This document shows, one piece after another, positions 1 through 64,000 of a stretch of DNA of 64,000 nucleotides. The position numbers and the translations under genes are program-made. The stretch lies in the NCBI GenBank assembly GCA_964016885.1, contig OZ024740.1:322586001-322650000 (forward strand). Direction: 5' to 3'. Position 1 is the stretch's first letter. Each line of letters starts with the position of its first letter. This DNA comes from Eledone cirrhosa (Eukaryota). A model generated the notes under the pieces. It saw only the letters and a list, made by a program, of their open reading frames with translations. It had not been told where the DNA came from and did no database searches.

Positions 1-845
1 GTTAAAAACTTTGTGGGTATTCACCAAGTCCATTGCCAGACGTCGGAGCTTCAATGAATCCATGCCCAGGGAAGCAAGGCGTTCAGAGTATGGTAGGTGT
101 CTGATGGAGGGTATTCGCTTGGTTGCACGTCTCTGAACAGTTTCCAGGAGGTCAATGTTCCGAGCAAGATAGGGGTTCCAGACTGATGATGCGAATTCCA
201 AGTGTGGTCGCACCATAGCTGTATACAGTTTTAAATAGATGGCTGGAGAGCGGCTAACAAAGGTCTTGCTGAGTGATGCCAAGACACCCTCGGCCTTCTT
301 GACAATCTTAGAGACATGCTTTGTCCAACGCAAATCGTTGCTGACAGTAATGCCCAGGTCACGTTCACAAGAGGACTTTTTGATGTCAGTGTTGTGGAGG
401 GAGTATGTGGACGCTGGATTTTTCCTTCCAAAATGCATGGTGGTACACTTGTCCACAGCCAGCTTCAGTTGCCAGTCTGTGATCCATTGCTGCATTGTGT
501 CCAGGTCTGATTGTAGGAAAGAGTTGTAAATTTCAGGATCAGTCCTTTTGATTTCAAGGTACAGCTTGATGTCATCTGCATATTTTAGTACCGTGGCATT
601 CTGTAAGTTGGCATCTATGTCATTAATATATGCCACAAACAAAAGAGGACCAAGAACAGATCCCTGTGGTACACCAGATGACATCTCATATGGTGAAGAA
701 TGCTGTCCTAGAACCGTGACTACTTCTTTTCGGCTGAGAATGAAGGATTTCAGCCAGTCGAAAAGATCATCCCTCACACCCATTGCAGAGAGTTTTGCCA
801 TAAGTCTTTTGTGTGGCACAGAATTAAAAGCCTTTTCCACTGGAC
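1..845 (-). mobile_element. CR1/L2/Jockey-group LINE reverse transcriptase fragment, in BUD23 intron 1
   Basis: Minus strand reads SGVPQGSVLGPLLFVAYIND...YADDIKLY and, further on, LYTAMVRPHLEFASSVWNPYLARNIDLLETVQRRATKRIPSIRHLPYSERLASLGM. These are typical CR1-group RT and C-terminal motifs. 5'-truncated and continues off the window edge. Confidence 0.85.
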
Positions 846-1112
846 TGACAGCTAATAGCAGTATCAATAATGGAAAACCAAAAGGAAACACTGTTTCCTT
901 GGTCCAATCTAACGATAGCCCCCTTTTAAGGCAACGAAAGGGTTAGGAGCAGAGCTATAGCGAGTTATTGAAGCACGTGTCTTCTGATATGAACAAACCT
1001 AATGTTGGACAAAGATATAACTTTCAGAAGACACTCATCGTTGTTTCTAATAAAACAGATATTTCAATGCTATAAAAAAACATCAAATGTATTTATTGAT
1101 GAAATAACTTAC

Positions 1113-1157
1113 AATTTCTGGTGGAGCTTGTCTCTCTGGTCGACCACTAGCTGCCAT
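1113..1157 (-). CDS. BUD23: Coding exon 1 of 18S rRNA (guanine-N7)-methyltransferase BUD23/WBSCR22; remaining exons lie left of the window
   Basis: Minus strand aacATG GCA GCT AGT GGT CGA CCA GAG AGA CAA GCT CCA CCA GAA ATT|gtaagt encodes MAASGRPERQAPPEI followed by a consensus phase-0 donor. This matches the conserved BUD23 N-terminal RPE-x-x-x-PPE motif (human MASRGRRPEHGGPPEL). Only 15 codons are visible. Confidence 0.85.
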
Positions 1158-1386
1158 GTTGATATTTTTATTTAAGAAAGTAAAGCTAGCAATTTCTAAA
1201 TATATTTTCTTTAATAAAACTTTATACTTTCATCAACATTCAAACAATAATAATCAAATGTCTTGTCTTAAAATGTGTTTTAATTATATATATACATAAT
1301 ATATATATAATATATATATTCCTTTGTTAAATTTATATGCATGTGATATATGTAGTTTCGGAGATAACTGCCAGCTGAGGTCACTT
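1158..1386. promoter_or_regulatory. Putative bidirectional promoter / 5' UTR interval between BUD23 and DNAJC30
   Basis: 229-bp AT-rich spacer between two divergent ATGs. No specific motif identified. Confidence 0.6.
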
Positions 1387-2268
1387 ATGATGGCCTTCGC
1401 AAATTCCCACATCTTGTACAGAACTTTTTTAATTTCTCATAAATTTAACGGCAAATCTGGTTTTCGGAGTATTTGTCCATCAAAGGCTCGATATTTTCAC
1501 CGAAGAAAGATTCTCCAGAATGGATTCTATTGCAGTAATTTACCACTGGAGTATTATGTAAGCACGAAAGAACACGTCTATGGTCTGTTAATTAGTAAAC
1601 AGAAATGTCCTTATAACACATGCTGCCTAACTAGGAGAAATATTTGGACTTATCAAAACAAACACACTACTACATTTAAACTGTCGTTAGATAATCAGAA
1701 ATGGAATTCTGTTCGGTTTTTAAATTCTCACGGTAAACGTGGTGGGCAAAAATTTGACAGAAAAAGCCGAAACCTGTTTGATATTTTAGAAGTAACTCCA
1801 AAGTCACACAAATCGGATATTAAGAAATCGTTTTACCGTTTGTCTAAACTATATCACCCAGACATGAATAAATCAGATGAGGCGGCTGTAAAGTTTGCGG
1901 AAATTTCTGCAGCTTACGAAGTACTGAAAGACCCGACAAAACGTCGGTTATATGAGAGAGGAATGGTAATTTCAAATGACAGACATGTACATCATCAGGA
2001 TATACATAAGAGTACATCTGTCAATGCTGAAGAATATTTCAATAGTCACATTAGTGAAAAATCACGGGTTAAGAGACGTGCTATAAGCCAAGATAATGAC
2101 TTTTGGTTCTATTATGCATCTATGAAGGACTCGAGGAAATATAGCCACGAAAATATTGACACTGTTTTAAAGTCATATAAGGAAGATGAACAATACAGAA
2201 AAAGGAAAGGATTTTTGGGTGGCACTTTTGTGTGTGCATTCTTATTGGCAGTTTTCTTAATGAAATAA
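1387..2268 (+). CDS. DNAJC30: Intronless DnaJ subfamily C member 30-like mitochondrial J-domain protein (293 aa from first in-frame ATG)
   Basis: Basic, Ser/Phe/Arg-rich N-terminus resembling a mitochondrial presequence. J-domain NLFDILEVTPKSHKSDIKKSFYRLSKLYHPDMN...KFAEISAAYEVLKDPTKRRLYERG with the HPD motif. Single C-terminal hydrophobic segment GFLGGTFVCAFLLAVFLMK. AATAAA near 2495. The ORF-track start at 1324 is TTG; the first ATG is 1387. Head-to-head position with BUD23 supports the DNAJC30 identity. Confidence 0.85.
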   Translation: MMAFANSHILYRTFLISHKFNGKSGFRSICPSKARYFHRRKILQNGFYCSNLPLEYYVSTKEHVYGLLISKQKCPYNTCCLTRRNIWTYQNKHTTTFKLSLDNQKWNSVRFLNSHGKRGGQKFDRKSRNLFDILEVTPKSHKSDIKKSFYRLSKLYHPDMNKSDEAAVKFAEISAAYEVLKDPTKRRLYERGMVISNDRHVHHQDIHKSTSVNAEEYFNSHISEKSRVKRRAISQDNDFWFYYASMKDSRKYSHENIDTVLKSYKEDEQYRKRKGFLGGTFVCAFLLAVFLMK

Positions 2269-2579
2269 CGAAAAGACTAAATAGAGAATCCGTTTCGAGA
2301 GAAAAATGAGTAAAATTTTTTTTTTCTAAAATGATTTTTGGATTTGTATAACCCGGTTTACTGGTTTGTTTATATAACTCGTGTTGACTTTGGCTACTAC
2401 TGTTTCGAAAGTTGCTGTCATAAAATTTTTTATCTGTTATAAATATGTTAATATTATTTTTATGCCATCCATCAAACTGTTATTTTTACTTCTAAATAAA
2501 TAATTTGTTTTTTTAAACTGAGGAGATAGCCCTAAGCCGGGAGCCAGGCAATTGTTATTGTTTTAAAGGATAAAGTTAA

Positions 2580-2825
2580 AGTCCGACCCAAGCCCGGTTG
2601 CTTAACTCGGTTCCATTTGTGTTAAGTGACTGAGAATATAAGACACTCCTCTGGACAGGACGCCAGTCCACTGCAGGTTTAAGCTAATGCTGCTGGTACT
2701 AATTTCCAATTGAGTGGAGTGAAGCAACGTAAAATAAAGTGTTTTAGTCAAGAACACAACACACCATCATGTCTAGGAATCGAACCCACGATATTACGAT
2801 CGTGAGCCCAACACAATAACCATTA
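2580..2825 (-). mobile_element. tRNA-derived SINE with CORE-like central domain (family B)
   Basis: Minus strand has the head GGTTATTGTGTTGGGCTCACGATCGTAATATCGTGGGTTCGATTCC (B box), then GTGTTGTGTTCTTGACTAAAACACTTTATTTTACGTTGCTTCACTCCACTCAA. Similar copies near 3940-4080, 12545-12790, 22620-22735, 25470-25740, 43140-43250, 55170-55490 and 56060-56385. Confidence 0.7.
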
Positions 2826-4205
2826 TATTATTTAGCCCCAATCTCGTCTTTTATGACATTTTCTTATACGTGTTCTTCCTTTTTTAATGAGTTAAAGACG
2901 ACGTGACTGCTATTCTCAGCAGGTTAAGCCAGGGCTTAAATGATCCCGTAGTAACATGCAAATAGTGATGACAATTGGTTAACTAAGGCGTGACATGAAC
3001 TCTCCTCGTAATTCACACACTGGAACTCAATACTACCGCATGTCATACCTTTAAATGTCAACATAACAAGGTTATGTCCCTTTAAATAATGTAGCTTTTA
3101 ATAAAGTCGTGTTTAGAAATAAATAAGTTTTCCCCGCTAATTTCTTATGTGCAGAAAAAAGGAGGCTATTTTACCGGTAAGAGTGTCAGACATCAGACTT
3201 TGCAGCCCTTTACGGTCTGAGTTCCACAAAGGGGATGACACAGGATCAGGTTGACTGGTAGCATACCATACTACAGAAGACCTACCTTTTCATGTATACT
3301 GGATGAAGTATGGAGAGGATGGTGAAGAAGCAGAGAAGTGGGACAACATAGTTCTACTCCTGTCAATTTGCACCAATCTCCTTCATCCCTACTCCTCACT
3401 ATCCATGTACCTTACTTTACTTGCCCAACTCTTTCCAGCATGTAAAGACAGCTTCCACATTTCTTAGCCCAGTCCAGCACACAAAGATGGACACACCTCT
3501 ATTTCCACAGCCAGGAATGCCACAACACACTCTGCCATAAATGCTTATATGAGGTTGAGGGCATCAGGTTACGAAAGTCATGCCAAAACAGCACATAAAC
3601 TAGTCATGGTTACCTGTCTAACCTAATCTTAGAGCGTGACAGCCTGTCTGGACCAGGTGAGCTTGGAAAAGAGGTTTAAATGATGTTGTCATCTGCCCCT
3701 ACCCCCTGGTTCGTTTCCTGTCCAACCTATGCACACATGGAAAGCCAGACTCCAATAAACTGCCATGCCCAACTCACTCTCGTCAAGGTTACTTGCTCTT
3801 CTACATTGGGATGAAAGTTTCTCTGAGGTACAAGTCCAGAAGTCACTCCTGCATACCAGTCTCCTCTCTCCATGCCACCAATGTTGTCCAAAGAAAAGGA
3901 AAAGGCTGAAACAGCTTGGCACTAGAGACATCGTAATTCATTTCTACAGCCGAGTGAACTGGAGCAACATGAAAAAGAATGTTTTGCTCAAGGACACAGT
4001 GCATTGACCAAGTCTGAGATTTGTACCCAACCTCATGATTGTGAATCCAACACTCTAATCTCTAAGCCACACACCTCCCACCTTCACTAACAACACAATA
4101 TATAAAAAGATAAACACTTCAAACACATTTTAATGCTGGGTGAAGATTTTAAGATTTATTTTCTCTTTATACAGAAAGATTGGCAAAGATAAAACAGTTT
4201 CCTCT

Positions 4206-4360
4206 TTAAAAATGTTTGTCAAACTCATAATCTGAGCCAGAGTTCATAGCTGCATCATCATCATCATCCTTACCAGCAGCAGTATCATCATCATTTCTTC
4301 CTTCCATATCAAACGTCAACAAACTGTCCATTTCATTAGACAAATTAGATGCTAACATAT
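4206..4360 (-). CDS. GNL3L: GNL3L terminal exon 17 ([12 protein letters not shown]...DYEFDKHF*)
   Basis: ttttcag acceptor; terminal DY(D/E)F..F motif of the family; minus-strand AATAAA at 4155-4160. Confidence 0.88.
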
Positions 4361-7300
4361 CTGAAAATAGACATATTACAGAATACAACATTATATACAG
4401 AATTACTTTACAGAATACAGCATATTATATTATCAGTGAATTTAACTTTGCCTTTCATCCTTACAGGGTCGATAAAATAAAGTTCCAGTAATACACTGGG
4501 TAATTGCTGGCCTTGTGCCAAAAGTAGAAACAATTATATTATCAGTGAATTGTTAGAGAACATAAATTAGACATCACACAGTCTAAACCAAAATTGGGGA
4601 GCCATTTCATGTTGCAAGGCCACATTAAGTTACTTGTAATATAAGGCCGCATTCAAGAAATCATAATTATATATTCTTAAAATTTTGATACTCACTGGTG
4701 CACTAAATCCCCACGAGTTTTCACCAACCAGCTTTGGGTGATAGTAGCTCCAGTCAAGCGAGAATTTAATGCACATTCTAGAATCGCATTAGAACTAAAA
4801 CATGAGCGCAGAAAGTGTTGAACTGGCCCTTATTATCTAATTTTTAAATGCTGGCTGTCTGTCAATGTGGATTATTTTGATGAATTTTCTTTTACTCTTT
4901 GGTATTTAAAATACATTCATCTTCATCATCATCATTTTACGTCTGCTTTTCCCTGCTTGCAAGAGTGGCACGGGTCTTATTCAGCACAGCATCTCTCCAC
5001 TTGTCACGGTCCTTCGTCATCTCCACCATGAGCTTCAATGATCTGTTCTCACCACCTCCGCCCATGTTTCTCGTGGTCTACCTCTACCACGTCTTCCTAC
5101 AACTGGCATTTCCTGGCACTTCTTCACCCATCGGTCATCCTCCATGCGCATCACATGTCCATACCACCTCAGTCTCCTCTCTCGCACACTACATTCTATC
5201 CCTCTCAGAAACGGTTTCTCTCTCAACACATTTATGCTGGGTCGTTCACCCACATTGACATTGCACATCCAACGGAGCATGCTTGCCTCATTTCTCTCCA
5301 GCCGTCGCATATCCTCTGCAGTTGCTGCCCATGTCTCACTACCATGCAGCATCGCGCTCCTTACACAGGCATCATATAACCAGCCTTTCGTACGCAGGGA
5401 GAAACCCTTCTTCATCAGCAGAGGAAGCAGCTCCCTAAACTTCTTCCAACCCGTCCTTATTCTAGATACTATGGCCTTGGAACACCCCCCACCCATGCTA
5501 ATCTGATCTCCTAGGTACCGGAAGTTATCCACGACTTCTATAGCACCCGCCTGCATTTGAAAAATGTGTCTATCAGTGCGACTTCTACTGTCTAATTTCC
5601 CTGTACATCTACTGCATACGTATTTCTCCCTACCTGTTAGTTTGCCTGCTATCCCACTACAGCTCTTGTGTACCCAGGATCTGCATTGTGAGCATTTTAT
5701 AGAATTTATGCCAGTTCCTTTCCTGCATATCGAACATGGCCATTTCCCTGACGGAATCAGAGTTTTGTCCTCTTTTGAACTCATCAGCACTTTTGTCTTA
5801 GCTAGATTTACTCTCAGTCCTCTTGCTTCCAATTGCTGTTTCCATAGCCAGAATTTATTCTCTAGCTCCTCTACTGATTCTGCTATAAGAACCAGATCGT
5901 CAGCATAGAGAAGTTCCCATGGACAGCCAGTCATAAACTCCTCTGTTATGGCTTGGAGGACTATAATGAACAAGAGCGGGCTGAGGACCGAACCTTCATG
6001 TACTCCTACTTGTATCTGGAATTCCTCACTAAACTCCAGTCCTACCCTGACTTTACTGACAGTATCTCTGTACAAAGTTTGCACTGTCCTCACAAGCCAT
6101 TCCTTAACACCTAGTTTCCTTAGTGACCACCAATGACAGATCGGGGTACCCTATCAAAGGCCTTCTCTAGGTCAACAAAGGCTAAGTATAGTGGCTTATT
6201 TTTCTCTAAGAACCTCTCTTGTAATTGTCTCACCAAGAAGAGGGCATCTGTTGTACTCTTCCCAGACACCAAACTGCATCTCATCTAGTTTGACCCTTTC
6301 TCTAATTAGTTGTGCTAATATCCTTTCTGCCACTTTCATAACCTGATCCATCAGTTTTATACCTCTATAATTGCTCCTCTCCAGAGCATCCCCTTTACCT
6401 TTGTAGCAATTTATGAGAATACTGCTACATCAGTCTTTGGGTATGACACCACCATATATAGCTTGATTGATGATGCATGCAACCAGTTTAGTGCCTATGT
6501 CCCCTGAAGCCGTCAGCATCTCAGCAACTATCCCCGATGGTCCAGCAGCCTTACCATTTTTCTTATCGTTTAAATTAAAATAAAGGGCTGATGCGGTATA
6601 AAAAGGTTAGTGTGAGCTTGTCTTGTCCATTTTCTTTCTTTTCTCCATTCTTCCTATCACTTCTATGGGCCAACAGACTTCTAGCCATTGAGGTAAATTT
6701 TACCCAATGTTGTCATTGACAGTATTTTGTCATTTTAACAGCTTCCTTGTGTTGAATTCTTCTCATTATTCTATGAATTCTAAAACACTCGCACTCAAAC
6801 TTTATATATTAATAAGAATTAAGAATTTGTTGGAAATTTTTGATTCTTTTAAAAGTCCACAGATTCCCCATCTCTGGTCTAAACACTTTATGATAATAAT
6901 AAACTTCACATTTTCAAATACTTACAATACTAAAACTTTCCATGATAATTTTATCTAAGAAATGTTTGATTAGTAATGTTCCAAACATCAGCTTACAAAT
7001 TACAGATTTAATTATTTTATTAATTTGTTCCAAATTTTGATTAGTTTCAAAATTAGAAATATGATAATAAAAGGGTTAACATTAAGGTTGGCATCACTGT
7101 TTTATTTTCAAGTTAAACACTGTAGCCTCACTAAGTTAGCAATTACATGGCACATATGGGGCAAGTCATCATTATCACCATTTTACATTCATTTTTCCAC
7201 ACTGGCATGATTTGGATGGAGTGACATAAGTTGAGACTAGACAGGTCAGATGGCCATGTCTTGCTCATATGTTCCAAGTGCCTTCTACTATTTATTACTT

Positions 7301-9834
7301 TGGACTGACCAATGCCTTGTGAGTAAAATTTTGGAAATGAAAACTGTACAGAAGCTCAATTAACTTGTTTATATATATCATCATCATCTCATCCCACGCT
7401 GGCATGGGTTAGATGAGTTATCCTGTTGTGAACAATGCCAGATCAGGTGACCATGTCTTGCTCGTACAAAACCGATTTTGGCTTGGTTTCTACAGCTGGA
7501 TGCCCTTCCTAGCAACCTCATTTACACTGAGTGCTGGGTGCTTTTTGTCACCAAGCATTGCTGAGCTGCATGATAAACACATCTAGTACATGTGGTAAAG
7601 TGTTTGGTGATAGGAAGGGCAATCAGCCACAGAATGCTTGTGAAACAAAGCATCAGGAGGACCCTTCAGTTTGGTTAAAGACACGACAATTTCTCTAGTG
7701 CTGGAATTATGATAAAATGCACTTGGTAGAATGTGGGACTGCATGTAAACAAGATGTGGACTCCCAGCCTGTCTGGGAGGTAACTACTCTTGAGTATTTA
7801 CTGACTTGATCTGTAAAGACATGTCCAATCTTTGATAGCTAGGAAAACTGAAGTTAAATGATGATGATGATGATTATCATCATTATCGTTTAATGTCTAT
7901 TTTCCACACTAGACGGGTTTGTCCCATTAGAGGCAAGTTGGGTTGGGTGACCGTGTCTTGCTCATATAGAACTTTTTCTGGCTGGTTTTCTACGACTGGA
8001 TGCCCTTCTTAACACCAACCACATTTACAGTGTGGGCGGGGTGTATATTGGATTAAGAGATGCCTACTGCATGTATGATATATATATATGTATATATGGG
8101 TTGGCATCAAGAAGGACATCCTGCTTTAAAATACTGCTACACGAAGTCTTGTCCAACCCATGCCAGCATGGAAATCCAGACACAAAACCAATGATAATCA
8201 TAACAGTGACTATTACAGTAACTAAACACCTGAATCATTACTTACCTGACTTTTTTCTTTGCTTCTTCATTTTCTTGAAATCTTCTTTCCGACTTTTATT
8301 CTTCTGTTCTATAATTGGCACATCTTTGTCTTTTTTGTTGCTACGAGTGGATGAGGTGGACGTGGCTAAACTGGTTGTTGAAGTAGCCAGGGAGCCACTT
8401 AAACACACTTGAGTGTTTTTCAGCTAAATGACGAAACAAACAGAAAATTTACTTATTACAAATACAAATTTATAACAAGACACTAATGAAAAGTACCATA
8501 TATACTTGAATATAAACCAAACCCCCTAAATTCTCACGAGTATAAAATATATTAACAAAGTTTTAATATTTTAATGTTTAAAATGTTTTAAGTGTTGTTT
8601 AGAGTATAGTTTTTGTTTCACAATGCCATTATGTAATGCTTTTTTTTAAAACAATTTTATCAATTTTTTTGTAATATTCCTCGGCTTCCAAGTCTATATA
8701 GTAAGTTGTATCACCACTACCACCACCAATGATTTTAACAACTAATACAATGAACTAAAAAGTATTTCCGTCATCGTCTTAATGATTGAATAAGTGAGCC
8801 CTTGCACCTAGTACACTCTGTAAAATGGTTGGAAAACAAATGGAGGCAATATAGGGTTGACAGAACCATTTTAGTTTCAGCAAGGATAGTGCTGGCACTA
8901 TGATAAGATGCACCCAGACTAAAATGTCCTCTCTACATTTCTCTATAGGTGTGCCTCCTCTATAATACATACTATATCTTGACATTTTTAGAAGAATTTT
9001 AAATCTGTAAATATGAAGAACTTTTCTTTTTATATTTAGTAGGTCTGAAGGAGGGGGTACTGTACACGGGCTTCACAGGCCTTCCAAGACCAGAGAGATC
9101 AATGCCTTTAATGCTCCGCTTAAAATGTTTTAAGTCCACTACTTTTAGAAAGTCATAAGCAGAGAGGGAGTTCCACAGGGCTAACATACTGAATATACGA
9201 TGGGGTGGGGTGATTGGACACCACACGTGTGTTGAGATTGTATTCAGACAGCACCACACTACCTCAGAGTCAGATGTCTCCTTTTCCTCCAAGTCTTCAT
9301 TCTCATCCATACTTTCAACATCTTCATCTTCTTCTTCAATGGATTCCTTTCCTCCGAGAAGTTGTTCTCTAGCCAGTGAATCAATAGCTGCCTCATCCAT
9401 TACACATGTAACAGGTTCTGATGCAGGGACAGAGATGAAGTTTTGATTCATTTGTTTTGAATCTGAAATAATAGAAAGACATGATGAAACACAGAACAAC
9501 AAAGAGAATATTAAGCAATGTCTTCATTAAAAGCTTAATCTTACTCATCATGGAATCTATTCAAAGATATGTTTTATGGCTAGATACCCTTTTAATTGTC
9601 TCTTCTGACACACAGAGATACAGTGTACGAGAGTGGGCTGAACAGTTCATACGATGACTATGAAGGAGTTATGTTATTTTGCATACATTCATTTTTACTC
9701 TTCTTATTGATAACTGCATTGATTCTTTTGAGGGACTATGTTAAAAAATAAACCTCATTTGGTCATTCCATGAGAGTATCTTGGTCAGCCTATGAACTTT
9801 TCAGCTGACCCTGTATCTAAACTGGATAGAAATG

Positions 9835-9866
<32 letters not shown>

Positions 9867-12800
9867 CATACACTAAACTAAAGTAGATGGCAATCACATG
9901 AAGACAATGCAAAATTTGAGTGCATTGCTGTTTGGCTGTGCATATGACAACCTAGTGCTGATGCTATGATAAAATGCACCAAGTACACTCTGTAAATGTT
10001 AGTGCTGGTGCCACAATAGAATGTACCCAGTACATCCTGTAAGCTGGTTGACATTAGGAAGGCCATCCAGAAACAATGTTAAAATATGAAAGGTATGAAC
10101 AAGATGAGGTCTCTCTGACCAGTCTAGTTTCAGACCGTGACACTCCCATCTAACACATGTCAGCATGGAAAGTGGATGTAAAATGATAATATATATCATG
10201 AGGCCTGCAAGGCTAACTCCTGCATTAACAAGGAAAATGGCCTTAAAATAATAATGAATATGTTTGATGGAAGTGATAGTAGAAGTTAGTTTATTATAAC
10301 AAAATATTGACATTACAAATGCATAAAATAGAGATAGTAGATGTTGCTAGTAAAACAAGTTCAACAAGCATTACTTACAACTTAAGATTTTAATTTCTTC
10401 ATCTTTAATAGCATCCAAATCAAAACATTTTCCCATTTCAGTAACAATTTCTGCACTGACATGTGAAGCAGAGTTCTCTGGTGGTTCTGTGAAATAGTTG
10501 ATACGACCACTGAAAATAAACAAATAAACTTTATCTTAGGTTTTTATCATGAAGGGAAGGACTGCTTCTACATTTAAAACTAATCATTTTACACATTATT
10601 CAGAGAGGAAAGTGCAGTGCCCACAACCCCTTCTTTTTTTTAGAGTGTCTAAAATTACTGCTAAGAAGTTCTTAAACTAAAAACATGCTCTGAATTGTTG
10701 CATCATCATCATCTTCGTTTAACGTCCACCTTCCACTCTAGCATCAGTGTAAACTCTGGTATATACTCCCAAGGACCAAGTGGTGAGAGAATGTCTACCA
10801 CTCAAGAATTCAGATTACAAAGAGCTGGAACAAATTATGAATTTATTTCTCTTTTGTATTGCTAAATTTGAACCTGTATATATCTTGCAAAATGTATATC
10901 AATAGACATCACCATTTAATAGTTGTTTTCCCTTCTAGCAAGAGTTGGATGGGTCTACACAAACTAAGTCAGTGTTTGGTTGGGGTACTAACCACTCAGA
11001 TGGGCCAGGGACTGCATCTCCCTTACATTACCACATTCTACAGAGTGTACTAGGTGAGTTTTATAACTGCAACAGTGTCAGAAAGGTCGTCATGATTTTG
11101 ATGAGACACAAGAAATGGTAAGGATGAATTAGATAAAAAAAAAATAAGTAAATATTAAAAATATAAAAACAAACCCATACAATGAATTAAAGATTCTTAC
11201 CTGTTCCAATGTTGTAGAATAACCTTAGCAGATTTGTTGATATTGGGAGTGCCCCCCTTTACAAAAAGACCCCATTTTCTAGCAACAATAGCAAGAAATT
11301 CCATGACATCATTATATTTTGGTATCTTGTAGTGCATCATGATCTGGAAAACAACATTGAATCTATCATTGGTACCTTGTATTTATTGTGTTATCATCAT
11401 CATTGTTTTAAAGTCTGCTTTCCCGCTAGCAAGGGTTGGATGGGTTTATATAGACCAAGTCAGTATTCAACTGGAGCTACTGATCTCCGAGACATGTTGC
11501 ACAAGAGAGGTTGTCATGTCTTTGACACACCTGAGGGTCTTCCCAAACCTTCGTTTTGGCAAGATTTCTACAACTGGACCACCTTCCTATCACAAACCAC
11601 TACGTAACATAAATGATACATTTGAAATTAAGAGAAAGAAAATTGTAATTTAATTCTTCTCCACTAAATATATATTTCACCTGAGCAACCACGTTATGTT
11701 ACACCTGTTTAAAACACGAGTGAGAACAAATCTACTCTTCACCTGAGAAATCATGTTAAAAGTAAATGTAGAGAGCATTTGGAGACTATTTGAAGTGGAG
11801 AGGCCCTTTTAGGTTGCAGTGAATGAGCTAGTTTTCTGAGTAGCGGTATGTCACAATGGAATACATTCAGTATCCACTCCCACCCTAAAACAGTGAGAGA
11901 ATCCTTGGCAACTGAACAGGGACAATATAAGGTAGAGAGGACTCTCCCGTTTGTGGAGTTTTATAGAATGAACTCAACCCACCTTAGGACACACTAAGGA
12001 AGTAGATTTGTCTCATCCATCAACAAATTCTCCCTATGTCTCTTTTAACTATATGCATGGTTCAGAGTTTTTGCTCACATATTGGATACAGTTTTGTGTA
12101 CATTAAGAACTTTCTCGAAATTCTGTTCATGTGATAGGTTATAAAAAGGGACTAAAATTTTAGATAACTTTTCTCTAGATTCTTTGGAATGAAACATGAT
12201 AAATATATTATTTCAGACACTAAGATCAATGTGTCACTGATACAAAGAATTATGCTCTGATAAGGCATTTATAATTTGGTTCTGCATATATATTCACATT
12301 TACATAAAAACATGCATACATCACATTAATTTGTTTTCTCTGTAATTAATAACGGATTGCACCTGTTAAGTCTTTTTTCTATGTCCTTATGTGATGTTAA
12401 TCTTATATAGGATAAATGAAAAAAATGGGATACTTTATTATAGGCACTTCTTGTTATTTAATAAACCATTTAGTTTTATGAATTATTTCTGCACATTTAT
12501 CACTACAATATGGCAACTTCTTTAGTGCTGGTGCCATGATAAAATAGTATGCGACCTAGTGGTAAGGGTTTTGGACTTATGATCATATCACAGATTTGAT
12601 TCCTGAACTGGGTTGTGTTGTGTTCTTGAACAAAACACTTCAATTCAGGTTGCTCCAGTATACTCAGCTGAAGATAAGTACCAACAGTAGCTGGGGGTTT
12701 AACCCTGCAATGGACTGACATCCTGACCAGGGGGAGGTCTTGTATTCTCAGTTGCTTCATGCTATGGAAACCGGGATAAGCTCCAGATGGATGAACCCCC

Positions 12801-15800
12801 CCCCCCCCCTGACTTGAGACAGACTTTAGACTTTATCCAAGATAAAATGTACTCAGTACACCCTGTAAAATGCAAGAGCCAGTGCTACAATCCAGTATAC
12901 TCTTAATGTATTAGTGTTGGTGTTATAACAAAATGCACATGGTACACTCTGAAAGGTGGTTGGCCTGTCTAGTCTCAGTCTGTTACAACCCATTCAAACC
13001 ATGCCAGCATGGAAAACATATGTACGATGATGTTACCTTTGTTTAGAGGATGAAAGAAAACAAATATTCTTACCTGTTCTTTATTACATCGTTTGAGAAT
13101 TATCTCGACAGCTGTTGTAGGGTCATCGACTTGAGAAACCTATCAAATAATCAAAGTTCTCATTAATCAGGTAATCATCATTCTAGTAACTCTTAAAATC
13201 CTTTACCACATGAAACTATATTAGCAAGACATTCTATGATTGCATTGCATTAAAAACTAAATTCTTTACTCTAATACTGCAAATTTTCAAAATGATCTGT
13301 CCACTAGTAAAGATACTATACATATTTGAATTAACAACCCACATGAAACTATATTATCAAAATATTCTTGAAAAGTACTAAACATCACAATAAAAAAAAT
13401 TATCTTTACACTAATACTGCAAATTTCCACAACATTTTGTCCACTAATAAAGATACTATAAACATTTGAACTAATAAACTCAATAGTATTTTGCCTAAGC
13501 ATGCCACCTATAGAGTATGTTCTGATCTAAAGACTTGAATTAGCTGCTATTTTATAGGCAGCCCTATTGTGAAGTGTTGAAATTAAGCCTTCTAAAGTCC
13601 CCAAACCTCATCAACAGAAACTTCTCTTGATTTCTTTTAAAAAAATGATGTCATGTTCTATTAGTCCTGTCATTCTATTGACAATAACTGCTTTTAAATG
13701 ACTCCAATAGAGTCCAAATTAGTTTATATATCTATACTCCATCCAAACACATTCTGATAATCTGATATAATCTAAGAATTATATTTCTAGAACATATTTA
13801 CCCTCCAATATTCACAAATATTGTATAGACTCAAATTTAAGCCCCCCCCCCCCACATTTTATGCTTATAAACCGAGGCAGCTAATCAGCACATTGTTTAG
13901 ATGGCGTATCTAAGCCAACCTTCCTTTCTACAATTGATTTTTTGGTCACATATTCCTTGGCTTATATTTGAGTATATACAGTAATTCATGACTAAAAGTA
14001 GAACATATTACATCATATTGTCTCTCCTGGAAAAGCTACACACACACACACATATATATATTATATATAGGTTTGACTGTGCAGGCAGGAAAAACAAAAC
14101 TCAGCATAAGGGTAGAGTGAGGAAAGTGTATCAACCTTTTTGTGACTATTTCTAATTAAATACACTGTATTTCAATTAATTAATGAAGAATTTAGAGGGA
14201 TATACTAAAATTATTATTTCTTTACTAAGATAGTAATAAACAGATGGTTCTTTTATAAAATTAAATAGGAACCTTTTACAATAGGTGGATTTGTTTAAAA
14301 AAAAAAACAAAAAAAAATACAGAGCTGGTTTTGGCCAGGTTTTTATCAAGTGTTAAATATAAAACTCCTGATTTTCGAGTCAGTGATATAGCTTCACAGT
14401 AAATTATATATAAATAGATAGATGTGTGTGTGTGTGTGAATAACAAGCAAATGTGCTGTCATCAACAAAACAAATTCAAAATGAAAATAATAAATGAAAA
14501 ATGATATTAAAAAAAGCTAGACAAACCTTGACACAATTTTTCAGGATCAAAGAAGTCCCTGATGGATTATCAGACATTACCACACCAGGACTATCCAATA
14601 GTTTGATATTCTTTGTTAAACTTATCATTTGCATAGATCTGTTGAGTAAAGACAAATAATTTAATCACTGAACATTTTCACTTCTGTTAGGGAAGGAACT
14701 GGAGGTTGTATATATATTATGTAAAAACATATATACACACTACTGGGTATCCATCCTTTTCTAAGTATAACCATAACATACATATGCTATTAGGTATCTA
14801 AGTCTAAATATTTCTGTTTTGATTGTTATTCTTACTGAATAACAATTTCAAGAACTGCATTTAAAACATAATATACACACACTATTGAATATCTATTCTT
14901 TTCTTAGTATATTCATTTTACTCTTTTGATAGTTATTCTCACTATATAACAATCTAGGAGGAGAGGAATTGTAGTACAGTGTTTGTGGGGAAATGTTATT
15001 TAAATAAAAGGGGTCCTTGAGAGAGAAAAGCTGGATTAGACATTGGAAAGACCTAAAATTTTAAAGTCCCACATCCATTCTACAATATATGTTAACAAAA
15101 ACAAAATGAATTTTCAAAATAAATTCCTTACTTGGTAACTCCAGGAATATCACCAACTCTGCAGGCTCGAGAACGTTTAAGGCTGTTAATAATGCTGCTT
15201 TTACCAGTGTTAGGAAGACCTGGAGTAGAATGAAAACAGAAAAGGACCTGTGAAACAGATTCTACATCATAAAACAACAATATAGACATAGAAAAAAAGA
15301 ACAATCTCATTTATTGAAAATACACTTAGAAATATAACAAACAGTGAAATTCTATCAGTTAATCCAGTGTCATAACATGTTAACAGCTGTTTTCCAATAG
15401 TTGTACAGGCAGGATAAGTCTTCTCCAGCACAACCACCCCTGCATTGAGGTTAGCAACAAATTTAGCACCATATATTGAAATATGCCATCCAGGAACAAA
15501 CACTGGCTACTCTTTGGAAAGACATAGCATCTGGTAGCTACCCTGTTTAGAGCCTCAGTGTAGTTATAAGAAGTATGGTGGATGTATAGTCTTGGTGAAA
15601 GAAGCATCCTTTGACCAATAACAACATAGACATAATGTTGGGCAGAATAACGTCTCTGATGTCAATGGTTGGGAGTGCCAAGTTTTTTAAGTGTATTATT
15701 GCTTTAGACCTGGAGATAGGAACCTCTCTGAGGTTAATGGCCATTAACACAGTTCCTCAAAATGTATTACTGCTAACATTTATATCTGGTGACCACAGAT

Positions 15801-18800
15801 ATTATTAAGTTACCAAATTATTCTAAATAATTAAATGACTCACAAATAACACCCATTCTGATGGCTATATGGTTACCACTGGGATAGAAAGATAGTCATC
15901 ACAACATTAAGAATTACTTACCAACAACACCAACTCTGATGGCTATCTTCAGACCTTCACTACGGCAATAGTTGGAAAGTAGTTTCATTAAAATATCAGC
16001 TCCAAGACAGTTGCTAGTCTTCTTTTCCAGTCCTTTCCACATTGAATATTTGTTTGCATGACCCTATATATAGACAGGAAAGAAAGATATATTATATATA
16101 CAGAAAAGAAAGATATTTTATATATGTAGAAATGAAAGTTATATTTTATATACACAGGAAACTTATAAAAATAATGATGATGATGATAATTAGATAAATC
16201 AATTTGGTTACAAATTGTTGTCAACATTGAAAGATGGGATTGATATGGTCCTGTAACTCCTGATTGAGTCATAGGGGCCCTGTATTGGCATACAGTGTAT
16301 CTTGGGCATTTAAAGTTTAGCAGAGCCAAACCCTCTCAACTCCAGTACTAGACTGGTACTTTTTTTTATTGACCTTGAAAGGATGAAAGGCAAAGCTGAC
16401 CTCAAGCAAGATTTGAACTTGAGAGCCAGACCGAATATCACAAAGCACTCTATCTGACTCTGCTAATTCGCCACCTAATGAAGGGATTAAACTTACCAAT
16501 TTTGACTTTTGTTTCTGAACAGAAGATTTAAATGGAACGGTAGGGAATTCATTCTTTAGATATTTCAACCAAGCTTCAACATTTACACGTGGAACAAGAT
16601 CTACAAATAAAGACATTACATTAATTACTGTTTAACATGTTTGCCTGTGTGTGTCTTCATATTTAAATTAAACCCTTCATTGTAATTTTATGCAAGATCC
16701 TTTAGCTAAGTTATGTGCCAAACACCAGCTTAATGAAAATGTTATTTTACTTAACCCTTAAGCATTCGCATTAATTTTCAAATGTCATGCTTATCTGTTC
16801 GCATTATTTTGAGTTAATCATACTCAAGAGGGTTATCAATTTTATTTGTTTGTAATTTTCTTAATTTTCTAAGTGCAAGCTTGAAATTTTGTCAGTAGAT
16901 ATTTAAATATCAATAATTTACAATTATATAATTTTACCTGATTTTTTTGGTCAAATTTGACTTTTATGGGCAGGTGAAATTAATTAATAGGGGCATTTGA
17001 AGTATCAATCAGGTGCAAATACTGGTTTAATTTTAAATACGTTGTTTTCGGCATAATACTTGATATATAAGCATCACTAAACCTTATATCAGTGCTCCAG
17101 TAATTCCACAGACTTGGAAATTGTTTTATACCGAACATAATATTTACGGTACAAAATGCTTGCATTTCCGCAGCATCTGTCGGTCGCCAAACAGATCGGG
17201 TTTTCCTTAATTTGAAATCTGTTGTTGGGCATATCGATTAATCTCTTCTGCCACAACTTCGAAGAAAGTTTGTGGTAAAAACAAAAAGAAATAATCCAGT
17301 GTTTTAGCATCAGTAACAAATGTGTGTTGTGAACCAGTATTTTGAATAAAATCGGGAACATATATTGGTGTGGTATTTTTCAACCATGTTGCTGTAATAT
17401 TTTCAATGGCGTCCTGGAGATCTCTTTCATTTTCATTTTGAAAACAACAATCATCATCATCATCATCATCATTTCATTTTACGTCCACTTTTCCCTGCTT
17501 GCAAGGGTGGGACGGGAACTGATTCTGGCTTGATTTCTACAGCTGGATGCCCTTCCTAACACCAACCTCATTTACAGTGAGTGCTGGGTGCTTTTTTGCC
17601 GTGGCACCTCCACGACCACTTTGCAGTGGAATGATAGGGACCCGAGTCCCTATCATCTCATTTCTACAGCTGAGTAAACTGGAGCAATGTGAAATAAAGT
17701 GTCTTGCTCAAGGAAACAACACATCACCTGGTCTGAGAATTGAACTCACAACCTTTCGATTGCAAGGCCAATGCTCTAACCACTAAGCCATGTGCCTCCA
17801 TATCGTCGGATGAAATTTCAGAAATGTAAACATCTGATTCATTTGAAGATAGATCATTAATATAATCTTTTGTTTCTTGTTCATTCTGAATGTCGTCGTG
17901 TGTAAAACCTTCAAAGTCGGTATCGCTACTTTCACAAGCCATGTTGATACACAAAAAATCTGTTCTACTTTCAACGTTAAAAAAACACATGTTGTTTTAA
18001 GTTGTTTCACTATATTAAGTGTTAATTTTCGTGGTAAGGGCCTAATCTCGCAGTAATCTCGAATTGAAGAAATTTCAATGATGGTTTGTTTATTTTTAGA
18101 ACAATATTTTAGTGTGGGTGTTATCGGCCGGTTTGAACAAATGAAGGGGAAATAAGTCTGGCCGGTTTGAACACTAAAGGGTTAATAAGCTTCACATATT
18201 TTTTTATTATTTCCAAAAATTCCGTAACCCTTTTTAAACCAATACATCAAAGTCAGTCCCTATTTCTAATACAAAACCCTTCCCATTTAAAATGTTCATA
18301 TCTAAATTTAAACTGTCCATCATAATTCTATGTAAGAATAACGGTACAATAATTTTACTAAACCTCTCCAAGTAGAGATGAAGTCCCATGGTTTGTTTGA
18401 AGACTTAGTAAGCAAGATGTAGGCTTCTAGGCCTGTCTGAGAGGTCACTAGCTCTGGTTGAATACTGACCTGGCCTGTGATGATTCATCCACCCCTTGCT
18501 AGCAAAGGAAAACATATGTTAAACGATAATGATGATGAACACATTAAACAGATGATCTTTCATAATAGAACCGGGTGTTGTTTCATGTAGGATGGTATCA
18601 AAAAGGTTAAAGCAGCATAACTTACCAATTTTGTTAAGAACTAAAACAATCTTCTTGTTAAGACCAGAGCTGATGATGGTGTCTTCAACTTCTTTACAGC
18701 GTGTACCTAGGGGGTCTCGGGCATCTAATACTTCCAGAATCACATCGGATTGGTCAATTACCTTCATTACAAGAAATTGAATATATGATTAAACCTCCTG

Positions 18801-21800
18801 AGAAAACATTTCATAGTGGATTTTGAAAAAAATAATATTAGACATCTGGCATAGCTGTGTGGTTAAGGAGTTTGCCTTGCAACCACATGGTTTCAGGTAA
18901 AGCCCACTATATGGCACTTTGTACAAATGTCTTCTATTAAAGACTTGGGTTGACTTGTGTGAGAAATTTGGTTAAAGGAAACTGTGCAGAAAACCATTGT
19001 GTGTATACATGTTTACTTGGCCTCTTCAGTGTTTTGATGATAGGGGGCCCAGTCCTATCACAGAAAGCAACTTGCTTAAGAGTAAAATGTACCACCATAA
19101 CCACTTGACCATATCTGTCAATGTCCTGTAACTTAGCAGATCTACAGAAAAGATCAATAAGTACTTGACTTGAAAAAATAAGTAACAGGGGTTGACATGA
19201 TTGACTAAATCCATTCAAGGTGGTGCCTTAGCATGTCTACAGTATGAAGACTGAAATAAATGAAATAATGGTTTCTGATTTAGGCACAGGTAATTTTGGA
19301 AGGTGGGAAAAGTCAATTAAATCGACCCCAGTGCATTACTGGTGCTTTATTTTATCGACTCCGTAAGGATGAAAGGCTAAGCTCACCTCGGCGGGATCTG
19401 AAGTCAGAACATAAAGGGTTGCAAGTCTATGCTGCATAGCATGTTGTCCGGTGCTCTACCGACAAATCAGTGAAAGAATAAAAAGAGCGAATGAATCATT
19501 TGTGGATATGTGAAAGACTTACCTTCTTGAATTCTTTGTAGTAACATTTTAAAGAATTCTCAATGGATCTCTTTGGTTCTTTATATTCCTGAGTTTCTAA
19601 CTTTTTGTAGACTTCAGATAAACCTGATGGCTAGAAACCACAATAGAGAAACATGTAGTGATAAATAATTCAGAAACAACTGATTATCTTCGGTCAATGG
19701 AGAAGAATGTCATAAGAAATTTAAAGCAGACATAATACAAAGGCAGAGGTCTAAGACGAGACAGACCTAATACAAAGACAGAGGTCTAAGACTAGAGATA
19801 TAACACAAAGACAGAGGTCTAAGACTAGACAGACATAATACAAAGACAGAGGTCTAAGACTAGACATATACAATACAACTAAGTTCAGATAATCAGATAC
19901 ATATAATAAGACTGAGGTTTAAGACTAGATATATAAATACATGAACATTTCACTTACCCTATAGACTGTCTCTGTTACTTTCTTGTTACCTTTGATTGTG
20001 GAGCTCATTTCTGGAAGTTTCCGCCCTTTATTCATCAAAGCGTCTCGTTCCATCTGTCGTTTCCCTTCTTTTTCAACTCGTATCTGAGAGATAGTTACAT
20101 GAAATGGTCATCAAGACTTGCCACCATCAAAATAATAATGTTTTCTCCTCAAACCACTAGAAGATGCCGCTGTATCATCATCATTTCATTTTACGTCCAC
20201 ATTTCCCTGCTTGCAAGGGTGGGACGGGAACTGATTCTGGCTTGATTTCTACAGCTGGATGCCCTTCCTAACACCAACCTCATTTACAGTGAGTGCTGGG
20301 TGCTTTTTTGCCGTGGCAGCTCCACGACCACTTTGCAGTGGAATGATAAGGACCCCAGTCCCTATCATCTCATTTCTACAGCTGAGTAAACTGGAGCAAT
20401 GTGAAATAAAGTGTCTTGCTCAAGGAAACAACACATCACCCGGTCTGAGAATTGAACTCACAACCTTTCGATTGCAAGGTCAATGCTCTAACCACTAAGC
20501 CATGTGCCTCCATTGTATCAAATCAATAATTATGTTCTCCCCTCAAACCATCACCAGATGACACTACCATCACAACAATAATTATGTTCTCCCCTCAAAC
20601 CACTAGAGGACACCACTATCACAACAATGTTCTCCCTTCAAATCAACAAGTGGCACCCTCATCACATTTACAATGAAATAATAATTATCAGTTCCGTAGA
20701 TTACAGGAAAAGAAAAATGATGAAACATACCTGTTCTCTCCATTCCACAGCTTGTCTCAGAACAGTCTCTTTGAATGGTAAACTGTTAGGAATTCCAAAG
20801 TCTTTCTTTTTCCCTGTGATAACAGGGAAAAAAAAGACGTGTTAGGCTAGTGGGCATGAGTGATGAAGCAGAGATGAATTGAGAGAAAAACGGTTTAAAA
20901 CATACCAGATGTTGTGTGCAAGAAAGAAGATTGTGCTATATATATATAGACACCTACATAAGTACATAAGCGAGACGCAGATCCTTGGCTAATCTGGGCA
21001 ATCAGTAGTCTCACTTCAGTACTGACTTGGTCTATGTAGACCTGTTCAACCTTTGCTATCAGGGAAAGCGGATGTTAAAACGGCGATGATGATGATATTT
21101 ATATTTATATATATACACACATGGAAGTGTAATGTTAGTATACATGAATGATGAAGCAGAGATAAGTTGAGAGAGAAAAACTGTGTATAAGAGGAATCAA
21201 ATGTTGTGTATACGTGAGGTTGTTCTACATATGTATATACAATAGACACAAACATACATCTGTAATGTTAGTAGACATGAATGATGAAGCACAGGTAAGT
21301 AGAGAGTAAAATTGAGATAAGCGGAATCAAATGTTGCATGTAGAAGACAAGAATGCAGGTATGGACATGTGATGTGTATGGATGATGATTGTTAGGTAAA
21401 GAAGTATCAGGAGTTTCAAATGGAAGGAAGATATGGTAGAGATAGGTCAAGGAAACATGGACAGAAGTAGTATTAACTGATCTTAGGATGCTGAACCTTA
21501 CAAGGGAGAAGACAAGAGGAAAGAGACAAGTGACATGATGTTGTTTTGGATAGGACACATCTAATACATACATGCATGGAAAAAAATGGACATAAAAATG
21601 ATGTTCACATAATTTCCCAGTTAAGCCCAACTAAAATGCCTTTATTTAGAACGACCTATGTAAAGAATATAAAAAGTTGAAATAAATCCTGATAATATAA
21701 CAATTCCACTAATCCACCACCCATGGATTGGTATTTTATTTTAACAACCATAAAAGGATGAAAGGTAAAGTTGATATATGCAGGATTTGAAATTAGCAAC

Positions 21801-24800
21801 CAGAGTGCAAAGAAATAGACCAAGGCATCCAGTCCTACACTCTAACAACACTACCACAAAACAAATGAGTTCCCACTTAGGGTTTGGCTGGCCTTGTAGA
21901 AGGTTTCTTGGGTTTTTTAATGATTGGGGCCCTACTTTTATCAAGTTGTTGTTACAGCTCACACCTTGGTATGTTTAGCTGGCCTCCTACAAGGTTGCAT
22001 TTCATGGGAGGTTTCTTGGTTGTTATAATGATACCAGCTGCAGTCCTATCATGCTATAATTGTTACATCTCACAGTTATGTAGATTTAGCTGGCCTCCGG
22101 TTACATCTGTGTGTGTGGTGTTGGTGGTGGTTGGGGGTGGGTTAATGATAGGGCTCGTAGCCCCATGTCCCCTTCCTCTTTTCACAGGGTTGAGAAGGTC
22201 CTTTAATCAACCTCTCTAGTGCTGATGCCACAAAAAATGCATCCTGTAATACACCCTGTAAGGTGGTTGGTAATAGGAGGGGCATCCAATTGTAAAAAAC
22301 AAGTCAAAAAGGATTAGAGAGGACTCTTTAGTTGTGCCAAAGACACGGCAACCTCCCTAGGATGGTGTAATGATCAAATGCACCTGGTTTACTTAGTAGA
22401 GTGCAAAGATGCAGGCTCTCGACCCATCTGAGAGGTTAGTAGCTCTGATAAATACTGACTTGGTCTGTACTGATGGGCTCAACCTTTGCTAGCAAGTAAA
22501 ACAGACATTAAATGGTGTTGATGGTAATAACATTGTTACAGCTCACACCAATGTAAGTTTGGCTGGTCTCCTATGAGGTTGCATCTACAGGAGGTTTTTC
22601 ACATATTTTAATGTCTCATGAAATGAAGTGTCATGCTCAAGAACACAACATGGCACCTGACACAGAAACTAAACCCATGACCTCCTGATCATGAGTCTGT
22701 CCAACAGCCTAGTCAATAGGCCACATGCCTTCACAACTCAACCAATTCACTAACTATAAAGATCATATAAAATTCAACTTACTCTTGTTCTTTAATGGAT
22801 TCTTTTTAGCATCTCTCTTCGCCTTTTTCTTGTGTTCTTTCACCTTGAAGACACAAACAAAATAATTAGGCATTTATACAGAGGGAAATAATGATTTCTA
22901 ATTTAGGCAAAACACCAGCAAATTTGGGAGAAGGGCAAGGTTGATTAAATTAATCCCAGTCTTTGACAGATAAGGTATTTGAACTCACAATGTCCTATGA
23001 ACAAACACTGCAATGGCATTTTATCCACCGGTCTACCAATCCACCACCCTCCTGTCAGAAGCAACTTTCCTCAAGTGAGACCAGCTGAGCTCATGGATGT
23101 TATCAAACCATCTCGCTTGGGGACTACCCCCTGCTTCTCCTGATGGTTGGTTTTGCTCGTAAATCATTTTTGAAAATAAATTTAGATGGATTTAGTATAT
23201 AACTAACTCATTATTTATCCAGTGTTTGAAACATAACCTAAAGTTCTCACATAAAATTATGATGGAAGGTTTTTAGATAAATATTAACAGCTTTGTATCA
23301 AAGAACCAGGGGTGGTTTTGGTATCAAGAGAATTAACAGAGATACACCCACTGAAATGACTACTAATTTTAGAACTAGGAAGAATCATGTCTTTCTACAT
23401 ACTCAACATAGCCAACAAATAAATCTCTTTCTAATTGCCTGACTGGTTAGAAACAGCAACTAAATCAGATGCTATTGTCTTATAATATATTTGATAATGT
23501 ACTCCAGAGTAGACTATCATTGAATAAATAATGCACTCGATACACTGTAAAAGAGTTGGTATACAAACAGTAGCTACAGAGTACAGAGGATTCTTCTGTT
23601 ACAAAGATAACCTCTCTAAAGATGGTGCTATAAAATGCACCCAGTACACACTGTAAAGTGTCTGGTATCATGAAGGGCATCCAGGTGTAGAAACCATGCC
23701 AAAAGAGGAAAGAAGTCTCTTCTGTTACGCCAAGGACCAGACAACTATAGTGCTGGTACCACGATAAAATGAACGAATTACACACTGTAAAATGGTTAGT
23801 GTTAAAAAAAGCACTCAAACGTAGAAACCATGACAAAAATGAACGTATGCGACCAGGACATGTCTCCTCGACATTTCTAGAGTAATGGCTCTTGGTCTGT
23901 AATGACCCGTCCAACAGGAAATCGGTGTAAAATAGATGATGATGGGAAGGTCACGGCTTAAAGTCCTTTGATCATAGATCTGTTCCATCAAGGTGGACTT
24001 GGGACTATAAACATTATCATTTGGCAGTATCGGTAGAGTGTCGGACGTCATGCTTTGCAGCATGAAGTAACGGCCCTTCGCGGTCTGAGTTCAAATCCCG
24101 CTGAAGTTAACTTTGCTTTTCATCCTTATGGGGTCGATAAAACAAAGCACCAGTAATGAACTGGGACAATTGCTGGCCTTGTGCCAAAAGTAGAAACAAT
24201 TATCATTAGTATGTAAACAAAAGATGATGTTTGTTAGACCGAGGTAGACCTGGGGCTAAACAAAAACAGCCAGCAACCTCATAGCTTAGTACATTATTCA
24301 CACAACCTTTTCCTAAGTCGAAGAACAATATAATACCAAATAAATAAGTTTCATGAAGAGGCGTGATTGCATGCTGAGTTGTCCTTTAGCCTTAGGTCAA
24401 CTGTGATCCAGCAGATCTATTATCAAAAGTATACCAGACGTGACCATCATGTTTGTATGATTATCATGAACTGTTTAATCTATTTTTCATAATCTATGAT
24501 AGTGGGCTGTGATTTGAGGAAGATTTGGTCGCTCTTTCAAGCAAGTCACGTAGCGGCTTCCTTATTAGCTTATTCTTGATGTTGTTTAGGCCCAGGTCAA
24601 CCATAATTGAGCAGACCAATGATTAAAGGTATTCCAACCATGACCATCCCATCTTTTTATAAAAGTATTTAGGACTACATTATCTCACAAATCCTCCCCG
24701 GTAAAAACAACAACAACAAACGAAAAAGTAGAGTATGATTTGAGTGAGTTAGCTGCTGTTTTTAACATGTCAAGTTCCCCATTGTCTCGTGATAAAGTAC

Positions 24801-25203
24801 AGCGACACGATAAAAAATAAACAATGTTTCGATTATATCTTAAATAATGTAAAATTGAGATTCAACATAACATTTAATATTTGAATAACAAATAAATATA
24901 ACTCATCTTCGAAAAGACAACATGAAAATAAAATTATAACTTATTTTATACATATATAAGCAGTTGAATTAATGAAATTGAACAAGAACTAGCCAGTTGG
25001 TCATAATAACACGTGGCTTAGAAATAAATGTAACAACTCTTACCTTTTTAATGATTTTGTAGCGAAGTTTCGCTTTCATACGCTTGCTTTGTTTTTCTGA
25101 AACACAAAATATTTATGATTACTATCTATCACCAAGTATTTTGTAATTAAAATAGAGAAAAATGATAAAATCTTAAATACTGACTTCCAAAATTGCTCGG
25201 CAT
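4206..25203 (-). CDS. GNL3L: Nucleostemin / guanine nucleotide-binding protein-like 3 family circularly permuted GTPase, complete gene (17 coding exons, 1905 nt, 634 aa)
   Basis: Exons (minus): 25185-25203, 25044-25096, 22783-22843, 20731-20813, 19958-20083, 19523-19630, 18626-18761, 16497-16600, 15922-16063, 15132-15219, 14527-14638, 13074-13139, 11201-11343, 10379-10509, 9263-9462, 8246-8423, 4206-4360. All introns are GT-AG and the phases join into one open frame. It contains the GN3L/Grn1 N-terminus ([21 protein letters not shown]...[12 protein letters not shown]), G5 DARDP, G4 NKID, G1 GLPNTGKS, G2 PGVT, G3 DSPG and an acidic tail ending DYEFDKHF*. Kozak context ccaccATG. Confidence 0.93.
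4424..4551 (+). mobile_element. 5'-truncated family A SINE with 19-bp TSD
   Basis: TTAACTTTGCCTTTCATCCTTACAGGGTCGATAAAATAAAG...GGCCTTGTGCCAAAAGTAGAAACA, flanked by ATTATATTATCAGTGAATT at 4424-4442 and 4533-4551. Confidence 0.85.
4917..6560 (-). mobile_element. 5'-truncated RTE-clade LINE (RT domain, PHD-like Cys cluster, 3' tail) in GNL3L intron 16
   Basis: ORF 5035-6093 contains [23 protein letters not shown]...C..C..WVH..C and [13 protein letters not shown]. Upstream frameshifted GKAAGPSG...NYRGIKL. (GAT)n tail at 4917-4935. Confidence 0.92.
8246..8423 (-). CDS. GNL3L: GNL3L exon 16 (...[18 protein letters not shown])
   Basis: Basic C-terminal cluster typical of invertebrate nucleostemin; tttag/gtaagt boundaries. 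Confidence 0.85.
9263..9462 (-). CDS. GNL3L: GNL3L exon 15 (acidic region ...[25 protein letters not shown])
   Basis: tttcag acceptor and gag|gtagtg donor; phases fit the neighbouring exons. Confidence 0.82.
9626..9815. mobile_element. Tc1/mariner-derived MITE
   Basis: Imperfect ~30-bp TIRs: TACGAGAGTGGGCTGAACAGTTCATACGATGAC and GTCAGCCTATGAACTTTTCAGCTGACCCTGTA, with TA at both ends. Confidence 0.75.
10379..10509 (-). CDS. GNL3L: GNL3L exon 14 ([10 protein letters not shown]...[15 protein letters not shown])
   Basis: Conserved G.I.Y.T.PP and A.IV.EM...FD; tttcag/gtaagt boundaries. Confidence 0.92.
11201..11343 (-). CDS. GNL3L: GNL3L exon 13 ([25 protein letters not shown]...[18 protein letters not shown])
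   Basis: Conserved EFL...A...G...KGG.P....A...L..WN; cag/gtaag boundaries. Confidence 0.93.
13074..13139 (-). CDS. GNL3L: GNL3L exon 12 ([22 protein letters not shown])
   Basis: Conserved DP...VE.IL.RC; tag/gtaag boundaries. Confidence 0.92.
13200..13500. repeat. Degenerate tandem duplication (~140-bp unit); related sequence at 56898-56960
   Basis: CTTTAC(T/A)CTAATACTGCAAATTT and TGTCCACTA(G/A)TAAAGATACTATA each occur twice. Confidence 0.6.
14527..14638 (-). CDS. GNL3L: GNL3L exon 11 ([20 protein letters not shown]...LILKNCVK)
   Basis: G3 DSPG; cag/gtttgt boundaries. Confidence 0.93.
15132..15219 (-). CDS. GNL3L: GNL3L exon 10 ([29 protein letters not shown])
   Basis: P-loop G1 and G2; cag/gtaagg boundaries. 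Confidence 0.95.
15922..16063 (-). CDS. GNL3L: GNL3L exon 9 (...[29 protein letters not shown])
   Basis: Conserved G...LMKLL.NYCR...I.VGVVG; tag/gtaagt boundaries. Confidence 0.95.
16497..16600 (-). CDS. GNL3L: GNL3L exon 8 ([27 protein letters not shown]...)
   Basis: Highly conserved WLKYL..EFPTV.FK motif; tag/gtaagt boundaries. Confidence 0.95.
16751..18185 (-). mobile_element. Degenerate piggyBac transposon (PGBD-like transposase remnant) interrupted by a SINE, in GNL3L intron 7
   Basis: Ends TTAACCCTT... and ...AAGGGTTAA (TTAA sites at 16751 and 18182). Subterminal GGCCGGTTTGAACA occurs twice. Fragments [13 protein letters not shown] (acidic N-terminus) and [24 protein letters not shown]...[21 protein letters not shown] are typical of piggyBac DDD transposases. 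Confidence 0.8.
17451..17800 (-). mobile_element. Young composite SINE (tRNA head + CORE-like domain + RTE-type tail), copy 1
   Basis: Minus strand: TGGCTTAGTGG (A box), GAGTTCAATTC (B box), TTGAGCAAGACACTTTATTTCACATTGCTCCAG core, tail CTTGCAAGCAGGGAAAAGTGGACGTAAAATGAAA(TGA)n. Nearly identical to 20175-20512. Confidence 0.88.
18626..18761 (-). CDS. GNL3L: GNL3L exon 7 ([19 protein letters not shown]...LVLNKI)
   Basis: G5 DARDP and start of G4 NKID; gtaagt donor. Confidence 0.95.
19523..19630 (-). CDS. GNL3L: GNL3L exon 6 (PSGL...[13 protein letters not shown])
   Basis: Conserved S-x-K-x-YYKEFKK motif preceding the GTPase domain; tag/gtaagt boundaries. Confidence 0.9.
19728..19935. repeat. 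Minisatellite, ~31-35-bp unit (ATAATACAAAGACAGAGGTCTAAGACTAGAC)
   Basis: About 5-6 visible tandem copies. Confidence 0.8.
19958..20083 (-). CDS. GNL3L: GNL3L exon 5 ([23 protein letters not shown]...VYR)
   Basis: Open 42-codon phase 0/0 exon with cag/gtaagt; coiled-coil-like composition. Confidence 0.85.
20175..20512 (-). mobile_element. Young composite SINE, copy 2, inserted in a ~50-bp minisatellite (20120-20670)
   Basis: Near-identical to 17451-17800. Apparent TSD TGTATCA on both sides. Flanking unit CAATAATTATGTTCTCCCCTCAAACCACTAG. Confidence 0.88.
20731..20813 (-). CDS. GNL3L: GNL3L exon 4 ([27 protein letters not shown])
   Basis: Conserved KD-x-GIPN-x-x-PFKE motif; cag/gtatgt boundaries. 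Confidence 0.92.
20855..21600 (+). mobile_element. Old RTE LINE 3'-end fragments, partly triplicated
   Basis: CATGAATGATGAAGCAGAGATAAGTTGAGAGAGAAAA recurs near 20855, 21143 and 21276. The last copy continues into degenerate RLRWYGHV-like coding and a GAT tail. Confidence 0.6.
22783..22843 (-). CDS. GNL3L: GNL3L exon 3 ([20 protein letters not shown])
   Basis: ag/gtaagt boundaries; phases 0 and 1 consistent. Confidence 0.9.
24020..24203 (+). mobile_element. Family A tRNA-derived SINE (representative full-length copy)
   Basis: TTGGCAGTATCGGTAGAGTGTCGGAC...GAGTTCAAATCCCGC (B box)...GCTTTTCATCCTTATGGGGTCGATAAAA...GGCCTTGTGCCAAAAGTAGAAACAATTAT. Other copies (approximate): 16330-16480(-), 19270-19470(-), 26112-26300(-), 26915-27128(+), 28898-29097(+), 30156-30650(+, tandem), 30866-31055(+), 34915-35715(-, cluster), 52105-52260(+), 56770-56890(+), 62205-62395(+), 62550-62740(-), 62770-62970(-). 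Confidence 0.88.
25044..25096 (-). CDS. GNL3L: GNL3L exon 2 ([17 protein letters not shown])
   Basis: tttcag acceptor, gtaag donor; conserved nucleostemin basic N-terminus. Confidence 0.9.
25185..25203 (-). CDS. GNL3L: GNL3L coding exon 1 (MPSNFG+K)
   Basis: ccaccATG CCG AGC AAT TTT GGA A|gtcagt. Phase 1 matches exon 2; 88-bp intron. Confidence 0.72.
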
Positions 25204-27699
25204 GGTGGATAAGTTTAAGTTGTAAAGATGGAAAACGGTGGCAACTGAAATTAATATGATGAATAAATTCAGGTTTGTGTAACAAGAGTTATCTTACTTG
25301 TTTCCTAATTTTAGAGTTTTCTCACGTAATACAACATACTTGAAATATAAATAAACGAATAAACTAAATGATTGAATGACTAAATGGTTTCTTTAAGAGT
25401 TTTGAAGTATTTGTTCTGAAACATATGTATGTCTATTTGTATATTTATATATTATACTATTTGTTGGACCTCCGTCGGTTTCAATGACGAGTGTTCCAGT
25501 TGTTTGATCAACGGAACAGCATGCTCGTGAGATTGACATACAAGTGGTTGAACATTCCACAAACACATGTACCCTTAACGTAGTTCTCAGGGAGATCCAG
25601 CATCACACAGTGTGTGACAAGGGTGGCCCTTTCAATTACAGGTACAGCTAATTTTTTTACAACTCACTGAGCTGGAATAACGTGAAATAAAGTGCCAAAG
25701 GCGCGACGCGACGCAGGGAATCAAACTGACGGCCGTGAGTCGAACCCTATAATCACTGAAAATCGCGAACCCTTGATGTATCGGTTTCTTTCCGATAGGT
25801 TTGTCTTTGAACCAAAACATTTCTGGCGTTCTGGGTCCCCGAACCACCTCTCTACTCTATACTATTGGAACAAAGTTGGTCAACCGCATGAGTGAGCAAC
25901 GCTAGTTGCAATCTTTCTTTCAGCGCGCTTCCCTCGCTATTATACGGCGCTGTAGCGTTTTTTCTAAACTGTTTGGGCAATGAGGCCGCATACACCCGAA
26001 GTTCTGCACGTCGGAGACGCAAATCGGATGAACAGAAGGTATTTGAGAACTCTGGCCCCACGACTCTCTCAGGAATAAGTGGGAGAGGAAGAAGAAGAAG
26101 AAGAAGAAGAATGTTTCTACTTTTGGTTCAAGGCCAGCAATTATCCCAGTTCATTACTGGTGCTTTATTTTATCGACTCTATAAGGATAAAAGGCAAAGT
26201 TAATCTTGGCGGGATTTGAACTTAGACTGTAAAGGGCCGTAACTCTATGATGCAAAGCATGGCGTCCGACCCTCTACCGATACTGCTAATCCACCACAAT
26301 AATAAGAAGAAAAGAAAAAGATGATGAGAAGAAGAATTCTTTCTATATTGTTAGATTACATGTTTTATTGCTCACACGCACACACAAATACACACAACAC
26401 GCAAATATACACACATTCGCAAGTGAAAGAGAGAGAGAGAGAGGGGGGGGGGGGCAATAAAAAAGTTTCATTTTTCTACATGCCTCCATAGAAATATAAC
26501 ATTGATACCAGTTATGTATTGTCATTATTCAACGGATTTTTTACAAAAACAAAAAAATAAAATAGATGAATTTCGAATCTCGATACTTATGAATATTTTT
26601 GTGTTAAAAAAAAAAAAAAAATTTTATTCTGGTTACCAGAGTAAATAACGAGTTAAATTTCATTTTATTTGACTGTTATGACACAGGACTTACACAATAA
26701 ATACAATTATATTAATCTTACATTCTGAAATTCTTATACGAATGTATTAAATCACCTTTTGAAAACAATATTACAAAAAATTTCAACATCATGTATTTTC
26801 AAGGGAAATAACTTTTGAAAAAGATTCCCAGTTATGTTTCTTGATTTTTATTTATATCGAGTTGATCTCAAACTGAATACCAATTAGAAATTTCCATTGC
26901 TAGTTTAAGTCATTGTGGAGTGGCAGTATCGGTAGAGCGTCGGACACTATGCTTGGCAGAAGAGAGTTACGACCCTTTACGTTCTGAGTTGAAATCCCGC
27001 CGAGGTTAGTTTTGCTTTTCATCCTTACGGCGTCGATAAAATAAAGTACCAGTCACGCGCAGGGGACGATTTAATAGGCTACCCCTCTCCCAACATTGGT
27101 GGCTTTGTGCCTAAAGTAGAAACAATTATTTTTATCGAGTTTATCTCAAACTGAATACCAATCAAAAGTTTCCATTGGTTTTTTTTTCTCATATTACTTT
27201 TGTTAGTTTCAGTCATTAGACTGCGGCGATGTTCAAAGTCTACCTTGAAGGGAAAAAGTCAAATATATCGACTAGAGTACTTATTTTTACGACATCATTA
27301 CTTATATAGCGTCACTTGTACGCAGCACATTTTCACGTTTGGATTTTTCTTTTACTGTATTGCTTGTTCCAGACATTATATTACGGTCAAGCTTGGGCAT
27401 TGCTTTGAGGTAGTTAACTATATCGACCTTAGTACTTATTTCTGTCAAGACTGATACTATTTTATCGATCTCTATACCACTCCTTCCACACACACACAGA
27501 CACACACGCACACATACACCCCCACACACACGCACACACACACATATACATATGTAGGATCCTGATGTAAGGCAGGAGTGACCACTGCCAAAAAAGGTAC
27601 TCAATATATTAGTAAAGTATAGATATAGTCATTTTATTATAGAAATATATAAAATGAGATATATACAGGAGATATATTACTTACAGCATTGCATTGCCA

Positions 27700-27800
<101 letters not shown>

Positions 27801-28330
27801 AATGTCGCTGCTGATCCACCGTGGGCTCTTTCGGCCTCCACCCGTTTTCCTGTCGCTTCAGTGCCGACTGCCTTCCACGCCATGCAGCTCTCGTAAAGCA
27901 TGGCTTGGATGCTGCAAGTTTCCCCTCCCAGCTCGAGCCGGTGGGGCCTGACCGAGGGAACGACAAAAGGCGAGACGGCATGACCATCTTCCCGTTCCGC
28001 GGTGGTAAGCCCCTCGTCTGAGATGCCACTCGCTGCGACACATACTCCAGCGGCAACCTGGTGCAATCAGCGACTAACCCAGGTTCTTCTGCACTTCGGG
28101 CTGAGGAAGGTAAACACTCCAAATATCCCCGCCCTTCAACAGGATTGCAGTCAAGCTCCTAGCAGTGGAGACTTCTGGTGTCCTTGGCCCTAGGGCTACC
28201 TCACTACTTACCACCATTGGCGCTGAGCTGGCTAGCTGCAGGTGTGAGCCTCGCGTTATGGAATGGCTTTTCCAACGCATCTCCCTTAAGATTCTTCGGG
28301 AAAACGCCTTCCTCATTCTGTCAGCCAGGG
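27801..28330 (+). mobile_element. CRE-clade non-LTR retrotransposon 3' fragment (CCHC knuckle + restriction-like endonuclease)
   Basis: Frames read CRC*STVGSFGLHPFSCRFSADCLPRHAAL, LEPVGPDRGNDKRRDGMTIFPFRGGKPLV*DAT and AVETSGVLGPRA...WLFQRISLKILRENA. These match the CRE C-terminal pattern RPDG..PW..GK.L.WD...VET.G..G...LFQRIS.AI.RGNA. Confidence 0.8.
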
Positions 28331-29299
28331 CCGTGGGGTGGCCAGCACGTGGGACCCCATTTGCTGATAATAGAGAGAGATGGGGAGGGCGAGAGAGATG
28401 TAGGCGATGACAGTGGGAGTGCGGCTCTTCTGTGTTCGGACCTGGTGTGTAGCGTCAGTTGTCCGTAAGGAGGTAGTGATTCATCTACTAATATAGAGTA
28501 TATATCTGCGTTATAAAGAATTATAGAAATAAATATATAGAATAAAGAGTATAAACAGGGAGAGAACACGTAAGACGTTAAAAAGGAAAATAAGTCCCTA
28601 AACAAACTAATATCAAGTAAAGTTTGAGCGAGTGAAAACGGCACGTTAAACCAAATCATTGTTATTTGTTTATTAATTTCTGATAGTTTCCCACGTTTAG
28701 CAGATTACTAACTCTACCATGACCTATTTTTATACATTGATATGGTTCAGGGTTCGATAATCTATTACTAAATAGAAAGCTTGGTATTTCTTTAGCCGAA
28801 TATATGGATTATATAATTCTATACAACTCTACATCAAATATTGTAAAATCCTGGTATAATCTGAAGCTTATATCTGTGTTATTATTTTGAAAATACCAGG
28901 GCGGTGGATTAGTAGCATCGGTAGAGCGTCGGACAACATGTTTCGTGATATAGAGTTCAAATCCCGTCAAGGTTATCTTTGCCTTTCATCCTTATGGGTT
29001 GATAAAATAAAGTACCAGTAATGCACCGGGTTCAATTCAATCGACTGTCCCCTCCTCCAAAATTGCAGGCTTTGTGTCTAAATCAGAAACCATCATTTTG
29101 AAAAGATCAAGAAGCTCTATACCTTACTCCATTGTTTGAACCCATCTTTATAACTGTCTCAGTTGTTAAAACAGTTGGATTGTGTAATATTGTTATGGTG
29201 TTCTTTTGGTAGCCCTTGATTTTTTAAATTGTTATTTTAAAGGATTTTTATAGTTCTATCCATATACTGTTTTCTTTTCTATTTAAACTGAACAGTTTA

Positions 29300-30070
29300 G
29301 TAGCTTACACTTCATAGATTCTTCTACCGACAAGTGAAAAATAGTTATTTTGGGGGCAGAGATTAAACAACACAATATAGTTTTCCCTACTTGAGATTAC
29401 TTGAAGAGAACTAGTGCTTGTTTCTCGCCTACTCAGCTGCCATGCAAACATTGAGCATTGATAACGCCCTCATTATATAACCATACGTGTTTATATGTGA
29501 GGTAGTGGTATTTGTTTTAATAAATAACTTTAATGGTATACTATGTCGAAGTCGTTATTTTCAATGAATACTTGAAATGCCGTGGTTATGGAATGTTGTG
29601 GCGTTAATAGCTGGATCTTGAAAAGTATTTCGTCACATTGATAATTGATAGATTCTGGATTGTGGAAATGAATCACCTGTGTTTAGAGAGATTAAATTGT
29701 TTCCTGTTTAGTTGCAGTCGCTAGGGCTGTGCATAATTTAGTTATATTGTCATTGGTGATACGAGATGAGGTATATAAGTTGATATTATCTGCAAAACCT
29801 GATACTTCCTCAATTTCATTTGGATATGTAAATAAATCTGTTATGCAGGATAGAAGGAAAATGGGTGAGACTGACGAACCCCATGGGCGACCCTTTAAAT
29901 GGTATGCCATTTGGCTTTTGTCATTATCAATGTCTTCTAGGACAATTGGGGAGAAAGCTTTCAACTCAGTTGCAAAGATAGTTGGGAATTTCATAACGAT
30001 ATAATTTTAATATTAGAGTGTCATGAACTCTGTTATTCTAAGCTCCCTTCATATTTACTGAGATCAAGCT
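29300..30070 (-). mobile_element. Highly decayed LINE reverse transcriptase remnant
   Basis: ORF 29692-29994 contains KGRPWGSSVSPIFLL and SGFADNINLY, decayed versions of GxPQGSxxSP and FADD. Boundaries approximate. Confidence 0.55.
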
Positions 30071-31492
30071 GGTCGACTTTTTCATTAGTTTTTAGTTTCT
30101 GATGAATGTAGGTATTTCATGTACACAATTTTCACTGTTATTATTAACTCTAAATTGGCGGTGGATTGGCAGTATCCGTAGAGGGTCGGACGCCATGCTT
30201 TGCAGCAAAGAGTTACAGCCCTTTATGGTCTGAGTTCAAATCCCGCCGGGGTTAACTTTGCCTTTCATCCTTACGGGGTTGATAAAATAAAGTACCAGTA
30301 ATACACTTGGATAATTACTGGCCTTGTGCCAAAAAGTTCAAATCCCGCCGAAGTTAGCTTTGGTTTTCATCTTTACGTCGTCGATAAAACAAAGTACCAG
30401 TAACGCACTTGGGTTGATTTACTCGGCTTTCTCCTTCCTTTCAAATTGCTGGCCTTGTGCTAAATCTAGAAACAATTATTAACTCTAAATCCTGAGTTCA
30501 AATCCCGACGAGCTTAGCTTTGCCTTTCATCTTTACGTGTTCGATAAAATAAAGTACCAGTAACGAACTGGGGTCGATTTAACCGATTTAACCCCCCCCT
30601 CTCCCGCCCCCATTGTTGGATTATGCCTGAATCAGAAACTATTATTAACTCGAAATCCCAACAGAGATGTGAGGAAAATGTTTTATCCCCTCAAAGTAGG
30701 ATAGTCTAATACCTATCATTTTTTTCAAGCCTTCTAGATAGAGTAATTATTGGAGCTATAGGATATGATAGAATGGTAGTTTACCTTATTTGGTTTTGGT
30801 ATAATTAATATATTAATACATTTCTATATATCTGAACGTTTTTGAAGTTTGATTATATTATTAAGAGCGGTGAATTGGCAGTATCGGTAGAGGGTCGGAC
30901 ACCATGCTTTGACGCATAGAGTTACGGCCCTTGCCATTCTGAGTTCAAATCCCGCCGAGGTTAACTTTGCTTTTCATCCTTACGGGGTCGATAAAATAAA
31001 GTACCAGTAATACACTGGTTAATTGCTGGCCTTGTGCCAATAGTAGAAAGAATTATATTATTAAATGAGTTTAACATTAATTCTTGTATTACACGTCATG
31101 CTTCATTGATGATTAAATTAAATATTTTAGCCGGAGCTCAGTGTGTGTGCATGTGTATATATGTGTTTGTGTGTGTGTGTGTAAACAACGTTTTGATTGG
31201 TCCATTCCTTTTCTTTTACGAGCCAGAGAATATGTTTCATAATTGTTTTGCAGCAAAAGCAAAAATTAAAATACAACTGCCGAGTGTGTATTTTATTTAT
31301 TTTGTATTTACTTCTTGGTTACGGAGATTATATAAAATAATAGAAACTCTAATCAAACACACGTATTTAAAGTATGAAAGTATGCATTATCTCCCCCCCC
31401 CCCCCCTCTCTCTCTCTCTCTACACACACACATACACATACACATATACAGACATCTCTGTCTCTATCACTACCTGTCTGTTCACCCTCTCT

Positions 31493-31545
<53 letters not shown>

Positions 31546-31934
31546 CACATACATACAAGAATACATACATATCTAAAACACACCCATATATACATACATT
31601 CATGCACACACACAGATATACGTATGACGCTATAGTCACTTATATATTATGGAATACTGTTGGCTTCTTGCTACAATAATTTCTATACTTTTCATTTATA
31701 CATACACATATATATATATATATAAATATTCATACATACATACACATACATACATACAGATATCTATATACCCACACATGTAATCACACATATCAATAAG
31801 ATTCCGATTTACAATTATAAATGTTGTTCCTTGGGCAAGAAACTCAACTCTACCTACCGAAGGCGCTATGTCTATTTGAAGAATCATTATTGCTTTATAT
31901 GAAAATCTTTGAAATTGATCCCGTGTAGCAGCAG

Positions 31935-32030
<96 letters not shown>

Positions 32031-32538
32031 TATCTCTTTCTCTTAATTTCGAGTATATTTTTTGACCGGCCACCTTCCTGGCGGCAAGGTTGTAAAAGAA
32101 AAGAAATTGTCATCCCTTGAATCGCAAGAATGTTTTGCAAATTTTGAAGGTGCCAGCTATCGCAGGCATTTGTAGACTATGAATTAAGGAGCTGCGCTCT
32201 TTGTCCGCAAATCCAAGTTCAGTCTTTGGTCCAAACGGGTTGGTATGTATGTATGTATGTATGTATGTATGTATGTATGTATGTATGTATGTATGGTATC
32301 CAATGATGTTGACTTGTTCTTCTTTTTGGTAAATATCATCTTGGTTAAGAGAGTGGGACTGGCTTTGTGCAGTGCCTTTGCTCACTATAAAAGCTTCACG
32401 GCACAGGCATTGCTTTATATCTGGAGATCTCTCTGCACTTGTCGTCACATGGTACCATGGGCCCAGCACTATGTGTCAATAATTGTCACAAGTGTAGTGT
32501 TTGTACCAGAATTTTCAAGTCGCTGGCTGGGCTAAAAA

Positions 32539-34179
<1,641 letters not shown>

Positions 34180-34266
34180 ATATATATATATATATGTGCA
34201 TGTATGTATGTATGTATGTATGTATGTATGTATGTATGTATGTATGTATGTATGTATGTATGTATG

Positions 34267-34314
<48 letters not shown>

Positions 34315-34435
34315 TACACCCATTATATATCAAAATACATTAACGGAGTCATAACCTCACCTTTGTCTCCGTAAAATAAGAGCTCCCTGTACATTGATAA
34401 ACACACACACTCTCTCGTGCGTTATCTTTTCTACA

Positions 34436-34480
<45 letters not shown>

Positions 34481-34532
34481 ATGTGTACATGTAATAATGT
34501 ATGTATATATGTATGTATGTATGTATGCATGC

Positions 34533-34572
<40 letters not shown>

Positions 34573-35747
34573 CAAAGGAATTGTGGTAAGGAACCAGAAA
34601 TAGCCGTCGAGCTTGAGCTCTGCCGTCGGCGTCATACTTTTTCCTATATATATATATATCGATTATGATATCTCCAACAGCAACAGAATTTTGATTGAAA
34701 ATGTCTATGTAGCTACCAAACAGTGTAATACGTACATTTCCATTTGAGTGAGTGGGTTTTGCTTGTGTGTATATTTGTGAGATGCGATAGTTGGAGATAT
34801 ATGTACGTATGTATAGCGTACGAAATTGTATTATCTTGGAGATGGCTGACGAAGAAAATAAATGCTTTTGTTCGTTTCTCCTTCGTGTCGATATTTGATA
34901 ATAGTAATAACAATACTTTCTGATTAAGGCACAAGGCCAAAAAGTTTTGGGGAGGGGAAAGTCGATTAAATCGACCCTAAACCGTGACTGGTTTTTTTAT
35001 TTTATCGACCTCGTTTAAATGAAAGTCAAAGCTACCTTGGCGGGATTTGAACTCAGAACGTTAATGATTGCAACTGGATGCAGTAACGACTCTGCCAATT
35101 CAACGCTCTCGTATAGCGGAGGTAAAAATATATAATTGTTTCTACTTTTGCCACAAGGCCAGCAATTACCCAGTGTATTACTGGTACTTTATTTTATCGA
35201 CCCCGTAAGGATGAAAGGCAAAGTTAACCTTGGCGGGATTTGAACTCAGAATGGCAAGGGCCGTAACTCTATGCGTCAAAGCATGGCGTCCGAGCCCCTA
35301 CGTTAAAAATATATAATATATGGTGGAGAAAGGAAATGATTACCTTGATAATAACGTAACTAGCCGCAACTCTATGCCGCAAAGCAGGGTGTCCGACGCT
35401 CTACCGATACTGCCAATAATAATAATAATAATTGTTTCTACTTTTGGCACAAGGCCATCAATTAACCAGTACATTACTGGTACTTTATTTTTTATCGACC
35501 CCGTAATAATAATAATAATAATAATGTTTCTACTTTTCCTTGGCACCATGCCAACAATTACCTAAGTGCATTACTGGTACTTTATTTTATCGACCCCGTA
35601 AGGTTGAAAGGGAAAGTTAACCTCGGCGGGATTTGAACTGAGATCATAAAGGGCCATAACTCTATGCTGCAAAGCATTTTTGTCAGACGCGCTACCGATA
35701 CTCCCAAACCACAATGGTTTCTGATTTAGACACAAGGCCATATACTC

Positions 35748-36125
35748 TTAGTTACACACTGTCCCAGTTAATGACCTATTAGTGTCACATTGTCCCAGTT
35801 AATGAACTGTTAGTATTACACTGTCCTAATTAAGGACCCCTTAGTGTCACACTCTCTCAGTTTGATGACCTTTTAGTATCACACTGTCCCAGTTAATGAA
35901 CTGCTAGTGACACACTATCCCAGTTAATGACTTGTTAGTGTCACACTGTCCCAGTAAATAAACAATTAGTGTTACACTGTCTCAATTAATGACTCCTTAG
36001 TGTCACACTCTCCCAGTTAATGACCCCTTAGTATCATACTCTCCCAGTTAATGACACCTTAGTGTCAGACTCTCCCAGTTAGTGAACTCTTACTATCACA
36101 GTGTCCCAGTTTATGACTAACTAGT
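35748..36125. repeat. Minisatellite, 31-bp unit (TAGTGTCACACTGTCCCAGTTAATGACCCCT), ~12 copies
   Basis: Direct tandem periodicity visible. Confidence 0.9.
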
Positions 36126-36236
36126 GTTTATGGAAAGTTTTCAGTGTATGACTGGTATTAAAGACCATACAAAAATTAATTGGAAAATTGTTATCTTAAC
36201 TCGAAATATAAAGGGATATACTTTAAGCAAATAATT

Positions 36237-36697
36237 GTATTGTTGCTGCTGTTGTTGCTGCTGGTGCAGTCGCAGCTGTTGTTGTTGTTGCTGTTGTTGT
36301 TGTTGCTGTTGTTGTTGCTGTTGTTGTTGTTGCTGTTGTTGTTGTTGGTGTTTTTCATGTTTTTACTGTTTTGCTGATGCTGTTTTGTTGCTGCTGTAGT
36401 AGCAGCTGTTGTTCTTGCTATTGTTGTTTTGGCTGTTGTTGTTGCGGCTGTTGATGCTGTTGTTGCATTAGCAGCTGTTGTTGTTTCTGTTGCTGTTGTT
36501 ATTGTTGTTGTTGTTGTTACTGTTGTTGCTGTTGTTGCTGTTGTTGTTGCTGTTGTTGTTGTTGTTGTTGTTGTTGTTGCTGTTGTTGTTGTTGTTGCTG
36601 TTGTTGTTGTTGTTATTGTTGTTGTTGTTGTTATTGTTGTTGTTGTTGTTGTTGCCGCTGTTGCTGTTGTTGCTGTTGTTGTTGTTGCTATTGTTGC

Positions 36698-36731
<34 letters not shown>

Positions 36732-36865
36732 ATTGCTGTTGTTGTTGTTGATGTTGCTGTTGTTGTTGTTGTTGTTGTTGCCGCTGTTGCTGTTGTTGTT
36801 GTTGCTGTTGTTGCTGTTGTTGCTGCTGTTGTTGTTGTTTTTGTTGTTTTTGTTGTTGTTGCTAC

Positions 36866-36924
<59 letters not shown>

Positions 36925-37043
36925 TTGCCGCTGTTGCTGTTGTTGTTGTTGTTGCTGTTGTTGCTGTTGTTGTTGTTGTTTTTGTTGTTTTTGTCGTTGC
37001 TGTTGTTGTTGCTGCTGCTGCTGTTGTTGTTGTTGTTGTTGCT

Positions 37044-37109
<66 letters not shown>

Positions 37110-53775: not shown

Positions 53776-54420
53776 GTGTGAATTTGGTCATGGGTTCTGC
53801 TCCTATCTAAGAGAGAAATAGAAGAAAAGGAAAGAGCCAATAGTCAGATCGAACCATGAAAACAACGTTTCTATTGGTCATCCCAATGCTGAGATTATCT
53901 GTTGGTCGCAACATCTGGCAGATGAAAGAAGTTGATGATCAAATCGAACCAGGGAAGCGATGTTTCCATTGATCTTTCCATTTCTGCCCCCCCAAAAAAT
54001 GTTTCCATTGGTTTCTCCATTGTTGATATTATCTGCTGGTCGCAACTTCTTGCAGAAAAAAGGTAGGATTTGAACTCAAAACGCACAAAGCCTGATCAGA
54101 AACCCACAAAGCAGCCGTACAGCTCTTTAAAAATACCGCCAGTCAACCACCTTTAGACTGCTACTACATCTTTCAACATCGAATGAAATAAAGGTAAAGT
54201 TGACCTCAACAGGAATCAAACAGCCAAAACAAATACCGAAGTGTTTAATGCGGCGTTCTAACGACTCTGTCAATTCGCCATCTTTACTAAACATTAAAGT
54301 AAGTTGTGTTCCCTCTGTATCTTCTTCACAAATATTTCTTTATGTCAAGTTAATTCTATATATGCTCACACTTAAACTCATTCAATGATATTTGCCTCCC
54401 CCCCCCCCTCCTCCTCCTCC

Positions 54421-54466
<46 letters not shown>

Positions 54467-57286
54467 TTTCTCATAAATAACCCGGATGTTACCTTTGTTC
54501 TTTTATCACGGATTAAGAGTTAATCGAACATAATGCATAATATAATTGGAAATTCAGTGACAGGTTTGAGTAATTTTTCTGCTCTTCAAGACATTGGAAT
54601 ACTTTCCTGGCCTTGATCTCCTCCAGTTCTATAGTCCAAGACATTGGAATACCTCCCTGTCTCTAAACACATCAGTTCTGTACTTCATGACACTGGAATG
54701 GTTTCTTAACTTCTTCTCATGTGAATGTTCGGTTGTTTAGATCAATCAATGTATTTATAGGTCATACATTCATGTTATTCTCTAGTTGAAACTGGTCTTA
54801 ACTGCTTTTAACTGGTTTGCGTCTCTAGAGACACTTACTCTTTGATATGTATCGAATAGTTCAATCTAGTTTGGCTTCAGAACGTTACACTCTCACACTT
54901 TCGCTCATTCTTTCTATCTCTCTCTACCTTTTCTCTCTTTCTCTGTCTACTTCTTCTGGCTCTCTCATTATATGTGGCCAGTCAAAAATTATCAAGGTTT
55001 TTTTTAAAGAGAGCAACTCTTAACATTCGTTGTTGTAATGTGTAATTGAGTGTGTGTGTTTTCTTTTATTCTTCTTTCTGACTCATTAAAAAAAATTTGT
55101 TTCCTTTGTAAATCCTTCATTATTTTTCTTTATTTCTTATATAAATTGTCTTTATATTTTAATGTGATTGGACCTCCATTGGTTCCGACGATGAGTGTAT
55201 AAGTTGCTTCGATCAATGGAACTGCTTGCTCATCAAATTAATGTATACGTGGCTGGGTATTCCACAGACAAGGTTATCCTTAACGCAGTTTACAGAGACA
55301 GCATAACATAGGGCCTGGTACCATTAGCCCTTTCAATTACGAATACAACTCATTTTTGATAGCTGAGTAGATTGGAGTAAAGTGAAATAAAGTGTCTTAC
55401 TCAATAACACAATCTATCGCCAGGAATTGAGCTTACGGTCATACAATCGTAAGCTAAACACCACGCCAACAACTAAGCCATGAGTCATCACATGTCTTAA
55501 TCGGTGATATAGTAAGATAAGGTTTTTGGCAAATTTGCTTTACTTCTTGTCGGAATCACTTCATTTCCTTTCCGTTGCAAATATTTCTAAAGGTCATCAA
55601 TTATACTATATTTTCGAGTGGACAGATAAATGTGAAAATTTTCAAAAATGAAAATTGAAACTTCAGTTTTTTATGTGATGCAAACCCAGTGCAGGTTTGT
55701 ATTTTTCAAGAATGTCTTGCTAATATGGGTCCATGTGGTATATGAATTAAAATGGTTATAGTATCCTTACTAGGGGACATACCGTTATAAACATTTCTAA
55801 TGTTTGAGTAAAAAAGGGTAAAGATCCCTTCGGCGACGAATGACCATTGGTTTGGCACCTAGAAAGTACCTATCAAGCAAGGTTAAAGTGTTTTTGTAGA
55901 AGACCAGAATTCGTCCATGCACACCTGTCACTTATCTCCACGCCATCAATATTGTTCAAGCGAAAGGCAATGGCCGATACAGTTTGGCACCAGAATCGAA
56001 CTCACGATTATGAATCTCCCACTACTAAGCCAGGCGCCTTCAAAGTATTAGAATAAAGACCGTTGGTACTCCGTCGGTTACGACGACGAGTGTTCCAGTT
56101 GATCCGATCAACGGAACAGCCTGCTCATGAAATTAGCGTGCAAGTGACTGAGCATCCACTGACACACGTACCCTTAATGTTGTTCTCAGGGAGATTCAAC
56201 ATGACACAGAATGTGACCAGGCTGGCCCTTCGAATTACAGGTACAACTCATTTTTTGCCAGCTGAGTGGACAGGAACAACTTGAAATAAAGTGTCTTGCT
56301 CAAGACACAACGTGCTGCCGGGAATCGAAGTTATGATCTTACGATTGTAAGCCGAATACCCTAACCACAAAGCCATGCACCTTCACAGAGTAAAGACTAA
56401 TATTTAATGAAAAGCAGTGATAATGCTGTTTCAACAACGTCTTGCACAAGCGGTTTCATGCAGTACATGGCGTTAAAGGTTAAAGGAAGAATTAGGAAAA
56501 ATTACTAGTGTGACAACAAATATAATTAAGGTAATAGATTATAGTTAATTAGTGATTAGTGAAAGAAGAAATCAGTTCACTCATCCAATGTTGGAGGTTT
56601 TCAATCAGCAAAACAAACTAATTTATAGTAATTACTGAATTACGACAAAAAATACAGAACTAATCATAGAAGGAAATTTTCACAATTTTCACAAAGAAAA
56701 CATAATTTACATGTAACAAGACTTTCTTTATGATGTATTTTACAGATGGAAGAACATTATTTATTTAATGATCTGAGTTCAAATCCCGCCAAGGTTAACT
56801 TTGCCTGTCATCCTTACGAGGTCGATAAAATAAAGTACCAGTAATGCACTGAGTAATTGCTGGCCTTGTGCCAAAAGTAGAAACAATTATTTATTTAATG
56901 ATCTGTCCACTAGTAAAGATACTAGAAACATTTGAATTAACAAACCACATGAACCCACATTAGCAATTCAATCTTGAAAAATTACAAAGCAACACTATGT
57001 TAAGTTTCTGTCCGTCTCCTTCCTTTGGAACGCCAGGAATATTCTCACACAATTAAATAAGGAAGTGATATCACGCACACACACAAACTCATGCTTACGC
57101 ACATGCTCAAGTACAGCTCTTTTTACAAAACGTTTTTCTTTCCATTTCAGGTAGACGCGCGCCATCATCCACTTTTCTAAAAAACAAACCATACACAAAA
57201 CGCCAGCACCAACAGTTTTGCAAGAGATGTCAACATGAATGGACCTATCCCGCCCGTCCCCTCAATCTATTTTATTTCTCATTCTT

Positions 57287-57322
57287 TCTTCTGATGAAGG
57301 ACTAGTGTCCGAAACGTTAAGA
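57287..57322 (+). ncRNA. Minimal type I hammerhead ribozyme motif (Penelope-type)
   Basis: UCUU-CUGAUGA-A-GGAC-uagu-GUCC-GAAAC-GUU-AAGA. Intact core, 4-bp helix II, palindromic helix III (AACGUU) and 4-bp helix I (UCUU/AAGA). Confidence 0.78.
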
Positions 57323-57403
57323 TCCTCTTCCTGCTATATCAAGCGTTAACCTAATATATACCTTCCATATACCGTACCGATTGTGTTGTTATTTCTGTTT
57401 ACC

Positions 57404-57541
<138 letters not shown>

Positions 57542-57725
57542 TATCACGCTCACAAATTCTTAAAACTTCTTAAAACCAATAAACTAATCGATTTGCAATT
57601 TTTCATCTTTCCAGATAAGACATTTGGCCATACTGACACCTGATTTTGCAAGAATCAGTGAAATACCTGTTGAGATATTTAGCTAGAAAGAGAACAGACT
57701 GAAATCATTTTGTGTCAGACTCACC

Positions 57726-58545
57726 ATGTCTTCCCAACTGAGCAATGTTGAGCGGGCGAAAATCATCTAGGCCCTCAGTAATACTATCAACATTCATTCT
57801 CTGTCTTCTACCTTCAAAGTTCATTCAAGAACCACCAACAGAATTGTGAATAAGTTTGAGAAAGAGGGAATAGTGGAGAGGAAAACTGGATCAGGAGGTA
57901 TAATCGCAAGAGGGATTATCATTTCAATCTGGAGCTGAAGAGATCAATAAGATCCAACTCAGTCTATAAGACGTTTGGAACACAACGGAGGAGTTTCAGC
58001 TATGACAGTTCAAAGAGCGGTGACAGAAGACTTGAAAATGAAATCGTAGGTGAAACCTGTGAGGCACCTTGTTACACAAGTTTAGAAGATTGGAGTGGGC
58101 GAAGATCATCTTGAACAAAGTGAAACATAATCTTGGAGTGATCTTTTACACAGATGAGAAGAATTTCACCCAAGATATGCACACAAACAGACGCAATATC
58201 CGCATTCTGGTTTCAGATCCTCACGAGAGAGACAAAAATGTCATTTTCAGGTGCAAAAACCCTGGCAAATTGATGATTTTCGCTTGCATGGTCTCTGATG
58301 ACAAGAAAATGACATTGATTATGTTTGAGAAGGCTGAGAGACTGACAGAAGTTTGTCATGTTCAGTTTTTGAAAGATGTAAAGACTTGGATGCTTTCTGA
58401 ATATCCTGAGGCAAGAGTAACCTGCACGCCCTCAAAATCTCCATCCGTAGGACATGGGAGAGGATATTGATGAGGAATTCATTAAGAAAGCTTGTGGTGT
58501 AGTCAGAAATAGGGTTGAGGAAGTCATTGCCAAAAGAGGAACAAC
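57726..58545 (+). mobile_element. Tc1/mariner-superfamily (maT/DD37D-like) transposase pseudogene with internal deletion
   Basis: MSSQLSNVERAKII...RIVNKFEKEGIVERKTGSG (HTH), VIFYTDEKNFT (first catalytic D), CKNPGKLMIFA and C-terminal DEEFIKKACGVVRNRVEEVIAKRG. The second and third D motifs are missing. Confidence 0.75.
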
Positions 58546-58927
58546 TCTTGATGCATGCCTAACAGGTAGAATTTCGGCCAGAATTGTCTCTGGCACTTTA
58601 GAAAACTTTAAGTTTCCATTCGAACTTTATTCAAATCCCTTGTGTGCTCCCAATCCTGCGGTATGGTTGAATATTTATGAAAATGTCATTTTCGTCCATG
58701 ATCACCTTCAACACTCACACACTCTCTCTCACACACACACACACAAACATACACACAAACATACACACAAACACACACGCTCACCCACTCACACACACTC
58801 CCCCCACACACTCATATACATGTGCAGTTTTCCGTGTTTCTTTTTTCGGTACACAACTCAGCTATTTATATCTACTGTAACACTGTCTACTACTTTGGTT
58901 AACATTCTCTCTATTTACCAGCGATAC

Positions 58928-59014
<87 letters not shown>

Positions 59015-59019
<5 letters not shown>

Positions 59020-59090
59020 CTCTCTCTCTCTCTCATTCTCTCTCACACTCTCTCTCTCTCGTTCTTTTTGCTTTCTCTTTATTTTCTTTC

Positions 59091-59130
<40 letters not shown>

Positions 59131-59480
59131 CTTTCTCTTTATCTTCTCTCTCTTCTCTCTCCCCCTTTTCTCTTGCTCTCTCTTTATCTTCGCTCTCTTC
59201 GCTCTCTTCTCTCTCGCCCTCTTCTCTTGCTCTTTCTTTATCTTCGCTCTCTTCACTCTCTCTCTCTTCTGTCACTTTCTCTTTATCTTCACTCTCTTCT
59301 TTCTCTCCCTCTCTTTCTCTTCTTGTTCTCTCTTTATCTTCGCTCTCTTCACTCACTCTCTTCTCTCACTTTCTCTTTATCTTCACTCTCTTCTCTCTTT
59401 CTCTTCATCTTCGCCCTCTTCTCTTTCTTTCTCTCTCTCCCCCTTTTCTTTTTTCCTCTTCTCATTCTTTCTCCTCTCTA
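59015..59480. repeat. Polypyrimidine/polypurine (CT-rich) low-complexity tract with TCTCTTTATCTTC units
   Basis: About 460 bp that is almost purely C/T on the plus strand. Confidence 0.9.
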
Positions 59481-60310
59481 CTCAGCTACTAGTTCACAAT
59501 TAAAGTATATTTATTTATGGAATATATCATGTGAATACAGTTTAATAGAAAAAGAAAGAAAAGAAGAAAAAAGGAAAATATAGAGAAAAAAGAGAAAAAG
59601 AAAGAAAACACGGAAAGGTGAGGGGATGGCAAGAACTCTAGTGTCGCGGAAGAGAAGGGAGGGGTGAGGGGGAGAATAATTGGGCTTTGGACCTAGGGCT
59701 GCGCCCCGCAGACAAGGTCACAAAGCATTCCCACGGACAATTGCCAGCGACACCCGCTGTCGACGTTCCGATCTTGCGGAGGAGCTCGGCTGTACGGGAT
59801 TTCCGGCTCTCCTTTCTGTCGCTACATGACTTTGAAAGAGACTTGATGTGTTTGTCTATTAACTTCCACACTTACTTTTTTGACGAAAGTCTATTTATAT
59901 TTCCTTTCTTTCTGCATTACATTTTCACAACAAGCCCGTACCATTTTCTGTCATGTTTCCAGTCGCAGTAAAACTTATCATTTATTTACATACTCACTTT
60001 GTTGTCCTTGTCGAAAGATATTCCGTTACTTTTTCTGTCTCTATGTTGTTGTGTTTCTAATATGTATCTTCGCGGCGGGTTGTTCAAGATATTATCAAGC
60101 CCATCCTTATGTTCGAAACTGTACTGTCTAGAGATGGCTGTCGAGGCTGACATGCTTTTATTCGTTTGGCCCATATATTTCGTTTTCTCCCGTGTTTAAC
60201 TTTGCTATTTATTACTATTCTAACGCTACCATGCTCTTTCTTTCATTACACACAGACACACAGACAGACAGACAGACACACACACACACACACACACACG
60301 CGCGCACGCA

Positions 60311-60433
<123 letters not shown>

Positions 60434-60667
60434 AGATAATGTTTGAACCAAACTGAATCAAAATAGATTTACTTCCTCATTTGCTATCGGTAAAAGCGTC
60501 GCCGTAGGGAACAAAATCCTTATAACATTTAACTCCACTTTTCTTAAGTATAGAACACTAAGTGGGATAATGTTCTTATTAGTCTTATCTAATAACATTT
60601 CACACACACACACACACACACACACATTTATATATATGTACGCATGATGTATATGTATATATACATG

Positions 60668-60883
60668 CAGTGGCGGACTGGGTCTAAAAGTATTGGCTGC
60701 CAGGAGATGAAGGGGGCCCACCTACATATAGAATGCTATCATTTAATTTTTATAATAAATAAATAACATTTTCGAAGAATGCATAAGTGGAAACAAAACA
60801 GTGCAATCAAATTTTTGCGGAAAAATATCTTACCTTCTCCAATAAAAAATATTATGTATTTTGCGAAATCCAGAGACTTTCAA
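60668..60883 (+). mobile_element. DNA-transposon (hAT-like) terminal fragment, copy 1
   Basis: Begins CAGTGGCGGACTGGGTCTAAAA...GGGGGCCCAC. Closely similar direct copy at 61634-61842. Confidence 0.55.
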
Positions 60884-60889
60884 CTGACC

Positions 60890-61345
60890 AGAAGTTGACC
60901 TAAATATTACTAATAGCTCTAGGAAAGCTATGAACGACACCACATTTTTTTAACTTTGATTTTGAAAATAGGTTTATAATTATCAATTTTCATTATACTT
61001 TTGTAGCTGTCTCGGTGGCCTAGCTGGAGGAATCGTAGACGGTGGTGATCCTGGTCTGAAGTGGATTCTGGTCGGGAGGAGGGTTCCCGGTAAACCTTTT
61101 CAGTTTTTTTCTATTGGTTGTAAAATAAAAACTGAAAAAAGTTTACATGCACCTCTTGATCAGGATTGAACCCAAGATCAGGATCTCCACCGCCTCTAGT
61201 ACCTACCGCTAGGCCACAAAGACGACTACGAATATCTTATGAAAATTCATACTTATAAACCTACTTTCAAAATTTTCAAAACAAAGTGTTGTGGTGTCGT
61301 TCATGTCTTTCTTAATGTTATTGCTCCTACTTAAGGTCGACTTCT
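60890..61345. mobile_element. Palindromic (fold-back) MITE-like element whose arms each carry a tRNA-like A/B-box unit
   Basis: AGAAGTTGACCT...ATGAACGACACCAC...TTTGAAAATAGGTTTATAA...GTGGCCTAGC is mirrored by GCTAGGCCAC...TTATAAACCTACTTTCAAA...GTGGTGTCGTTCAT...AGGTCGACTTCT. Confidence 0.75.
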
Positions 61346-61563
61346 AAATAATTTGGGTGTTCCATAAAATACATCCTCGTTTTGTTTCTCATCTATCTAG
61401 ACTATATTTTAACCTGTAATCCATCTTTCATTTCTGTCGCACCTCATTTCTCCCCCCCCTCTCTTTCTCTCTGTGTTATTTGAATATACTATGAGTTAGG
61501 CTTACCTTTTTCTTATACATATGTTTTTGCATGTCAGTTAGATTCAAACTTATAATGATTGGC

Positions 61564-61633
<70 letters not shown>

Positions 61634-61636
<3 letters not shown>

Positions 61637-61842
61637 TGGCGGACTAGGTCTAAAAATATTGGTTGCCAGATGAAGGGGGCCCACCCACATATAGAATGCT
61701 ATAATTTAATTTTTATAATGAATAAATAACATAAAAAAAAATACATGAGTGGAAACAAAACAATGCAATCAAATTTTTGCGGAAAAATATCTTACCTTCT
61801 TAAATAAAAAAAATATATTTTGCAAAATCCAGAGACTTTCAA
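61634..61842 (+). mobile_element. DNA-transposon (hAT-like) terminal fragment, copy 2
   Basis: Direct repeat of 60668-60883, immediately after a (TA)n tract. Confidence 0.55.
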
Positions 61843-62974
61843 TAATGACACACACACACACACACATATATATATACTCACTCACGTACACACATACGAA
61901 CACACAGGCACACTACCCCCACATATATATATACATATGTGTTTATTTATTTGTGTGTGTGTGTGCGTGTTAGTTAATGTCAGAGTTTCAATTATTCAAT
62001 GATTGCTTCCTTAATTTTAACACCATCTTATAAACCGGCGAATTGGCAAACTCATTAAAGTGTTGGATTAAATTGTTTGCGATATCAAATCCCACCGAGA
62101 TCAACTTTATCTTTCATCCTTTCGGAGTCGATAAAATAAAGTAGCAGTTTATGATCGGTGGATTGGTCAAATAATCCAACATTATGCTTTACAGTATCTG
62201 TTCGGGCGTTGGATTGGCAGTGTCGGTAGAGGGTCGGACGCCATGCTTTGCAACATAGAGTTACGCCCCTTTGCGTTCTGAGTTCAAATCCCACTGAGGT
62301 TAACTTTGCTTTTCATCCTTTCGGAGTCGATAAAATAAAGTACCAGTAATGCACTGAGATAATTGCTGGCCTTATGCCAAAAGTAGAAACAATTATGCTT
62401 TACAGTATCTGTTCGGGCTCTGTGCGTTCTCTGTTCAAAATTCTCTATTTGTCATCGGAAAAGGAGTGATGTCTCAGCTAGAAGTTGCCACCATCATCAA
62501 TGGAAAGACCTATGTAAATAATAATAATGATGATGATGATGATAATAATAACTGTTTCTACTTTTGGCACAAGGCCAGCAATTATCCCAGTGCATTACTG
62601 GTACTTTATTTTATCGACCCCCGTAAGGATGAAAGGCAAATTTAACCTCGGCGGGATTTGAACTCTGACCGTAAAGGGACGTAACTCTATGCTGCAAAGC
62701 ATGGTGTCAGATCCTCTACCGATACTGCCAATCCACCAATTGATGATGATAATAATAATAATAATTATTATTTCTACTTTAGGCACAAGGCCAGCAATTT
62801 TGGGATGAGGGAAAAGTCGATAAAATCGACTCCAGTGCATTACTGGTACTTTATTTATCGACCTCGTAAGAATGAAAGGCAAAGCTAACCTTGGTGGGAT
62901 TGGAACTTTACATTTTGAGTTCAAATCATGCTGCGATTAGCTTTGCCTTTCATCCTCACGGGGTCGATAATAAT

Positions 62975-63305
62975 AAGGATAATATGAGGCTGTAACTGAT
63001 GGAGAAAATGTAACAATTATTTGGGATTTTCCTGTACATACAGACAAAACCATAAAAGCTAACAAACTAGACCTAGTTGTAAAAGACCAAAATAACAATG
63101 TATGTTTATTGATTGATATAAACATTCAATATGATCACAATATTGCAACAAAAGAATTAGACATCCCCAGAAAATATAATGACTTACAGATTGAAATGAA
63201 AAAATGTGGCATCTCACGGTGGTTACAATACCAGTGATTGTAGGAATACTAGGAATGATGAGAAAAGGAACAGAAAATTATTTTAAAATGATCCCTGGTT
63301 TACAC
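62975..63305 (+). mobile_element. R4/Dong-like non-LTR retrotransposon endonuclease fragment
   Basis: VTIIWDFPVHTDKTIKANKLDLVVKD...CLLIDI...KYNDLQIE..MWHL.VVTIPVIVGILG matches the restriction-like endonuclease pattern LWD..I.TD....N(R/K)PD...KY.DL..E...W....IP.V.G.LG. Confidence 0.75.
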
Positions 63306-63379
63306 AGAAACGAATCTAAGTACCTGGCAGGGCTAAAACGTCAAGTTTTAAAAAGTGACCACTCCTTACTTGGCTTTTT

Positions 63380-63880
63380 TTTTATTATCTCTGGATCGTA
63401 CTCGCACACTCGTGATTCAGCTCCTGTCATTACTTTATTCAAGAAATTTGGCTCAATTTCGGATCTTTCTAGCAATTCCTGACAAATTTCTAACCTGTTA
63501 GTTTTTTGCTCCTCAGACGCGTTTAGTTTTGCTGAAATTTTTCGCATGTACAAATGGCCTGTTAAAATTACGTGAACTGCATTTTTATCTAAGCTCATTT
63601 CTTCTGCAACCATCCTAACACTTAATTGGTGATTCTTCGTTATCACCGCTGGCACCACTTCCACATTTTGTTCATTTGTTAACGAGATTAACCTTCCAAA
63701 ACGAATTTAGTCTTCAACCCTCTTTGAAAACTCTGTGCCACTTAAACCCTTACTTCTCGATAGAGTGGCATCTCCATAAGCTTGTGTTAAAAAATTAAAT
63801 GTTTCGGTGGCAGATTTGTTAAGTTTCACACACAATTTGATCGCGTATCGTAGTTGGATATTTTGTTGTATCGCAAACGT
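63380..63880 (-). mobile_element. Mariner (DD34D, Mos1-like) transposase remnant
   Basis: QLRYAIKLCVKLNKSATETFNFLTQAYGDATLSR (HTH) and EEQKTNRLEICQELL...FLNKVMTGAESRVCEYDPE (decayed TGDESW.Y.YDPE). Confidence 0.82.
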
Positions 63881-64000
63881 AACAGATACTATAAACACAT
63901 CTGTACATAAATAGCAGTAACACACGGCGGAATTAATTGATCATGTTGAAACAAGTATGTATGTGCAGCCAAGGTCATAACCAATACATCTATAAGCATA

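Follow-up and report, generated by a model that had tools for sequence, protein, structure and literature searches.

A head-to-head BUD23–DNAJC30 gene pair in the octopod Eledone cirrhosa, likely sharing a promoter of cnidarian-bilaterian ancestry

Within a 64,000-nucleotide stretch of the Eledone cirrhosa genome (G000:C1:322586001-322650000 of the 3.0-Gb assembly; hereafter the window), a 15-codon exon and an intronless J-domain gene start back to back. A first-pass annotation, made from the letters alone, had read them as BUD23 (WBSCR22) and DNAJC30 (WBSCR18), the divergent neighbours of the human Williams-Beuren locus at 7q11.23. We were interested in whether the two genes are what they seem, how far their arrangement reaches among animals, and what might hold them together. 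BUD23 is the 18S rRNA m7G methyltransferase, which methylates an 18S guanine in a TRMT112-dependent manner during small-subunit maturation. We consider it probable that BUD23 and an intronless DNAJC30, lying head-to-head 229 bp apart, are divergently transcribed from one shared promoter of cnidarian-bilaterian ancestry. The features of the locus are as follows, in window positions unless stated otherwise.

1157-1113, minus strand: BUD23 coding exon 1, ATG plus 14 codons, MAASGRPERQAPPEI, with the phase-0 donor gtaagt
1-1112, minus strand: 5' end of BUD23 intron 1 (full length 54,028 bp), skipped in a run X4 contig
1-942, minus strand: high-copy reverse-transcriptase fragment, presumably LINE-type from its motifs, an open frame within intron 1
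G000:C1:322533084-322506570, minus strand: BUD23 exons 2-11, left of the window
1158-1386: intergenic gap, ATG to ATG, 21% GC, the presumed shared bidirectional promoter
1283-1323: TA microsatellite inside the gap
1387-2268, plus strand: diverged DNAJC30 orthologue, 293 aa, an intronless single ORF
1387-1506, plus strand: presequence-like N-terminus, aa 1-40, with 8 R/K and 0 D/E
1771-1956, plus strand: J domain with intact HPD, aa 129-190 (Pfam DnaJ, E 1e-20)
2206-2262, plus strand: C-terminal hydrophobic segment, aa 274-292, mean Kyte-Doolittle 1.95

The short exon with its gtaagt donor, 229 bp from the ATG of the J-domain gene, was present as the first-pass annotation had described it. A search of both strands over 184 kb gave a single occurrence of the exon-plus-donor pattern, and the exon is genuine, not a chance match. 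Motif searches in 120 kb of fetched sequence located ten further BUD23 exons 54–80 kb left of the window. The resulting model comprises 11 coding exons (45, 38, 96, 83, 97, 97, 51, 86, 105, 93, and 52 bases plus stop) and ten introns, all GT-AG, and encodes 281 codons with no internal stop. Exon 2 opens with the F-Y motif that had been predicted to follow exon 1. A 797-nt contig from run X4 spans 1113-1162 and then joins exon 2 directly at 1113; therefore, the splice is real. Because this contig skips intron 1, we took run X4 as RNA; the RNA-like evidence consists of contigs from one run, which cannot show strand or start.

Judged by sequence, the match of the model to named BUD23 proteins is full-length, with identities of 91% to O. 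bimaculoides, 75% to Sinanodonta, and 69% to Branchiostoma BUD23. Its spliced frame is intact, with an RPE-x3-PP motif in the N-terminal part and a basic tail at the C-terminus. In PDB searches, exon 6 matched the human and yeast BUD23 chains, and a query of exon 1 with five intron codons found none. A Pfam PF12589 search of the Eledone genome found no match, but as its control was likewise without a match, it carries no information. A genome-wide search for BUD23 with 11 candidates left one multi-exon gene and one distant intronless paralogue only. This paralogue (L138:2042-2878, plus strand; G000:C3:323871541-323872377) is open for 279 codons, lacks the tail, has a longer N-terminus, and shares 30% identity with BUD23 over residues 6-205. 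In the atlas, it resembles methyltransferases of Asgard archaea (0.97) and eukaryotic 18S m7G methyltransferases (0.96), and it is possibly an old retrocopy or a member of a separate animal subfamily. Elsewhere, the echinoderm and tubeworm BUD23 models P0093, P0470, P0471, P0474, and P0132 have N-terminal extensions of ~40–95 residues before the usual start, possibly due to wrongly chosen upstream ATGs.

On the other side of the gap, a second run X4 contig, unspliced and gapless over 1363-2465, spans the J-domain gene, the frame of which is intact. Pfam identified DnaJ alone in the protein, with no DnaJ zinc finger or C-terminal domain. The layout matches that of DNAJC30 in its basic N-terminus, its C-terminal membrane-type segment, and the absence of introns, as judged from composition, hydropathy, and the unspliced contig. 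The N-terminus is predicted to direct mitochondrial import, and the hydrophobic segment at aa 274-292 is likely a membrane anchor. Two canonical DNAJC30 queries found this locus as their best match in the Eledone genome, with alignments extending past the J domain. A DNAJC30 profile built from 53 family sequences, octopods left out, scored the locus at 117.5 bits (profile positions 20-218); the runner-up of the 28 J-domain loci in the genome, where only the best candidates were scored, reached 85.5 bits. The part following the J domain reached 11.5 bits, compared with at most 4.2 bits in the 199 reported of 200 shuffles; the bivalve and coral proteins reached 85 and 60 bits. In a tree of 68 rows built without DNAJC4, the octopod protein fell within the DNAJC30 clade with support of 97/98; its long branch draws in four rows labelled as outgroup (81/71). 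The best genome match, the profile scores, and the clade placement support the naming of the J protein as DNAJC30.

There is a very small chance that the octopod protein is not the DNAJC30 orthologue (being, e.g., DNAJC4-like) or that the adjacency arose repeatedly. What speaks for this possibility is that all six octopod proteins lack the strict motif F-D-x-F-Y-x-x-H-Y downstream of the J domain, which 214 of 232 family sequences carry. The protein is also labelled "uncharacterized" in RefSeq, and a single-sequence PDB search ranked human WBSCR18 just eighth, on par with other J domains. Yet canonical DNAJC30 occupies the identical place, orientation, and intronless form at coral-type and other loci, and the bivalve DNAJC30 adjoins BUD23. 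Moreover, none of the candidates scored from the Eledone genome is better as DNAJC30, and a named DNAJC30 cluster is among the best three atlas matches of the octopod protein (0.96). With a family profile that includes the octopod rows, human WBSCR18 was the best PDB match. The full-length relatives of the protein, 4 of 51 matches, are octopod proteins with 52–60% identity, the nearest from Octopus and Argonauta.

We therefore treat the protein as a DNAJC30 that has diverged in octopods. The identity to O. bimaculoides is 57% for DNAJC30 vs. 91% for BUD23, and together with the loss of the strict motif, this indicates that octopod DNAJC30 evolves much faster than its neighbour. Within the region after the J domain (1957-2200, plus strand), two degenerate registers of the motif are possible by eye.

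The next question is how far the pair reaches. Consecutive accessions place the two genes side by side in O. bimaculoides (XP_014786889/890), O. vulgaris (CAI9715695/696), and Argonauta (GAB1599108/109), as do consecutive locus tags in the bivalve Sinanodonta (ACJMK2_012603/012604), where the J protein is canonical; such numbers are a proxy for neighbourhood in which orientation is not visible. In Lineus, Bicyclus, and tortricid moths, both genes lie on chromosomes of equal length with non-consecutive numbers, which leave adjacency undecided. The pattern of BUD23 exon 1 plus donor was found at 120 or more metagenome loci, 80 of those listed having flanks and 40 having at least 1,400 bases upstream. 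Among the matches listed, an intronless DNAJC30 stands head-to-head with BUD23 at five of these 40 long-flank loci:

L025, L033, L074, L068, and L072: head-to-head pairs, 133–855 bp ATG to ATG, with DNAJC30 as a single open frame in all five

The L025 protein shares 92% identity and a common 90% cluster with the DNAJC30-like protein of Orbicella faveolata, and L074 and L033 join L025 and Orbicella in the tree (100/99). Because of this clustering and grouping, we regard these loci as coral-type. L068 groups with sequences that we read as fish-like (99/88), and L072 is unplaced. BUD23 introns 1–3 occupy the same positions in L025 and the octopod gene. In the coral-type L074, BUD23 residues 28-281 form one uninterrupted exon, and the related L025 retains intron 3; the missing 3' introns of L074 reflect either loss by cDNA conversion or an assembly chimera. 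At a sixth locus, L098, a J-domain start lies head-to-head within 300 bp upstream of BUD23 exon 1. The L098 genome is compact, with a first intron of ~65 bases.

The pair is missing from the other 35 of the 40 long-flank loci, among the matches listed, which include three chance matches, many fungal- or protist-looking sequences, and nine rotifer-like loci, several of them near-identical. At a few animal-looking loci without the pair, other genes stand head-to-head with BUD23. Many lineages thus seem to manage without the pair. Three loci without DNAJC30 (L084, L059, and L038) have other long ORFs in this position within 250–750 bases, which from their motifs we take to encode a mitochondrial tyrosyl-tRNA synthetase, an RNF170-like protein, and a sulfatase, respectively; the BUD23 promoter may readily accept new partners. 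J-domain fragments on the same strand in L019, L040, and L041 did not look DNAJC30-like by eye and were left uncounted.

The layout thus recurs in distant animals. The occurrence of the pair in intermediate lineages, by gene numbers in a bivalve and directly on coral-type contigs, supports common ancestry of the octopod and distant instances rather than convergence. As coral-type loci carry the pair, it probably dates, on this comparison of sequences, to the cnidarian-bilaterian ancestor and is older than the bilaterians. The first-pass annotation, which had proposed a bilaterian ancestor, was right that the pair is ancient but understated its age.

The 229-bp gap is close in length to the gaps of human (203 bp) and the coral-type loci (133–180 bp). 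The human gap has a CpG island, whereas the octopod gap is AT-rich, with a TA microsatellite and no CpG island, and the first intron of the octopod BUD23 is 54 kb long. In a scan for eight promoter words, the octopod gap showed TATA-like words only. No promoter motif was common to this gap and the other gaps, and the octopod gap lacks the YY1-like words seen at the coral loci. A bacterial promoter scan, a model unsuited to an animal, gave one site vs. 3.1 expected. At 1162 and 1363, the run X4 contigs terminate with no loose end, whereas DNA contigs run on, a weak hint from one study.

The surroundings are rich in repeats. Contig depth is ~90,000–136,000 at 700-867 vs. ~9 over the gene pair. 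BUD23 intron 1 holds at least seven patches of LINE-like sequence, and high-copy repeats start no more than ~250 bp from exon 1 and ~400 bp past the DNAJC30 stop. That the gap stays short beside these flanking repeats fits selection against insertions. Elsewhere in the window, a long low-complexity tract of trinucleotide-type repeats with extreme AT and GC skew occupies 33000-42200, and the frames at 5035-6150 (minus strand) and 43868-45511 (plus strand) are, from their motifs, presumably retroelement-like reverse transcriptases.

The pair itself is not new. In Table S2 (row 8) of Touceda-Suarez et al. (2020; PMC7530604), DNAJC30=WBSCR22 is one of 52 ancient head-to-head co-expressed pairs, non-paralogous; from data of Irimia et al. 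(2012), it is given the code 01011010, with conservation in four of eight non-vertebrate species, and human co-expression. It comprises the same two genes in the same head-to-head, non-paralogous arrangement as here. The passages of PMC7530604 on which we draw name no cephalopod, and our survey adds the octopod instance and the coral-type loci in which the layout was seen directly. The divergent human pair at 7q11.23, which had been assumed, is documented by Li (2006; PMC1487180), with transcription starts 117 bp and coding sequences 203 bp apart. The supplements of that paper score the arrangement as head-to-head for human, mouse, and chicken but not for the fugu orthologues; they report co-expression in one of three data sets, r of 0.68 in Jurkat cells, and "CoFunction: No". 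A figure legend of a catfish paper places WBSCR22 within the dnajc30a block, and both gene names are missing from two supplements of PMC13508932. Among the matches listed in our literature searches, no paper is devoted to the pair in invertebrates; further sources are PMC9023564, PMC10298715, PMC10502022, and PMC4277396.

Human and octopod loci are alike in their divergent orientation, their similar coding gaps, their one-exon DNAJC30, and a BUD23 of 281 aa. The octopod DNAJC30 differs in its longer N-terminus and decayed C-terminal motif. More broadly, the pair belongs to a known class. As the parts of Irimia et al. (2012; PMC3514665) cited here describe it, the CAMP co-regulation class unites housekeeping genes in conserved 5'-5' orientation less than 1 kb apart, e.g., HSPE1-HSPD1, and of 595 such pairs, 593 are traced to the origin of bilaterians and no fewer than 378 to that of eumetazoans. 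Our pair has conserved 5'-5' orientation and gaps of 229 bp here and 133–855 bp at the five loci; where a CAMP calls for at least four lineages, it occurs in vertebrates, molluscs, cnidarians, and two further unplaced animals. It resembles HSPE1-HSPD1 in 5'-5' orientation, a gap below 1 kb, and housekeeping nature. However, HSPE1 and HSPD1 work as parts of a single machine, whereas BUD23 and DNAJC30 are not known to share a function. Because the deep conservation is already tabulated, our results add cases and not a new principle. What they add is the pair in an octopod, its direct observation at coral-type loci, and the decay of the motif in octopod DNAJC30.

What, then, keeps the two genes together? 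In the explanation we prefer, one bidirectional promoter in the 229-base gap would drive both genes, each relying on the upstream DNA of the other as its promoter; such sharing is likely. This mutual dependence would keep the gap short, insertions and breaks there being selected against, and the first intron of BUD23 would be free to swell to 54 kb. The link would be housekeeping co-expression under a constraint in cis and would not require joint action of the two proteins. A simpler account by passive inheritance, in which the genes once became neighbours, perhaps through a DNAJC30 retrocopy landing behind the BUD23 promoter, and the gap of a few hundred bases was rarely broken, partly overlaps with this explanation and appears quite improbable on its own. 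It draws on the single open frame of DNAJC30 at all five fully seen metagenome loci and its one exon in human, and on a chance of only 0.02–0.3% that a break falls within 229 bases over 300–600 million years, calculated from published inversion rates that count detected inversions only. Such a gap is too small a target for random breaks, and many microsyntenies are kept, 275 metazoan ones in Euprymna according to the published count; thus, survival through cephalopod rearrangement is not the surprise that it had been taken for. Passive inheritance nevertheless leaves unexplained why the gap never expanded despite the repeats ~250 bp and ~400 bp away.

It is conceivable, though unlikely, that the promoter was kept for co-dosing as a functional regulon, BUD23-dependent ribosomes favouring the translation of mitochondrial proteins and DNAJC30 maintaining the respiratory chain. 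According to the published parts we cite, BUD23 loss in mouse heart lowers mitochondrial content and function, with an allele deleting exon 7, away from the shared promoter (PMC7002040), and human DNAJC30 is a mitochondrial J-protein in complex I repair and subunit exchange (PMC7954600). Both genes are discussed jointly for mitochondrial defects in a Williams-Beuren model, and mitochondrial genes also occur in further pairs of the PMC7530604 table (HADHA=HADHB and IMMT=MRPL35). But Li (2006) scored no co-function, the pair is missing from many long-flank loci, and octopod DNAJC30 drifts fast while BUD23 does not. Coupling between ribosome and OXPHOS functions is possible but best regarded as speculation. 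A fuller version is more doubtful still: a promoter more than 600 million years old would form a regulon tying small-subunit ribosome maturation to respiratory-chain repair, in which octopods kept the promoter and rewired the chaperone. Were this so, the octopod loss of a C-terminal motif that is otherwise kept from corals to fish would mean an altered client surface on complex I.

Returning to the shared promoter under cis constraint, the locus provides a concrete invertebrate instance of a gene pair from the Williams-Beuren deletion, both members of which are associated with mitochondrial phenotypes. The coral-type loci add direct sequence evidence for the same layout in corals. If the host of L098 is an early-branching animal, the age of the pair would be pushed further back. 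For octopods, a protein labelled "uncharacterized" in RefSeq gains the name DNAJC30, and the AT-rich gap of 229 bp offers a small, testable candidate bidirectional promoter for work on cephalopods.
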